Shown here piece after piece: positions 1 to 64,000 of a DNA stretch of 64,000 bases. The position numbers and the translations under genes are program-made. The notes beneath the pieces are model-generated. The model made no database searches. It saw nothing but the letters and a program-made list of their open reading frames with translations, and was not told where the DNA came from. Every line of letters begins with the position of its first letter. The first letter of the stretch is position 1. The stretch covers positions 11,881-75,880 of the forward strand of contig JBAZZY010000010.1 in the NCBI GenBank assembly GCA_041658565.1. The letters run 5' to 3'. The DNA comes from Actinomycetota bacterium. Lineage in GTDB: Bacteria; Actinomycetota; AC-67.

Positions 1-1311
1 GTGGTGTGGATCATCGACCGCAATGTCACCGGAACGCGGCTCGGGCGCGCGCTTCACGGGATCCGCGAGGACGAGAACGTCGCGGCCTCCTTCGGCGTGG
101 ACGTTCCGCGCTTCAAGCTCACCGCGTTCGTGCTTGCCGGGACACTCGCCGGTGTCGCCGGCGCGCTGCACGCTCCCCTGCTCTCGCTCGCACAGTCCGA
201 GGCGTACACGCTGCAGTTGTCGCTGCAGTTCGTGATCATCGTCGTGGTCGGCGGCCTCGGATCGCGCGTCGGAGTGATGGTCGCCGCGATCTTCTTCGGC
301 GTCCTGCCGGAGGTCTTCGGTTTCTTGCAGGCATGGCAGTTCGCCGTGGGCGCCGGACTACTCGTCTACACGCTCGCGCGCCATCCCGGCGGCATCGCGC
401 AAGCGTTGCGCGAATCGGCCGAGCGCAAGCGTCGTCCCGACGAGGAGGACGACACCGACCGCGGCCTGCCCGATCTGCCGCACGTAAGCGTCGGGCGCGC
501 GCGCCCCGAGTCTCCCGCCGACGGCGTGCTGCTGCGCGCGCGCGACGTCTCGGTTCGCTTCGGAGGGCTGCAGGCACTCGACGGCGCCGAGATCGCAGTC
601 CGCGAGAACTCCATCGCCGGCTTGATCGGACCTAATGGGGCAGGAAAGACCACGTTTTTCAACGTGCTTTCGGGCTTCCAGCCGCACGAGCGCGGACGCG
701 TTGAGTTCCTCGGGCGCGATGTCACCGCACTCGGTCCGCACCGGCGCGCCGCAATGGGCGTCGGACGCACCTTCCAACTCGCCGGGCTCGCGCGCAACCT
801 CTCGGTCGAAGAGAACTTCCTTTTGGCGCAGCACTCTCTGGCCGGCTACGGCGCGATCGAAGCAATCGTTCGCTCGCCGCGCGCGCGCCGCGAGGAGGCC
901 GCGATGCGTCGGCGCGCGCGCGAGGCGCTGGTCGCACTCGGCTTCGAGCGCTACGCCGAGCGCGCGGTGAGCACACTCTCGGGCGGCCAGCAGCGCCTGG
1001 TTGAACTCGGATGCGCGCTGGTCACCGGACCCTCGCTCCTGCTGCTCGACGAACCGTCGGCGGGCCTTAGCCCCGCCGCAACCGAGAGCCTCGCGGAGCG
1101 ACTTCGCACCGTGCGCGACGAACACGGTGTGACCATCTTGTTGATCGAGCACCACATCCCGCTCGTCGCCGCCGTGTGCGACGAAGTCACCGTGTTCAAC
1201 CTCGGAACCCTGCTCGCCTCGGGCCCCACCGCCGACGTGATCGGCAATCCCGCCGTCATCGCAGCCTACTTGGGTGAGGACGCGGCGGCGGACGAGGAGG
1301 CGGTGAAATGA
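1..1311 (+). CDS. Branched-chain amino acid ABC transporter, fused permease (LivM-like C-terminal TM segments) and ATP-binding (LivG-like) protein; 5' end outside window
   Basis: Continuous ORF. N-terminal part is a hydrophobic LivM-type permease tail. After an acidic linker comes a Walker A (GPNGAGKTT), ABC signature (LSGGQQRLVELGCAL) and Walker B (LLLLDEP). Confidence 0.8.
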   Translation: MVWIIDRNVTGTRLGRALHGIREDENVAASFGVDVPRFKLTAFVLAGTLAGVAGALHAPLLSLAQSEAYTLQLSLQFVIIVVVGGLGSRVGVMVAAIFFGVLPEVFGFLQAWQFAVGAGLLVYTLARHPGGIAQALRESAERKRRPDEEDDTDRGLPDLPHVSVGRARPESPADGVLLRARDVSVRFGGLQALDGAEIAVRENSIAGLIGPNGAGKTTFFNVLSGFQPHERGRVEFLGRDVTALGPHRRAAMGVGRTFQLAGLARNLSVEENFLLAQHSLAGYGAIEAIVRSPRARREEAAMRRRAREALVALGFERYAERAVSTLSGGQQRLVELGCALVTGPSLLLLDEPSAGLSPAATESLAERLRTVRDEHGVTILLIEHHIPLVAAVCDEVTVFNLGTLLASGPTADVIGNPAVIAAYLGEDAAADEEAVK

Positions 1312-2087
1312 CCGTCGAAAACCCGATGCTGGAAGTGCGCGGTCTGGTCTCCGGATTCGGCCACAACACCGTTCTGCACGGCGTGAACCTCACCGTCGGG
1401 CGTGGTGAGTTCGCCGCGCTGCTCGGACTCAACGGCGCCGGCAAGTCGGTCACGCTCAAGAACATCTCGGGTTTGCTCACCCCCTGGAAGGGCTCGGTCA
1501 TCCTCGACGGGCGCGACATCACCAAGCTCGACCCGGAAGACCGCGTGCTCGCCGGACTTGGTCACGTCCCCCAGGGACGCCAGGTATTCCCGCACCTGTC
1601 GGTGGCCGAGAACCTGCGCCTCGGCGGCGCGACCGTTCGCGACCGCGCGCGCTACAACGACGCGCTGGCGCGCGTATACGAGTCGTTCCCGCGCTTGGGC
1701 GAGCGCCGCGCGCAACTCGCCGGAACGCTCTCCGGCGGAGAGCAAGCCATGCTCGCGGTCGGGCGCGCGCTCATGCCCTCGCCGCGCCTGGTGCTGATCG
1801 ACGAGCCGTCGGCCGGCCTGTCCCCCATCGCGCTCGCGGAGTTGCTGGGAATCATCCGCGAGGTCAACCGCACCGGGGTGACCGTGCTGATGGTCGAGCA
1901 AAACACAACGTTTACCTTGCGGATCGCAGACACCATCCATGTGATGCAGAAAGGAAGCATCGTGCTGTCATCGGCCGTGTCTGAGTTGTCGGACCCGAAC
2001 GAACTGCTCGCGCACCTCGGCGTCGGCGCGCTCATGCGCGACCGCATCGCGCGCGAAGTTGCCGCGCGCCGCGGCGCGTCTTCCTGA
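1308..2087 (+). CDS. livF: Branched-chain amino acid ABC transporter ATP-binding protein (LivF-type)
   Basis: ATGA overlap with upstream gene. Walker A GLNGAGKS, signature LSGGEQAML, Walker B LVLIDEPS. About 259 aa, typical LivF size. Confidence 0.85.
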   Translation: MTVENPMLEVRGLVSGFGHNTVLHGVNLTVGRGEFAALLGLNGAGKSVTLKNISGLLTPWKGSVILDGRDITKLDPEDRVLAGLGHVPQGRQVFPHLSVAENLRLGGATVRDRARYNDALARVYESFPRLGERRAQLAGTLSGGEQAMLAVGRALMPSPRLVLIDEPSAGLSPIALAELLGIIREVNRTGVTVLMVEQNTTFTLRIADTIHVMQKGSIVLSSAVSELSDPNELLAHLGVGALMRDRIAREVAARRGASS

Positions 2088-2129
2088 GTCCCTACGCGCG
2101 CGCCGTCGACGGTATCGGCATGCCGCACC

Positions 2130-2759
2130 TCAAGGGACCACCACGCCGACCGAATTGGATCTCCAGCCGTCACCCCGGAATGCGGCTGCGCGCGACGGCC
2201 CGACGGCAACCCACGAACCGCTGACCAGATAACGTCCGGACGGCAAGGAGCCGCCGCCACAGACCGATCCGTCCCACGCGACCTCAGCGGAGCCCTCCTC
2301 CCCCGCGCGTAGCACCGCCACCCATGCCGGATGATCGAACTCGCGTCCGAAGGCCCACCGCCACACGACGCCGGAGGCATCCTCCACCCAGAAATCGAAC
2401 TCCTGCTCGCCCTGTTGGTAGGCCAAGTCTGTAGTCCCGCGGTTTCGCGCCGTGAGTCGAAATACCCAGTTGCCGGAATCCCCTTGGACATCCAACCGCA
2501 CCTCGACATCCTTGGGAGCCTTGCCGGCGCGTCCGGGCGATCCACAATCGATGGTCCGGCCAACCGAAGACAGGAGCCCGCGCGACGCATCCACCCTCGG
2601 CTCCTCAGTACCACGACCTCCGGATGAGCAGCCGGAGCCGACGAGAAGAACCAGAGCCAAGCCTGCGGCACCAAGTCGCCCGAGAGACGCACCGAACAGC
2701 CAAGAACTCACAGAATCGTCCACGTTCCACCCCGTTCGCGAGATCAGACTTAGGGCCAC
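2130..2759 (-). CDS. Putative lipoprotein with BsuPI-like (intracellular proteinase inhibitor) beta-sandwich domain
   Basis: N-terminal hydrophobic region ending in a Cys (LLVGSGC). C-terminal ~110 aa follow the BsuPI pattern (VFRLTARNRG…EFDFWVEDASGVVWRW…GRYLVSGSWVA). Lies next to an S1 protease gene. Confidence 0.45.
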   Translation of the reverse strand: MALSLISRTGWNVDDSVSSWLFGASLGRLGAAGLALVLLVGSGCSSGGRGTEEPRVDASRGLLSSVGRTIDCGSPGRAGKAPKDVEVRLDVQGDSGNWVFRLTARNRGTTDLAYQQGEQEFDFWVEDASGVVWRWAFGREFDHPAWVAVLRAGEEGSAEVAWDGSVCGGGSLPSGRYLVSGSWVAVGPSRAAAFRGDGWRSNSVGVVVP

Positions 2760-2965
2760 GCGCGGCAGTTCCCGGGGCGAGGCATGAGCCCGTCCGCTTC
2801 AGGACGCGGTCTACTCCAGGACTCACACCGACCACACGCGACGTTCTCCCAGCGCGGGTATCCCGCCGCCCCGTGCCATCCACGCAAACCCCCGGCGAGC
2901 CCCAGACCACTGGACACAAGGCATCCGACCCGAGCGCGCAGGTCACGAGTCCGCGCTCCGAACGC

Positions 2966-4222
2966 TCAGCAGCTTCCAGCTGCGCATGTGTTCAACGGTC
3001 CGAGTTCTGTCGATAGCTGGATGTTGCCGATCGCCGAGAAATACGAAGTATTCCAGTCGTTCTTGGGGCCGCCCCAGAGAATCCCTTTCAGGTTGACGTC
3101 TCCGACCGGCAGTCCCTCCCGCGCGATCATCGCGCTCCCGCTATCGCCATTGTAGGAAAACGCATTCGTCACGTACTGACAGAGCAGCGTGATGTTCGTC
3201 TCGTCAACATTGATGTCAAGGCATGTGCCCGTGACTGTTCCACTCGAGTAGCCGCTACTCGCACCGACTTTGGCAATTCCGCGTCCCGAGATCGGAGCAG
3301 TCTCACCCTTAACCGTGTACTTGCTCGTCCCGTTCCACGCGGGGACCGGGGGCGGGTCACCGGTTGTCGAAGACGCGGATGCGATCTTGCCTTGCTCAAC
3401 GGTGGCCGTGGGTTGCAGGCTGAAGAAGGCCGAGTCGCTGTATCGACACACTCGCCCTGTTGGGCATCCCATGATCCCTGCGGCGAATTCCGGATCGCGC
3501 TCCTCAGTCCCGACCCACACAGCCACAACTGGTTGCCCCATAACCGTGCCCTCTTCGCCACCCCACGTGTCTGTACAGTGGGAGTTGGTCACGAAACCCT
3601 GCATGGTGCCCATCTTCGCGTTAAACCCTAGGGTGCACCACCCCCACAGGGTCTCAATCTTCAAACCCCCCACCATTGGCCGATGATAATCCTGAAGATT
3701 GCTGCGAAACTGAGGTCGCCTGCCCCGAGCCAGTTTGATCGCGCCTGTCGGAATCCCGACCTCAGCAAGCCTGGCCTCAATCGCAGCCACCTGCTCTGGG
3801 GTGCCGTCCACTTCGATGCGGACGACATTGTCGCGCTCTGCCACATCAGTCGATACCGCCCCCGGCATCGACAGGACTTCCTGGGTCGCGCGGGCTTGCC
3901 ATGTCTTCAACTCCTCAAAGCGGTATGTGCTGGCGACCCCAATGACGGAAAACGTACGTAGGTCCCCGACGACATCGAACAGCGCGTCCGCTGCCTGGAT
4001 GGCAAGGGCTCGATCCCCGCCGACAACGCCGACATATACCCTGTGTAACGCCTCATCTACAAAGGCGCCTGCAAACTCGGGCACCTGGTGCGAAACCTCG
4101 AGGAACACGCCATCGCCAACTGCGGTCACCGATGTTGTTGGGGTGTCCGGTGACGATTCGCTCACCGCGGGAAGAATAAGAAGAAGCACTGTCATCGCGG
4201 AGACAAGGATTCGGCTCATCAC
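2966..4222 (-). CDS. Secreted S1-family serine protease (alpha-lytic protease/streptogrisin-like) with N-terminal propeptide
   Basis: Signal peptide MSRILVSAMTVLLLILPAVS (start chosen at this Met; ORF extends to 4342). Catalytic His context TNSHC, Ser context GDSGS, and C-terminal Cys pairs typical of the S1E family. GC content is clearly lower than surrounding genes. Confidence 0.75.
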   Translation of the reverse strand: MMSRILVSAMTVLLLILPAVSESSPDTPTTSVTAVGDGVFLEVSHQVPEFAGAFVDEALHRVYVGVVGGDRALAIQAADALFDVVGDLRTFSVIGVASTYRFEELKTWQARATQEVLSMPGAVSTDVAERDNVVRIEVDGTPEQVAAIEARLAEVGIPTGAIKLARGRRPQFRSNLQDYHRPMVGGLKIETLWGWCTLGFNAKMGTMQGFVTNSHCTDTWGGEEGTVMGQPVVAVWVGTEERDPEFAAGIMGCPTGRVCRYSDSAFFSLQPTATVEQGKIASASSTTGDPPPVPAWNGTSKYTVKGETAPISGRGIAKVGASSGYSSGTVTGTCLDINVDETNITLLCQYVTNAFSYNGDSGSAMIAREGLPVGDVNLKGILWGGPKNDWNTSYFSAIGNIQLSTELGPLNTCAAGSC

Positions 4223-4330
4223 GCGTCCCCCTTGGGATCGGCAACAGACAGGCAGGCGTTCCGTCCCGGTCGACGCTTTCGGATGCCGAGGATGGATGAG
4301 TGGGCCGACGCCAGGACAAAAGAGTAAATA

Positions 4331-4344
4331 ACACACACACACAC
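4331..4344. repeat. (AC)7 dinucleotide microsatellite about 110 bp upstream of the S1 protease start
   Basis: Direct reading: aaata-acacacacacacac-tgtc. Confidence 0.9.
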
Positions 4345-4404
4345 ACTGTCAAGGGCCCGACGAGGGGCTCGCGAACAACGCGATTCGCTGCTCGTAGGGA
4401 GGCC

Positions 4405-4537
4405 TACGCGCGCGCCGCGCGCGCGACGTTGTCGATCAGCATGGCCACGGTCATTGGGCCGACTCCGCCGGGGACAGGAGTGATCGCGCTCGCGATCTCG
4501 GACACCGGCCCGAAGTCCACGTCGCCGATCAAGCCGG
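4405..4537 (-). repeat. Duplicated folD 3' end (about 133 bp, ~96% identical to 5238..5370), direct repeat copy A; encodes only the last ~44 aa of FolD
   Basis: Near-identical nucleotide run beginning exactly at a stop codon (ctacgcgcgcgccgcgcgcgcgacgttgtcgatcagcatggcc…). Translation [44 protein letters not shown] equals the C-terminus of the intact FolD. Confidence 0.85.
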
Positions 4538-4765
4538 CGCGCGTCGGCGAACGAAGAACAGCCAAACCCAGTACATCGTTACGCCGAAGCCCGGCGCCAG
4601 CAGAATGAGGACGACCCACACCCAAACCCGCGCGCGCGCGGCGTGAACGAGCGACGCGATCGTCACCGACAGCAGGATCAGCGGCAGGACTACGGCCAGG
4701 CCACCTCGCCACGGATCCGACGAGGGGGCCCGCGTGACCTGCGCCCACAGAACTAGCGCGACCAC
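4529..4765 (-). CDS. Small hydrophobic hypothetical protein (78 aa, 2 TM segments); doubtful
   Basis: ORF between the folD repeats. Strongly hydrophobic, but its 3' end runs into repeat copy A. Confidence 0.2.
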
Positions 4766-5124
4766 CGATCCGCAAACCCCGGGTTGAATACCCGAACTCC
4801 AGAGGTTCTCATGGGCAGACTTCCTACGACACGGCTTCCGCTCGGGCTCGCATAGATCGGAATCGACGCTGCGTCCCTTCCCGGGCCAAGGGGATCGGCA
4901 TTCAGGTCATTCTTGTCGACATAGCCGATCGTCTCGCCGTTGGGACCCACCACGCCGATACGGGCCGGCATCTTCGAGAAATCACCCCGCCCGTCGGCGT
5001 CCACCCAAGAGGGCCTTGGTGGGGCGGACCCCGTATCCGTCACAGATGACACAGCGAAGATGCCGCTGAGCACAACGACGATCCCGAGAACGGTCCCGCG
5101 CCTGGATGAGGCTCGCATCTCCAT
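4753..5124 (-). CDS. Small secreted hypothetical protein (123 aa)
   Basis: N-terminal signal-like segment [20 protein letters not shown]. No recognisable domain. Sits inside the segment bracketed by the folD 3' direct repeats. Confidence 0.4.
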
Positions 5125-5237
5125 CCCCTCCTTGGCTCCGTCATGTCGACGGTGTCAACCGCCGCGTCACCGCCCGACTCCCGCGAGAATATTGATGCGG
5201 TGAATATCAATCAAGGGAGCCGCAACCCATGGCCCCG

Positions 5238-6089
5238 TTACGCGCGCGCCGCGCGCGCGACGTTGTCGATCAGCATGGCCACAGTCATTGGGCCGACTCC
5301 GCCGGGGACCGGAGTGATCGCGCTCGCAATCTCGGACACCGGCCCGAAGTCCACGTCGCCGATCAGGCCGCCTTCGGGGCCTTTGTTGGTTCCGACGTCG
5401 ATCACGACGGCGCCGGGCTTCACCATGTCCGCGGTGAGGGCCTTCGCGTGGCCCGCAGCGACAACGATGATGTCGGCCTCGCGCGTGTGGGAGCCGATGT
5501 CGCGCGTGCCGGTGTGGCACAACGTGACGGTCGCGTTCAGGCCCGGGCCCTTCTGTGACAACAGGATCGACAGCGGACGTCCCACCAAGTTCGAGCGCCC
5601 CACCACGACCACGTGACGGCCTTCGACATCGACTTCGCCGCGGTGCAACAACTCGACCACACCTGCCGGGGTTGCGGGAACGAAACGCGGCCGCCCCATG
5701 GCGAGCAGTCCCTGGTTCTCGGGGTGCAATCCGTCCACGTCCTTGGACGGCAGGATCGCGCACTGGATCTCGAAGGGGTCCGCGTCACACACCTTCGGAA
5801 GCGGCAGTTGCACGATGATGCCGTGCACGTTCGGGTCGGCGTTCAGTTCATCGACCGCGCGCAGGATCTCGTCTCGCTTGGCGTCTGCCGGAAGAACGCG
5901 GTCGAACGCGACCATACCGGCGGCAACCGCAGCCTTGTTCTTCATGCGCACATAGGTGGCGGATGCCGGATCCTCGCCGATGAGCAAGTCCACGAAACCC
6001 GGAGTCACACCGGCGCGCGCCACGCGTTCGGCGACCTCGGCGCGCACCTGCGCGGCGATCGCCTTTCCGTCGATTATTCGCGCTGCCAT
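5238..6089 (-). CDS. folD: Bifunctional methylenetetrahydrofolate dehydrogenase/cyclohydrolase FolD
   Basis: [19 protein letters not shown]…YVRMKNKA…GIIVQLPLP…[15 protein letters not shown]. Start taken at MAARIID (ATGA overlap with purH stop). The longer 526-aa ORF is an upstream in-frame extension artefact. Confidence 0.9.
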   Translation of the reverse strand: MAARIIDGKAIAAQVRAEVAERVARAGVTPGFVDLLIGEDPASATYVRMKNKAAVAAGMVAFDRVLPADAKRDEILRAVDELNADPNVHGIIVQLPLPKVCDADPFEIQCAILPSKDVDGLHPENQGLLAMGRPRFVPATPAGVVELLHRGEVDVEGRHVVVVGRSNLVGRPLSILLSQKGPGLNATVTLCHTGTRDIGSHTREADIIVVAAGHAKALTADMVKPGAVVIDVGTNKGPEGGLIGDVDFGPVSEIASAITPVPGGVGPMTVAMLIDNVARAARA

Positions 6090-7630
6090 CAGCCGTGCCG
6101 GAAGTGACGGGTGCCGGTGAAGACCATCGGGATGCCGTGCTCGTTCGCCGCGGCGATGACCTCGTCGTCGCGAACCGAGCCGCCCGGCTGGATCACCGCG
6201 GCGGCGCCCGCGGCGGCTCCGACATCGAGTCCGTCGCGGAAGGGGAAGAACGCGTCGGAGGCCATGACCGAGCCGCGCGCGCGATCCCCTGCCTTGCGCG
6301 CGGCGATCTCGGCCGCGTCCACTCGGCTCACTTGGCCGGCGCCGATCCCAACCGTCGCGCCGTCGGACGCAAGCACGATCGCGTTGGAGCGAACGTGTTT
6401 GCACGCGCGCCAGGCGAACAACAGGTCGCGCCACTGATCTTCGGTGGGCTCGGCGCGCGTCACCACGGTCATGTCGGCGCGGTCGTCGGCTGCGGTGTCG
6501 GGATCCTGAACCAAGAACCCACCCGAGATCCGGCGGAACGCGCGCTCGACCGGCGGCGTCGCGTCCAGCACCAACAAACGAAGGTTCTTTCGCTCCTGAA
6601 GCACCGCGATGGCACCCGCCTCGAATCCCGGCGCGACGATGCACTCGGTGAAGATCTCGGCGAGCATGCGCGCGGCGTCCTCGGTGACGGCGCGGTTGAA
6701 GGCGACCACGCTGCCGAAGGCCGACAGGCGATCGCAGTCCAGCGCGCGCGCGTATGCCTGCGCAACGTCGGCGCCGATCGCCAAGCCGCACGGAACCGCG
6801 TGCTTGATGATCGCGCACGCCGGCTCGGCGAAATCGAAGGCGGCGCCGAGGGCGGAGTCCAGGTCGAGGTAGTTGTTGAAGGAGAGTTCCTTGCCGTGGA
6901 GCTGGCGCGCGCGCGCCAGCGTCCCCGCTGCGGCGTCCTGCTCGACGTACAACGCGCCGCGCTGGTGGGGGTTCTCGCCGTAGCGCAGCAACTCGCCTGA
7001 GCGCTCAAGCGCAACGCTGATGCGCTCGGGGAACTCGATGTCTTGCTGCATCCAGGACGAGATCGCGGCGTCGTAGGACGCCGTCAAGGTGAAGGCCTCG
7101 GCCGCAAGCGCGCGCCGCGTAGTCGCAGTCAAACCGCCGAGACGGCGGATCTCGTCGGCGACGACCGCGTAGCGCCGCGGGTCCACCACGATGCCGACGC
7201 CGGAGTTGTTCTTCGCCGTCGCGCGCACCATCGCGGGACCGCCGATGTCGATCTGCTCGATCACCTCCGGCCACTCCTTGCCGGCCGCGACGGCCTCGCG
7301 GAACGGATACAAGTTCACCACCACGAGGTCGATCGGATCGATCCCGGCTTCGGCCAACTGACGCATGTGTTCAGGGTCGGCGCGGTTCGCGAGGATCCCG
7401 CCGTGGATGCGCGGGTGAAGGGTCTTAACTCGGCCGCCGAGCATCTCGGGGAATCCGGTGACTTCGGCAACCGGCGTGGTGGTCACGCCGTTCTCAGCGA
7501 GGTGCCGGGCGGTGGAGTCGGTGGCGATGATTTTGATCCCAAGGTCGGCGAGATCGCGACAGAACTCGGCGAGGCCGGTGCGGTCAGAAACGGAGACCAG
7601 GGCGGTTTTCACAGGCACGGTATCGGGCAT
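6089..7630 (-). CDS. purH: Bifunctional AICAR transformylase / IMP cyclohydrolase PurH
   Basis: 513 aa. N-terminal MGS-like domain ([11 protein letters not shown]…[16 protein letters not shown]) and C-terminal AICARFT domain. Confidence 0.95.
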
Positions 7631-7661
7631 GTCGCCACTCTACCGGATGGGCGAAGAGCCC

Positions 7662-8264
7662 CTACAGGCGCCGCACGCGCCTTCCTTCGACCTCGAGGCG
7701 ACCTTCGGCAAACAGCCGTATCGCCTCGGGATACAGACGCTGTTCGACCGCCTTTATGCGCTCGTGAAGCATCTCTTCGGTGTCGCTCTCTTCGACGACC
7801 ACGGCCTCCTGAAGAATGATCGGGCCGTGGTCCACTTCCTCGTCAACGAAGTGGATGGTCGTGCCGGTGATCTTGACTCCCCACTCCATCGCCTCGCGCA
7901 CGCCGTGCGCGCCGGGGAAGGACGGAAGCAACGCCGGGTGGCTGTTCATCGAGGGGACGCCGAGAGTTCGGAAGTAGATCGGTGAGAGGATCCGCATGAA
8001 GCCCGCCTGGATCGCGAGGTCGATGCCGCGCTCGCCCTCGGCGCGCGCGATCGCTTCGGAGAACTCCTCGCGCGAAGCGAAGTCCTTGAAGTCGAACACG
8101 AGCACCTCGACGCCTGCGGCCTGCGCGCGCTCGATCGCCTTGACGCCGGGCCTGTCGGTCACCACGAGCGCAACCTCGTAGTGGTCGTCCTGGCCGTCCA
8201 GGATCGCCTGAAGCAGCGACCCGGTTCCCGAGGCAAGTACCGCGACACGCAATCTCTTCACGCG
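7662..8264 (-). CDS. purN: Phosphoribosylglycinamide formyltransferase PurN (start approximate)
   Basis: RVAVLASGTGSLLQAIL…NSHPALLPSFPGAHGVREA…HFVDEEVDHGPIILQ formyltransferase motifs. The ORF extends to 8450, but PurN-like length suggests a GTG/ATG start near 8264. Confidence 0.8.
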   Translation of the reverse strand, partial: RVKRLRVAVLASGTGSLLQAILDGQDDHYEVALVVTDRPGVKAIERAQAAGVEVLVFDFKDFASREEFSEAIARAEGERGIDLAIQAGFMRILSPIYFRTLGVPSMNSHPALLPSFPGAHGVREAMEWGVKITGTTIHFVDEEVDHGPIILQEAVVVEESDTEEMLHERIKAVEQRLYPEAIRLFAEGRLEVEGRRVRRL

Positions 8265-8268
8265 CGCA

Positions 8269-8730
8269 ATGCTACCCGGTCGGCGCAGCACGGCCCGGCG
8301 GAGGTCTACCATGACGGCGATGGCACGCCCGATCGACTTCTCGGCACTCACGCGCGCGGAACGGCTCGTGCTCGCCTCGGGCGCACTCGGCCTCGTCAAC
8401 GGGATGATCCCTTGGTGGTACCGAGCCACGACCTCGCAGGGCACCTTCACCTACAACTCCGGATTGCGCGGATGGGGAGTCGTGGCGGTCCTTGCCGGGG
8501 CCGCTGCGGTCCTCGGTGCGCTGGCGCGCGGCTGGATCTGGCCGCGCTCCGCCCCCCGCCACGACGGCACCGCGTACCTCGTGCTTGCAGCCGTCGCGCT
8601 CGCGGCGCTGTCGGGAGAAGTGGGCGCGCGCGGAGCGTGGATCGGCGTCTGGGTCGCCCTCGCCCTCGCGTTCGCCCTGGGCGCCGCCGCCCTAGCCCGC
8701 CGCGCCGAACGCCGCCGCGGCTGGAGCTGA
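8269..8730 (+). CDS. Hypothetical membrane protein (153 aa, 3-4 TM)
   Basis: Hydrophobic segments. No recognisable motif. Confidence 0.45.
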   Translation: MLPGRRSTARRRSTMTAMARPIDFSALTRAERLVLASGALGLVNGMIPWWYRATTSQGTFTYNSGLRGWGVVAVLAGAAAVLGALARGWIWPRSAPRHDGTAYLVLAAVALAALSGEVGARGAWIGVWVALALAFALGAAALARRAERRRGWS

Positions 8731-8731
8731 A

Positions 8732-8959
8732 CTAAGAAACCCGGCGCTCGAGGCGCTCGGCGATCCAGACCTTGATCACCGACTGTCGAGTTACTCCAAG
8801 ACGCTTCGCCTCACGGTCGAGCGACTCGATCATCCAGGACGGGAAGTCCACGTTCACGCGTCGCTGCTCCTCCCCCGGCCTGCGAGCCTTGGACAGGTCG
8901 AGGTCGGCGGTGACGTCCTCGCCTTTGTCGAACTTACGGTCGAGGTTCTTCGCCTTCAT
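8732..8959 (-). CDS. brnA: BrnA-type antitoxin (ribbon-helix-helix)
   Basis: 75 aa with FDKGEDVTADLDLSKARR…VNVDFPSWMIESLDREAKRLGVTRQSVIKVWIAERL, diagnostic of BrnA. Overlaps the upstream toxin gene. Confidence 0.8.
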   Translation of the reverse strand: MKAKNLDRKFDKGEDVTADLDLSKARRPGEEQRRVNVDFPSWMIESLDREAKRLGVTRQSVIKVWIAERLERRVS

Positions 8960-9224
8960 AGATCGCCACCTCCTCAGCGCGCGCCCTGCGGACCGAAATC
9001 AACCTCACCCTTTGGTCGCGGTCAGTGCAGATCGCCGACCAATGCTGTCCGGCAATCTGCCCAATGACGACGTACCGGGGTTCGTCTTCCGTACGAGCCG
9101 GGATCTCGACGCGCATCTCGTCAGTCCAGATCGCCTGCGCATCGACGAAGTCGATGCCGTGCTTAGCCTTGTTCGTCTCGCTCTTGCGCCGATCGAACTC
9201 GAACTCCACACCCTTGAACTCCAC
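8934..9224 (-). CDS. brnT: BrnT-type toxin (DUF497 ribonuclease)
   Basis: 96 aa. FEFDRRKSETNKAKHGIDFVDAQAIW…YVVIGQ matches the BrnT/DUF497 signature. 26-bp overlap with brnA. Confidence 0.8.
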   Translation of the reverse strand: MEFKGVEFEFDRRKSETNKAKHGIDFVDAQAIWTDEMRVEIPARTEDEPRYVVIGQIAGQHWSAICTDRDQRVRLISVRRARAEEVAIYEGEEPRP

Positions 9225-9246
9225 GCCCAGCCCCTGGTCTCCTCAG

Positions 9247-9259
9247 TATAGAAACTATA
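9247..9259. promoter_or_regulatory. Palindrome tatagAAActata about 25 bp upstream of brnT; candidate BrnA operator
   Basis: Perfect 5-3-5 inverted repeat in an AT-rich intergenic stretch. Confidence 0.3.
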
Positions 9260-9381
9260 CCGTTCCGACGTCTAGATGACCAGAGACAGCTCGGATCCGG
9301 GTCGCCGCGCACCGGTTCCCGCTCCGACCCCGCAGGGACCCTGAAAATCCCACACTCAATGTTCGTTTTTCATGGTACACT

Positions 9382-10569
9382 GTGACCATGATCGAGCGGT
9401 CGCAGTGGCTGGCGGAGTTGAAGGCCGCTCTGCGGCGAAGCCGAGTTGTTGCCCTCATCGGCCCACGTCAGTCCGGCAAGACCACCCTTGCGCGCGCCCT
9501 CGTATCACCCGACTCTCCGAACTACTTCGATTTGGAGGATCCCCGCAGTCTCGCGCGTCTCAACGAACCGATGACCGCCCTCGCACCGCTCAAGGGAACA
9601 GTCGTCATCGACGAGATCCAGCGACGGCCGGAGTTGTTCCCCGTACTGCGCGTACTTGCCGACCGACACCCACTCCCTGCGCGGGTTCTCATTCTCGGCA
9701 GCGCAAGTCCTCCGCTGCTTCGCCAGTCCTCGGAAACGCTCGCCGGACGCCTCGAGACACTGACGCTCGCGGGGTTCGCGCTGGAGGAACTCGGCGCGGG
9801 GGTCCTTCGCAAACACTGGAGGCGAGGAGCATTTCCCCCCGCATACCTCGCTCGTTCCGAAAAGGCGAGCCTGATCTGGCGCGAGCAGTTCATCCACACC
9901 TTCCTCGAGCGCGACGTCCCGCAACTCGGCATCACCATCCCCTCGGCCACGCTTCATCGGTTCTGGACGATGCTGGCGCACTACCACGGAGGGGTCTGGA
10001 ACGCAGCAGCCTTTGCTCGCTCCCTCGGAGTCGCCGAGCCCACAGCGCGACGCTACCTGGATCTCCTCTCCGGGCTGTTCATGGTGCGGCAACTTCAGCC
10101 CTGGCACGAGAACTTGAAGAAGCGCCAGGTCAAGTCGCCGAAGGTGTACGTGCGCGATAGCGGTCTGCTTCACGCTCTCCTCGGTCTGACGACCGAGCAT
10201 GACGTCATGATGCATCCGAAGGTCGGTGCCTCATGGGAAGGCTACGCCCTCGAAGAGACGCTGAAAGCCGTGCGACCGGAGGCCGCCCACTTCTGGGCCA
10301 CACACACAGGCGCCGAACTCGATCTTCTGCTGGTCAAGAACGGAAGGCGCTACGGCGTGGAGTTCAAGCTCCAGGATGCCCCCCGCGTGACGCCCTCGAT
10401 GCGGATCGCGATCAGCGATCTTCAGCTGACTCGGCTGACGGTGCTGTACCCGGGAGACCAGTCCTACGAGCTCGATTCTCGCATCGCCGTTGTCCCTCTT
10501 GCGCATCTGGCAACGGCCGGAGCCGCCGCGGTGACGAAGAAACCGACACCGCGCAAAGCGGCGACCTGA
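9382..10569 (+). CDS. AAA+ ATPase of the COG1373 / AAA_14-DUF4143 family
   Basis: Walker A GPRQSGKTT, Walker B VVIDEIQ, and a C-terminal DUF4143-like region. The upstream region is unusually AT-rich for this genome. Confidence 0.75.
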   Translation: MTMIERSQWLAELKAALRRSRVVALIGPRQSGKTTLARALVSPDSPNYFDLEDPRSLARLNEPMTALAPLKGTVVIDEIQRRPELFPVLRVLADRHPLPARVLILGSASPPLLRQSSETLAGRLETLTLAGFALEELGAGVLRKHWRRGAFPPAYLARSEKASLIWREQFIHTFLERDVPQLGITIPSATLHRFWTMLAHYHGGVWNAAAFARSLGVAEPTARRYLDLLSGLFMVRQLQPWHENLKKRQVKSPKVYVRDSGLLHALLGLTTEHDVMMHPKVGASWEGYALEETLKAVRPEAAHFWATHTGAELDLLLVKNGRRYGVEFKLQDAPRVTPSMRIAISDLQLTRLTVLYPGDQSYELDSRIAVVPLAHLATAGAAAVTKKPTPRKAAT

Positions 10570-10600
10570 CCCCACCGGACCCCTGGCAACAGGGTGGTTT

Positions 10601-11698
10601 CTAGCAGCTGCCTTCGTAGTGGAGATTGTGCTGTTGCTGAACGCCGATCCCCACCCCGACTCCCCCAACCCCGACGAAGTAGGGAACACGGCTCTCGTTG
10701 TTGGCTCGGTTGGGGTCGCTGCCCGAGAAGACTGACGCGTGAACCCAGACGTCTCCAACGACCCCAACGGCGTTCCAGACGAAATCGCATCGCCGGGCAC
10801 CACCTGGATCCAACGCAACGGACACCTCGGCAAGGTCAACGCGGTAGTCCGAATCCGGCTGCGTGACCCACACCCTTAGTCGCGCCTCATCCGGTCCCGT
10901 CCCACGATTTGAAACGTCCACGTGGATTCGCCGACTCAACCCTGTTCCAACCGGCAGAGACATCACCCCGGTTCGGAGAACCTCCTCCTTCACAACCACG
11001 CGATCCACTCCGAAATCCGGCCACGGGACGGCAATCATGACAATGTCGATGTTGCCCGTCTCTTCCCCGAGGGCTACGTGTACGGGTGTCGCTCGAACAG
11101 CGGACGTCTCCCCCTCGTACCACTGGTCGTAGTGGGCGTAGTCGTAGCAGTCATAGAAGTAGACCGTGTATTCGCCGGCAGGAAGACCCCCGATCTCGTA
11201 TCCGCCGCCGGTGTCGGTAAACGTGACGCCGCCCATGGGCTTCCCGTCCATTGAGAAGACGTGCACGCAGATGGCTTGCAGGGCAGAACCGATCTGATCG
11301 ACGACCTCGCCCGATATCGATCCGCCGAACACCATTTGGGCATCGACACGGACTCCACCACCGGCGGGCACCGAGACGGGATCGGCAAAACCGCGGCTGG
11401 GCTTGCCCGAACCCCATTCCTCCAGATAGCGCGTGTAGTACCGACAGTCCGTGAACTGGACCTTGTATGTCCCCGGATCGACGTCCTTGAGCACATACCA
11501 GCCCCTATCGTCTGTCCAGGCCTGATAGGTCGGAACTGTCGCATCGTCGGCCCACGCCGACACGCAAATGTCCTTCAGCGCACCGACTTTGCCGGTGACG
11601 CCGCCATAGATGTTCCCAACGTCCTGCGCGCGCGCAGGGAGAGCGACGGTCAGCGCAAGCAGTGCGACGGTCGCTCCAATACGGAATCCCTTGGTCAT
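10601..11698 (-). CDS. Secreted protein with two internally duplicated beta-sandwich (carboxypeptidase-regulatory/Cna-B-like) domains
   Basis: Signal peptide MTKGFRIGATVALLALTVALPARA. Internal repeat GTYKVQFTDCRYYTRYLEEW vs GEYTVYFYDCYDYAHYDQWYEG. Confidence 0.55.
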   Translation of the reverse strand: MTKGFRIGATVALLALTVALPARAQDVGNIYGGVTGKVGALKDICVSAWADDATVPTYQAWTDDRGWYVLKDVDPGTYKVQFTDCRYYTRYLEEWGSGKPSRGFADPVSVPAGGGVRVDAQMVFGGSISGEVVDQIGSALQAICVHVFSMDGKPMGGVTFTDTGGGYEIGGLPAGEYTVYFYDCYDYAHYDQWYEGETSAVRATPVHVALGEETGNIDIVMIAVPWPDFGVDRVVVKEEVLRTGVMSLPVGTGLSRRIHVDVSNRGTGPDEARLRVWVTQPDSDYRVDLAEVSVALDPGGARRCDFVWNAVGVVGDVWVHASVFSGSDPNRANNESRVPYFVGVGGVGVGIGVQQQHNLHYEGSC

Positions 11699-11829
11699 GC
11701 TCTCTTTCTTCGCCGATCGAACCCCGAAACCCTGCTATCTCCCATGCGACGTCCCATCAAACCCGCGGGGAACTCTACGGGCTCTCGACCCGCGGGCGCC
11801 GGCCTAATTGGCAGACAAGAAACTCGTCC

Positions 11830-11938
11830 TGTTCGTCGCGCGATTGGAGCTCAAACCGCAACTGGACGCAATGACGGTGACGAGCGCGCCACCGACCATT
11901 ACGCCGATCCGATTCCGGAGACCCCCCACGGCCGACAG
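11830..11938 (-). pseudogene. Degenerate duplicate of the 5' end (signal-peptide region) of the beta-propeller lipoprotein gene at 12890..14152
   Basis: About 109 bp, ~93% identical to 14013..14121. Minus-strand translation …VGGLRNRIGVMVGGALVTVIASSCGLSSNRATN then stop, versus the intact gene's GGLRNRIGVMVGGALVAVIASGCGLSFNRATNS. Confidence 0.7.
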
Positions 11939-12048
11939 TTTAGATCTTCCCATCACGTACGCCGCAGACCTGCTTTGTTCTTACCTTGCGGCGAGCCGAA
12001 TGCTGTTGCCCCCGCCCGCCGAAGCGCTGATACCGGCCGCAATGGCGC

Positions 12049-12738
12049 TCAAGCCCCGTTCTTGGCTGGTCTGGTCCGGTGCGCGCGCCCGCGGCCTCGA
12101 GGGCTACTAACGAGCACCGCCGGACCCTCTTCGTGGCCCACATAGGGAACGGCGCTTTCCTGAACGATGCGCGCGACCTCGACCCGCTCCCGATCGCGCT
12201 CCAGGCGCGCGGCCATGCGACGCACTTCGAGAGCTCCGTTGACGGCCGCCAGGAAATCGGCTCCTTTGCCGGCCGGGAGTCCCTCACCGAGCGACGCGGC
12301 GAACCAACGAGTCACGTCGGACCACCGCCAAATGCGCCCTCGGGACTTGAGGTGCGATATCGGGGACGGGAACCCACCCGGGCCGCGCTCGCCGGCTATC
12401 AGAAGTCGTACGCTCTCGCGGGTCCGGCCGGTTCGCTCGGCGATGTCCGCAGCCGTCACGAGATCCTCAGGCTCCACCCGGATCACTCGCAGACCGGGAA
12501 CGGCCGACTCGACTGCCCGCTTCGCCGATCCGACGGCTTCGGCCAACGAGCGAGACCGCCGCGTGAAATCGGCGTACTGGCATCCGTCCACTTCCCCGAA
12601 CGTTGCGTCACCGCAACCGGCATCAAAGAGAGCGTCAACCGCCGCGTCACTGAGCGCGTCCGCGCCCTCCAAAACCAAGGTGAACTCGTAGGTGGCCATC
12701 TCGCTATCTCCTGCCCGCCGCGACGCATCGTGCTTCAC
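12049..12738 (-). CDS. Hypothetical protein with putative helix-turn-helix (likely start MATYEF… near 12699)
   Basis: HTH-like segment TAADIAERTGRTRESVRLLIAG. No family recognised. The 3' end reads antisense through the permease-fragment repeat. Confidence 0.4.
   Translation of the reverse strand: MKHDASRRAGDSEMATYEFTLVLEGADALSDAAVDALFDAGCGDATFGEVDGCQYADFTRRSRSLAEAVGSAKRAVESAVPGLRVIRVEPEDLVTAADIAERTGRTRESVRLLIAGERGPGGFPSPISHLKSRGRIWRWSDVTRWFAASLGEGLPAGKGADFLAAVNGALEVRRMAARLERDRERVEVARIVQESAVPYVGHEEGPAVLVSSPRGRGRAHRTRPAKNGA
12064..12110 (+). repeat. Degenerate duplicate of the 3' end of the ABC-2 permease gene (16606..16661)
   Basis: …ggtctggtccgg[11-bp indel]tgcgcgcgcccgcggcctcgagggctactaa versus …gcgcgcgcccgcggcctcgaaggctactag. 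Encodes …ARARGLEGY*. Confidence 0.65.
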
Positions 12739-12889
12739 CCCAGCGATGTCCCGAAGCGCGCGGACTCACCCACCAGCCGCGCGACTCCGCAAACCGCAAA
12801 GCCGCCTCAACCTCCTTCTTGGGATGGCGCGCGCGCACCCGATCATCGCTCGCCCGTTGGCACTTGTCAACGGCTCGGCGCGGGCCCGT

Positions 12890-14152
12890 CTAACGCGTCG
12901 ACAGGAAGTACGACCTCTGCACCCAAGGAAGCGAGAGGCTCTTCCTGGTGCCGGTCGTCAGATCAACTCGGAAAACGGGCCCGATGGCGGCCCACGGAGT
13001 CTCCCAGCAATCATCGACATTGCATGGACGGGTCTTCGTCAGCACCAGTTCGTCGTTCGACACCCACATCGCATCAACCGCATCATCGGCGACCTTCCGC
13101 TCGGTTCCGACCGCAAGATCGAAAACGTACGCTGCGGGGTGCTTGCCGGACGTGTCGTACGCCAAACGAGTCCCGTCGGGTGAGACCGAGGGCCGCATGG
13201 CGTCGTGACGGACCGCCAGAGTCTGCCTCGACCCAGTCACCGGATCGAACGAATACCACACGCGGCGGGAGTCCAGCTCGGGGGTGGCAAGCTTGTACGA
13301 GTCGCGATAGGTGCTTCGGTAGTAGATCCGGGATCCGTCTGGCGACCACGTGGCAAACGTGCCCTCCCCGGGCGGAGCAACATCGCTGCCGTCCGGTCGA
13401 ACGACGAACATCGTGACCCCGGTGAGCCCGTCGTCGGAGTAGAGAATCTCCTGGACGAGAAGCATCCGCCCATCCGGCGACCAAGATGCTTCCGCATCCT
13501 CGTCCTCTGCCGACTCGCGCAGGGCAGCGTCTCCGAGAGCACCTAGCCGGTGCACCTTGCCGGTCGCACGGCAGTAGTGCATCGCCGTCAGCGCTACCGA
13601 GGACACGTCAACTTCCTGAGACTGAGACCGCGTGAGACTCAGTGCCGACCCGGTGGGATCCCACGCGCCGGGGGTGAAATCCCCTTCGAGCAGGACACGG
13701 CTCTTCCCGGTCCGCAGATCAATCTCTATAACCCGGGATTCGTCATAATCGCCCAGCCCGTAGCTGATCGTTTCCGGACCGGAGAAGTCGGCACCATTGA
13801 CAGCGTGCTTCCCACCTCGCACCAGGCGCCGAGACTTGTCGGTCTTCATGTCGTAGATCCAGAGGTCGTTCGCATAGCCCACGCCGGTGGGCCGCGCAAA
13901 GAGGATCCGCTCGACGCCGCCGGGCGGACGGTCGATGGCAGCGCCGGGGACGACCGGACAGGGACCCACCGACGCTGCCGCGGATGGCGCAGGACTCGAA
14001 GACCCGATGGCGCTGTTCGTCGCGCGATTGAAACTCAAACCGCAACCGGATGCAATGACGGCGACGAGCGCGCCACCGACCATTACGCCGATCCGATTCC
14101 GGAGACCCCCCACGGTCGGAAGTATAGGGCGGCTCCCGGGGGCGCTCATCAT
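12890..14152 (-). CDS. Lipoprotein with TolB-like (PD40/WD40-like) beta-propeller repeats
   Basis: Lipobox-like VAVIASGCG after a positively charged n-region. Repeated SPDGxxL motifs (WSPDGRMLLV, WSPDGSRIYY, VSPDGTRLAY). Start uncertain (14152 or 14083). Confidence 0.7.
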   Translation of the reverse strand: MMSAPGSRPILPTVGGLRNRIGVMVGGALVAVIASGCGLSFNRATNSAIGSSSPAPSAAASVGPCPVVPGAAIDRPPGGVERILFARPTGVGYANDLWIYDMKTDKSRRLVRGGKHAVNGADFSGPETISYGLGDYDESRVIEIDLRTGKSRVLLEGDFTPGAWDPTGSALSLTRSQSQEVDVSSVALTAMHYCRATGKVHRLGALGDAALRESAEDEDAEASWSPDGRMLLVQEILYSDDGLTGVTMFVVRPDGSDVAPPGEGTFATWSPDGSRIYYRSTYRDSYKLATPELDSRRVWYSFDPVTGSRQTLAVRHDAMRPSVSPDGTRLAYDTSGKHPAAYVFDLAVGTERKVADDAVDAMWVSNDELVLTKTRPCNVDDCWETPWAAIGPVFRVDLTTGTRKSLSLPWVQRSYFLSTR

Positions 14153-14287
14153 CGGCGTGCACTGAGGACGGACGACGCATTGAAGTTCCACACTCGTCGG
14201 CACCGTGCCTCTATTTCTGGAGATGCTCCGCAGCGACAGAGGTAGGCTCTGCTCGGCCGTACGCAAGTCGAAGCGCTGGGATCAGCA

Positions 14288-15076
14288 ATGATCGCGTGTG
14301 AGAGTGTCTCAAAGACGTACCGGATCCGAGACCGCCTCGGGTGGTTCCGGCGCGGTCCAGCGCGCGCCATCCCGGCGCTGCACGAGGTCTCGCTCAGCAT
14401 CGAGCAAGGTGAGATCGTCGGGCTGCTCGGCCCGAACGGCGCCGGCAAGACCACCTTGCTGAAGATCTTGTGCACGCTGGTGCTTCCAGACGCCGGGCGC
14501 GCGCACGTCGGCGGCTTCGATGTCGCATGCGACGCGCGCGCGGCGCGCATGGCGATCGGGTTCGTTCCGGCGAGCGATCGCAGTCTGCACTGGAAGCTCA
14601 CGGCCCGCGAGAACCTCGCGCTCTACGGCGGGCTCTACAACCTGTCCCGCTCCACCGTGCGCTCACGTTCGCATGGGACCCTAGCGAACGTCGGCCTCGC
14701 GGACTTCGTCGACGTCCCTGTCGAGAAGTTCTCAACCGGGATGCGCAAGCGCCTCATGCTCGCGCGCGCCTTGCTGCACAACCCGGCTGTGCTCCTTCTG
14801 GACGAACCGGGAAGCGGCCTGGACGTGCTCGGTAAGCGCGAGATGTGGACATCGCTGCGGCAAGCGGCCGCCGAGCACGGCGTCACCACGCTCATTGCGA
14901 CGCACGACATGGAAGAGGCCGAAGTACTTCCCGAGCGACTGCTGCTCATCGATCGCGGAACTTTGCGCGCGGACGGGACGGCCACCGATCTGCGCCGGCG
15001 CGCAGGGCGGGAAGATCAAAGCCTCGGCGACGCATTCCTCGCTCTCACCGGAAGCTCACTTGAGGACTCCGAATGA
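14288..15076 (+). CDS. ABC transporter ATP-binding protein (ABC-2/DrrA-like)
   Basis: Walker A GPNGAGKTT, signature FSTGMRKRLMLARAL, Walker B LLLDEPGSGLD. Confidence 0.85.
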   Translation: MIACESVSKTYRIRDRLGWFRRGPARAIPALHEVSLSIEQGEIVGLLGPNGAGKTTLLKILCTLVLPDAGRAHVGGFDVACDARAARMAIGFVPASDRSLHWKLTARENLALYGGLYNLSRSTVRSRSHGTLANVGLADFVDVPVEKFSTGMRKRLMLARALLHNPAVLLLDEPGSGLDVLGKREMWTSLRQAAAEHGVTTLIATHDMEEAEVLPERLLLIDRGTLRADGTATDLRRRAGREDQSLGDAFLALTGSSLEDSE

Positions 15077-15831
15077 GAGCTGTGCTTGCCCTGCTGCGCG
15101 CCGAGATGCTGCGCCGGCGCGCGTATCCGCTTCAGATCCTCGGCCTGACGCTCAGCCCCTTTCTTGTCGTCGGCCCGTTCGTGTTCGTCGGGACGATGTT
15201 CCCGGACCCGAAGGTGCGAACATCGGTCGCCGTGGGCACGATCCTTTGGTACTGGCTCTCGATGTTGTTCTGGGGAGTCGGTTTCGGAATCCGCGAAGAG
15301 ATGGAAGAGGGCGTATTCGAGAGCATCGCGGCAACACCGGCGCGCCTCCAGTCGCTGCTGGCCGCCAAGGCGCTGGACGTCCTCGCCGGCAACATCTACT
15401 TGACTGTGTGCACCTTTGCGCTCCTTCGCTGGACGGCGAACGTGACGGTGGCCGTCCCGTGGAGCCGCATCGTGCCGGTAGTGATGGCGGCCGCGTTCGC
15501 GCTTTCGGCGCTCGCCGTGGCTTACGCGGCACTCGTTCTGGCTACCCGGCAGGCTTCTGGGATTGGATCCATGACGCAGCAAGCTCTCGGAGCGCTCTCC
15601 GGCATGACGGCGCCCGTCTCGACGCTCCCGCGCGCCGCCCGATGGGCAAGCGCAGCCGTGCCGCTCACGTACGCAATCCAGGGCGCGCGCGCGGCCCTGG
15701 AAGGACGATGGCCGTGGAGCGAAATAGCCGTCTTGGCGGCCTTCGGAACCGGGATGCTGGTAGTCGGTCTGGCGGTCTTTGCGCACGCCGAGCGGCGCGC
15801 GCGCACTACGGGAACGCTCGGGGAGTATTGA
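15073..15831 (+). CDS. ABC-2 family transporter permease
   Basis: 252 aa, six hydrophobic segments. ATGA overlaps on both sides. Confidence 0.75.
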   Translation: MRAVLALLRAEMLRRRAYPLQILGLTLSPFLVVGPFVFVGTMFPDPKVRTSVAVGTILWYWLSMLFWGVGFGIREEMEEGVFESIAATPARLQSLLAAKALDVLAGNIYLTVCTFALLRWTANVTVAVPWSRIVPVVMAAAFALSALAVAYAALVLATRQASGIGSMTQQALGALSGMTAPVSTLPRAARWASAAVPLTYAIQGARAALEGRWPWSEIAVLAAFGTGMLVVGLAVFAHAERRARTTGTLGEY

Positions 15832-16661
15832 TGGCGGCTTTTGAAGCGACGTTGCGAGGGTCGGCAGCCCTGGCTGCAGCATCGCTTCGCGGACGTTCTC
15901 GCTACCGGCTGGACTACATCACGTCCACCGTCGGTCCACTGCTGTGGGTTATCCCCGCGCTCCTCACGCTTCGCTTTGCTGAAAGCTTGGGAATGGGTGA
16001 TGCGTTCAAGGATGCAACCGGGATCGCGCGTTCGCGCGCGCCGCTTTACTTCCTCGCCGGTGCCGTCTACTGGAACTACGTGGAGGGCGTCTGGAGCCTC
16101 GCCATGAACGTGCGCGGAGCGATGCGCAGCGGAACGCTCGAACCGCTTTGGTGCACGCCGGTCCCGCGCCTCGCGCTGGTTGCCGGCTGGTCGGCGGGAA
16201 CCCTGGCCTCAATCACCCTGCAGTCGGCAATCGCGTTCGCCCTCCTCGCGATCGTGGGTGGAACGCCGCCGGTCGTTTCCTGGGTGGGGGTCGCTGCGCT
16301 GTTGGCGGGATCGGTGCTGGCCGCATACGGCTTCGCGTTCGTGTTGATCGGCCTCACTCTTCGTTTCCGAGATGCCGAATCGATCGTGAGCATGCTCGGG
16401 AACGCCGCTCCGCTTCTCGGGGGCGTCATCTTCCCCGTGGCGCTTCTGCCACTCCCCCTGCGCCTTCTCAGCTATCTCTTCCCATTCACCTACGGCGCAG
16501 ACTTGCTCCGTTCGCTCTTGGCCGGAAGCCGCACACTGCTGCCCGCACACGTCGAGGTGCTGGTCCTGGCCGCCATGGCAGTCGTGCTCCCGGTGCTCGG
16601 CTGGTGGGGTCTGGTCCGGCTCGAGCGCGGTGCGCGCGCCCGCGGCCTCGAAGGCTACTAG
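15831..16661 (+). CDS. ABC-2 family transporter permease (second)
   Basis: About 276 aa, polytopic. Start MAAFEATLRG overlaps the upstream stop (ATGA). C-terminus …RARGLEGY is the copy duplicated at 12064..12110. Confidence 0.75.
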   Translation: MAAFEATLRGSAALAAASLRGRSRYRLDYITSTVGPLLWVIPALLTLRFAESLGMGDAFKDATGIARSRAPLYFLAGAVYWNYVEGVWSLAMNVRGAMRSGTLEPLWCTPVPRLALVAGWSAGTLASITLQSAIAFALLAIVGGTPPVVSWVGVAALLAGSVLAAYGFAFVLIGLTLRFRDAESIVSMLGNAAPLLGGVIFPVALLPLPLRLLSYLFPFTYGADLLRSLLAGSRTLLPAHVEVLVLAAMAVVLPVLGWWGLVRLERGARARGLEGY

Positions 16662-16778
16662 CCGATTGCTCGACCGGTCATCGTTACGCAATGCGCGCGA
16701 ACGACCGGAAAAGCAAGGACCTAACAAATAGCCTTTTCGGGGCATGGAATCGGCTTCGCACCGTGAAGAGAATGAGGC

Positions 16779-18032
16779 ATGACCCAAGGACATAAGGCCT
16801 CACTCGAGCAGGAGATGAGCCTGCTGCTCGAACTCAGTCGCGACGTTTCGAGCACACTTGACCTACAGGCCGTCCTCGACAAGAGCCTTGCGTCGCTGCG
16901 GCGTCTGATCGTGTTCGACGGTGGGTCAATTCAGTTGGTTGTCGACGGCGCCTTGCAGTTGGCCGCCACCGACCCCCCCGCGCCCCCCGAGGCGTACGCA
17001 GTTCGGCTACCGCTCGGCCGCGGACTCGGCGGCCGAATCGCCGTCACTTGCGAACCGCTCTACTGTCCCGACGCGACCGCCGACGCGCGCGCCGACCCCG
17101 AAGGACTCGCCAAGGCGGCGACGGCCGGAATCCGCAGCTACTTCGGTGCACCCCTCATCGAGCACGGAGCAGCGATCGGCCTCGTTCAACTCGATTCGGG
17201 CACCGTCGATGCGTTCCCGGCAAACGCGCGCGCATTCGTACTGGCGTTCCTCCCCACGATCACCGCCGCCGTGCAAAACGCTCGACTGTTCAATCGCGAG
17301 GTCGAAACGCTCAACCTCCTTCGCGAAGCGGAGAACATCAAGAGCGACTTCCTCGCACTCGTGTCGCACGAATTGCGGACCCCGCTCACCGTGGTGATCG
17401 GGATAGCCGACACCCTCGCCGGGCACACGGCGGAGTTCGACGCCGACACGATCAAGGACCTCGCCCGACGGATCGGCCGAAACGGCCAGGTACTGATGCG
17501 CCTGATCGAGGATCTGCTCGACCTGTCCACGATCGAACGTGACGTGATGAACATTGAAGTAACCTCATTGGACGCAGAAGAGTTGATCCGTGAGGTCGCC
17601 GACGGCATCCACGCCGAACGCCCACTGCGCATCCGGATCGCGCCGGGATTGCCGCCGGTCCTGGCGGATGCCGACCGACTGACACAGGTGTTGCGAAACC
17701 TCCTCAGCAACGCGGTGAAGTTCTCACCGCCGGGCACGCCAATCGAGGTACACGCCGAGATGGAAGGCGATCGAGTCGCAGTGAGCGTTACGGATCATGG
17801 CCTCGGCATCCCCAAGGAGTTCCAGGAGCAAGTCTTCCAACGGTTCTTCCAGGTTGAGCGAACGACGACGCGCTCAGTCGGCGGAATAGGCATCGGGTTG
17901 TACCTCGTGCAACATCTATGCAAGCTCATGGGCGCTTCCGTGCGCATCGACAGCTCGCCGGGGCACGGCAGCACCTTCACCGTCGTGCTCGCGGCGGCTG
18001 CCAGCGGGGCCAACGCTCTGCTCGATGCATGA
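16779..18032 (+). CDS. Cytoplasmic sensor histidine kinase (GAF-HisKA-HATPase)
   Basis: GAF-like N-terminus. H-box [14 protein letters not shown]1, G2 boxes (NLLSNAVKFS…DHGLGIP…GGIGIGL). No TM segments. Confidence 0.8.
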   Translation: MTQGHKASLEQEMSLLLELSRDVSSTLDLQAVLDKSLASLRRLIVFDGGSIQLVVDGALQLAATDPPAPPEAYAVRLPLGRGLGGRIAVTCEPLYCPDATADARADPEGLAKAATAGIRSYFGAPLIEHGAAIGLVQLDSGTVDAFPANARAFVLAFLPTITAAVQNARLFNREVETLNLLREAENIKSDFLALVSHELRTPLTVVIGIADTLAGHTAEFDADTIKDLARRIGRNGQVLMRLIEDLLDLSTIERDVMNIEVTSLDAEELIREVADGIHAERPLRIRIAPGLPPVLADADRLTQVLRNLLSNAVKFSPPGTPIEVHAEMEGDRVAVSVTDHGLGIPKEFQEQVFQRFFQVERTTTRSVGGIGIGLYLVQHLCKLMGASVRIDSSPGHGSTFTVVLAAAASGANALLDA

Positions 18033-18207
18033 GCAGCCCTATCGAACCGGCCCGGGCGCCGGGACACCTCGGACGTTTCGCCTACTCCTTCGGCTGCGCG
18101 TCAACCCGATCCGATCATTCGATGACCATCCTGCCCGGAATCACTTCAGCCACGCGCTACGGCGCTCGATGCCTACGAGCGAGATGGGGTAATAGGGGAG
18201 GACTACC

Positions 18208-20679
18208 GTGCGTCGATTCATTTGCTTGTCCGCGCTTCTCACGTGCGCGCTGGTGTCGTTCGTTACCATTCCCGCGCGCGCATTGTCGCTGACGACTGTC
18301 GTCGTCACTTTCGACACCCGGCCGACCGCCGACATGCTCGCCGAGGTCTCCGGTGTCGCCGTTGCCGTCCACGGGTTCAAGCATCTGCCGGCCGCGGTCG
18401 CCGTCGTGGCGCCGGGCGACGCAGGCCTGCTGGCGAACCTGCCGAGCGTGCGCCGCGTGTATCCGAACCGGGCCTTCACGTACCTGCTGCGGCAATCGAC
18501 GCGCACGGTCCGAGCAGACCAGGCATGGGACCTCGGGTACAACGGCGCGGGAATCGGGGTGGCGGTAATCGACGCCGGCGTCGATGGGTCGCGTCCCGAT
18601 CTTTGCGCCGCGCCGCAATTCTGCACCGGCACGGCCGTCAAGACCGTGCAGAACGTGAAGTTCGTCGGACGCCAGGACCTCGGCGTGGATCCGGTGTTGG
18701 TCCTTGAGGACCAGATAAACACCGACACGTCTTCCGGACACGGTTCCCACGTTGCCGGGATCGTCGGCTCCTGGGGCGTCTCCAGCGCCTACGAAGACGG
18801 CAAGTACCGCGGCGTCGCGTGGGGCGCGGACATCATCGGGCTCGGAACCGGTGAAGTCGCCACCGTCGACAACGTTCTCGCAGCCTACGACTGGGTCATC
18901 GCACACAGAGACGAGTACAACATCCGGGTCATCAACAACTCGTGGGGCCCGGGCGCCGGCGCACCCTTCGACCCCGAGGATCCGGTCCAGCGCGCAACGA
19001 CGGCCGCGCACGACGCGGGGATCGCCGTCGTTTTCGCGGCCGGCAACGAAGGCCCCACCACCGACACTCTCAATGCGTTCTCGGCGAACCCGGATGCGAT
19101 TTCAGTCGCGGCCGGGATGAAGGGCGGCCAGATCGCGTTCTTCTCCTCGCGCGGCGTGCCCGGCAGTTCCTTCTGGCACCCGACGGTCACCGCACCCGGG
19201 TACTTCATCGCCTCGGTCCGTGCCTCGACGGGCTTCTACGGCGACGTCGCCGACGCAACTGCGGGACCCAACCCGGATCTCGTGACCCCGCCGGACGACG
19301 TCTACTACGCGACATCCAGCGGCACGTCCATGGCGGCACCCCACGTCGCCGGCATCGTCGCGCTGATGCAGCAGGCTTCGTTCCAGAGTCGCGGCGCCTA
19401 CCTCACTCCCGACCAAATCAAGAACATCCTGCAGAACACCGCGGTTTCGAACGACCCGGCGCGCGGTTCCGGCGGTCTTCCCAACTACCAGCGGTACACC
19501 ATGGGAGCCGGCTACGCGGATGCGCTTGCCGCCACGACCGCGGCAGCTGCGGGCACGATGACTTCGGCATACAACCCACACACCGTCTACGACGTCCGGA
19601 CCTTCTCCGGCGACATCGGACCGTCGACGGTGTTCGGGGTGTCGCAATCCGTCACCTCGACCTTCCAGGTCAACGCCGGCGCGATCTCACTGGACGCGAT
19701 GATCGACTGGTCGCAGAAGGCGAACGGCCTCGATTTGGAGCTATACAACCCGTCGGGTGCGCTCGCGCACTCCACGTTCCTTCAGTGCAACCCCGACGCA
19801 GAGCCGAACGGCTTCTCGTGGTTCTGCACCCAAACCGCGAACCAGCGCATCGTGATCACGGCACCGGCTCCCGGCACGTGGACGGCCGTCGCACGCGGAA
19901 CGATCTCGGCCGTAGACACGGTCAGGGGCACGTGGTCCGCGGTCTACCCCGACACCACCACACTCCCACCCGCCCCGGCGCCGGCGTCGATCACAGTCGC
20001 TGCCTCGTCACCACCGGCGAGCACGACCGGTCAGAGCGCCGCGGGTCAAAGCGTCGCGTTCGTGGCCACCGTGCACGACGCGGCCGGCAATGCGCTGCCG
20101 AACGCACCGGTCGCATGGACGAGTTCGGGTGTGGGCCGAATCGAGTTTGGGGAGACCACGACGCACATCGACGGGACTGCCGACGCGTCTGCGCGAAGCG
20201 ACGTTGCCGGTAGCCAGACGATCACGGCATCCTCCGGGGAAGCAAGGGACTCGGCGAACCTCACGTGGATCGGCGTGACGTTGCCCGGCACCACGAGCAC
20301 GCCCGGCCGAGCGTCGGGCGGCGGTTGGATCCCCGGCGCCTCGTCACCCAAGAACACGTTTGGGTTCTGGTCCGAATACCGCGCCGAATGGACCGGCCCC
20401 CAAGGGGAAGTCTCGTTTAACGACCACGCCGATACAAAGGTGAAGGCGGCCGGCGTGAACCGACTCGAAATCACGGGGAGCACGGCAACGGTAACCGGCA
20501 CGGCGACCGTCAACGGCAGTTCGGGTTATCGCTTCCAGCTCACCATCGCCGACGACGGGACACCCGGTCACGGCAGCGACACATTCGACCTCCGGCTGAC
20601 CGCCGACCTGGACCCGCTGTGGACGTACCGGGCCACGGGAACGCTCCGGGGAGGCAATATCGTCGTGACGCGCGACTAG
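18208..20679 (+). CDS. Secreted subtilisin-like serine protease (S8) with C-terminal Ig-like/beta-sandwich extension
   Basis: Signal peptide. Catalytic triad contexts VAVIDAGVD, HGSHVAGIVGS, GTSMAAPHVAGIVALM. About 350-aa C-terminal extension. Confidence 0.85.
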   Translation: MRRFICLSALLTCALVSFVTIPARALSLTTVVVTFDTRPTADMLAEVSGVAVAVHGFKHLPAAVAVVAPGDAGLLANLPSVRRVYPNRAFTYLLRQSTRTVRADQAWDLGYNGAGIGVAVIDAGVDGSRPDLCAAPQFCTGTAVKTVQNVKFVGRQDLGVDPVLVLEDQINTDTSSGHGSHVAGIVGSWGVSSAYEDGKYRGVAWGADIIGLGTGEVATVDNVLAAYDWVIAHRDEYNIRVINNSWGPGAGAPFDPEDPVQRATTAAHDAGIAVVFAAGNEGPTTDTLNAFSANPDAISVAAGMKGGQIAFFSSRGVPGSSFWHPTVTAPGYFIASVRASTGFYGDVADATAGPNPDLVTPPDDVYYATSSGTSMAAPHVAGIVALMQQASFQSRGAYLTPDQIKNILQNTAVSNDPARGSGGLPNYQRYTMGAGYADALAATTAAAAGTMTSAYNPHTVYDVRTFSGDIGPSTVFGVSQSVTSTFQVNAGAISLDAMIDWSQKANGLDLELYNPSGALAHSTFLQCNPDAEPNGFSWFCTQTANQRIVITAPAPGTWTAVARGTISAVDTVRGTWSAVYPDTTTLPPAPAPASITVAASSPPASTTGQSAAGQSVAFVATVHDAAGNALPNAPVAWTSSGVGRIEFGETTTHIDGTADASARSDVAGSQTITASSGEARDSANLTWIGVTLPGTTSTPGRASGGGWIPGASSPKNTFGFWSEYRAEWTGPQGEVSFNDHADTKVKAAGVNRLEITGSTATVTGTATVNGSSGYRFQLTIADDGTPGHGSDTFDLRLTADLDPLWTYRATGTLRGGNIVVTRD

Positions 20680-20729
20680 CCCTACAACTACGCCGGCACT
20701 CCGGCTCGTCGCATCCCCGCCACTCGCCG

Positions 20730-23303
20730 TCATCTCGCGGCGGGACCGGCGAGCGCGAGGTGCGGGGCGTATGTCCGGTCCAAACGGGCGTCACTGTGCA
20801 CACGCGCCGGCCAGGTCTGGTCCAGAACCGCAGCGATGTGCTCGGCGGCGAGCGGCTTGCTCAGCAAGTAGCCCTGCGCGACGTCGCATCCCAGGGCGCT
20901 CAGTCGGTTCCACGCAAGCTCGGTCTCGACTCCCTCCGCAACGACGCGAAGACCGAGCGTCCGTCCAAGGTCGATGATCGAACGCACGATAACGGCGTCG
21001 TCCTCGTCGGCCGTCATGCCCATGACGAACGAGCGATCGATCTTGATCTCGTCTACAGGCAGTCGCTGCAGATACGACAGAGAGGAATACCCGGTGCCGA
21101 AGTCGTCGATCGAGATCGCAATCCCCATCGAACTCAACCGGGACAGGGTGCCGATCGATCGCGCCGGGTCGGTCATGATGTTCGTCTCGGTGACCTCGAG
21201 AGTGAGCGACGACGGATGAACTCCGGCGTCACGCAGGCGTCGCGCGATCTGATCCGGGAGCCCTTGATCCAGCAGCGTTCGTGCGGAGAGGTTGACGGCC
21301 ACACTCAGGTGGCGCCCGGCCGCCGACCACTTGGCGGATTGGCGAAGCGCGGCATCGAGCACCCAGTAGGTCAACGGACCGATCAAGCCGGTCTGCTCGG
21401 CGAGCGGAATGAAGTCGTCCGGCGAGACGAGGCCGCGACGGGGATGATTCCAGCGCACGAGCGCTTCGACGCCGGTGACCACGCCGCTGTCGATATCGGC
21501 CTTCGGCTGGAAGAACAGCATCAGCTCGTCCGATTCGATCGCATGCCGCAACTCGCCGACCAGGGCCAGCCGCGCGGGACTGTAGGGGTCGCGCTCGGGC
21601 GCGTAGATCTGCGCGCCGGCCTGCTCGCCCTTCGCGAAGTACATGGCGACGTCGGCGCGCTGCATCAAGGTGTCGGAGTCCTCACCGTGTTCGGGATACA
21701 GCGCGATGCCGATGCTCGCGCCGACGGTGATCGTAACCTCCTGCAGAACGATGGGCTGCTCGAGTGTGGCGCGCACGGCCTCGGCGACGCGCAGAGCGTC
21801 GACGGTGTCGGAAAGCCTCGGCAGGACGACGGCGAACTCGTCGCCTCCCAGCCTGGCAACGGTGTCACCTTCTCGCAACGAACCACGCAACCGGCGCGCC
21901 ATCTCCTGCAACAGCAGATCTCCGTTGTGATGGCCGAGTGTGTCGTTGACTTCCTTGAAACGATCCAGATCGATCATCATGATGGCGACTTGGTCTCCGG
22001 CGCGCGCGGCGGCCAGGACCGCTTGCCGCGTGCGATCACGGAGCAGCGTTCGATTAGGCAGGCCGGTCAGCGCGTCGTGAAGGGCTTGATGCTGGTTCTG
22101 CTCTGCCTGGATCTTGAGCCGATCCACGAGTTCGCCGTTGTGAACCATCGCGCTCGCGTGATTGGCAAACGTTTCGAAGAGCTTCAGGTCCTCGTGGTCG
22201 AAAGTGCCGACGTCCCCGAGGCGGTTGCGGACCATGATCGTTCCGGCAACCTTGTTCGCGACGTACAGCGGCGCCACCATCGCGTCGCGGATCCCCTGCG
22301 ACTCGAAATGCTCACGGAGGCGCTCGTTCTTGATCGGGCGAGGTATCAGCACCGCCTGCGCTTCCGACGCAACACGCGCCCACACGCCCTCGCCGGGATC
22401 AGGCCGCGCGGGCTCGGTAACGACATCGCCACCGTCGGCCCGGACGTACGTGCTCGTCGCTTCATGCTCCTCGTTCGCAAAGGCGACAACCTCCGCCGAT
22501 TCCGCATTGAACATCGCGCAGAGTTGCCGCAGTATCTCGGGGATGATGGAGCCCTCTTCGAGGGGCTTCTCGACGATGCGCGTCGAGTCGTAGAGAAGCT
22601 CGAGACTTCCGTACCGCTGCCGGGTCGTGACGTACGCGCGGTAGGTGACGATCATGACGGCGGCCGCGATCGTCAGCAGCCATGCCGCGCGCGAGTCGTG
22701 CCAGATCACCGTTGCAGCCAGAAGCGCAAGGCCGGTATTGGTCGCGGTGGCAACCAGCCCGAGTCCCGGGAGACCGCGAAGGGCATGCCACACCAATCGT
22801 CCTTCGAGCAGCGAAACCGCGAGAGTGATCATCAATGCCGACGCGAGATCGATCGTGAGCGTGGCGCCGAGCGCGGCCGCCCACCACCGGGGCCCGAGGG
22901 GCTCGGAGGCACTCGCGAAGCACTGGAAGACGACGACGGCCAGCGTGGTACCGATCGCGTACTGGCTCAGGTTGAAGACGAACTTGACCAGCGGTTGCCT
23001 GCGGTGGATCGCGAGCGCCACCGCTGATCCGGTGACGAGGGCCAAGATCAGCTCCGACGGCGGAGCGAAGAGCAATCCCAGGACGATCGGCAATTCGCTG
23101 ATCGAGAACGAGTGCGTGTCCCTGCGGACGTGCACATGCACGGCGAAGATCTCAGCCAGGCAGAACATCGCCGCAAGGAGCGTCCAGTGGATCCGGACGG
23201 GGGCACCGACCGGCGCCAACCCGCGGGTAACCCACACGTAGCCGGCCGCGGCAAGACAAGCCAAGAGTACGTTCAGGATCCAGACCCGGCGCGAACCGCA
23301 CAT
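20730..23303 (-). CDS. Membrane-bound GGDEF-EAL protein (diguanylate cyclase/phosphodiesterase) with N-terminal polytopic sensor domain and GAF-like linker
   Basis: Six or more TM helices. RLGGDEFAVVLP (GGDEF). EALVRW…DDFGTGYSSL (EAL). The N-terminal TM domain contains RRQPLVKFVFNLSQYAIG, homologous to the histidine kinase at 37795..39693. Confidence 0.85.
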   Translation of the reverse strand: MCGSRRVWILNVLLACLAAAGYVWVTRGLAPVGAPVRIHWTLLAAMFCLAEIFAVHVHVRRDTHSFSISELPIVLGLLFAPPSELILALVTGSAVALAIHRRQPLVKFVFNLSQYAIGTTLAVVVFQCFASASEPLGPRWWAAALGATLTIDLASALMITLAVSLLEGRLVWHALRGLPGLGLVATATNTGLALLAATVIWHDSRAAWLLTIAAAVMIVTYRAYVTTRQRYGSLELLYDSTRIVEKPLEEGSIIPEILRQLCAMFNAESAEVVAFANEEHEATSTYVRADGGDVVTEPARPDPGEGVWARVASEAQAVLIPRPIKNERLREHFESQGIRDAMVAPLYVANKVAGTIMVRNRLGDVGTFDHEDLKLFETFANHASAMVHNGELVDRLKIQAEQNQHQALHDALTGLPNRTLLRDRTRQAVLAAARAGDQVAIMMIDLDRFKEVNDTLGHHNGDLLLQEMARRLRGSLREGDTVARLGGDEFAVVLPRLSDTVDALRVAEAVRATLEQPIVLQEVTITVGASIGIALYPEHGEDSDTLMQRADVAMYFAKGEQAGAQIYAPERDPYSPARLALVGELRHAIESDELMLFFQPKADIDSGVVTGVEALVRWNHPRRGLVSPDDFIPLAEQTGLIGPLTYWVLDAALRQSAKWSAAGRHLSVAVNLSARTLLDQGLPDQIARRLRDAGVHPSSLTLEVTETNIMTDPARSIGTLSRLSSMGIAISIDDFGTGYSSLSYLQRLPVDEIKIDRSFVMGMTADEDDAVIVRSIIDLGRTLGLRVVAEGVETELAWNRLSALGCDVAQGYLLSKPLAAEHIAAVLDQTWPARVHSDARLDRTYAPHLALAGPAAR

Positions 23304-23306
23304 AAC

Positions 23307-25055
23307 CTAATCCCAGCTCCTCGCGGACCAGCCCTCGTCGGACCACGACCGGCCCGACCAGGATCTGCCCGACCAGGATCTGCCCGACCAGGACCTGCCG
23401 GACCAGGTTCGGCCGTCCCAGGTGTTGTCCGACCACGTGCGGCCCGACCACGTGCGGCCGGCGAAATCGTTCGCCGTCCAAGTCGCTCCCGCCCAGTCGA
23501 CGGTGCGCCAGACGCCACCCACCCACGTGACGCCTCGCAGGAACTGGTCGGTCCACGCCACGGCATCCCAGCCGACGCCGAAGAGGTCCTGCTCCCCGGT
23601 CAGTGCGACCGTGCCGTCCACGATGCGCAGTGAGCCGCGCGCCGCCTCAAGCGACCCAAGTCCCGTCGCGGGAACAAAGAGCTGCTTGGTCAGCAGCGCC
23701 GAAGGCGTCGTCTTGCCGAGCGCGACCTTGAGGTCGAGTGCACCCGCGCCTTGCGCCGCAACGGTTGCGCTCGGGATCTTCGTCGCCGATTGCCTCAATA
23801 GGGCCTTGATTTGATCCGGCGAGATGGTGGGCCGCTGTTGGAGGATCAAGGCTGCGGCGCCGGAAACGACGGCGGTCGCTTGTGAAGATCCGCTGCCTCG
23901 GAAGAACCGCCCACCGACGCGCGCAGATGGGAAGAGCTGGTCGATGTCCGATGCCGGGACGCGCAGTGACGCGACCGAAGTCCCCGGAGCAACGACGTCG
24001 GGGTTGCGCACACCGTCTCCCCGGCTGGACCACGACGGGATCGTCGCGTCGCTCGTGCCGTACAGCCCGCCCGGATCGGTGTACCCACCCACCGCGATGA
24101 CGTAAGGATCAATGGCCGGGTTCGTCATCCCGATGCTCTCGCCGCCGCGATTGCCGGCAGACACCACGACGACCAGACCCTTGCGCCAGGCAACTTCGGC
24201 CGCATAGGACAGCGGGTCAAGAAGGTAGCTCTGCAGACCGTAGCTTCCGAACGAAAGGTTCAAGACTCGGATGTTCAGACCGTCGCTCCTTGTGTGGTTG
24301 ACGACCCAGTCGATGCCGGCGATCACTTGAGAAACGTCCGTCCACCCTTGCGCGTCGGCCACCTTCACGCTCACAACGCGCGCGTCGGGAGCGATGCCGA
24401 GGAAGCGACTGGTGTTGCCGGCCTTCACCGCCGTGGCCGAATCGCGTCCGGCGATGATGCCCGCCATGTGCGTGCCGTGACCGAACGCATCTTTGTTGCG
24501 TAGGTTCGGCGCCTGCGACTCCACGGAGAAGTCCGGACCGTAGACAACCTTTCCGGCGTCGTTGAGGCCTTGCACGTTCGCAACGCCGGAGTCGATCAAC
24601 GCAACGTCGACTCCTTTGCCCGTGAAACCCTTGGCCCAGTAGCTGCTCGCGCCGGTGACTTTCTGCGCGATCGTGTAAAGGGAATATGGATCGGTGCCGG
24701 CGTCGTACCCGTTGGTCGCGGCGGCAAGCTGCACACGCCCGTTGCGGGTGACCGCCAAGATCCCGGACTCGGCGCTGAGACGATCCAACGACGCGCGCGG
24801 CACCTCGGCGACGAGGCCGCCGATAATGCCGATGCGGCGGACGGTGATGCCGCCTTCGCGCTCAACCGCGCGCTCGGCAGCCTGGGGCGATCCCGGAAGC
24901 GTACGCACGATCACCGAGACCATGTCCACGGTCGACGACGATCCGGACCGCGTGTCGCCCCAGGAACTGATCGCCAAGACGGCGACAATCAGTGAGGCTG
25001 CAACCGCGGACCTGCGACTCAGGCGCCTCTTCCCCATCCGTGCGTTCGCGTCCAT
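23307..25055 (-). CDS. Secreted S8 subtilase with I9 propeptide and C-terminal (G-R-S/T-W-S)n tryptophan-pentapeptide repeat tail
   Basis: Signal peptide MGKRRLSRRSAVAASLIVAVLA. Triad contexts VALIDSGV, HGTHMAGIIAG, GSSQATAVVSGAAALI. C-terminus GRTWSGRTWSDNTWDGRTWSGRSWSGRSWSGRSWSGRSWSDEGWSARSWD. The ORF extends to 25151. Confidence 0.8.
   Translation of the reverse strand: MDANARMGKRRLSRRSAVAASLIVAVLAISSWGDTRSGSSSTVDMVSVIVRTLPGSPQAAERAVEREGGITVRRIGIIGGLVAEVPRASLDRLSAESGILAVTRNGRVQLAAATNGYDAGTDPYSLYTIAQKVTGASSYWAKGFTGKGVDVALIDSGVANVQGLNDAGKVVYGPDFSVESQAPNLRNKDAFGHGTHMAGIIAGRDSATAVKAGNTSRFLGIAPDARVVSVKVADAQGWTDVSQVIAGIDWVVNHTRSDGLNIRVLNLSFGSYGLQSYLLDPLSYAAEVAWRKGLVVVVSAGNRGGESIGMTNPAIDPYVIAVGGYTDPGGLYGTSDATIPSWSSRGDGVRNPDVVAPGTSVASLRVPASDIDQLFPSARVGGRFFRGSGSSQATAVVSGAAALILQQRPTISPDQIKALLRQSATKIPSATVAAQGAGALDLKVALGKTTPSALLTKQLFVPATGLGSLEAARGSLRIVDGTVALTGEQDLFGVGWDAVAWTDQFLRGVTWVGGVWRTVDWAGATWTANDFAGRTWSGRTWSDNTWDGRTWSGRSWSGRSWSGRSWSGRSWSDEGWSARSWD
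23310..23459 (-). repeat. 15-bp-period tandem repeat encoding 10 Trp-pentapeptides (GR[ST]WS) at the subtilase C-terminus
   Basis: …cccgaccaggatctgcccgaccaggatctgcccgaccaggacctgccggaccagg… Strict 15-nt periodicity. Confidence 0.85.
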
Positions 25056-25202
25056 AGCAATGCCTCCGCGTCGTTCTCGTACGTCTATGTACGGAGCCCA
25101 CCAATCCCGGAAACATGGCCTCCCGCCGTCATTCCACGCGCGCGCAGCCACTACGCGAGCTATCGATCTCTCTAACTACGCCGGCGTGATCGCTCCATGC
25201 TT

Positions 25203-25222
25203 CATGAGGCGGCTGCCTCATG
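25203..25222. promoter_or_regulatory. 20-bp dyad catgaggc-N4-gcctcatg in the divergent intergenic region between the W-tailed subtilase and the LuxR-type regulator; candidate LuxR/FixJ-family box
   Basis: Perfect 8-bp inverted arms. Each arm contains the self-palindrome tcatga. Confidence 0.3.
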
Positions 25223-25276
25223 AGGCAGGGGCCTCCGCAGGCCGACTCTGATCATTGAGGGCTTTGTATTGACGAG

Positions 25277-25969
25277 GTGGTCCGTGTGCGCATCCTGCTG
25301 ATCGACGAAGACGCATCCACGATCGAGTTGTGCCGACTCGCCTTCGAGTCGGAACGGCATGACCTAAGGGCCGCGCCCGCGGATCGCGATGCCATTCGTG
25401 CGGCGGTCGCTCCTCACGTCGATGCGATCATCCTCGACAGTGCGTCCACCGGCATCCGAGACGGAGAAGACCTGATCGAGATGCTGCGATCCATCGAGGG
25501 CGCGCGCGCGACGCCGTTCGTCGTACTGACGGCGCGCGCGCGTCTGGAAGACGAGATCCGAGCGTGGGAAAGAGGTTCGGATGCGTTTGTGCGCAAGCCG
25601 TTCTCACCCGTCGGCCTGATCGACGTGGTAGTCGCGGTCGCCGACATGACGCCGAAGGAGCGGTGCGTGAGGAGAAACGCGATGCTCCGCCGAGTCCGAG
25701 CCGTGCACGATCGAGTCGCATGGGCCCGTGAGGAGCGAAGGATGCACGCGGGGCTGGGATCCCTTACTCCGGTCGAGCGTCGCGTCGCGAATCTGGTCGT
25801 GGAAGGCGTGCGCCTCAAGCCGGCTTGCGCGCGCCTCGGCGTCGCGGAAGGCACGTACTGGGCCCACAAAGGCGCCATCCGCCGGAAGCTCTCCGTCCCG
25901 CGCAACGAACCACTCGAGTCATTCCTGCGTCGCCTGGGATCGCCTTCAGAGTGTCAACGCGTCGGCTGA
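25277..25969 (+). CDS. Two-component response regulator, receiver plus LuxR/GerE-type HTH (NarL/FixJ family); GTG start
   Basis: Receiver-like N-terminus (RILLIDED…). C-terminal HTH LTPVERRVANLVVEGVRLKPACARLGVAEGTYWAHKGAIRRKL. Confidence 0.8.
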   Translation: MVRVRILLIDEDASTIELCRLAFESERHDLRAAPADRDAIRAAVAPHVDAIILDSASTGIRDGEDLIEMLRSIEGARATPFVVLTARARLEDEIRAWERGSDAFVRKPFSPVGLIDVVVAVADMTPKERCVRRNAMLRRVRAVHDRVAWAREERRMHAGLGSLTPVERRVANLVVEGVRLKPACARLGVAEGTYWAHKGAIRRKLSVPRNEPLESFLRRLGSPSECQRVG

Positions 25970-26033
25970 CCGGATCCGGCCGGTGCCTCCTGTCAGAAAC
26001 CCTCGCGCGCGGCGCGGTGGCAGACACTCCGCG

Positions 26034-26420
26034 TCAGATCTGCTGGACGGCCACGCCGTCCGCGCGCGCGGCGAGCGCACGCAGGTCCGTCAGATCTTGA
26101 GTGAGGACGATCCCATCGGACTCGGCCATGGCAACAACGATGGCATCGACGGCTGAGCCGCGTCGCGCGCGCGCGCGAAGAGCTGCCGCGCGTCGTGCGA
26201 TCGCCACGGAAACCTGCTCTTCGACGAGACACATCTTCAGGAATCGATTGGCGTTCGCATCACAGCCCGCATGACCCGCGAGTGACTCGACGAGCACCGG
26301 TGAGGGAACCACGGGAGGCCACATCCCAACTTCCCGAAGGGCGGTGATGCGCGCAACCGCCATCGTCGATCGCTCCGCCAGGCGCGAGACCGCACCGGAA
26401 TCCAACACGACTCCGCTCAA
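26034..26420 (-). CDS. vapC: PIN-domain toxin (VapC-like)
   Basis: 128 aa. N-terminal VVLDSGAV acidic start and overall PIN-like acidic residue spacing. Immediately downstream of an RHH antitoxin gene. Confidence 0.6.
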   Translation of the reverse strand: MSGVVLDSGAVSRLAERSTMAVARITALREVGMWPPVVPSPVLVESLAGHAGCDANANRFLKMCLVEEQVSVAIARRAAALRARARRGSAVDAIVVAMAESDGIVLTQDLTDLRALAARADGVAVQQI

Positions 26421-26666
26421 TCAGCCGGCCTTCGATCTCCGACTGGTCGCGCGCTTTGCGAGCGACCGCGCCGCGCGCCACTCGGCCGGCGAGGGTTCCC
26501 CCACCTCGGCCACGAGATCTGCCAGGTAGTGCTCGGTGTGCAACTCCGCAGCCCGTCGCCTGACCTCCGCGCGCACAGCGTCCTGGAGCAACTGCGAGGC
26601 GGGAAGGCCGTGCTCCTTGAGTTCCCGGTAGAGATCGGCCGGCAAGTACACCTGAACCCGTGGCAT
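26421..26666 (-). CDS. vapB: Ribbon-helix-helix antitoxin (VapB/CopG-like)
   Basis: MPRVQVYLPADLYRELKEHGLPASQLLQDAVRAEV is a classic RHH N-terminus. Start at this Met rather than the ORF's upstream Met. Confidence 0.6.
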   Translation of the reverse strand: MPRVQVYLPADLYRELKEHGLPASQLLQDAVRAEVRRRAAELHTEHYLADLVAEVGEPSPAEWRAARSLAKRATSRRSKAG

Positions 26667-26719
26667 ACGCCTAACTATACACCCTAGAGACGACCAGCGT
26701 CTGCAGGGCATTCAAGACT

Positions 26720-27418
26720 TCATCCGGTCGGCACTCGATCATCGGGTTGGAAGAAGACGAATCGCTCCCACGCCTCCGGATAGCATCCGCGGACCCCTTC
26801 AGGAAGCTCGGTCACTTCCTCGGTCCGCAACATATCCACCGTGAGGGCCGACGACTGCTGACCAAGGCGACGCCCATCAAGCTCATAGGTAATGTCGACT
26901 CCCCGGACAACGTGATGCCCGGGCTGCTTTGCCCGCAAGAAGAACGCGACCGCGAACTTGTCTCCGACGTCCACCCGGAGGTTTCGGATGTTGTACGTCG
27001 GCCCAAACCCGGCGGGTGGCCAATGCGTACAGATGTATCCCGGGGACAGGCCTCCCGTTGTCACGTACCGATCGCTACGCAGGAAGTCGATGCGGGCCGC
27101 GAGCAGTTCCACCGAGTCCGGCATCTCATGAGGGCGCGCGCCAAGGAGCGTGACCAAACGCTGCACGGTGAAGACCTCGGCCTGAACGAATTCCACCACA
27201 TCCAGGGTGTTCGGAGACTCGACGAGGACGCGTGCGCTGCGGGACACCAGAGCATCGCCTTCCGCGGCCTGCTCGACCGCACCACCCCCGCTGCACGCCA
27301 CAAGCGCTACGAGGGCAATGATGAGGACGCGTTCGCTGCGGAACACCACTCCGCCTCCCGAAGACCCTCCCATGGCTCGCACGCTAACACGCGGCGGAAT
27401 GTCGCGGATCTTACGCAA
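26720..27418 (-). CDS. Hypothetical lipoprotein
   Basis: Lipobox LVALVACSGGG. No recognisable domain. Confidence 0.5.
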   Translation of the reverse strand: MRKIRDIPPRVSVRAMGGSSGGGVVFRSERVLIIALVALVACSGGGAVEQAAEGDALVSRSARVLVESPNTLDVVEFVQAEVFTVQRLVTLLGARPHEMPDSVELLAARIDFLRSDRYVTTGGLSPGYICTHWPPAGFGPTYNIRNLRVDVGDKFAVAFFLRAKQPGHHVVRGVDITYELDGRRLGQQSSALTVDMLRTEEVTELPEGVRGCYPEAWERFVFFQPDDRVPTG

Positions 27419-27462
27419 TGAGGGCCGCGCGAAGCGCGGCCCTCATTGCAGCGTTGCGCGCG

Positions 27463-28338
27463 TTAGCTCAGAGACTTCACTGCCAACTCGGCGGCCTCGG
27501 TGGGGTTGGTGCCCACCTTGATGCCGAAGGACTCGAAGGTTTCCTTCTTCGCCTTCGCCGTGCCCTTGGATCCGCTGACGATCGCGCCGGCGTGGCCCAT
27601 CCTCTTGCCTTCAGGCGCGGTGAACCCTGCGATGTACGCAGTTACCGGCTTGGTGACGTTCTCGGAGATGAACTTCGCAGCCTTCTCTTCTTCGTCGCCG
27701 CCGATCTCGCCGATCAGCACGATGGCCTCGGTCTCGGGGTCGGCCTGGAACAACTTCAATGTGTCGATGAAGTTCGTCCCGACGATCGGGTCTCCCCCGA
27801 TGCCGACGCAGGTGGACTGCCCGACGCCGGCCGAGAACATCTCGTACATGACCTGATAGGTCAGCGTCCCAGAGCGCGACACCAAACCGATGGGACCCTG
27901 TCCGGTGATCTCGCCGGGGATGATGCCGAGGTTCGCCTTGCCGGGAGAGATGAGACCCGGGCAGTTCGGACCGATGAGCGTCACGCCCTGCGCGCGCACG
28001 TACGGGTAGACCTCGGCCATGTCGCGGGCCGGGATTCCCTCGGTGATGCACACCACGAGCTGACATCCCGCAGCCACGGACTCCACGATCGCGTCGGCCG
28101 CGAAACGAGCCGGCACGAAGATGAGCGATGCATTCGCGCCTTCCTTGGCGACGGCGTCGGCGACGGTGTCGAACACCGGAACCTTGCCGTCGATCGCGGT
28201 CTGGCCGCCCTTGCCCGGCGTCACGCCCGCGACGATGTTGGTGCCGTACTCAATGTTGCGCCGAGTGTGGAACGTTCCTTCCGAGCCCGTGATGCCCTGC
28301 ACCACAACGCGCGTGTTCTGATCGAGCAGGATGCTCAC
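27463..28338 (-). CDS. sucD: Succinyl-CoA synthetase alpha subunit
   Basis: RVVVQGITGSEGTFHT…MGHAGAI (catalytic His loop). 291 aa. Confidence 0.95.
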   Translation of the reverse strand: MSILLDQNTRVVVQGITGSEGTFHTRRNIEYGTNIVAGVTPGKGGQTAIDGKVPVFDTVADAVAKEGANASLIFVPARFAADAIVESVAAGCQLVVCITEGIPARDMAEVYPYVRAQGVTLIGPNCPGLISPGKANLGIIPGEITGQGPIGLVSRSGTLTYQVMYEMFSAGVGQSTCVGIGGDPIVGTNFIDTLKLFQADPETEAIVLIGEIGGDEEEKAAKFISENVTKPVTAYIAGFTAPEGKRMGHAGAIVSGSKGTAKAKKETFESFGIKVGTNPTEAAELAVKSLS

Positions 28339-29496
28339 GATGCCCTCCGCTTCTTGGCAAGTGCGACCGCCTTGGCGGCGGCTTCCAGCATGGTCGCGGC
28401 CGGCACGACCATGTCGTGGTTGCGCTCGGCCAGGATCGCGCGACCGGCTTCGGCATTGGTGCCGTCCAGTCGCACGACGATCGGAACCTTCACGCCGCCG
28501 AGCAAGTCAATGGCCGCGAGGATTCCCTTGGCAACTTCATCGCAGCGAGTGATGCCGCCGAAGATGTTGACCATGAGCGACTTCACTTTGCGGTCGGACA
28601 AGATCACGCCGATCGAGTTGGCCATGACCTCCGCGTTCGCGCCTCCACCGATGTCGAGGAAGTTCGCGGGCTTCCCGCCGGCTTGGGCGACGACATCGAG
28701 CGTGGACATCGTCAGTCCCGCGCCGTTGCCGATCACGCCGACGAATCCGTCCAGGCTCACCCAGTTGCCGAGCCCCTTCTCCTTCGCCGCGCGCTCCTGC
28801 TTGGAAAGGCCGCTGCTGTCCTCGTACTTCTCAAAGTCCGCGTGACGGTAAAACGCGTTCTCGTCGAGCGAGACCTTCGCGTCGAGCGCGATCGCCTCAC
28901 CGGTTGACGTGAGCACCAGCGGGTTGACTTCGACCAGCGAAGCGTCCGACTCCACGAACGCGGTGTAGAGCTTGGCAAGCAGCGCGCCGACGGCCTTGTG
29001 CGCCGAGGTGGGGATCTTGCCTCCGTAGAGCATCGCGCGGATGTGCGACGGCTTCAGCCCGACGAGTGGATCGATGTGCACCTTCGCCAGGAACTCGGGC
29101 TCCTCGGCCGCGACCTGCTCGATGTCCATGCCACCCTTGACGCTGCACATCCCAAGGTAGGCCTTCGCGCCACGGTCGAGCATGAACGACGCGTAGAACT
29201 CGGAGGCGATATCGCCCGCGCGCTCGATCAGGACTTCGCGGACCTTGTGGCCCTTGATGTCCATCCCGAGGATCTCGCCGGCGTACTGCGCGGCTTCCGC
29301 CGGGGTCTTGGCAAGCTTGACGCCGCCGGCCTTGCCGCGACCGCCGACCTTCACCTGTGCCTTGACGACGACCGGACCGCCGAACTTCTCGGCGATCTGA
29401 CGCGCCTTCTCCGCACCGCGGGCCGGCTTGCCCTCTGGTACAGGAATCCCGAACTTCTTGAACACTTGTTTACCTTGGTACTCCGTTAGGTCCACT
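28335..29496 (-). CDS. sucC: Succinyl-CoA synthetase beta subunit (GTG start)
   Basis: [20 protein letters not shown]… ATP-grasp N-terminus and CoA-ligase C-terminus. The long 683-aa ORF is an in-frame upstream extension. GTG at 29496 gives about 387 aa. Confidence 0.9.
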
Positions 29497-29889
29497 AGGC
29501 AGCGCTCCCTATTGTCTTGCGTAGCCACTCGACGATCTCGGACGTCGCCGCCCCTGGAGTGAAGATCGCAGCGATCCCCTTCTCTTGAAGCACGGCAATG
29601 TCTTCCTTGGGAATGATGCCGCCGCCGAAGACGATGACGTCGTTGACGCCGCGTTCGCGGAGCAGATCCAGCACCTTGGGAAACAGCGTCATGTGCGCGC
29701 CCGAGTGAATCGACAGGCCGACGGCGTCGGCGTCCTCTTGAATAGCGGTCTCCACGATCTGCTCGGGAGTCTGGTGAAGGCCGGTGTAGATGACCTCCAT
29801 CCCGGCGTCGCGCAACGCGCGCGCGACGACCTTGGCTCCTCGATCGTGCCCGTCGAGTCCCGGCTTGGCGACGACGACGCGGATCTTTC
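29495..29889 (-). CDS. Stand-alone cobalamin-binding domain protein (methylmalonyl-CoA mutase small/C-terminal subunit-like)
   Basis: [36 protein letters not shown] is the B12-binding signature (DxHxxG). GGAGG sits 8 nt upstream of the GTG at 29889. About 131 aa. The ORF extends to 29970. Confidence 0.75.
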
Positions 29890-29978
29890 CTGCAGGCACG
29901 GCGGCCTCCGTTTGTCCTGTCGGGTTCTGCCGGTGATGATACGGGCGCTTGTGAAAGCGCCGCAAAATAGGGGAATCC

Positions 29979-31484
29979 ATGAATCCGACGACCGCGCGCG
30001 ACTGGCTCGATTTGGTACTGGACCCCGGCTGGGTCGAAATCGACGGCGACGTCGTCTCGGCGGACCCGCTGGGGTTCCCCGGATACAGCGCGCAACTCGC
30101 GCGCGCCCGCGCAGCCACAGGCACGACCGACTCGGTCCTCACCGCCTCCGGCGCCGTAGACGGCAAGCCGATCCTCGCCATCTCCTTCGAGTTCGCCTTC
30201 CTCGGCGGCTCGATGGGCGTGGCGACCGGGGAGCGCGTTGCCAGGGTCTTCGAGCGCGCGGCGGATGAGCGCACCCCGGTACTCGCGCTGACGGCGAGCG
30301 GCGGCGCGCGCATGCAAGAAGGCATGTTGGCGCTGGCGACCATGCCGGGAACGCTTGCGGCGCGCGAACTCCTCGCCGCCGCGCACATTCCGTTCATCGC
30401 GTACCTGCGCAACCCGACGACCGGCGGGGTATTCGCGTCTTTCGCCTCAAGCGCCGACCTCGTGTGGGCGCAGCCTGGGGCGACCATCGGCTTCGCCGGT
30501 CCGCGCGTTTCCGAGACCGTCACCGGAGAGCCTTTGCCGGAAGGATCCCACACCGCGGAGTCGGCGCTCGACGCTGGGTTGGTGGACGCCCTGGTCGAAC
30601 CGGCCGAGGTGCGCGCGCGCCTAGCGCGCGCCCTTTCGGCCCTAGCCCCCGCCTCCACCCGAAAGGCACGCCTGCTGGGGGACCTCGCACCTCTGAATAA
30701 CTCCCCCACCGGGGGCTCTGGACACCCCGAGCCCCCCGCGGCGACGGCGATCGGTGCGTGGGAGCACGTGGTGCGCGCGCGTCGCGCTGATCGCCCCACC
30801 GGAACCGACTACGCCGGGATCTTCGAGCCGCTTCGCCGCGGCGGCATCGACCCCACCATCGTCACCGGGCTCGCGACCGTCGGGAGCGAATGCGTCGTCG
30901 CGATCGCACAGAACCGGTTTGCGGAGCACGGGCGCCCCACACCGGCGGGGTACCGGCGCGCGCGCGAGGCAATCGCGACCGCGGAGCGACTTGGGCTGCC
31001 AATCGTGACCTTCGTCGATACCCCGGGCGCCGATCCGGGAGCGGCCTGCGAGCGCGACGGGATCGCACGCGAGATCTCGCTCACGTTCTCGGCACTGCTG
31101 CGCGCGACGGTTCCCACGGTGGCGTGCGTCGTAGGCGAGGGTGGCAGCGGCGGAGCGCTCGCGCTCGCGACCTGCGATCGCATCCTCATCCAGGAGAATG
31201 CGATCTTCTCGGTCATCGCCCCGGAGGGCGCCGCAAGCATCTTGCGGCGTGACGACATCGAGGCCGTCGCACGTGAGCTTCGCCTGACGGCCGACGATCT
31301 CGCCGGCCTCGGGCTGGCCGACGCCGTGGTTCCGGAACCGGCGGGCGGAGCACACATGGACCCGGCAGGCGCGCGCGCGCAAGTCCAAAACGCAATCCTT
31401 TGGGCCTGCATTGCAGCGGCCGAGGGGCCGCATCCGGACCCGGTACGAAGGACGCGGTGGCGCGCGGCGGGGAGTCCGAAGTGA
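29979..31484 (+). CDS. Acetyl/propionyl-CoA carboxylase carboxyltransferase, fused beta (AccD-like) and alpha (AccA-like) domains
   Basis: N-terminal half has beta-subunit motifs (…[12 protein letters not shown]…). C-terminal half has alpha-subunit motifs ([42 protein letters not shown]…[12 protein letters not shown]). Confidence 0.8.
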
Positions 31485-31639
31485 CATCCCCCACGAAGCG
31501 TCACAACAAGAGAGTCCGGCCACCCAGGAAGATCGTTCGCCCAGGTCGAATGGGGCCACAGTGGATCATCGGCTCCATCGCCCTGGCGGCGGTCATCCTG
31601 GTCACAGGGATCCTGCTACTGGTGGTTCAGCCTCGATAA
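31481..31639 (+). CDS. Small basic membrane protein (about 52 aa, single TM); doubtful
   Basis: …RPGRMGPQWIIGSIALAAVILVTGILLLVVQPR. Overlaps the accDA stop. Confidence 0.25.
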   Translation: MTSPTKRHNKRVRPPRKIVRPGRMGPQWIIGSIALAAVILVTGILLLVVQPR

Positions 31640-31663
31640 CCGCGCTTCGGGTCAGCGCCCAAG

Positions 31664-32596
31664 TTGCCGATAGACTCCGCAGGTAGCAACGGGTATGCGG
31701 AGGACGCAACGATGATGAAGCCCGACCTCGACCGGGTTCGCGACGACGCCGTCGCGGCGAGCCGAGTCCTGAAGCGTGCAGCGCTACGTCCGCGCACGTA
31801 TCCGGGATTCGCTCGCGAAATCGCTCGGGTCGGCATGCACCTTGCCATGTATCCCGCCGGCGTGGTGTCCGACGCGCTCAAGATCGACAACGTCGTGCGC
31901 CTCGGCGATGGCTACAACTCGCGAACTCCGCTGCGCTACCTCGAACCTGAAGCAGCGTCCATGCCGATCATTCTGGTCCACGGCGCAATGCACAATCAAA
32001 GTGCTTTCACGGCCATCAAGCGCGCACTGCGGCGCTACGGCTTCCGCAACGTCTACACGATGAACTACAACATGATCGGCCGCGATGTCGAGCAACTGGC
32101 CGCGCAGTTGTCCAAACACGTTCAAGAGATCATGCACCGCACGCAAGCGTTGGGCGTGCATCTAGTCTGCCACTCGCTCGGCGGCGTCGTCGCGCGCTAC
32201 TACATCCAGGAACTCGGCGGCGACGAGTTCGTACACACGTGCGTGACTATCGGCTCGCCGCACAAGGGAACCCACGCAGCGCTTGTCGGACGAGGGGCGA
32301 TGCGCCAACTCCGGCCGCACTCACCCCTGTACGACCAACTTGCTCGCTCGACACGCGAGATGCCGGTGAAGTGGGTGTGCTTCTACTCGAACCTGGATTC
32401 GCTTGTCTTGCCGTCCTCAAACGCCAAGCTCGAAGAGCCCGAACTACACGCGACAAACATCCTGGTCAAAGACCATGGGCACTTGAGTCTGCTGTCGTCG
32501 CGGGCCGTCATTCGCCGGATCGCCGACGCACTGGCACGCATGGGGGATGAGAAGCCGGTCGACCAAGCACCTGAAACGGTGACGCACCGCGCCTGA
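31664..32596 (+). CDS. Alpha/beta-hydrolase lipase/esterase (PGAP1/triacylglycerol-lipase-like)
   Basis: GxSxG nucleophile elbow VCHSLGGVVARYY. ILVHGAMHNQSAF upstream. Start could be 31711 (MMKPDL). Confidence 0.7.
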   Translation: MPIDSAGSNGYAEDATMMKPDLDRVRDDAVAASRVLKRAALRPRTYPGFAREIARVGMHLAMYPAGVVSDALKIDNVVRLGDGYNSRTPLRYLEPEAASMPIILVHGAMHNQSAFTAIKRALRRYGFRNVYTMNYNMIGRDVEQLAAQLSKHVQEIMHRTQALGVHLVCHSLGGVVARYYIQELGGDEFVHTCVTIGSPHKGTHAALVGRGAMRQLRPHSPLYDQLARSTREMPVKWVCFYSNLDSLVLPSSNAKLEEPELHATNILVKDHGHLSLLSSRAVIRRIADALARMGDEKPVDQAPETVTHRA

Positions 32597-32598
32597 GA

Positions 32599-33057
32599 CT
32601 ACTCGTCCCCGCTGCTGCGACGACCCGGACGCTGCAAACGCCGCTCGACCGGCTTGAGCGCAAGCGAAACCAACACGATGCCGACGGCGGTCCCGGCTCC
32701 CACGTAGAAGCCGAAGCCCACAGCAAGTCCCACCGCGGCCGTCACCCACAGGCTCGTCGCGGTGGTCAGCCCTCGAACGGACCCCCCGTGACGCAGGATC
32801 GCACCTCCGCCGATGAACCCGATGCCGACCACGACCTGTGCGGCGATGCGAGTGGGGTCGATCCCGGCCACCGAAGTTCCCGCAGGGCCGAGAAACCCGT
32901 AGACCGACACCAAGGTGAACAAACACGCGCCGACAGAAACCAGCGTGTGGGTTCGAAGCCCCGCGGGGTGATCACGTAACTCGCGCTCCAGCCCTACCAG
33001 GGCGCCGAGCACACCGGCCACCAAGAGCCGGAAGACAACGTCGAAGTCGCCGATCAT
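32599..33057 (-). CDS. MgtC/SapB-family membrane protein
   Basis: ALVGLERELRDHPAGLRTHTLVSVGACLF is the MgtC signature. Confidence 0.8.
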   Translation of the reverse strand: MIGDFDVVFRLLVAGVLGALVGLERELRDHPAGLRTHTLVSVGACLFTLVSVYGFLGPAGTSVAGIDPTRIAAQVVVGIGFIGGGAILRHGGSVRGLTTATSLWVTAAVGLAVGFGFYVGAGTAVGIVLVSLALKPVERRLQRPGRRSSGDE

Positions 33058-33677
33058 CTCTCGGGAAGCACGAGGTCCCAGCCGGGTCGGATCACATCGG
33101 GGTTGAGAAACCGAGAGCCGGCCTCAAGCGAGCGGCCTCGGTTACGTTCCCAGATATCCGGCCAGCGCGTGGGATCGCCAAGTTCCCGCCCGGCGATCCT
33201 CCACAACGAGTCCCCCGGGGCCACGGCGACTGAGGGCACCGCTGAAGCAGCAATCGGAGCGACAACCGTCGAAGGCGCGACCACACGAGAAACCGTCACC
33301 GAACGGCCCGGCACGGGCTGCACGGTCGCGGTGCCCCGAGCCGCCGCAGTCACAAGCGTCATCGCCAGCAGGACGACAAGCGCGGCCGCGGTTCCAAGGC
33401 GGCCTCCAAGTCTGCGTCGACTACGGCGCGCCGGAATCGGGGCGGGGAACACCCCCACAGCGGCCTTCGCCGGAGCAGGAGCAGGAGCCCGCGCCTCGGC
33501 CGCAAGCCGGGGAGCCGGAGTGAAATCGACCCGAGAATCGGCCTCCCAGGCTTCCAGCGCACGCGAAACCGCGTCCGAGGACAAGGGCACGCCGACGACG
33601 TGTCGATCGGCCTTGAGCAAATGCAGTGCGGGTGCGTGCCGGACGTCAACGCCAACAAGGAGCGCCTCGCCGTTCAT
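33054..33677 (-). CDS. Membrane-anchored LysM-domain protein
   Basis: Single TM segment. C-terminal LysM-like VAPGDSLWRIAGRELGDPTRWPDIWERNRG…IRPGWDLVLP. Confidence 0.65.
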   Translation of the reverse strand: MNGEALLVGVDVRHAPALHLLKADRHVVGVPLSSDAVSRALEAWEADSRVDFTPAPRLAAEARAPAPAPAKAAVGVFPAPIPARRSRRRLGGRLGTAAALVVLLAMTLVTAAARGTATVQPVPGRSVTVSRVVAPSTVVAPIAASAVPSVAVAPGDSLWRIAGRELGDPTRWPDIWERNRGRSLEAGSRFLNPDVIRPGWDLVLPER

Positions 33678-33879
33678 GGTTTCCCCTTCTTCTTTGGGGT
33701 TGGTCCACCGACGGTTCGCTCCGCTTCGCTATGTCCGAAACCGTGCCTGCGGGGAACCCCCGACAGAACGCCCAGTCACGGACAGGCTCCACTTTAGGAA
33801 CACGAGTTAACAAGTCAAGCATCCTGGAACTTCACTCACACCACGATGCGTGAGCGTTCAACCACGGACAGTGGCCGGG

Positions 33880-36141
33880 CTACGCCTTCTTCAGAGGGGC
33901 GTAGGCGAGCAAGAGGCGCTTGGCGCCTTCTCCGGGGAAGTTCACCGTCGCCTCAGCGTTTGTTCCCGAGCCGCCGACCGACACGACGATCCCTCGTCCG
34001 AACCGGTCGTGGAAGACCTCTTCTCCAACCGTGACGTGAAGCGCCGTGCCGGGTCCGGTCGAGGCGCGCGCCGGAGCCACGTGGGCGCGCGCGGGCACGG
34101 ACGGCGCGCGCGCCGCGGGAACCGACGATCGCCCCCCAAATGAACTCGGGGCGACGGACACGGGCTCGTCCTCTTCGCCAATGTCCTCGAGCAAGCCCTC
34201 GGGGATCTCGGCGAGAAATCTCGACGGGGGGTTGTAGTTGGTGCCGCCCCACAGGGTCCGGCACCACGCGTGGGTCAGCACGAGGCGCTCGCGCGCGCGC
34301 GTGATCCCGACGTAGCACAGGCGCCGCTCCTCCTCGAGCTGATCCGGGTCCGTCATCGAGCGGATGTGAGGGAAGATCCCCTCCTCCAATCCAGTCACGA
34401 AGACCACGGGGAACTCCAGCCCCTTGGCGTTGTGCAGGGTCATCATGGTGACCCTTCCCTCGTCGGCGACGACCTCGTCGGCGTCGCTCACCAGTGACAC
34501 CTGCTCAAGGAACCCGCGCGCGCCGCCTTCGGGGTTCTCCGCGGCGTACGTCGCCGCCGTTCCGACCAACTCCTGCAAGTTCTCGATTCGGCCCTGGGAC
34601 TCGATGGTGTTCTCGGCTTCGAGTTCGGCGAGATACCCGCTGGCCTCGATCGCGCGCTGGAGCATCTCGGACGGCCCGGCGTCGGCCTCGGCCATTTCGC
34701 GCAGCGAGCGTGCGAGGGAGCCGAACTCGGTAACGGCGCCGCGTGCGCGCGCCGACAACCCCGACTCGTCCACGCGGTCGACCGCGTCGCTCACGGTGAC
34801 GCCCTGGGCGCGCGCGAACTGCACGAGGGTTGCGACCGTCTGATCCCCAATCCCGCGCTTGGGAACGTTGACGATCCGGCGCAGCGACACCTCGTCGGCA
34901 GGGTTGACCGCCAGGCGCAAATACGCGAGCGCGTCCTTGACCTCCTTGCGCTCGTAGAACTTCAGCGACCCGATGATTCGGTAAGAGATCCCGAAGCGAG
35001 TGAAGGCTTCTTCCAGAGCGCGCGACTGCGCGTTGGTCCGGTAGAACACCGCGACATCGCCGAACGCGCGATCTTCCTCGTCACGAAGTCGATCGATCTC
35101 GCGGCCGACGAAGGTCGCCTCGTCTCGCTCGTCGTCGGCATGAAAGCGGACGATCGGCTGCCCCTCCCCCGCGTCGGTCCACAGGTTCTTGGGCTTGCGC
35201 TGGCGATTGTGCTCGATCACCGCGTTCGCAGCCGAAAGGATCGTCTGCGTCGAGCGGTAGTTCTGCTCGAGCACCACCACGCGCGCGTCGGGAAACACGT
35301 CTTCGAAACGCAGCACGTTGCGGAAGTCGGCGCCGCGGAAGGCGTACACACTTTGGTCGGCGTCGCCGACGACGCAGATGTTGCGGTCCCTCCCGGCGAG
35401 CATTCGCACCAGTTCGAACTGCGCAGCGTTGGTGTCCTGGAATTCGTCGATGAGCACGTGCCGGAAGCGATCCTGGTACTGCTCCAACACATCGGGGAAC
35501 AAGCGGAACAGATGCACGACGTTCAGGATCATGTCATCGAAGTCCATCGCATTCGCCTTGCGCAACCGCTCCTGATACATGCGATAGACGTCTGCGATCT
35601 GACGCTCCAGGAAGTTCGACGCGCGCTCGGCGAACGCGTCCTCGTCGAGCATCTCGTCCTTGGCGCGGCCGATGGCATTCGCGAACGAGCGCACCGGGAA
35701 GCGCTTGAGGTCGACCTCCAACTCGCGCATGCAGTACGCCAGCAGACGCTCCGAGTCGCCCGAGTCGTAGATCGTGAAGTTGGACGTGTAGCCCAGGCGC
35801 ACGCCCTCGCGACGAAGGATGCGGCCACACGCCGCGTGGAAAGTCATGACCCACATCGCCGTCCCCAGCCGGTCCCCGACCAGACGTCCGACGCGCTCGC
35901 GCATCTCTTGCGCGGCCTTGTTGGTGAAGGTGATCGCCAGCACCGAGAACGGCGAGGCGCCGCGCGCGCGGATCAGGTGCGCAATCCGATGAGTAAGCAC
36001 CCGGGTCTTCCCCGAGCCCGCTCCGGCAACAATGAGCAGCGGGCCGTCGCCATACTCGACGGCCTCTCGCTGACCGGGATTCAGTCCACCGAGCAATGCA
36101 TCGCCCGCGGAGAACAAGGGGGTGGGTTCCACTGTCGCCAT
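33880..36141 (-). CDS. pcrA: ATP-dependent DNA helicase PcrA/UvrD family
   Basis: Motif I LIVAGAGSGKTRVLTHRIAHL, motif II VLIDEFQDTN, motif VI VGITRAR. 753 aa. Confidence 0.9.
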   Translation of the reverse strand: MATVEPTPLFSAGDALLGGLNPGQREAVEYGDGPLLIVAGAGSGKTRVLTHRIAHLIRARGASPFSVLAITFTNKAAQEMRERVGRLVGDRLGTAMWVMTFHAACGRILRREGVRLGYTSNFTIYDSGDSERLLAYCMRELEVDLKRFPVRSFANAIGRAKDEMLDEDAFAERASNFLERQIADVYRMYQERLRKANAMDFDDMILNVVHLFRLFPDVLEQYQDRFRHVLIDEFQDTNAAQFELVRMLAGRDRNICVVGDADQSVYAFRGADFRNVLRFEDVFPDARVVVLEQNYRSTQTILSAANAVIEHNRQRKPKNLWTDAGEGQPIVRFHADDERDEATFVGREIDRLRDEEDRAFGDVAVFYRTNAQSRALEEAFTRFGISYRIIGSLKFYERKEVKDALAYLRLAVNPADEVSLRRIVNVPKRGIGDQTVATLVQFARAQGVTVSDAVDRVDESGLSARARGAVTEFGSLARSLREMAEADAGPSEMLQRAIEASGYLAELEAENTIESQGRIENLQELVGTAATYAAENPEGGARGFLEQVSLVSDADEVVADEGRVTMMTLHNAKGLEFPVVFVTGLEEGIFPHIRSMTDPDQLEEERRLCYVGITRARERLVLTHAWCRTLWGGTNYNPPSRFLAEIPEGLLEDIGEEDEPVSVAPSSFGGRSSVPAARAPSVPARAHVAPARASTGPGTALHVTVGEEVFHDRFGRGIVVSVGGSGTNAEATVNFPGEGAKRLLLAYAPLKKA

Positions 36142-36205
36142 TATCGCCGACCCGCTCGGGGCGCGCGCCGCCTCGGAATCAACTCGGCGGCCCCACTTGC
36201 GGGCG

Positions 36206-37750
36206 CTACTCCCACTCGATGGTCGCCGGAGGCTTCGACGTGATGTCGTACGCCACGCGGTTGACGCCCGGAACTTCGGCGATGATCCTCGACGCCATTC
36301 GCTCCAACAGGTCGTAGGGCAGACGAGCCCAGTCGGCCGTCATCGCGTCTTCGCTCGTGACCGCCCGGATGACGATCGGGTGCGCGTACGAGCGTTCGTC
36401 ACCCATGACGCCGACGGTACGCACATCGGGCAAGATCGCAAAAGACTGCCACAACTCGCGCATCAGTCCCGCTTTGCGAACCTCGTCGAGCACGACCGCG
36501 TCTGCTCCGCGCAAGATCTCCAGCTTCTCCGCGTCCACATCACCAATCACGCGAATCGCAAGGCCCGGCCCCGGAAACGGTTGCCGCCAGACGATCTCGT
36601 CGGGAAGCCCCATCTCCTCACCGATCGCCCGAACTTCGTCCTTGAACAAATTGCGCAAAGGCTCGACGAGTTCGAAGTCCATGTCCTCGGGGAGACCGCC
36701 GACGTTGTGGTGGCTCTTGATCTTGGCTGCGTCGCGCGTGCCGGACTCGATGATGTCGGGGTACAGCGTCCCTTGGACCAAGAAGCGCGCGCCGGCGAGA
36801 TCGGTGCGAGCGACTTCCTCGAACACCCGGATGAACTCCTCGCCGATCGCCTTACGTTTGCGCTCGGGGTCACTGACGCCGGCCAGCCGCCCGAGGAAAC
36901 GATCCTGCGCCTTCACGTGGATCAAGTTGATTCGGAAGAGGCGCCGGAAGGTCTCCTCCACCTGTTCGGCCTCACCAGCCCGCAGGAGTCCGTGGTCGAC
37001 GAAGATGCACGTGAGGTTGTCGCCGACGGCCTTGTGCACCAGCACCGCGGCCACCGAAGAATCCACGCCGCCGGAGAGCCCGCATACGATGCGCTCACTC
37101 CCCACGCGTTCGCGAACCTCGCGCACGGCTTCTTCGATGATCGAGACGCGAGTCCACACCGGCCGCGCGTCGCAGGCTTCGTAGAGGAAGTTCTTGAGCA
37201 GATCGAGTCCGCGCGGCGTGTGCGCAACCTCAGGGTGGAACTGAACTCCGTACAACCCCCGCGCGCGATCTTCGAACCCCGCCACGGGCGAGGACTCAGA
37301 CGAAGCCGTCACCTGGAAGCCCTCGGGCGCGCGCACGACGACATCGCCGTGACTCATCCAAACCGTCTGCTGCTCCGGCAACCCCTTGAACAGCGAAGGC
37401 GTACCGAGCACCTGCAGGTCGGTCTTGCCGTACTCACGGGTACCGGTCTTGGCGACCTCGCCACCGAGGGCCTTGGCCATGGCCTGCTGCCCGTAGCAGA
37501 TACCAAGCACAGGAATGCCCAGCTCAAAGAACTCGGGGTTCACGGCCGGAGCACCCGCCGAATAGACGCTCGCCGGACCGCCCGACAAGATCAGCCCGCG
37601 CGGCGCGCGGCGGCGGATCTCATCGACGGGAACGTCGTGAGGAAGGATCTCGGAGTAAACCTTGCACTCGCGAACGCGGCGCGCGATCAGTTGTGCGTAC
37701 TGCGCGCCGTAATCGATCACGAGAACGGAATCAAAGGAGGATGCGTCCAC
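36206..37750 (-). CDS. guaA: GMP synthase (glutamine-hydrolysing)
   Basis: GATase N-terminus (LVIDYGAQY…ICYGQQ) and PP-loop SGGVDSSV. Confidence 0.95.
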
Positions 37751-37794
37751 GGTGCGCGCAGTATAACGCTCGCGTGCCCGGGCCGAATCGGCCG

Positions 37795-39693
37795 CTAGCC
37801 GGCGGGGTCGGACTCCGCCCGCTCCGGCGGCACGGCCGGCCGAGGCGGCTGAGCCGGCAAGGCTTCAGCCGGGTCTCCCGGCGCGCGCGGGATCTGGGGG
37901 AGGTCGGAACGCCGGCGCTGCGGAAGCGCCGGCGCAGCGGCCGAAACCGGCAGCAACACGGTGAACGTGCTCCCACTGCCCAACTCACTTTCCAACTGGA
38001 CCGACCCGCCCATCGCCAGCGCAAGTTGTCGCACGATGAACAGCCCGAGGCCTGCTCCGCCGGTCTCCATGCGCAAAGGGTCCTCGAGACGCTTGAATTT
38101 CTCGAAGATCTCTTCAGTGCGGTCCGGCGGAATGCCCCGACCCTCGTCGCGCACTCTGATCTGTATCCACTTCCCCGTCTGCTCAGCCTCGACGTCGACC
38201 GGAGCCCCATCGTCGGAGAACTTCACGGCGTTAGAGACCAGGTTGGCAACGACCTGCTCGATTCGAATCGCATCACCCAGGACCGTGAGGTCCTCCGCCG
38301 CCTGAAAGCGGAACTCCCGCGAGGGGTGCGAGACGCGGAACGACCGCAGCGCGCGCTCGACCACCGGAACGACCGCAACCGGTTGCCGATTGACCTCCGG
38401 CATCCGCCGCTCGTCGGTGTTCGCGATCCGCGACGCCAGCAGCATGTCCTCAACCAGCCGCGCCATGTGATCGGTCCGCTCCAGAATGGACTGCACGGCT
38501 TCGCGGCGACGCTCGCTCGGCAAATCGTCCATGCGGCGAAGCAACAACGACGCGTATCCCTTGATCGGCGTGAGCGGAGTCCGCAACTCGTGCGAGACCG
38601 TCGAGAAGAAGTCGTCCTTCAACCGATCGACTTCGCGCTGCCGGGTCACGTCGGTGACGACCAAGACATCAAAGGTCAGCTCTCCGCGCTCGTCGAACCC
38701 AGGTCCGTGTTGAACGCGCAGCCAACGCGGAGTCCCGTCGGCAGCGATGATCTCGATGTCGACCGGCTCGCCCTCAGCGGAAACGTCGATCGTAAGCCAC
38801 TGGCCGAAGACACCCTTGCCTCGCAGCAGATAGGACAGCGCTTTGCCGGTCGCTTCCTCGCGCGACACGCCGGTCGCGCGCTCCATCGAAGGGCTCCACA
38901 AAAGGACGGCCCCCGACGCATCGGCAAGCACGATCCCTTCGCTCGAATGCTCCAGAATCCGGCCGAGCTTGGTGGACTCCTCCTCCATCTTGCGCGACAG
39001 TTCCTTCTCTTTGACCCAGCCTCCAAATGCCAGGTGCAGAGCAAGCGTCGGGGCGAGAACGGCCGGCAACAACTCGGGCCGCGTCAGATACAGGGACACC
39101 GCCACCATCCCGACCGCCGAGTTGCCAAGACCGAGGGAGAACGACATCCCCCCCTCCTCCGCGAGAACCTTCCGCAGCGGACGATCGGTCGTCGCGGCGA
39201 TGATGGCCGAGATCGTCACCAAGTTGCCGGCCGTGAAGATCGCCATCCCGGCCACGATCGCAAGCAACCCGGCCGTCGAATCGAAGTCCCCACCGCCGAA
39301 GGTGTGGTACAGCCCGATGGCCGGGACGATCCCGACCGCGTACTGACCCAGGTTGAAGATGAACTTAACTAGTGGCCGGCGCCGAATCACGAGCGCCACG
39401 GCGAGCCCGCCGATCGAAACCAACGCCGCCATCGAGGCCGGCAGCAGCACGATGTCGGCAACGACCGCCAGTTCGAACAACGTGAGCATCTCGGCCGACC
39501 GGCCGTGGCGATAGCGGATCGCGACGAGTTCCGACACTGCCGTCAAGCCGAGCAGAAGCCCGGCCTGATGCGCCGATGTCCCCGAGAACGACGGCGGATC
39601 GGCGAGACACGCGGCCGCCAAGGCAACGGCCCCGCCGATCGACACTGCCCAGATGAGAAGAGTTGTGGCTTGTAGCTGTCTCCCCCGAGTCAC
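37795..39693 (-). CDS. Membrane sensor histidine kinase: polytopic N-terminal domain (paralogous to the GGDEF-EAL protein N-terminus), PAS-like, HisKA, HATPase
   Basis: [18 protein letters not shown] in the TM domain. H-box [19 protein letters not shown] boxes. Pro-rich C-terminal tail. Confidence 0.85.
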
Positions 39694-39702
39694 GAGTGCA
39701 GC

Positions 39703-41379
39703 CTACCCCCAGCCGTCTGCATCCCAGCGACGGGCGTCCCAGCGGCGTGCGTCCCACTGGCCGGCATCCCAACGCCTGGCGTCCCAGCGGCGTGCATCCC
39801 AGCGGCGTGCGTCCCAACGGCGCGCGTCCCAACGGCGCGCGTCCCAGCGGCGTGCGTCCCAACGCCTGGCCGCCCACTGCCTGGCCGCCCACTGGCGCGC
39901 GGCCCACTGCCTGGCCGCCCACTGGCGCGCGGCCCACTGCCTGGCCGCCCACTGGCGCGCGTCCCAATCGTTCAAGTCCCAACGACGGGCGTCCCAGCGA
40001 CGCGCTGCCCACTCCTGCGCCCCGTCGGCTCGGCTTCGGACCCACTCCGCATCGAGCCCGCGCGGCATCCACGGCTTGTCGAGTTCGCCGAGATCGGGAA
40101 CCGGCGGAAGCTCCGGCATTTCTCCATCGAAGAGGACTGCTTCGTTCGCGTCGACCTCGCCGGCTCCGACCGAGTCGGGGTCGCCGTCGGACACGTCCGC
40201 TGCCGTCGCCTGCATTAACGCCTTGACTTCGTCCGGCGACAGTTCAGGCTTTGCTTGCAGGATGAGCGCAGCCGCACCGGCGGCAGCCGCCGAGGACATG
40301 CTCGTCCCCGAGCCCCTGAAGTATGCGTCGTCCACGCGTGCCGACGGGTACTCCTCGTCGATCGTCGAGCCCGGGGCGCGAAGTGAGACGAGGTGCTCGC
40401 CCGGCGCAGCGATGTCGGGCTTCTCGTCGCCCCATCGCGTCGGACCGCGGCCTGAGTATTCCGAAACCGTGTCGTCGCCCTGGGAACCGGTCGCGTGGTC
40501 GTCAACCGAACCGGCCGTCAACAGCACCGGGTCTTCGCCCGGAGAAGCAATCGTCTTCGCGTCGGGACCCTCGTTGCCGGAGGGAACGACAACTACGATC
40601 CCGCGCGCCCACAACTCGCGCAACGCGTTGGTCAGCGGATCGAGTTCCGGCGGCAACGGCGACTCGGAGTGCAGCGCGAGCAACACGACGCCCACGTTGA
40701 ACCGGTTGGCCGAGACGTCTACGAGCTGGATCCCCGCCAGCACCTGTCCGAGACTCGTCATCCCCGAGCGATCCGCGACCTTGACCGACATCAAGTTCGC
40801 CTCGGGAGCAACCCCGACGTACTTCCCGTCGGACGATGCCCCGTTCCCGGCGATGATGCCCGCCTGGAACGTGCCGTGTCCGTAGGTGTCTTCGAGACTC
40901 CGCTCTTTGGTGAAGTTGGCGCGCGCAACCACGCGGCCACGAAGGTCGGGGACGTCGGCGATGCCTGTATCGATCAGCGCCACCGTGACACCGCGGCCGG
41001 TGATCTCCCGACTCCACAGTGCCGGCGCGCCGACGGCTTGCGGGTACGCCGAGACGAGTGCGTCGCCGTACGATGCGCTCTGCAAGTGCAGGGTTCGGTC
41101 GGGAACCACAATGGCGCGCGCGGACAGTTCGTCCATGCGAGATTCGGGCACGCGCGCAGAGACGCCGCCGATGATTGGCAGAACGTTGTCGATCTCGCCG
41201 CGGGCTCCGAGAGTCAGATCAACCGCGGACGTAGCGTCGCGGCTCATCACGATCACGGGGACGTAGCGGCCAAGAGCCTCCACAGCCGGCGCTCCGCCAA
41301 GAACCAGCAGCAACGCCACAACCATCGTCGTCGCCAGACGGCGAACTCGATGCTGCTCCGCAAACACGAGCGTCGTCAT
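39703..41379 (-). CDS. Secreted S8 subtilase with I9 propeptide and about 21-unit C-terminal (A-R-R/Q-W-D/A)n tryptophan-pentapeptide repeat tail
   Basis: Signal peptide. Triad contexts VALIDTGIADV, YGHGTFQAGIIAG, GTSMSSAAAAGAAALI. C-terminal about 105 aa: …RRWDARRWDLNDWDARQWAARQWAARQWAAR…RRWDARRWDARRWD…. Start overlaps the stop of the upstream receiver gene by 4 bp. Confidence 0.85.
   Translation of the reverse strand: MTTLVFAEQHRVRRLATTMVVALLLVLGGAPAVEALGRYVPVIVMSRDATSAVDLTLGARGEIDNVLPIIGGVSARVPESRMDELSARAIVVPDRTLHLQSASYGDALVSAYPQAVGAPALWSREITGRGVTVALIDTGIADVPDLRGRVVARANFTKERSLEDTYGHGTFQAGIIAGNGASSDGKYVGVAPEANLMSVKVADRSGMTSLGQVLAGIQLVDVSANRFNVGVVLLALHSESPLPPELDPLTNALRELWARGIVVVVPSGNEGPDAKTIASPGEDPVLLTAGSVDDHATGSQGDDTVSEYSGRGPTRWGDEKPDIAAPGEHLVSLRAPGSTIDEEYPSARVDDAYFRGSGTSMSSAAAAGAAALILQAKPELSPDEVKALMQATAADVSDGDPDSVGAGEVDANEAVLFDGEMPELPPVPDLGELDKPWMPRGLDAEWVRSRADGAQEWAARRWDARRWDLNDWDARQWAARQWAARQWAARQWAARQWAARQWAARRWDARRWDARRWDARRWDARRWDARRWDARRWDAGQWDARRWDARRWDADGWG
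39706..40020 (-). repeat. 15-bp-period tandem repeat (about 21 units) encoding the Trp-pentapeptide tail
   Basis: …gcgtcccagcggcgtgcgtcccaacggcgcgcgtcccaacggcgcgcgtcccagcggcg… Strict 15-nt period with unit variants (cagcggcgtgcgtcc / cactgcctggccgcc / cactggcgcgcggcc). Confidence 0.9.
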
Positions 41380-41756
41380 GCCGCCACCCCCGACGTCAGA
41401 TCGTGGACAACGTTGATCAGGTCTTCGGGCTCGAACGGCTTATTCATGTAGTAGTGACAGCCGGCGCTCCAGCCCTTCCATGTGGAGTCGGGATCGTCGA
41501 GCGCGGTCAGCATCACGACGGGGAGTTCTCGAGTGCTTTCCTGGGCGCGGATCTTCTCGAGTACAGCGAACCCGTCCATGCCCGGCATCATCACGTCGAG
41601 CACAACAAGGCTCGGAGTGCGAACACGGATGCGCTCGAGCGCGGTGGCACCATCGCCCACCGCCTCGACCTCATAACCTTCCATCTCCAGCGTGTGCTGG
41701 AGCAGTGTTCGGGTGGCGAGGTTGTCCTCCACGACCAAGATCCTCGGACTACTCAT
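41376..41756 (-). CDS. Single-domain response regulator (CheY-like receiver, no output domain)
   Basis: MSSPRILVVEDN…LVVLDVMMPGMDGFAVL…VVMLTA…KPF has the receiver aspartate and lysine contexts. Confidence 0.8.
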   Translation of the reverse strand: MSSPRILVVEDNLATRTLLQHTLEMEGYEVEAVGDGATALERIRVRTPSLVVLDVMMPGMDGFAVLEKIRAQESTRELPVVMLTALDDPDSTWKGWSAGCHYYMNKPFEPEDLINVVHDLTSGVAA

Positions 41757-41925
41757 CGTCGTCCCCTGTGTCCGCCAAGACCGGCAAAAGCTGCCTGTCA
41801 CTGGTGTATATATCGGCGCTCTTCGCGAATCCCTCCAGACCAGGAGCGGTGCTAAATGAGCGACACGAAATGACTAGAAGAGCGGGGACTTCGGTCGGTT
41901 TCGGACGAAATCGCGGAAGCGAGGA

Positions 41926-42825
41926 CTACTCCGAGCGAAGCAGCGCAAGGTCCGCGAGGTCGTAGCGATCGAAGTCGTCGGGCGGCCCGCCGGAAAGAAG
42001 GGCACCGATCGATATGTCTTCTATCGCCCAGAACATCACCGACGTCTGATATCGCGAGTGGTATCGGTGGTCGGGATCCTCATGCGCGTACTTGCTGGTG
42101 TAGCCGAGGTTCACCAGCGCGAGCAAGTGCCCGACCTCGTGCGTGAGCACCGACCGCTCGATCGCCCCCGGCTGCACGAGTGAGGTGGAGGCCGAAGAAA
42201 TCTGGTCGGCGAAGATCGCCGCTCCCGAGGCTTCGTACGCCACTCCGAGAGTCGAGTCATCCCCCTGCAAGGTTCCGTTCAAGTACACGATCCACATCGT
42301 TGCCGTCTGCGCCGACGAGTGGATCGTTCGGTACCGGCGCTCGAGGCGCCCGATCTCTTCAATGGAGTATGCATCCGACGTCGGCGAGAACTCCGGGCCG
42401 ACGCGAAGCGTGATTCCACCCGGCTTGTCGGCCTCCCGGCGCAAGATCGAAAGGACGTGATCCAACGCGGCCTGCGAAGGGCGGCTGCCGCTGGTGTAGG
42501 CGACCTGGATCTCCAATGCGCGCGCCGGCGACGCGCGCAGGTACGACCGCGCCATCTCACCCACCCCGCCGGAGTCCTGGTAGACGCGGCTGGAAGGCGT
42601 CGAAGACGCCACTCCGGTGCCAGTGCCGCGCGCCGCAGTGGGAGACGGACCGACGCGCGCCGGCGATGCCGCGGACGACCCGCCGGAGCGACGGGGTGAC
42701 GGAACACCCGAACCGTAACCAGCCGACGGCCCGGTCGGAGCCGCGCACGCCGTCAGAACCAACGCCGCTACGGCCGCAAGGCCGAGTGTCCGAAAGACCC
42801 GGGCGCGCGCCCCGATGACGCTCAT
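41926..42825 (-). CDS. Lipoprotein, putative zinc metallopeptidase (HExxH)
   Basis: Lipobox LVLTACAAP. HEVGHLLAL zincin motif with downstream acidic residues. Ser/Pro-rich linker. Confidence 0.5.
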   Translation of the reverse strand: MSVIGARARVFRTLGLAAVAALVLTACAAPTGPSAGYGSGVPSPRRSGGSSAASPARVGPSPTAARGTGTGVASSTPSSRVYQDSGGVGEMARSYLRASPARALEIQVAYTSGSRPSQAALDHVLSILRREADKPGGITLRVGPEFSPTSDAYSIEEIGRLERRYRTIHSSAQTATMWIVYLNGTLQGDDSTLGVAYEASGAAIFADQISSASTSLVQPGAIERSVLTHEVGHLLALVNLGYTSKYAHEDPDHRYHSRYQTSVMFWAIEDISIGALLSGGPPDDFDRYDLADLALLRSE

Positions 42826-43994
42826 CCCATTCCGACGCCCTGGGCCCGCTGGTAGGTCTTGCCCTCAGACATGAACGACGCGCTCACAGCAACCTCCACC
42901 CGCTGAAAATCGCGGATGTTCTGGTAGCCGCAGTCGGCCATGCTCGTCTGCAAGGCGCCGAACAGGTTCATGGTCCCGTCGTTGACGGGAGCGGGTCCAA
43001 GCAGGATCTCACGAAGCGTTCCGGCAATACGCGTCTTGACGCGGGTGCCGCGAGGAAGTTCGGGGTGGAACGTGGCCATGCCCCAGTGGTAGCCGCGGCC
43101 GGGAGCCTCCGAGGCGCGCGTCAACGGCGAGCCGATCATCACAGCGTCGGCTCCGCATGCGATCGCCTTCGAGATGTCGCCGCCGGTGCGCATTCCCCCG
43201 TCGGCGATGACGTGCACGTACCGACCGGTTTCCTGCAGATGGCGCGTGCGCGCGCCCGCAGCATCGGCGATCGCCGTCGCCTGCGGAACGCCGATCCCAA
43301 GAACGCCGCGAGTCGTGCACGCGGCGCCGGGACCGACGCCTACCAAGACGCCGACGGCGCCGGTGCGCATCAAGTGCAGCGCGGTCTCGTAAGACGCGCA
43401 GCCTCCGACGATGACCGGCAGTTCGTACGACGCGATGAACTCCTTCAAGTTCAACGGCTCCGTACGCGTCGAGACGTGCTCGGCCGACACCACCGTTCCC
43501 TGGATCACCAGGATGTCCAACTCGGCGTCCAGGGCGATCTTGTGGAACCGCTCGACGCGCTGGGGCGTAAGCGACGCCGCAGCGACGACCCCGGCATCCT
43601 TGATCTGGCGAATACGCTTGTGGATCAACTCATCCTTGATCGGTGCGGCGTATATCTCTTGCATGCGGTGAGTCGCCTCGGCATCCGGGAGGGTCGCGAT
43701 CTCCTCGTAGATCGGATCCGGGTCCTCGTACCGAGACCACAGGCCCTCGAGGTTGAGCACCGCAAGACCACCGAGCTGGCCGATCTCGATCGCGGTCGCG
43801 GGAGACACGACCGCATCCATTGCGGACGCAAGCAACGGAAGCGAGAACTTGAAGGCATCGATCTCCCAAGAGGGATCGACGTCGTCCCGGTCGCGCGTCC
43901 GCCGTGAGGGAACGATCGAGATCTCGTCGAATCCGTACGCGCGCCGCGCCGTCTTGCCTATCCCAAGTTCAACTTCCGCCATGCCGTCCTCCAA
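42822..43994 (-). CDS. guaB3: IMP dehydrogenase-family protein lacking CBS pair (GuaB3-like)
   Basis: FDEISIVPSRRTRDRDDV…IVGGCASYETALHLMRTGA…IADGGMRTGGDISKAIACGADAVMIGS TIM-barrel IMPDH motifs. About 390 aa without CBS insertion. Confidence 0.85.
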   Translation of the reverse strand: MEDGMAEVELGIGKTARRAYGFDEISIVPSRRTRDRDDVDPSWEIDAFKFSLPLLASAMDAVVSPATAIEIGQLGGLAVLNLEGLWSRYEDPDPIYEEIATLPDAEATHRMQEIYAAPIKDELIHKRIRQIKDAGVVAAASLTPQRVERFHKIALDAELDILVIQGTVVSAEHVSTRTEPLNLKEFIASYELPVIVGGCASYETALHLMRTGAVGVLVGVGPGAACTTRGVLGIGVPQATAIADAAGARTRHLQETGRYVHVIADGGMRTGGDISKAIACGADAVMIGSPLTRASEAPGRGYHWGMATFHPELPRGTRVKTRIAGTLREILLGPAPVNDGTMNLFGALQTSMADCGYQNIRDFQRVEVAVSASFMSEGKTYQRAQGVGMG

Positions 43995-44126
43995 AGATCA
44001 AATGCGCGCCGCCGACGGTCCGCTCGCCGGTCCCCAAAGAGTAACGGAGAAGCCGCCACGGCGCAGGGACGCCCCAAAATGCGCGAAGAGCGGCACTCGG
44101 CCGCCCTCCGAACATGTATTCAGTTC

Positions 44127-44423
44127 TTACTTGCTGATCTTGGCGAGCACGTCGCGCGCACTCAGCACCAAGTACTCCTCGCCTTCGACCTTGACCTCGG
44201 TGCCGCCGTACTTGGAGTAAATGACGCGGTCGCCGACCTTGACGTCCACGGGGACACGCGTGCCGTCCTCGAAGCGCCCGGGACCGACGGCCACGACTTC
44301 GCCCTCTTGCGGCTTCTCCTTCGCGGTGTCCGGGATGATGATCCCGCCGGCAGTCTTCTGGGTCCCCTCGTCGAGCGGCCGGACGACAATCCGGTCCTCA
44401 AGAGGCTCGAGGTTGAACGCCAT
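44127..44423 (-). CDS. groES: Co-chaperonin GroES
   Basis: [49 protein letters not shown]… 98 aa. Confidence 0.95.
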
Positions 44424-44471
44424 GTATATCCCTCCCTGGTCTATGCCTGTTTCAAAGCCTGATGGTGATGC

Positions 44472-44498
44472 TTAGCACTCACCCCAAGGGAGTGCTAA
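44472..44498. promoter_or_regulatory. CIRCE element (HrcA operator) TTAGCACTC-N9-GAGTGCTAA, about 50 bp upstream of groES
   Basis: Perfect consensus inverted repeat read directly: ttagcactc accccaagg gagtgctaa. Confidence 0.9.
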
Positions 44499-44658
44499 GC
44501 GGCAACTATAGAGTTCGGCGCGCAGGCCAGTCAACCCGCCGGACGCTCGCTCGCCTCTCGCTTCACCCCTTCCGGGCCCCTGCATGATTTGACGGCGCTA
44601 GTATGTTCGGGCAGCCTAACATTCACTACAGGGTTCCCCTTACAGGAGAGGAAACAGA

Positions 44659-45690
44659 ATGGCGCGGCGGATCATCATCATCGGACTTGCGCTGCTGGCG
44701 CTCACCGCGGCTTCCTGCTCCACGCCGAATCGGGAGGCCAAGCCGGGCGGCAACAAGACGCCCTCCGGGGCGATCACGGTTTACTCGGGGCGCGAGAAGG
44801 ACCTCGTCGCACCCCTGTACGAGCGATTCACAGCGGCAACCGGCATCACGGTCAACGCCCGCTACGGGGACACCGCGGAACTCGCGGCACAGATCCTCGA
44901 AGAGGGTTCGGGCTCCCCCGCCGACGTGTTCTTCGCGCAAGACGCGGGGGGACTCGGCGCCGTATCGGCGCGAGGGCTCTTCGAGCCACTCGAGGAAGCG
45001 ATCACAAACAAAGTCGAGTCTCGGTTCCGCGCGAGTGATCGATCTTGGGTGGGCGTCTCGGGGCGCGCGCGCGTCGCCGTCTACAACACCGAGACCTTGA
45101 AGAGGGAAGACCTGCCGACTTCAATCCTCGGCTTCACCGATCCGAAGTGGAAGGGCAAGATCGGTTGGGCACCGACGAACGGGTCGTTCCAAGCGTTCGT
45201 GACGGGCCTGCGAATCCTCAAGGGCGACGATGCTGCGCGCGCGTGGCTTCGCGGACTCAAGGCCAATGACGCACAGGTCTACCCGAAGAACACGCCGATC
45301 GTCGAAGCTGTGAATGCGGGCGAGATTCAGGTCGGATTCGTCAACCACTACTACGTGCTGGAGATGATGAAAGATAACCCCGCGATCAAAGCGGCGAACT
45401 ACTTCTTCTCCGGCGGAGATCCCGGATCGCTCGTCAACGTCGCCGGAGTCGGAATCGTGAAGACGTCGCACAACGAGGCTGCAGCGCGACGCTTCGTGGA
45501 ATACCTGCTGGAAACGGAAGCCCAGGAGTTCTTCGCGACCGAGACCTTCGAGTACCCGCTGGTTGCCGGCATCAAGGCCGACCCGCGCCTTCCGGCCTTG
45601 ACCGCCCTTGAGCCTCCGGCCATCGACCTCTCCCAATTGAAGTCGCTCGAGGCGACCTTGACCATGCTCAAAGACGAGAACATCCTGTAG
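44659..45690 (+). CDS. fbpA: Fe(3+) ABC transporter periplasmic substrate-binding lipoprotein (FbpA/AfuA family)
   Basis: Lipobox LTAASCS. ITVYSGREKDLVAPLYERF…VFFAQDAG…NHYYV, typical of the FbpA family. Confidence 0.8.
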   Translation: MARRIIIIGLALLALTAASCSTPNREAKPGGNKTPSGAITVYSGREKDLVAPLYERFTAATGITVNARYGDTAELAAQILEEGSGSPADVFFAQDAGGLGAVSARGLFEPLEEAITNKVESRFRASDRSWVGVSGRARVAVYNTETLKREDLPTSILGFTDPKWKGKIGWAPTNGSFQAFVTGLRILKGDDAARAWLRGLKANDAQVYPKNTPIVEAVNAGEIQVGFVNHYYVLEMMKDNPAIKAANYFFSGGDPGSLVNVAGVGIVKTSHNEAAARRFVEYLLETEAQEFFATETFEYPLVAGIKADPRLPALTALEPPAIDLSQLKSLEATLTMLKDENIL

Positions 45691-45693
45691 AGC

Positions 45694-47328
45694 ATGCGCC
45701 CCGTCGAAAGGGACCCGGTTCTCGACACCCTCGAGCCGAGTCCCTCTCGCCCCCGGCGCCGCTCCGCGCCACGCTCGCTCATCGCCGGGGCCACCGTTGT
45801 CGGCGCACTCACAGTGCTGCCGGCCCTGTACCTCGTCGTGAGATCGTGGGAGGGCGGGCCGGACACGATTCTCGACACGATCCTGGACGCGCGCACAGCC
45901 GGCTTGCTCGTGCGGACGATTGGACTCGCGCTTGCGGTTACGGCCACGGCGGTCGCGATGTCGCTGCCGCTCGCATGGCTGACCGAGCGAACCGATTTGC
46001 CCGGGCGGAGGGCGTGGACGGTGCTGCTGGCGCTGCCTCTAGTCATCCCTACGTACGTCGGCGGCTACGTGTTCGTCGCGGCACTGGGGCCGCGCGGTCT
46101 CCTGCAGCAACTGCTCGAGCCGATCGGCGTGATGCGACTGCCGTCGATCTACGGGTTCGGCGGTGCGTGGCTCGTGCTTACATTGTTCACCTTCCCCTAC
46201 GTGTACCTCACCGCGCGCGCCGCGCTGCGCGGTCTGGACCCCGCCCTCGAGGAAGCGAGCATGGCCCTTGGACGATCCCGTCGGGAAACGATGCGGTCGG
46301 TTGTGCTCCCGCAACTCCGTCCGTCCGTCGCCGCCGGATCGCTGCTTGTCTCGCTATACGTGCTGCACGATTTCGGAGCGGTTTCACTGTTGCGATTCGA
46401 CTCGTTCACGCGCGCCATCTACATGCAATACACAGGCTCGTTCGATCGTTCACGCGCCGCGATCCTCGGGCTGCTGCTTATCTGCGTCACGGGTGTTCTT
46501 CTTTCCGGCGAGCGCCGCGCGCGCACTCGTGCGGCCTACTACCGCGCGCAGGGATCGGCGCCGCGTATTCCGACCCGGTCGGCCCTCGGCCGCCGGCGTT
46601 GGCCTGCGTTCGCCGCATGCGCCCTGTTGGTCACCGTCGCCCTGGGAGTCCCCATCGCGGTAATCGCGTACTGGCTCGCGCGCGGCGTTCGTGCCGGCGA
46701 GACGACCGGAGTCGCGTTTGCCGCCGCGGGACGAAGCCTGCAGGCATCCGGACTCGCGGCAGGCGCAGCCGTCATCGCGGCGTGGCCGATCTCGGTCCTC
46801 ACGGTGCGCTACCCGAGCCGCCTGACGCGCGCCCTCGAGCGCGCGTCCTTCATCGGCTACGCGCTCCCGGGCCTGGTCGTCGCCCTCGCACTCGTATTCG
46901 TCGGCGCCCGATACGTCCCAACGCTCTACCAGACGCGCACGATGCTCGTTTTCGCCTACGTCGTGCTCTTCCTTCCCCAAGCGGCCGGCGCCCTTCGCGC
47001 CGGCCTGCTCCAACTCAACCCGCAGATCGAAGAGGCCGCGCACTCACTGGGAAGCGGTCGCATCGAAACCCTGCGCCGGGTCGTGCTCCCGCTCGTGCGG
47101 CCCGGAATGCTCACCGGAGCCGCGCTGGTATTCCTCACGACGATGAAGGAACTACCGGCCACGCTACTGCTCGCCCCGACAGGTTTCGCAACGTTGTCGA
47201 CCGAAGTATGGAGCGCCACGAACTCGGCTTCCTTCGCGCGCGCCGCGATGCCGGCGCTGCTGTTGATCGTGCTGGCCGCCGGCCCGCTCGCCGTCATGCT
47301 GCTCCGGGGACGGGTGAGCGAACGATGA
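45694..47328 (+). CDS. fbpB: Fe(3+) ABC transporter permease (FbpB, duplicated 2x6 TM)
   Basis: 544 aa, two permease repeats. Confidence 0.8.
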   Translation: MRPVERDPVLDTLEPSPSRPRRRSAPRSLIAGATVVGALTVLPALYLVVRSWEGGPDTILDTILDARTAGLLVRTIGLALAVTATAVAMSLPLAWLTERTDLPGRRAWTVLLALPLVIPTYVGGYVFVAALGPRGLLQQLLEPIGVMRLPSIYGFGGAWLVLTLFTFPYVYLTARAALRGLDPALEEASMALGRSRRETMRSVVLPQLRPSVAAGSLLVSLYVLHDFGAVSLLRFDSFTRAIYMQYTGSFDRSRAAILGLLLICVTGVLLSGERRARTRAAYYRAQGSAPRIPTRSALGRRRWPAFAACALLVTVALGVPIAVIAYWLARGVRAGETTGVAFAAAGRSLQASGLAAGAAVIAAWPISVLTVRYPSRLTRALERASFIGYALPGLVVALALVFVGARYVPTLYQTRTMLVFAYVVLFLPQAAGALRAGLLQLNPQIEEAAHSLGSGRIETLRRVVLPLVRPGMLTGAALVFLTTMKELPATLLLAPTGFATLSTEVWSATNSASFARAAMPALLLIVLAAGPLAVMLLRGRVSER

Positions 47329-48473
47329 GCATCACACTTCCCGGACGCGAAACGCTCCGGACGTTCGATCCCGGTGCGGATAGGCTGAACGCAACAATGC
47401 AAACGGCCTTCGCAACTGAAGGACTCGTGAAGTTCTACGGTGACACGCCCGCGGTCGCCGGGGTGCACGTCGATGTTGCGCGCGCGGAGATCCTCGCCCT
47501 GCTGGGCCCCAGCGGCTGCGGCAAGACAACGTTCTTGCGCCTGATCGCCGGCTTCGAGCGTCCCGACGCCGGAGTCGTGCGCTTCGGTGACCAACAGATG
47601 GCCGGACCGCACCGATTCGTTCCGCCGGAGCGTCGGAGCGTCGGCTTCGTCTTCCAAGACTACGCTTTGTTCCCGCACATGAGAGTCGCCGATAACGTCG
47701 GCTACGGCGTCAGAGGAGACCGCGCTCGACGCCGATCCCGAGTCACGCAGGCACTTGATCTTGTAGGTCTCGGCGACCTCGGCGATCGATACCCACACGA
47801 GTTGTCCGGCGGTCAGCAGCAGCGCGTCGCGCTGGCGCGCGCGCTGGCGCCGGAGCCGCAGATCGTGCTGCTCGACGAGCCGTTCTCGAACCTCGACGCG
47901 GACCTGCGGACGCGGGTGCGAACCGAGGTGCGCGACATCTTGCGCGCGGCGGGCGCCACAGCGATCTTCGTAACGCACGATCAAGAAGAAGCGCTGGAGA
48001 TAGCCGATCGCGTGGCCGTGATGCACGACGGACGCATCGAGCAGATCGGGCGGCCCGAGGAGATCTACCACACGCCGGCGACGCGCTTCGTCGCGGACTT
48101 CGTCGGCGAAGCCGAGTTCCTTCCTGCCGTCGTAAAGAACAACCTTCTCTCCACCGACCTCGGCTCGTTCGCGTTGCCGAACTCGGGCGTAACCCCCGGC
48201 CCCGGCGAACTGATGCTGCGGCCGGAGGACATCCACCTGTCGCTCGATCCATCCAGCGAAGCCGAAGTCGTTGCCGAGCGATTCCACGGCCCGTTCAACC
48301 GCACAGTCGTGCGGTTGCCGTCGGGCCGGATGCTCGTTTCCGCACACTCGTCGCAAGCGACGTTCCACCCCGGCGACCGAGTACGAGTCGAGTTCCGCCC
48401 GGATCACCTGGTCCTGTTCCGCGGCGAGACGCGCGCCGCGTGGATCCCCGCCGGTCCGCGCGCGGGGACGTAG
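47325..48473 (+). CDS. fbpC: Fe(3+) ABC transporter ATP-binding protein (FbpC) with C-terminal TOBE-like domain
   Basis: Walker A GPSGCGKTT, signature LSGGQQQRVALARAL, Walker B VLLDEPFSNLD. ATGA overlap with the permease. Confidence 0.85.
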   Translation: MSITLPGRETLRTFDPGADRLNATMQTAFATEGLVKFYGDTPAVAGVHVDVARAEILALLGPSGCGKTTFLRLIAGFERPDAGVVRFGDQQMAGPHRFVPPERRSVGFVFQDYALFPHMRVADNVGYGVRGDRARRRSRVTQALDLVGLGDLGDRYPHELSGGQQQRVALARALAPEPQIVLLDEPFSNLDADLRTRVRTEVRDILRAAGATAIFVTHDQEEALEIADRVAVMHDGRIEQIGRPEEIYHTPATRFVADFVGEAEFLPAVVKNNLLSTDLGSFALPNSGVTPGPGELMLRPEDIHLSLDPSSEAEVVAERFHGPFNRTVVRLPSGRMLVSAHSSQATFHPGDRVRVEFRPDHLVLFRGETRAAWIPAGPRAGT

Positions 48474-48491
48474 TCCGCCCCGCCAACCACC

Positions 48492-49493
48492 TCAGCCCAG
48501 CGAAAGCGCCGGGTTTGCGCCGATGTCCCAGGATGCTCGGTCGCCTCGCTCGAACCGGCGCGCGCCCGCTGCCGCGATCATCGCGCCGTTGTCGGTGCAC
48601 AACGCGATCGAAGGGACGACGACGCGAATGCCGGACTCCTCCCCCGCCGCGCGCATGCGCGCGCGCAGTCGCGAGTTCGCCGCGACCCCACCGGCGAGGA
48701 CCACCGTGTCGATGCCCAGATCGCGCGCGGCGCGGATCGTCTTGGTGACGAGCACGTCGACGATTGCCTCTTGAAAAGACGCCGCAAGATCGGCCGGATC
48801 GAACGAGTCCTCGAGGTTCTGCCGTTCGCGAACCCATCGGATGACGGCAGTCTTCAAGCCCGACATAGAGAAGTCGTAGTTCGGCTCACCCAGCAGCGCG
48901 CGCGGAAAACGATACGCCGACGCATCGCCCGACGCGGCCAGTCGATCGATCACCGGACCGCCGGGGAACCCCAGACCGAGGAATCGCGCAACCTTGTCGA
49001 AGGCTTCCCCTACCGCGTCGTCAATCGTCTGGCCAAGGATCTCGAACCGGCCGTGCTCCGGCATCACCGCAATCATGGTGTGTCCCCCGGAAACGATGAG
49101 CGCAACGACCGGCGGCTGCACGGATGGATCTTCGAGGAATGACGCCTCGATGTGCCCTTCCAGATGGTTGACTCCAATCAGCGGGATGTCCAGCGTTGCA
49201 GCCATCGCCTTTGCCGCGGCGACTCCTACGATGAGCGCGCCGACGAGCCCGGGTCCAACCGTAACCGCAACGGCGTCCAGATCACGCGGGCCGACGCCTG
49301 CTTCCGCGAGCGACTGCTCGATCGCAGGTGTCACCGTCATTACGTGCGTTCTACCGGCAATCTCGGGAACGACGCCGCCGAACGGTGCATGCAGGTCGAT
49401 TTGGGACGAGATGATGTTGGAGCGCACGGCTCCGTCCACCAGGACCGCGATTCCCGTCTCGTCGCAGGAGGTCTCAATTCCGAGAATGATCAC
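48492..49493 (-). CDS. tsaD: tRNA N6-adenosine threonylcarbamoyltransferase TsaD
   Basis: MIILGIETSCDETGIAVL…GVNHLEGH. Confidence 0.95.
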   Translation of the reverse strand: MIILGIETSCDETGIAVLVDGAVRSNIISSQIDLHAPFGGVVPEIAGRTHVMTVTPAIEQSLAEAGVGPRDLDAVAVTVGPGLVGALIVGVAAAKAMAATLDIPLIGVNHLEGHIEASFLEDPSVQPPVVALIVSGGHTMIAVMPEHGRFEILGQTIDDAVGEAFDKVARFLGLGFPGGPVIDRLAASGDASAYRFPRALLGEPNYDFSMSGLKTAVIRWVRERQNLEDSFDPADLAASFQEAIVDVLVTKTIRAARDLGIDTVVLAGGVAANSRLRARMRAAGEESGIRVVVPSIALCTDNGAMIAAAGARRFERGDRASWDIGANPALSLG

Positions 49494-50023
49494 AATCCAA
49501 CGGCTCCCCGGATTCGCGCCAAGCGCTCGGTGATTTCGTAGGACTGCACGTTCTCAACCCACATCACCAGCGCGTCCTCCCCGGTCTCCGCGTAGTAATT
49601 GCGCCGAACGCCGACCGGTCGGAAACCGAACCATGCGTACAGTCGCTGCGCCGGCCAGTTGGCAACACGAACTTCAAGCGCAATCGACGTTGCGGCGCGC
49701 GCGCGCGCCTCGTCGAACAGATTCAGCATGATGCGGGTTCCCACTCCCCGATGCTGCACCAACGGATCCGTTGCGATCGTCGTGATGTGGCCTTCTCCCT
49801 GGTGCACCATGAGTCCGCCGTACCCGACGAGCCGGTGCTCCTCAATCGCAACCACATAGTGGCGCGTCTTACGCTGCGACAACTCGCTGAAGAACAGCGC
49901 CGCGCTCCAGGGACGGGGGTAGACCTGCCGTTCGATCTCAAGAACCTCGCGCACGTGGCGGCGGCGCATGGGAGTGATCTCGATGGGCAGCAAACCGCGA
50001 GGGGGATCGGCTTCGGCTCTCAT
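49490..50023 (-). CDS. rimI: Ribosomal-protein-alanine N-acetyltransferase RimI (GNAT)
   Basis: GNAT motif A QHRGVGTRIM. Start chosen to overlap tsaB stop (ATGA). The ORF extends to 50098. Confidence 0.8.
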   Translation of the reverse strand: MRAEADPPRGLLPIEITPMRRRHVREVLEIERQVYPRPWSAALFFSELSQRKTRHYVVAIEEHRLVGYGGLMVHQGEGHITTIATDPLVQHRGVGTRIMLNLFDEARARAATSIALEVRVANWPAQRLYAWFGFRPVGVRRNYYAETGEDALVMWVENVQSYEITERLARIRGAVGL

Positions 50024-50766
50024 CCGGCCTCCCCACGCGCTCGCTTGGAAACCTGAACTCGCATCGGTCGCTCGATCGTGACGCCTCTGTCGGCCCACTT
50101 GATCTCGGCATCCGACTTGCGAACATACAGCGGCTCGATCAGCGCGGGAACGACGCCCTCGCCGCTCTCGAGGCGCGGCGACGCGAGTTCCACGAGCACC
50201 GCCGCCGACGGGAATGCGCGATCCGGCGGAGCGACGCTGCCGAGGCCGGCGAGTTGATCCGGGTACGCGGATACCCCATCTCCGACCATCAGCACAGGCT
50301 GCCCGCGTGACTGCAACTCATCTGCGAGATCCGACGGATCCCACGCGCGGTACTCGTCGAGTCGCTCGACTCCGACGGGCGCGCGCCGGTACATCGACGC
50401 GAAGACCTGGCCCCTGCGGGCGTCAATGCACGCGCAGATCACGCTCGACGTGTCGCGCACTCCCGCGGCTAGCAGGTCCAAGCTCGACACTCCGACCACC
50501 GGCACTTCGAGCATCTGCGCCACGGTCTTCGCGGTCACGATGCCGACACGCATACTCGTGAACAACCCGGGGCCGATTCCTGCGGCGACCCCGCCGACCT
50601 CGCGAAGATCCGTCTTGGTGAGTTCGAGCAGCGACCGCATTGCGGGAACCAGAAACTCCACATGCCCGCGGCCGCGCGCAACGACGATGCTGCCGAGGAC
50701 TCCCTGCGAGTTCGCAAGGGCAACCGAGGAGACCGGCGTCGAGGTCTCGAACCCGAGCACCAGCAT
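50020..50766 (-). CDS. tsaB: tRNA threonylcarbamoyladenosine biosynthesis protein TsaB
   Basis: MLVLGFETSTPVSSVAL… inactive-Kae1-like fold. Placed between tsaE and rimI. Confidence 0.85.
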   Translation of the reverse strand: MLVLGFETSTPVSSVALANSQGVLGSIVVARGRGHVEFLVPAMRSLLELTKTDLREVGGVAAGIGPGLFTSMRVGIVTAKTVAQMLEVPVVGVSSLDLLAAGVRDTSSVICACIDARRGQVFASMYRRAPVGVERLDEYRAWDPSDLADELQSRGQPVLMVGDGVSAYPDQLAGLGSVAPPDRAFPSAAVLVELASPRLESGEGVVPALIEPLYVRKSDAEIKWADRGVTIERPMRVQVSKRARGEAG

Positions 50767-51254
50767 CAGGCCTCCGCCGCCCATCCGGCACACGCTTTGC
50801 GCAAGGACTCCCAGTCCCGATCCCAGCGTCTCCCCGACGCGCGAATCACGATTCGGCGCCGCTCCTCATCATGCTGCGTCATCTCTATCTCCAGACGATC
50901 GGCCGGCAGCGCGCCGTCGACCGCGTCGCCCCACTCCACGAACGTCACCGAGCCGGGATCGAACACCTCTTCGTAGCCCAAGTCGTACAGCTCCTGCAAG
51001 GAATTCAGTCGATAGACATCGACGTGCACGACCCGCGCAGACCCCGCGTATTCCCGCACCAGCACGAACGACGGGCTCTGCACCCGGGCCCGCACGCCCA
51101 GCGCTGCCGCCGCCCCTTGCACTAGACAAGTCTTTCCCGCCCCGAGATCGCCCGACAACGACACCACATCTCCCGGCGCCAAGAAACCGGCCAACGCGCC
51201 GCCGATCGCACGGGTCACCTCGGGCGAGGTCGAGACACACTCCATTTCCAGCAC
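50766..51254 (-). CDS. tsaE: tRNA threonylcarbamoyladenosine biosynthesis ATPase TsaE (GTG start)
   Basis: P-loop GDLGAGKT. AAGGAGG sits 8 nt upstream of the GTG at 51254. Confidence 0.8.
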   Translation of the reverse strand: MLEMECVSTSPEVTRAIGGALAGFLAPGDVVSLSGDLGAGKTCLVQGAAAALGVRARVQSPSFVLVREYAGSARVVHVDVYRLNSLQELYDLGYEEVFDPGSVTFVEWGDAVDGALPADRLEIEMTQHDEERRRIVIRASGRRWDRDWESLRKACAGWAAEA

Positions 51255-51268
51255 CGGGATTTCCTCCT

Positions 51269-51898
51269 TCAGAAAAGCCCCGGTTGTGGCGCGGAGTCGC
51301 CGTCGCCCGATACCGCATCCTCGCCCGGCACGGCACGCAACTCCTCGAGCACTTTGGACAGGAACCGGAAGTCGTCTTCCATCTGGGACATCGCCGTGCC
51401 GCTGCGGCCGCTGTGCAGCACGGCGGCGGGATGGAACGTGGGCACCAGTACCCGGCCCATCACCTCGTAGCGCTTGCCCCGCAATCGAGAGATCCCAACC
51501 TGAGTTTGCAGCAAGAACCTCGTGGCGAAGTTCCCCAACGAACACACAACTAGAGGGTCGACCAGATCCATCTGTTCGGTCAACCACGGCGTGCACGCTT
51601 CGATCTCGCCGGGCTGCGGATCGCGATTGCTCGGCGGGCGACACTTCAAAACATTGGCGACGTAAACGTCATCGCGCGTAAGTCCGATCCCTTCGATCAG
51701 CTCGTTCAGCAGATTCCCGGCCGCGCCGACGAATGGAACGCCTTTCCGATCCTCGTGGAATCCGGGAGCCTCTCCTATGAACATCAGCTCCGCGGCGGGG
51801 TCACCGGAGGCGAACACGACCTGCGTCCGCGTTTGCGACAAGTCGCATCGCGCGCACTGCGCGGCATCGCGCGCGGCGGCATCGATCGTTCTCGTCAC
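51269..51898 (-). CDS. Uracil-DNA glycosylase, family 4
   Basis: CxxC Fe-S start (AAQCARCDL), GEAPG motif, HPAAVL C-terminal motif. Confidence 0.85.
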   Translation of the reverse strand: MTRTIDAAARDAAQCARCDLSQTRTQVVFASGDPAAELMFIGEAPGFHEDRKGVPFVGAAGNLLNELIEGIGLTRDDVYVANVLKCRPPSNRDPQPGEIEACTPWLTEQMDLVDPLVVCSLGNFATRFLLQTQVGISRLRGKRYEVMGRVLVPTFHPAAVLHSGRSGTAMSQMEDDFRFLSKVLEELRAVPGEDAVSGDGDSAPQPGLF

Positions 51899-52806
51899 GC
51901 GCTCCCCCCATGCATTCGACCAAGAGCGGGGGCACCGGCGACGCCGGTTGCCGCGCGCACTCCGCGACGCACCGCCTCGGCCACCAAGTCCGCCGCCATC
52001 CGTCCAACCATCTCCGTGTGCGCCGGAACCCGGCGTGTGGACAACGCGAACACGGTATCGCCGTCGAACAAGGTATGCACAGGCCGGATCGCCCTGGCAA
52101 GGCCCGTCGCCGCCATGCGGGCGACGCGCGACAACTCGTCACGTGAAAGCGTCCCGTTGGTGGCGACACACACCAGCGTGGTCGATGTCGACCGCGGAAG
52201 CGAAAACGCAGCTTTCGCGCGCGCTCCGGCGAGAACCTCACCCGACTCATCGATGACGTCGCCGAGCGCATTTACGACTGCGATCACGCCGACGACCAAG
52301 TCCCCCTCGGCGCGCGATGAGCCCCCGATTCCGCCCCGGCTCTGATGCTCGAGCCCTGCGGTCTTGCCGACCGTTGCCCCCATCCCGGCGCCGACATTGC
52401 CCTCCCGGGACTCCTCGGCCTCGGCCGCTTCGCAAGCCGCATAGCCCTCGGCCGGACCGGGCCGAACACTCGGATCTCCGATCCCCAGGTCGTAGATCAC
52501 GGCCGCAGGAACGACCGGCACGCGCGCGCCCGGCGCCGCCACTCCGACGCCACGCTCTTCAAGCCACCGCATGACGCCGTCGGCTGCCGCCAGGCCGAAC
52601 GCAGACCCGCCGGTGAGCAAGATCCCATGAACTTCCTGCACCAGCGATCCCGGTGACAAGGCATCCATCTCGCGCGTGCCCGGCGCGCCCCCCGCGACGA
52701 ACGCGGCGGCCGCAGTGCCCGGCGGCGGAAGGATGACGGTGCAGCCGGTGAGCGCATGATCATCGGACCAGTGCCCCACTCGGATCTCGGGGACCGCCGT
52801 AATCAT
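51895..52806 (-). CDS. P1/S58-family aminopeptidase (DmpA-like)
   Basis: GHWSDDHALTGCTVIL…TGGSAFGL…TLVCVATNGTLSR match the S58 autoproteolytic family. Confidence 0.7.
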   Translation of the reverse strand: MITAVPEIRVGHWSDDHALTGCTVILPPPGTAAAAFVAGGAPGTREMDALSPGSLVQEVHGILLTGGSAFGLAAADGVMRWLEERGVGVAAPGARVPVVPAAVIYDLGIGDPSVRPGPAEGYAACEAAEAEESREGNVGAGMGATVGKTAGLEHQSRGGIGGSSRAEGDLVVGVIAVVNALGDVIDESGEVLAGARAKAAFSLPRSTSTTLVCVATNGTLSRDELSRVARMAATGLARAIRPVHTLFDGDTVFALSTRRVPAHTEMVGRMAADLVAEAVRRGVRAATGVAGAPALGRMHGGSA

Positions 52807-53846
52807 CGCGTCGTTGTCGCGGCAACGCGGGCGACGAAGCGTCGCACGTGATCGTTGAACTCCTCGTGCCGCTCAAGCATCGAGCTGTGTCCGGCTCCCT
52901 TCAGAACGACGAGTTCCGCGCCGGGGATGGCGCGCGCCATGCGCACCGACGCCCCAGGCGGCGTGAGCCGGTCGTGCGAACCGACGATGATCAGCACGGG
53001 GATGTCGATGACCGGCAACACCGTCGTCACATCGAAGCCGAGCAACGTCGGCAGCAGGCGCTCCCAGACCTCAGACGGAACCTCAGCAAGCATGCGTTCG
53101 ACGAAGTCCACTTGCGCCGGAGACGGGCTCGGACCGAATCCGAAGAACCGCGCCGACAAGTACGCGATCGAGCTGCCGTTGGCGCGCATTCGATCGACGG
53201 TATCCGCCCTGCCGGTGAGCGCGCGCATGAGACCCTCTTGCAACGCTTGAGATACGGCGCGCGCGCGCCGTCCCGCGCCGTAGAGCACGCCTCCCATAAC
53301 GTCGGCGGCCGTCGTGTCGACGAGCACAAGACCTCCCACACGCCGACCGATCTGTTCGCCGAACAACTCGCAGTACTTCAACGCGGTCATGCCGCCCATC
53401 GAATGACCGACCACGACTGCGGGACCGTCGCCGGTCGTTTCGCTCAGCACGGCGTGTAGATCGCGAGCGAGTGCCTCCAGCGACCAATCCTGCGACTCCG
53501 GACGTCCGCTGCGACCGTGCCCGCGATGGTCGTAGAGCACCAGTCGCATGTCTTCGGCGAGCCCGGTGATCTGGTGATGCCACAACGTGAGGTTCAGCGA
53601 AAACCCGTGCGAAAACACCACGGTAGGCCCGCTGCCGGCCTGCTCGACGTTGAGCAGTGTCCCGTCGAACGACGGGATCGGACCGATGGACGCGCCGCGC
53701 ACGCTTCCGTACGCCTCTTTTGCGAACGGGTCGGCACGGCTTCGGTCACGACGGACGAACGCGCGCTCGGCGGCTATCCCGCCCGCAACTGCCGCAGCAA
53801 TCGCCGCTGCGGAGATCGCACCCGCGCGCAACCCTCGCTTAGCCAC
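52803..53846 (-). CDS. Alpha/beta-fold hydrolase
   Basis: VVFSHGFSLN…GHSMGGM nucleophile elbow. C-terminal HxxML. Confidence 0.7.
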   Translation of the reverse strand: MAKRGLRAGAISAAAIAAAVAGGIAAERAFVRRDRSRADPFAKEAYGSVRGASIGPIPSFDGTLLNVEQAGSGPTVVFSHGFSLNLTLWHHQITGLAEDMRLVLYDHRGHGRSGRPESQDWSLEALARDLHAVLSETTGDGPAVVVGHSMGGMTALKYCELFGEQIGRRVGGLVLVDTTAADVMGGVLYGAGRRARAVSQALQEGLMRALTGRADTVDRMRANGSSIAYLSARFFGFGPSPSPAQVDFVERMLAEVPSEVWERLLPTLLGFDVTTVLPVIDIPVLIIVGSHDRLTPPGASVRMARAIPGAELVVLKGAGHSSMLERHEEFNDHVRRFVARVAATTTR

Positions 53847-54963
53847 GGAACACCCTCGGGATGCGAGGCGAAACCCTCGTCACGACTTCGTAGTTGATGG
53901 TCCCGGTGGCAGCAGCCACTGCCTCGACACCGATTCGTTCGCCGCCCTGTTCGCCGATCAGCACGATCTCGTCCCCCACCTCGCACTCGTCGTCTCCAAG
54001 ATCCGCCATGAAGGAATCCATGCACACGGTCCCCACCGCAGGGTAGCGCCGTCCACCGATAAGCACGTCGGCGTTGGAGGACAACCCGCGCGGCCATCCG
54101 TCCGCGTACCCGAGCGGGATCGTGACGATGGTTGCGTCCCGCTTCAGCCGGTACCGATGCCCATAGGACACCGCCTCGCCGCCACGAACTCGCTTGACCA
54201 TCGCCGCGCGCGCCTTCAGTGTCAGCGCCGGTCGCAACGCGACAATCCCGTCACACTTGGGGCCCGGAGACAAGCCGTACATCGCGATCCCGACACGCAC
54301 CATGTCGAAGTGCGCGTCGGGTCGCGTGAGCGAGGCAGCGGAATTCCCGGCGTGCAGCAAGCGCGGTTCGATCCCATGCGCGCGCAACTCATCGACTGCC
54401 GCAGCGAAGCGCGACAACTGCACTGAAATGAACGGATGATCCGGCTCGTCGGCAAAAGCGAAGTGCGTGAAAGCTCCCTCGATCTCCACGAGCGGGTGCG
54501 CGCGCAGCGCCAGGGCAAACTCATCGATTCGATCCGACGGCCAGCCGAGCCGATTGAGCCCGGTGTCGATCTTCACGTGCGCGCGGATCGGGCTTCCCGC
54601 GCGCGCCGCCGCAGCTCCCAGCGCCTCGAGGCCGGCAATCGTGAACACCGCAGGCGTCAAGTCCCTCGCCAAGACCTCCGCGGCGCGATCGTACGCAGGT
54701 TCCTGCATCAGCAGCACCGGCGCACCGATCCCCGCCTCGCGCAGCCGAATCCCTTCCTCCAGCAGCACCACACCCAACCCGGCCGCCCCGGCCTCAAGGG
54801 CCGCGCGCGCCACTTCGACGTCGCCGTGGCCGTAAGCATTTGCCTTCACCACCGCCATGATGCGCGTGCCGTGGTTCAGGCCTGTCGCGATATTCACAAG
54901 GTTCGCCCGAATAGCTCCGAGATCCACCTCGGCCCACGCGGGGCGCGGCGCGCGCGCGATCAC
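53839..54963 (-). CDS. alr: Alanine racemase (GTG start overlapping upstream stop)
   Basis: PLP-lysine motif AVVKANAYGHG. C-terminal catalytic Tyr region (SMDSFMADL). The ORF extends to 55074. Confidence 0.9.
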   Translation of the reverse strand: MIARAPRPAWAEVDLGAIRANLVNIATGLNHGTRIMAVVKANAYGHGDVEVARAALEAGAAGLGVVLLEEGIRLREAGIGAPVLLMQEPAYDRAAEVLARDLTPAVFTIAGLEALGAAAARAGSPIRAHVKIDTGLNRLGWPSDRIDEFALALRAHPLVEIEGAFTHFAFADEPDHPFISVQLSRFAAAVDELRAHGIEPRLLHAGNSAASLTRPDAHFDMVRVGIAMYGLSPGPKCDGIVALRPALTLKARAAMVKRVRGGEAVSYGHRYRLKRDATIVTIPLGYADGWPRGLSSNADVLIGGRRYPAVGTVCMDSFMADLGDDECEVGDEIVLIGEQGGERIGVEAVAAATGTINYEVVTRVSPRIPRVFRG

Positions 54964-56477
54964 CCGGCCACCTCGTGCAGCAAGGGGCCGATCTCGGCGG
55001 CCAGTGCCGAGGCGTTGGACGTGTGCGGATCGAGTCGCGCGGCCAAACGGTCGCCCGCCGCGCCGTGCAGCCACACACCCAGCGCGATCAAGCGCGCGTT
55101 CACCGGCTCACCGCGAGCCGCTGCCTGCGCCGCCAGCGCGCCGAGCATCCCGGTAAGTACGTCGCCGGTCCCACCTTGAGCAAGCGAGGGCCCGCCGGTT
55201 GGGTTCACCCATGTCTCACCGTCGGGCGCGGCGATCACAGTCCCGGGACCCTTGAAGACGATCAAGCACCCCGACTCCGCCGCTGCATCGGAGGCGGCCG
55301 CAAGCCTGTCGGAATCGAGTTTGGAAGCGCTTTGTCCGCTCAACCGAGCGAGTTCGCCGGCGTGCGGCGTGAGGACGACCGGCGCGGATCGGGCGCGCGC
55401 CGGTCCGGCGAGGTCCCCCGCGAAAACGCCCAACCCGTCGGCATCAAGCACCACGGGTATATCCAGACGCGCAAGCAGTTCCCGCACGGCGGCGACTGCT
55501 TGAGGCTGGGTGGTGAGGCCGGGTCCGACTGCGACGGCGTGAAACTCCGAGGCGCGCGCGCAGATCGCTTCGACCGCCGACGCATCGAACGTGTCGGACG
55601 AAAGCGGGATCGTGGTGACCTCCGGCGTGCGTGTCACGGCCGCGCGGCAAGCGGCCTCGGGAGCACACAGAACCGTCAATCCCGCACCGGTGTGCATGCC
55701 CGCCGAAACCACCAGTGCTGCCGCCCCGGGCATCGCTGTCGATCCTGCCACGACCAGAAGCGTCCCGGCACTTCGCTTGTGCTCGCCCGGGGCCCTTCGC
55801 GGCAGCGCGCGCGCAACGTCGGATCGCTCCAACGCGCGCGCCGAACCGCCTGCGAGATCCACCGGAACCCCGATCCCGGCCACCTGGATCCGTCCGGCGT
55901 GGACGGCGCCGGGAACGAAGAGCAATCCGGGCTTGAGTCCACCGAGCGTCACCGTGACGTCGGCACGGACGGCGACTCCGGGCACAGAACCGGTGTCGGC
56001 GTCGATGCCGGACGGAACATCTATGGACAGAACCGGTGCGGTCGCGCGCGCAATCGCTTCGATGGCTGCGGCAGACGGACCCTCGGGCGCGCGCGCCAGT
56101 CCGACACCCAAGACCGCATCGATCACCAGATCCGCGCGCGCCAACTCACGATCGAGCAACGCGGAATCACAGACCCTGCCGCGGAAACCCTCGAGCTGAG
56201 CGGCCGGCAGCGCGGCAAGCGGACCCGCGACCGGCACCACCACAACGTGCGCCCCCCAGCCCGTAAGAAACCGCCCGGCAACGATCCCGTCACCGCCGTT
56301 GTTGCCTTTTCCGCACACAACGACGATGCGGAGGCCGGAAGTTCCCCCGAGCATCGCGCGCGCGGCGCGCGCAACGGCGAACCCAGCGTTGCGCATAAGA
56401 CCGGCCACCGGAATCCCGCGCGCGACACACGCCGCGTCCTGATTCCGGACGTCCGCAGCTCGCAGGACGTCAAGCAT
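54960..56477 (-). CDS. nnr: Bifunctional NAD(P)H-hydrate epimerase/ADP-dependent dehydratase (Nnr; YjeF-N + YjeF-C)
   Basis: CGKGNNGGDG (YjeF-N) and C-terminal GTGDVLTGMLGALAAQ (carbohydrate-kinase-like YjeF-C). Confidence 0.85.
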   Translation of the reverse strand: MLDVLRAADVRNQDAACVARGIPVAGLMRNAGFAVARAARAMLGGTSGLRIVVVCGKGNNGGDGIVAGRFLTGWGAHVVVVPVAGPLAALPAAQLEGFRGRVCDSALLDRELARADLVIDAVLGVGLARAPEGPSAAAIEAIARATAPVLSIDVPSGIDADTGSVPGVAVRADVTVTLGGLKPGLLFVPGAVHAGRIQVAGIGVPVDLAGGSARALERSDVARALPRRAPGEHKRSAGTLLVVAGSTAMPGAAALVVSAGMHTGAGLTVLCAPEAACRAAVTRTPEVTTIPLSSDTFDASAVEAICARASEFHAVAVGPGLTTQPQAVAAVRELLARLDIPVVLDADGLGVFAGDLAGPARARSAPVVLTPHAGELARLSGQSASKLDSDRLAAASDAAAESGCLIVFKGPGTVIAAPDGETWVNPTGGPSLAQGGTGDVLTGMLGALAAQAAARGEPVNARLIALGVWLHGAAGDRLAARLDPHTSNASALAAEIGPLLHEVAG

Positions 56478-56479
56478 GG

Positions 56480-58309
56480 CTACTCGACCGTGACGCTCTT
56501 GGCGAGGTTTCGCGGCTGATCCACATTGCAGCCGCGAAGCGTCGCGACCTCGTAAGCCAAGAACTGCATCGGCACCGCCACCAGCGCAGGGACCAAGAGT
56601 TCGTGGACACGGGGAACCTCGATCACGCGATCGGCATGACGCGCCACCTCGTCACGATCGCCCTCACTGCAGATCGCGACGACGAACGCGCCGCGCGCCT
56701 TGACCTCCTGGATGTTGGAAAGCACCTTCTGATACACGTGACACTGCGTCGCGACGGCCACGACCGGCACGCCCTGCTCGATCAAGGCGATCGGACCATG
56801 CTTGAGTTCGCCGGCGGCGAATCCCTCGGCATGCACGTAGCTGATCTCCTTTAGCTTCAGCGCGCCTTCGAGTGCCAGCGGGTATCCGACGTGGCGGCCC
56901 ATGAAGATAACGCTCGAGGCGCCGGCGATCTCAGCGGCGATCGCCTTCACCGGCTCATGCAGGTCGAGCACGCTCTCGATCAACGCCGGCAGACGCTGCA
57001 TATCGGCCACAATTGCCGCGGCCTCCGACGGCCACATGGTCGCCCGCACTTGCGCAAGGTACAGCGCCAGCAACTTCAGCCCGACGACCTGCGTCAGAAA
57101 CGTCTTGGTGGCCGCGACGCCGACTTCCGGACCGGCGCGCGTGTACAGCACCCCGTCCGCTTCCCTCGCGACGCTGGAGCCGACCACATTGACCACCGCC
57201 ATGACCTTCGCGCGCTGCTCGCGCGCGTATCGCACTGCTTCCAGCGTGTCGATGGTCTCACCCGACTGCGACACCGCGATCACAAGCGTGTCACGGTCCA
57301 GCACCGGATCGCGGTAACGAAACTCACTGGCGATCTCGATCTCAACCGGCAAGCGGGTCCAGTGCTCAATCGCGTACTTGGCAACCAGCCCGGCATGAAA
57401 CGCGGACCCGCAAGCGACCACGAAGACCTTGTCGATCGCGCGGATCTCCTCGTCGGCCAAGCGCAGCTCATCCAGCATCAACTTCCCGTCAGGCAGCGTT
57501 CGTCCACGCAATGCGTCGGCAACCGCATCGGGCTGCTCGTAGATCTCCTTGAGCATGAACGTGTCGAACCCGGACTTCTCCGCCGCCTGCACATCCCAGT
57601 CGATGTGGATGGCGTTGCCCTCGGCGGGGGATCCGTCGAGCGTCGTAAGGCGGAAACCGTCGCGGCGAATCTCGACAAGTTGGTCGTCGAGCACGTGCAC
57701 GACGTCGCGCGTGTGCGGGAGCAATGCCGTCGGGTCCGACGCCAGATACGTCCCCTTGTCATTCCGTCCGACGATCAGCGGACTCGTTCGCTTCGCCGCG
57801 ACGATTAGGCCGGGCTCGTCGGCGGCAATAACTCCGATTGCAAAGGCGCCCTCGACTTCCGCGACGATGCGACGCACGGCCGCGACAAGGTCGCCTTCGT
57901 AGACCGACTCGATCAAGTGCGCCAAGGTCTCGGTGTCGGTGTCGGAGGAAAACACGTGTCCGTCCGCCTCCAGGCGCGTTCGCAATTCGAAGAAGTTCTC
58001 AATGATCCCGTTGTGGATCAGTGCGATTCTCCCGGCGCAATCGGAATGAGGGTGCGCGTTGCGATCCGTCGGGCCGCCGTGCGTCGCCCATCGGGTGTGC
58101 CCGATCCCGGTCGTGCCCTCGATCACCAAAGGTGCAAGCTCTTTGTCGAGCGCTTCGATCTTGCCGGCCTTTCGCACCAACCGGATTCCGCCGTTCTCCA
58201 GCACCGCAACGCCCGCGGAGTCGTACCCGCGATAGTCCAGTCTGCGAAGTCCGTCGACGACGACGGAGAGAGCGGGGGTATCCCCGACCACGCCCATGAT
58301 TCCGCACAT
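56480..58309 (-). CDS. glmS: Glutamine--fructose-6-phosphate aminotransferase
   Basis: MCGIMGVVG N-terminal nucleophile. Two SIS domains. C-terminal …SVTVE. Confidence 0.95.
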   Translation of the reverse strand: MCGIMGVVGDTPALSVVVDGLRRLDYRGYDSAGVAVLENGGIRLVRKAGKIEALDKELAPLVIEGTTGIGHTRWATHGGPTDRNAHPHSDCAGRIALIHNGIIENFFELRTRLEADGHVFSSDTDTETLAHLIESVYEGDLVAAVRRIVAEVEGAFAIGVIAADEPGLIVAAKRTSPLIVGRNDKGTYLASDPTALLPHTRDVVHVLDDQLVEIRRDGFRLTTLDGSPAEGNAIHIDWDVQAAEKSGFDTFMLKEIYEQPDAVADALRGRTLPDGKLMLDELRLADEEIRAIDKVFVVACGSAFHAGLVAKYAIEHWTRLPVEIEIASEFRYRDPVLDRDTLVIAVSQSGETIDTLEAVRYAREQRAKVMAVVNVVGSSVAREADGVLYTRAGPEVGVAATKTFLTQVVGLKLLALYLAQVRATMWPSEAAAIVADMQRLPALIESVLDLHEPVKAIAAEIAGASSVIFMGRHVGYPLALEGALKLKEISYVHAEGFAAGELKHGPIALIEQGVPVVAVATQCHVYQKVLSNIQEVKARGAFVVAICSEGDRDEVARHADRVIEVPRVHELLVPALVAVPMQFLAYEVATLRGCNVDQPRNLAKSVTVE

Positions 58310-58364
58310 ATGCGCCTCAGTCTACCGGCGCTCGGGAACTGTCTGCGTACGATCGGCCGGGCGA

Positions 58365-59672
58365 TCAGCCCAGCGTCGCCCGTACTACTTCAACCACTGT
58401 TTCAACCGCGGCGCGAGCGCGCTCTTGGGTCGGGGCCTCCGCCATGACGCGCACGAGTTGCTCGGTGCCGGACGCGCGCACCAACAACCGACCCTCGCCG
58501 TTCATCCCGGCTTCCACGGCGCTCACCACATCCCACACCGGCCTCGCGTCGGCGAGCGATTCGCGGTCCCGCACTCGAACGTTGACCAGGACCTGTGGGA
58601 ACCGAGGGATGCGCGCAGCCAGATCCGCGAGGCTCGCCCCGGTAGAGGCCACGACACGCATCAATCGAAGAGCGGTCAGAATCCCGTCCCCGGTCGTGTG
58701 GCGGTCGAGGAAGACGATGTGACCGGATTGCTCCCCGCCCATCACGGAGCCGCTCGCGAGCATCTCCGCGAGCACGTACCGGTCCCCCACCTTTGTTTCC
58801 AGCACGCGGATTCCCTCGCGCTCCATCGCCCTGCGGAATCCGAGGTTAGCCATCACGGTCGTAACCACGGTGTTCTCGGCGAGCGCGCCGAGATCTCGAG
58901 CATGCAGCGCGCAAATCCCGAGGATCTGGTCGCCGTCGACAATGTCGCCGCGCGCGTCGATGGCGATGAACCGGTCCGCGTCGCCGTCGTGAGTGATCCC
59001 CGCATCGGCACCGGTCTCGATCACCTTTGCCGCACAGGCCTCGGGATGCGTTGATCCGACGCCGGCGTTGATGTTGGTGCCGTCCGGCTCTGCGCCGATC
59101 ACAATCACCTTGGCGCCCGCGCGCCGGTAAACCTCTGGGGCGATCGAGAACGCCGCGCCGTTGGCGCAGTCGACCACCACGCGCAAACCCGCCAGCGACG
59201 GAACGCCTTCGAGCAAGAACTCCTCATAACGCTCGCGCGCGTCCGTGAGAGGCTCGGGTGCGGCCGGCGGATCCGCGGTGCCGTCCATTGCGGCCTCGAT
59301 GCGGTCTTCGACTTCGTCGGGCAACTTCATGCCGTCGGGGCCGAAGAACTTGATGCCGTTGTCCGCCGCAGGATTGTGGCTCGCGCTGATGACAATGCCC
59401 GCCGTCGCGCCGTAGGCGTGAACCAGGTGAGCGACTCCCGCGGTCGGCATCACGCCGGCCGACAACGAATGCCCGCCCGCCGCAACGATGCCGGATGCAA
59501 GTGCACTCTCCAGCGCAGGGCCTGATGCGCGCGTGTCCATCCCGATGACGATGCGGGGGGATCCGTCTCCCAGGACCGTTGCAGCCGCGTGTCCAAGGGC
59601 GCGCGCAAGATCGTCGGTCAGGGTCGTGCCGTAAGTGCCACGAACGCCGTCGGTCCCGAAAAGGCGGGCCAC
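58365..59672 (-). CDS. glmM: Phosphoglucosamine mutase
   Basis: MARLFGTDGVRGT. Active-site Ser loop ISASHNPAADNGIKFF. Confidence 0.95.
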   Translation of the reverse strand: MARLFGTDGVRGTYGTTLTDDLARALGHAAATVLGDGSPRIVIGMDTRASGPALESALASGIVAAGGHSLSAGVMPTAGVAHLVHAYGATAGIVISASHNPAADNGIKFFGPDGMKLPDEVEDRIEAAMDGTADPPAAPEPLTDARERYEEFLLEGVPSLAGLRVVVDCANGAAFSIAPEVYRRAGAKVIVIGAEPDGTNINAGVGSTHPEACAAKVIETGADAGITHDGDADRFIAIDARGDIVDGDQILGICALHARDLGALAENTVVTTVMANLGFRRAMEREGIRVLETKVGDRYVLAEMLASGSVMGGEQSGHIVFLDRHTTGDGILTALRLMRVVASTGASLADLAARIPRFPQVLVNVRVRDRESLADARPVWDVVSAVEAGMNGEGRLLVRASGTEQLVRVMAEAPTQERARAAVETVVEVVRATLG

Positions 59673-59679
59673 AGCCGTA

Positions 59680-60078
59680 CTAGCGCTTGGAGTACTGCGG
59701 CGCCTTGCGGGCCTTCTTGAGGCCGTACTTGCGGCGTTCCTTGGCGCGAGCGTCGCGAGTGAGCAGACCCTTGCGCTTCAACTCGGTACGCAACGTCGGG
59801 TCGGCCTCGATGAGCGCGCGCGCGATGCCGTGGCGCAGCGCCCCCGCCTGCCCGCTGGTTCCGCCGCCTGCCAGCGACGCGATCACGTCGTAGCGCTCGG
59901 CCGTGTTGGTGAGCCGCAGGGGCTCGGTCACGACCATCTGAAGCGCCGGACGCGGGAAGTAGTCCTTGAGTGGGCGGCCGTTCAGAGTGAACTGACCCGT
60001 TCCGGACACGATGCGCACGCGCGCGACCGATTCCTTGCGTCGGCCCGTCGCTCGAATTGCCTGTGCCGCTATCGCCAT
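59680..60078 (-). CDS. rpsI: 30S ribosomal protein S9
   Basis: C-terminal …[10 protein letters not shown]. Confidence 0.95.
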
Positions 60079-60521
60079 TACCGAGTCACCGCCTTCGCCT
60101 GGTAGGGCTCCGGCTTCTGCGCTTCGTGCGGATGCTCGGGACCGTCGTACACCTTCAACTTCTCGCCCATCGCGCGTCCAAGCCGGTTGTGCGGGAGCAT
60201 TCCCTTCACCGCGCGTTCAACCGCCAACGACGGCCGCGTCTGCAGCAGCTCCTCGTACGACACGCGCGTGAGACCGCCCGGGTACCCCGAGTGGCGGATG
60301 AACTCCTTCTGGGCGGTCTTCTTGCCCGTCAATCGGATCTTGCTCGCGTTGACGATGACGACGAAGTCGCCGCAGTCGACGTGGGGAGCAAAGATCGGCT
60401 TGTGCTTTCCGCGGAGAAGGCGCGCGGCTTCAACGGCAAGGCGACCCAGGACGCGATCTTCCGCGTCCAGGACCCACCAACGACGCTGGATATCTGAGGG
60501 TTTCGGAGAGAATGTTTTCAT
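60078..60521 (-). CDS. rplM: 50S ribosomal protein L13
   Basis: [29 protein letters not shown]. Confidence 0.95.
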
Positions 60522-60554
60522 AAATAAAGTGCCTGGTCAGCGGGCGGAAACTCT

Positions 60555-60575
60555 ACCCGGGCGCCGCCCCCGGGT
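60555..60575 (-). terminator. GC-rich hairpin acccggg-cgccgcc-cccgggt between the ABC-2 operon and rplM (candidate factor-independent terminator without a clear U-tract)
   Basis: 7-bp perfect stem and 7-nt loop in an 88-bp intergenic region. Confidence 0.3.
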
Positions 60576-60608
60576 CAACCTGCGCGAATTCCTCCGGGGA
60601 CTGAAGAC

Positions 60609-61748
60609 CTAGGTCTGAGGGCGAAGGATCGCCCGCTCCCCCGACGTGAGCCGGCGTGCCGCCTCAACGAGCAACGTGGAGTAGACGATGGTCGGGAGCA
60701 GGACCGAGAGTATCGCGCCGATCCCAAGTGGCCCCAGAATTCCCTCGCGCGCGAGGATCATGGGTCCCAGCACAGGGACCGCAAGGAGAGCAGGCGCAGG
60801 GGAGATGTCGGGCACGACCAGGAAGATCACGCTCATGACTCCGGCGGGAATGTAGATCGAAGCGGAGAGCGAGGATGCCTCTCGGGCCGAAGTCCCCCAA
60901 GCACCGACAGCCAGGCCTGCGGACACCGTAAACGCAGCCACGGCGAACATCGCGATCGACAGGGAAGACAACTCGGCCCACCCGAAGGACAGCCGGCCCC
61001 CCAAAGCAGGAAGATCCAGAACGCTGACCACCGCAAACGGTAACAAACTGACTGCGGCAACCGTCAGCGCGGCCAGCATGGACACCCCCCACTTGGCTGC
61101 GATGACCTGCCAAGGACGGTAAGGAAGGACGAGGAGCGACTCGAGAGTTCGGCCGTCTTTCTCTGAGGCAAGGGTCGAAACCGAGAAGCCAAGCATGACG
61201 CTGAGCGGGAACCAGACGTAGACCGGCAGAACCGAGGCTGCGAAGAACCTCCTTCCCGCTGGGCTGCGTACAAGGTCGGTGGTGTGGATGTTGACCTCTC
61301 GGCGGCGTTCCGCAACTGCCGTCGCTCTATTCAGCACTCCCTGCACACGGAAGAACGCGAGCACCGACTTGCCGCTTGCACCCAGCAGCAAGACCTCCAC
61401 GTTGAGTTCAGGCGCGCGCTTTCCCCGCAGAGTGGTGGAGACGACCATCCCCACGTCTGCCTTTCGCCCAAGAACCGCGGCAGCGGCGTCGCGGGTTTCA
61501 CGGATGGTGATCCCCCCGGACTCCAACGCTTGGCGGACCGGTTCGGCTCCTCCCTGGACGGCCACGACGACCGAGCCGTGAGAGAGGTCCGTAGCGGAAC
61601 GCTGCGCAATCAGGCCGGGAAGTCCGAAGAAGAGAGGAACGAACAACAGCGGCTGGAGAAGCGTAGAGATCCGCACCCACCGCTGTCGGCCGATATCCAT
61701 CAACTCACGCCGGAGGATGGTGGCGATCCCAGCCGGAGTATCGGTCAT
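60609..61748 (-). CDS. ABC-2 family transporter permease
   Basis: 379 aa, polytopic. Overlaps the upstream ATPase gene (4 bp). Confidence 0.75.
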   Translation of the reverse strand: MTDTPAGIATILRRELMDIGRQRWVRISTLLQPLLFVPLFFGLPGLIAQRSATDLSHGSVVVAVQGGAEPVRQALESGGITIRETRDAAAAVLGRKADVGMVVSTTLRGKRAPELNVEVLLLGASGKSVLAFFRVQGVLNRATAVAERRREVNIHTTDLVRSPAGRRFFAASVLPVYVWFPLSVMLGFSVSTLASEKDGRTLESLLVLPYRPWQVIAAKWGVSMLAALTVAAVSLLPFAVVSVLDLPALGGRLSFGWAELSSLSIAMFAVAAFTVSAGLAVGAWGTSAREASSLSASIYIPAGVMSVIFLVVPDISPAPALLAVPVLGPMILAREGILGPLGIGAILSVLLPTIVYSTLLVEAARRLTSGERAILRPQT

Positions 61749-62605
61749 GCGCTCCCCTCGTGCCCGAAAGCACCTTCGCCGAGAAGTGCGGCACTCGGTG
61801 GGTCCATCGTGCCCGCCAAGGCCTCGTCTTTGAGGGCGTCGAGGAATGCCAGACGGAACTCGCCGGTGACATGGCGACGTGCGATGTCCTCGACAGATCC
61901 TTCAACGACCACACGGCCCGCCGTAATGCCGACCACGTTGCGGCAGAGCAGTTGCACCTCGGTGAGGATGTGCGTGGATAGGAGCACCGTCTTGTGGGCG
62001 AAAGCGCTCCCGGTCAGAAGGTCGTGTACTGCGGCTGCGGCTGAAACGTCCAAAGACGCCGTGGGTTCGTCGAGCAGCAAGACCGGGGGATCGTGGACCA
62101 GCGCGCGCGCCAAGGCGATCTTCTGTCGCGTCCCCTTTGAAAGCACGGCCGCCTTCGAATCCAAACGGTCGTGGAAGGACAGGAGTTCCGCGAGTTCCTC
62201 CACGCGCCGGCGCGCGACCGCCGAACTCAGGCCGAAGGATCGCGCAGCGAACACGAGTTGCTCGCGGCAAGTGAGGCGATCGTAGAGACCCGGGTCTTCC
62301 GTGAGCAGGCCGATCGAGCGCCGGACCTCCCGGGAGTTCGCCACGGTATCCAGTCCGCACACGCGCACCGAACCGGAGTCCGGACGAAGAAGGGTGGCGA
62401 TCAAGCGAAGTGTCGTCGTCTTGCCGGCGCCGTTGGGTCCGAGCAGTCCGGTGATCAGACCGGGCACCGCGAGGAAACCGACGCCCCTCAAGACCGGCTT
62501 CCCGCCGAGGCTTCGCCGGACATCCACGACTTCAATCACGGCGCGATATTGCCCTCCGCGATCCAACAGCTGGGCTATACCCGACATCGACTGATCTTCT
62601 GTCAA
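61745..62605 (-). CDS. ABC transporter ATP-binding protein
   Basis: Walker A GPNGAGKTT, signature LSKGTRQKIALARAL, Walker B LLLDEPTASLD. Confidence 0.85.
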   Translation of the reverse strand: MTEDQSMSGIAQLLDRGGQYRAVIEVVDVRRSLGGKPVLRGVGFLAVPGLITGLLGPNGAGKTTTLRLIATLLRPDSGSVRVCGLDTVANSREVRRSIGLLTEDPGLYDRLTCREQLVFAARSFGLSSAVARRRVEELAELLSFHDRLDSKAAVLSKGTRQKIALARALVHDPPVLLLDEPTASLDVSAAAAVHDLLTGSAFAHKTVLLSTHILTEVQLLCRNVVGITAGRVVVEGSVEDIARRHVTGEFRLAFLDALKDEALAGTMDPPSAALLGEGAFGHEGSA

Positions 62606-62938
62606 GAACCGGCGTCACGGTGCTCCGCCTTTCCTGTCCGCCATACGCACGTGCAGTCGCAGTAAGCGGCCGCATGTGACGCAGGCATTTCTGTAGGGGG
62701 AAAGTAGGGTGCAATGGGCCGCGGCGCAAGACCCGGTCGGATGCGCTGCTACCACGCGGGAGGCCGCCGACCGAGGAGCAGTGGAAGGAGCCCCGACACC
62801 GAAAATAGGGCGTGCGCGCTTGTCAAGGGGGGGATGCCATCCGAGACCGCGCTCGCACCGAGGAACGACACCCCTTGCCCTCAACGCCGCCGTGGGTTAC
62901 GAATGGGACATATCTGCAACACGGGATCGGGGGGAAGA

Positions 62939-63827
62939 GATGAGACGTCCGATTGCGGCGCTGGCCTGCGCCACGCTGATCTCCATGGTCGCCTGCGGCA
63001 GCAAGGTCCCGCGCGCGGCGCCGCTGGTCGCACCCTCGGAGTCCCGGCCGTCTGAGAGCGTCACCGCATCGACGACGACGTCGGCGACAGAGACGCCCCG
63101 CCCCGCGCCCAGCCCCTCGGCCTCCCCCTCGAGCATCCCCACCCGGCGCCATGTCCCCGACGAGGTCCTGCTTGGATTGAGGACGCCGCGTAACGGATCA
63201 ACACGCAAGTTGCAGTTGCGCTTCAGCGCGTTTGGATTGCCCAGCACCTGCGGCTCTGTCGGTCCCCTCGAGGTCTCCAAGCGCCTGAAGGAAGATCTGC
63301 AGGCAACGATCCAGGGGTTCGACCGCACAGAGGGCAAGCGTGGCTCGGTGTGCGGCGGGGCGATTCAAGTCACGTCCTCGACCATCGACATCCCGCTGTC
63401 GTGGGCGCGCGCCAAGGCGCGCACGATCGTCGTGGATCTGTCCGGGAAGAAGAACACCTTCCAGCTCACGCTCGAAGGCTACGTGGCCGTCCTCGATCCC
63501 TCGCGGACGCCGAATGTCTTCTCCGGCAGGCGCGATCTCCCGGATCGGCGCGTTGGGTCGAGCCAGGTGACCGCCATCCTGTATCCGCAAGACGTTGGGC
63601 GCCTCTACGTGGCTGCTTCCGGGGACTATGTCGAGAGGTTACGGACCTTCGCGGGCGAACAAGGCTGGCTCGACGCTCGCGAAACCTACGGATTCCCCGA
63701 CGCGAACCCAGAAAAACCCACCATGCTGTGGGTCGTGGTCCGAAATCGGGAGCTGCCCCCGCCGCACCGTGGAGAGATGGTCGGCAAGATCGGCTCGGCG
63801 GAAGTGCACCTCGCCTGCGAGGAGTGA
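62939..63827 (+). CDS. Hypothetical lipoprotein
   Basis: MRRPIAALACATLISMVACGS lipobox, then Ser/Thr/Pro-rich linker. No recognisable domain. The ORF extends upstream to 62709. Confidence 0.5.
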
Positions 63828-63842
63828 CGGCCACCGGACTCG

Positions 63843-64000
63843 TCAGCGCGCAAACGGGTTGCGGGGATAGCCGACCTCCATGAAGTGCAGGCCGCGCGCC
63901 GGAGCCACCGGACCGGCCGCGGCGCGATCGCGTGCGGCGAGCGCGCGCTCCACATCCTCAACCGCGCGCCGTCCTCGTCCGACCTCCAGCAGCATCCCCA
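63843..64000 (-). CDS. 3' end of an unidentified gene continuing beyond the window
   Basis: Minus-strand frame reads …ALAARDRAAAGPVAPARGLHFMEVGYPRNPFAR-stop. Partial only. Confidence 0.25.
   Translation of the reverse strand, partial: GMLLEVGRGRRAVEDVERALAARDRAAAGPVAPARGLHFMEVGYPRNPFAR

What the first reader, a model, noticed from the sequence alone, without database searches (positions are those of the whole stretch)
39706..40020. About 21-unit tryptophan pentapeptide repeat (A-R-R/Q-W-D/A)n with strict 15-bp DNA periodicity
A Trp falls at every fifth residue for about 105 aa, with Arg at positions 2-3 and Asp/Ala at position 5. Pentapeptide periodicity recalls quadrilateral beta-helix pentapeptide-repeat proteins, but the A(D/N)LXX consensus is absent. 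Instead this would place a Trp ladder on one face, which looks like a cell-envelope or glycan-binding or anchoring module. I do not recognise this motif as a described domain; no search was run. The near-identical 15-mers at DNA level are also a slippage or recombination hotspot, so tail length could vary.
Basis: seen in the sequence. Interest (0 to 1): 0.8.

Follow-up and report, generated by a model that had tools for sequence, protein, structure and literature searches.

The report
Tryptophan-repeat tail on a secreted protease
The repeat is real: it is the tail of an exported subtilisin-type protease, carries a tryptophan at every fifth residue, matched no curated family searched, and always sits next to a membrane sensor gene, so it probably belongs to an unstudied envelope-signalling module.

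Summary
Window 39706-40044 encodes the last 113 residues of a 558-aa exported S8 (subtilisin-type) peptidase. Twenty-one Trp sit exactly 5 residues apart, in units W-[D/A]-A-R-[R/Q].

The repeat is under protein-level selection. Nine WDARR units use six different 15-mers, and 119 of the 120 best homologues carry (W-small-small-R-x)n tails with 5-42 Trp. No Pfam, NCBIfam, PDB or literature match exists for it.

Copy number varies by whole pentapeptides among close relatives (12-21 units within one 90%-identity cluster). A second assembly of this contig differs only by a 30-bp indel.

A tail-only search shows the repeat is tied mainly to S8 peptidases. A diverged second copy sits in this same window (23307-25151).

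The new context finding concerns the gene directly downstream. In 56 of 57 assessable metagenome loci it encodes a polytopic MASE9-like membrane sensor, either a histidine kinase or a GGDEF/EAL protein.

AlphaFold2 gives no beta-helix. The tail is low-confidence, at best a weak long helix.

Best reading (about 0.4): a non-globular Trp-rich tether holds the protease at the envelope beside its sensor. Function is untested.

The parts
39706..40044 (-). C-terminal Trp pentapeptide-repeat tail (aa 446-558) of the S8 peptidase. 21 Trp in register at 39709-40011, units W-[D/A]-A-R-[R/Q], net charge +13.
   Evidence: No Pfam, NCBIfam or PDB match.
39872..39966 (-). 30-bp (two-unit, QWAAR-QWAAR) sub-repeat, 3.2 copies at 98% identity. 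This is the site of the 30-bp indel between the two assemblies.
39703..41379 (-). Whole S8 peptidase gene (558 aa plus stop). Identical to NCBI MFA5890748.1, 'MAG: S8 family serine peptidase [Actinomycetota bacterium]'.
41272..41379 (-). N-terminal signal peptide or signal anchor (aa 1-36). It has an RR n-region, a hydrophobic core and A-V-E-A before the likely cleavage point. There is no Cys, so no lipobox.
   Evidence: Sequence. AlphaFold2 helix 8-35. Cleavage is inferred, not shown.
41035..41271 (-). N-terminal propeptide with a subtilisin-propeptide-like beta-alpha-beta fold (approximately aa 37-115).
   Evidence: AlphaFold2 pLDDT >90. Foldseek matches pro-Tk-SP 3AFG and pro-subtilisins over about 400 columns.
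40159..40998 (-). Peptidase_S8 catalytic domain (aa 128-407). Asp137, His168, Ser360 and oxyanion Asn269 are invariant in 85 homologues.
40045..40158 (-). Pro/acidic linker between the catalytic domain and the repeat (aa 408-445).
   Evidence: Low pLDDT. Sequence.
41376..41801 (-). Single-domain response regulator (receiver only). Its TGA stop overlaps the S8 ATG (ATGA). The called start in the sister contig corresponds to window position 41756.
37795..39693 (-). Partner sensor histidine kinase: MASE9-type polytopic membrane domain, PAS, HisKA and HATPase. It starts 9 nt after the S8 stop.
23307..25151 (-). Second, diverged S8 peptidase (35% identical) with its own Trp tail. The tail spans about 23310-23576, with 10 Trp in register at 23313-23450 in WSGRS/WSGRT units. 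The likely start is at 25055 (582 aa, P0277).
20730..23303 (-). Partner of the second S8: MASE9-like membrane domain, GAF, GGDEF and EAL. It starts 3 nt after the S8 stop. Its N-terminal membrane domain is homologous to that of the histidine kinase (37% over 89 aa, E 2e-13).

Best explanation
The array encodes the C-terminal tail of an exported, catalytically competent subtilisin-type (S8) protease from an uncultured actinobacterium.

The tail belongs to a large repeat class that matched no curated family or paper searched. Its core is W-small-small-x-x, here W-[A/D/S]-[A/G/S]-R-x. In the tail-only search this class is attached mostly to S8 peptidases (66 of 89 Trp-periodic hits).

The protease gene is one half of a conserved gene pair. 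The gene directly downstream, often translationally coupled, encodes a polytopic MASE9-like membrane sensor. Its cytoplasmic output is a histidine kinase in this copy (with a receiver-only response regulator upstream) and GGDEF/EAL in the second copy in the window.

Proposed mechanism (inferred):
- After export, the Trp-rich tail does not fold into a globular domain.
- It acts as a multivalent, length-variable tether lying at the outer face of the membrane or in the wall matrix.
- Trp is the residue that partitions best into the membrane interface. Arg adds affinity for anionic lipids or polymers.
- The tail thereby keeps the otherwise anchorless protease beside its partner sensor, which has almost no extracytoplasmic domain of its own.
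- Replication slippage on the 15-bp units changes tail length, and so reach or avidity, between close relatives.

Shown: coding status, conservation, S8 association, sensor pairing, copy-number variation.
Inferred: location, binding target, and the link to sensor input.
For: Coding and selection:
- S8 domain with E 7e-43 and an invariant catalytic triad.
- Nine WDARR units are encoded by six different synonymous 15-mers.
- 119 of the 120 best homologues have in-register Trp tails.
- The unit logo from 2424 units is W 100%, A/D/S, A/G/S, R 74%, x.
- Trp-Trp spacing is 5 in 97.9% of neighbouring pairs in this family and 98.6% in the second family.

No match in the libraries searched: no Pfam, NCBIfam or PDB hit and no literature hit for the motif strings.

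S8 association:
- Tail-only phmmer against 1.84 billion representative proteins gave 580 hits.
- Of 89 hits with at least 8 Trp in register, 66 are S8 peptidases.
- Some carry the repeat N-terminal to the catalytic domain, including one from a Thermoplasmatota archaeon.

Sensor pairing:
- 12 of 13 individually inspected loci have a sensor gene directly downstream.
- 56 of 57 metagenome loci with at least 700 nt downstream have a MASE9-like ORF there. The 57th has one by inspection.
- Among the 47 of these loci with at least 2300 nt downstream, the outputs are GGDEF 29 and histidine kinase 16.
- All 11 partner sensors share a homologous N-terminal membrane domain of about 230 aa.
- Gene junctions are ATGA, 9 nt and 3 nt.
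- MASE9 has short outer loops, and its ligand is thought to bind within the membrane.

No other anchor: the protein has no Cys, no LPXTG and no C-terminal hydrophobic segment.

Non-globular: tail pLDDT is 31-50. Length is polymorphic.

Interface propensity: the Wimley-White interfacial free energy is favourable for the second family, at a median of -0.97 kcal/mol per five residues.
Against: - No binding or localisation data exist.
- The window's own tail has an unfavourable Wimley-White interfacial free energy (+0.65 kcal/mol per five residues). It would need its +13 charge and anionic partners to bind. The family median is about 0.
- Net charge is not conserved across the family (-2 to +18).
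- The N-terminal hydrophobic helix may stay uncleaved as a signal anchor, which would make a C-terminal anchor unnecessary.
- The strict 5-residue register hints at a regular structure that AlphaFold2 may simply fail to model.
- The tail-only model gave a long helix at pLDDT 64-82 over about 60 residues.
- Weak, non-significant alignments place Trp on the central L/F of Qnr and DotG pentapeptide repeats.
- The gene pairing shows that protease and sensor go together. It does not show that the tail mediates this.
Confidence: 0.4

Rival explanations
1. The repeat folds into a regular solenoid. This would be a Trp-core or Trp-ladder relative of the pentapeptide-repeat beta-helix, acting as a specific binding module for a wall glycan or for the sensor.
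For: - Exact 5-residue register in about 98% of Trp neighbours, kept even in diverged units.
- In the second family the unit x-[T/S]-W-S-G resembles the pentapeptide-repeat pattern [STAV][DN][LF][STR][G], with Trp at the central position.
- Weak alignments to Qnr (E about 0.2) and to the DotG pentapeptide region (E 0.02) put Trp on the central L/F.
Against: - No Pfam pentapeptide model hits the window tail. The best hit on any variant scored 16 bits against a cutoff of 38.
- The position two residues before Trp, which must be small in pentapeptide-repeat proteins, is Arg (74%) or Asn/Gln/Lys here.
- AlphaFold2, which usually models pentapeptide-repeat proteins well (from my own knowledge), gave no beta structure.
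- Irregular units show no excess at lag 4 or 8, the coil period of that fold.
- The PDB E-values are not significant for a low-complexity query.
Confidence: 0.2
2. The tail is a removable C-terminal pro-region, pseudo-substrate or inert spacer. It would aid export or keep the protease inactive, would then be degraded, and would have no binding role.
For: - Many subtilases have C-terminal extensions that are cleaved on maturation (from my own knowledge, not tested here).
- The tail is low-confidence or disordered in AlphaFold2.
- Its length is freely variable.
- Positions 4-5 of the unit drift between lineages.
Against: - An inert spacer would not need an invariant Trp at strict spacing over thousands of units, nor a conserved W-x C-terminus. 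There is exactly one residue after the last Trp in 107 of 120 homologues.
- In other S8 clades the repeat lies N-terminal to the catalytic domain.
Confidence: 0.15
3. The tail is a polyprotein of pentapeptide signals. The protease would cut its own tail into Trp-containing pentapeptides, which enter the membrane interface and are sensed by the MASE9-like domain.
For: - Pentapeptide units are fused to an S8 protease.
- The partner is a sensor whose ligand is thought to bind inside the membrane.
- The gene pairing is near-invariant.
- In this clade an RR pair precedes each Trp.
- From my own knowledge: Bacillus Phr pentapeptides are released by subtilisin-type proteases, and fungal tandem-repeat pheromones by the S8 protease Kex2.
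Against: - Units within one protein are heterogeneous, and lineages have different homogenised units (WSGNT, WSGQS, WDGRV, WAAGN) while the sensor domain stays conserved.
- The dibasic site is not conserved. Position 5 is mostly S/Q/N/T.
- Copy number is polymorphic.
- No export or modification genes lie nearby.
Confidence: 0.1
4. The array is non-coding, or is an assembly artefact.
For: Two assemblies of the same contig differ by 30 bp inside the array, so the exact copy number here is uncertain.
Against: - The frame stays open through the array.
- Synonymous variation keeps the peptide unchanged.
- Hundreds of independent homologues carry the same feature.
Confidence: 0.01

Closest known systems
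Pentapeptide repeat proteins (Qnr, MfpA, Rfr; Pfam PF00805, PF13599)
   Same: Tandem 5-residue units with one dominant large hydrophobic residue per unit and small residues around it. Arrays are long and in register.
   Different: The central residue is invariably Trp, not Leu or Phe. The residue two positions before it is Arg/Asn/Gln, not Ala. No Pfam model matches. No beta-helix is predicted. The repeat is extracytoplasmic and fused to a protease, rather than forming a stand-alone cytoplasmic DNA mimic.
Tk-SP and Tk-subtilisin type pro-subtilases (PDB 3AFG, 2E1P)
   Same: The N-terminal propeptide plus S8 catalytic domain are the best sequence and fold matches (E 1e-48; Foldseek E 8.5e-32).
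   Different: Tk-SP carries a folded C-terminal beta-jelly-roll domain. Here that position is taken by the Trp repeat.
Mycosins (type VII secretion subtilases, TIGR03921)
   Same: Actinobacterial envelope-associated S8 proteases, and the best NCBIfam hit.
   Different: The score of 160 is below the cutoff of 279. There is no C-terminal transmembrane anchor and no ESX genes nearby.
Aromatic-rich cell-surface retention repeats of Gram-positive proteins (choline-binding repeats, GW modules)
   Same: C-terminal tandem repeats rich in Trp that hold secreted enzymes at the envelope through multivalent weak binding. Copy number is variable.
   Different: Those units are 20-80 residues and fold into defined modules with known ligands. 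This one is a 5-residue unit with no model match and no known ligand. The resemblance is functional and comes from my own knowledge, not from a test.
Accessory extracytoplasmic proteins encoded with sensor kinases (LpqB with MtrAB, PepD with MprAB, HtrA with CssRS)
   Same: An exported protein or protease encoded beside a two-component system and thought to feed it envelope information.
   Different: The protease class differs (S8). The sensor domain differs (MASE9-like). The same pairing is also used with c-di-GMP enzymes. The comparison comes from my own knowledge.

Membership tests
Peptidase S8 (subtilase) | Match to the family model above its threshold | tested here: met
   PF00082 scores 147 bits against a cutoff of 21.8, over aa 128-407.
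Peptidase S8 (subtilase) | Asp-His-Ser triad and oxyanion Asn | tested here: met
   D137, H168, S360 and N269 are invariant in 85 aligned homologues.
Peptidase S8 (subtilase) | Subtilisin fold with N-terminal propeptide | tested here: met
   AlphaFold2 pLDDT >90. Foldseek to pro-Tk-SP 3AFG gives E 8.5e-32.
Pentapeptide repeat proteins | A(D/N)LXX consensus: central Leu/Phe with a small residue two positions before | tested here: not met
   The central residue is Trp (100%). The residue two before it is Arg (74%) or Asn/Gln/Lys.
Pentapeptide repeat proteins | Match to a Pfam pentapeptide model | tested here: not met
   No hit for the window tail at E up to 0.1, nor for three of four Trp-repeat tails from elsewhere (the second window copy and homologues) scanned at E up to 10. 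The fourth, a WDSVN variant, scored 16 bits against a cutoff of 38.
Pentapeptide repeat proteins | [quoted passage not shown] | tested here: inconclusive
   AlphaFold2 gives no beta structure, but confidence is low. There is no lag-4 periodicity of irregular units.
Mycosin (T7SS subtilase) | Score above the TIGR03921 cutoff | tested here: not met
   160.3 bits against 278.75.
Mycosin (T7SS subtilase) | C-terminal transmembrane anchor and ESX gene neighbourhood | tested here: not met
   The tail has no hydrophobic segment. The neighbours are a response regulator, a histidine kinase, guaA and an IMPDH-like gene.
W_rich_C (PF07483) and cell-wall-binding repeats (e.g. CW_binding_1) | Match to the Pfam model | tested here: not met
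   No such hit at E up to 0.1, nor in the four Trp-repeat tails from elsewhere scanned at E up to 10.
MASE9 membrane sensor domain (partner protein) | Match to PF20972 above its cutoff | tested here: met
   The histidine kinase scores 28.8 bits against a cutoff of 24.3. The GGDEF-EAL partner scores 18.1, below the cutoff, but its N-terminus is homologous to that of the kinase (E 2e-13).

The most novel reading that the evidence does not exclude
The Trp-repeat S8 protease and the MASE9-like sensor would form a previously unrecognised, widespread signalling unit. In it the Trp repeat itself is the input element. Either it lies in the membrane interface and reports envelope state to a sensor that has no outer domain, or the protease cleaves it into Trp peptides that are the sensor's intramembrane ligand. 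This would give MASE9-type domains their first candidate input. It would also define a new repeat fold or a functional disordered anchor.
Probability: 0.2. Interest if true: 0.85.

Novelty: new variant of a known kind. Interest (0 to 1): 0.62.

Why it matters
Thousands of actinobacterial proteins, and some archaeal ones, carry this repeat. It has no match in Pfam, NCBIfam or the PDB and was not found in the searchable literature, so a common protein module is currently invisible to annotation.

Its near-invariant pairing with MASE9-like sensors, whose signals are unknown, gives a concrete and testable handle on what those sensors detect. These sensors control both two-component signalling and c-di-GMP turnover.

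The repeat is also a clean natural case of slippage-driven length variation in a surface-exposed protein segment.

Tried and rejected
1. DNA-pattern scan of genome contigs for (TGG N6 CG N4)x5. Almost all matches were out-of-frame readings of unrelated 15-bp repeats. Only L036 and L061 were true Trp-tailed S8 genes, so this gave no census of architectures or named hosts.

2. AlphaFold2 on the full-length protein and on a register-anchored tail alignment. Neither gave a confident tail structure, so no fold search was run on the tail.

3. PDB sequence searches with the tail, with a WSGNT-type tail and with the tail profile. These returned nothing or only non-significant pentapeptide-repeat hits.

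4. Literature searches for motif strings and keywords. Nothing relevant turned up. W_rich_C, mentioned in PMC2605481, is a different domain.

5. The afdb50 fold library was unavailable.

6. Rfam scan of the window returned nothing.

7. A test for a four-unit super-period was negative. The modest excess at lags 3 and 7 probably reflects 45-bp DNA repeats.

8. The Pfam HC2 (histone-like) hit on the tail is below its cutoff and is compositional.

9. The mycosin reading was rejected.
Full report
**What is there**

The 15-bp array at 39706-40020 is coding on the minus strand. ORF 41379..39703 encodes a 558-aa protein.

Tandem Repeats Finder reports period 15 with 16.3 copies and no indels. A 30-bp sub-repeat at 39872-39966 is 98% identical.

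Translation gives 21 Trp at exact spacing 5 (W457-W557). The units are WDARR x9, WAARQ x5, WAARR x2 and four singletons, and the protein ends in W-G. In 10,000 shuffles of the protein, the longest in-register Trp run was 5.

The nine WDARR units are written with six different synonymous 15-mers, including CGN/AGG switches for Arg. The peptide is therefore what is conserved, not the DNA. Plus-strand ORFs over the array are frame artefacts.

**The protein**

Pfam places a Peptidase_S8 domain at aa 128-407 (E 7e-43). Asp137, His168, Ser360 and Asn269 are invariant in 85 aligned homologues.

AlphaFold2 models the N-terminal propeptide and catalytic domain at pLDDT >90. The nearest solved structures are pro-Tk-SP (3AFG) and pro-subtilisins.

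The N-terminus looks like a signal peptide, with an RR n-region, a hydrophobic core and AVEA. It has no Cys, so no lipobox, and there is no LPXTG or C-terminal hydrophobic segment.

The best NCBIfam hit is mycosin, but at 160 bits it falls below the 279-bit cutoff.

The tail (aa 446-558) has no Pfam, NCBIfam or PDB match. The only hits are compositional HC2 matches below their cutoff.

The exact protein is NCBI MFA5890748.1 from an Actinomycetota MAG.

**The repeat is a conserved family feature**

Of the 120 best homologues (40-98% identical, out of 4250 hits), 119 end in in-register Trp tails with 5-42 Trp (median 20).

The logo from 2424 units is:

| Position | Residues |
|---|---|
| 1 | W 100% |
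| 2 | A 33%, D 25%, S 19% |
| 3 | A 57%, G 22%, S 13% |
| 4 | R 74% |
| 5 | variable (S/Q/N/T) |

Neighbouring Trp are 5 apart in 97.9% of cases. In 107 of 120 proteins, exactly one residue follows the last Trp.

**The repeat is tied to S8 peptidases**

A tail-only phmmer search of 1.84 billion representative proteins gave 580 hits at E up to 1e-3. Among the listed hits, 89 have at least 8 Trp in register, and 66 of those are S8 peptidases by a local HMM.

These include many unit variants (WDGIS, WDSVN, WSGNS, WGATS, WNALR). Some proteins carry the repeat N-terminal to the catalytic domain, one of them from a Thermoplasmatota archaeon. None of these repeats has a Pfam match.

Several of the non-S8 hits are short fragments or look like spurious ORFs (my reading). 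One is a shark adhesion GPCR, which I take to be convergent.

**Copy-number variation**

The ENA version of the same contig (L001) aligns to the window over 13,677 columns with 0 mismatches and one 30-bp gap. The gap removes two QWAAR units. This could be a population polymorphism or an assembly difference, and read mapping is needed to decide.

Independent evidence is stronger. Fifteen members of one 90%-identity cluster (P0085) have 12 to 21 Trp units, differing by whole pentapeptides at several places in the array.

Different lineages also carry different homogenised units. I read this as concerted evolution by slippage or unequal exchange.

**A second copy in the window**

A whole-window tandem-repeat scan showed another 15-bp array at 23337-23461. 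It is the tail (WSGRS/WSGRT, 10 Trp in register) of a second S8 peptidase at 25151..23307 (-), 35% identical to the first.

All 120 best homologues of this second protein also have Trp tails. Their logo is W, S 73%, G 85%, x, T/S. Across both clades, only Trp and the two small residues after it are constant.

**Context: the main new result**

The first S8 gene sits between two signalling genes:
- Upstream is a receiver-only response regulator whose stop overlaps the S8 start (ATGA).
- Downstream, 9 nt after the S8 stop, is a histidine kinase with a MASE9 membrane domain, PAS, HisKA and HATPase.

The second S8 gene is followed after 3 nt by a protein with a MASE9-like membrane domain, GAF, GGDEF and EAL. 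The two partner proteins share their N-terminal membrane domain (E 2e-13).

The same arrangement holds elsewhere:
- In 12 of 13 loci inspected one by one, the downstream gene is such a sensor. The exception is the archaeal protein.
- All 11 partner sensors tested share the same polytopic domain of about 230 aa, whatever their output.
- Among 80 metagenome loci encoding relatives, 57 had a complete S8 3' end and at least 700 nt downstream.
- Of those 57, 56 had a MASE9-like ORF directly downstream by HMM. The last one (L182) has a polytopic GAF-PAS-GGDEF-EAL protein on inspection.
- Among the 47 of these loci with at least 2300 nt downstream, outputs were GGDEF in 29 and histidine kinase in 16.

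MASE9 was defined as a membrane sensor with short outer loops and a probable intramembrane ligand, and its signal is unknown (bioRxiv 10.1101/2021.11.05.467447).

**Structure of the tail**

- In the full-length AlphaFold2 model, tail pLDDT is 31-50.
- With a register-anchored alignment of 32 tails, the best model is one long helix (residues 3-81, pLDDT 64-82 over about 60 residues). The five models disagree, with mean pLDDT of 60, 49, 39, 37 and 35.
- The Gly-rich units of the second clade (WSGxT) argue against a helix as the common state.
- PDB profile searches give only non-significant hits to Qnr (E about 0.2) and the DotG pentapeptide region (E 0.02). In those alignments Trp falls on the central Leu/Phe.
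- Irregular units show no excess at lag 4 or 8, the coil period of a pentapeptide-repeat helix.

The structural state is therefore unresolved. A beta-helix is neither supported nor excluded.

**Interpretation**

Established: the tail is a conserved repeat module of exported S8 proteases that matched no curated family or paper searched, and these proteases are encoded as a unit with MASE9-like sensors.

Inferred: the tail keeps the protease at the envelope next to the sensor. The arguments for this are:
- No other anchor is evident.
- Trp, with Arg in this clade, is the typical composition of membrane-interface binders (from my own knowledge).
- The Wimley-White interfacial free energy is favourable for the second clade, at a median of -0.97 kcal/mol per five residues.
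- Tail length is freely variable, as expected for multivalent weak binding.

The arguments against are:
- The window tail itself scores +0.65 kcal/mol per five residues and would depend on its +13 charge.
- Net charge is not conserved across the family.
- The signal peptide might not be cleaved.

I put this reading at about 0.4. The rivals are a regular Trp solenoid acting as a binding module (0.2), a removable pro-region or spacer (0.15), and a tandem pentapeptide signal precursor (0.1).

**Novelty and limits**

I found no description of the repeat or of the S8-sensor pairing. The checks covered Pfam (2025 copy), NCBIfam (release 20), PADLOC-independent sequence searches, PDB sequences and 8 million full-text papers. 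Absence from these sources is not proof of absence elsewhere.

I class it as a new variant of a known kind (a repeat tail on a secreted enzyme, and an accessory protein coupled to a sensor). There is a real chance that it represents something more distinct.

Noticed in passing
window 20730-25151 (-): A second Trp-tailed S8 peptidase (WSGRS units) is followed after 3 nt by a MASE9-like-GAF-GGDEF-EAL protein. This is a paralogous copy of the same protease-sensor pair with a c-di-GMP output instead of a kinase.
   Followed up: yes
window 41926-42825 (-): A 299-aa protein has a lipoprotein-type N-terminus (LTAC) and an HEVGH zinc-protease motif. It gives only weak Reprolysin-like Pfam hits. A gene of the same size with no Pfam hit sits in the same position, between the IMPDH-like gene and the response regulator, in L001, L004 and L125.
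   Followed up: partly
window 25277-25969 (+): A receiver plus weak LuxR-type HTH regulator is transcribed divergently from the second S8 gene. It may be the transcriptional arm of that module.
   Followed up: no
P0143 / L129 5001-6536: An S8 peptidase labelled Thermoplasmatota archaeon carries 22 WDASx units between its signal sequence and catalytic domain, and has no sensor gene next to it. The repeat therefore occurs outside bacteria and in a different position in the protein.
   Followed up: partly
P0122 (XP_060688292.1): A shark adhesion GPCR G4 has 93 in-register WNGQV units. I take this to be a convergent eukaryotic Trp pentapeptide array.
   Followed up: no
L002, L003, L126: In Frankiales/Mycobacteriales-like genomes, the S8-kinase pair sits between an enoyl-CoA hydratase gene and an ABC1 kinase gene, near Zincin_2, a Lon_C-PDZ protease, MoaE and (in L002) WhiB genes. 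No response regulator is adjacent there.
   Followed up: partly
L005-L124 (genome-contig scan): Many GC-rich genomes from unrelated phyla hold 15-bp tandem repeats that read as W-x-x-R-x only in a non-coding frame. DNA-pattern searches for this motif are therefore dominated by false hits.
   Followed up: yes
L182 1416-3155: An S8 relative has a degenerate tail in which Tyr and other residues join Trp (GWTSGTWYSTGWQTSRWY...). It is still followed by a polytopic GAF-PAS-GGDEF-EAL protein, which may show how the repeat decays or diversifies.
   Followed up: partly
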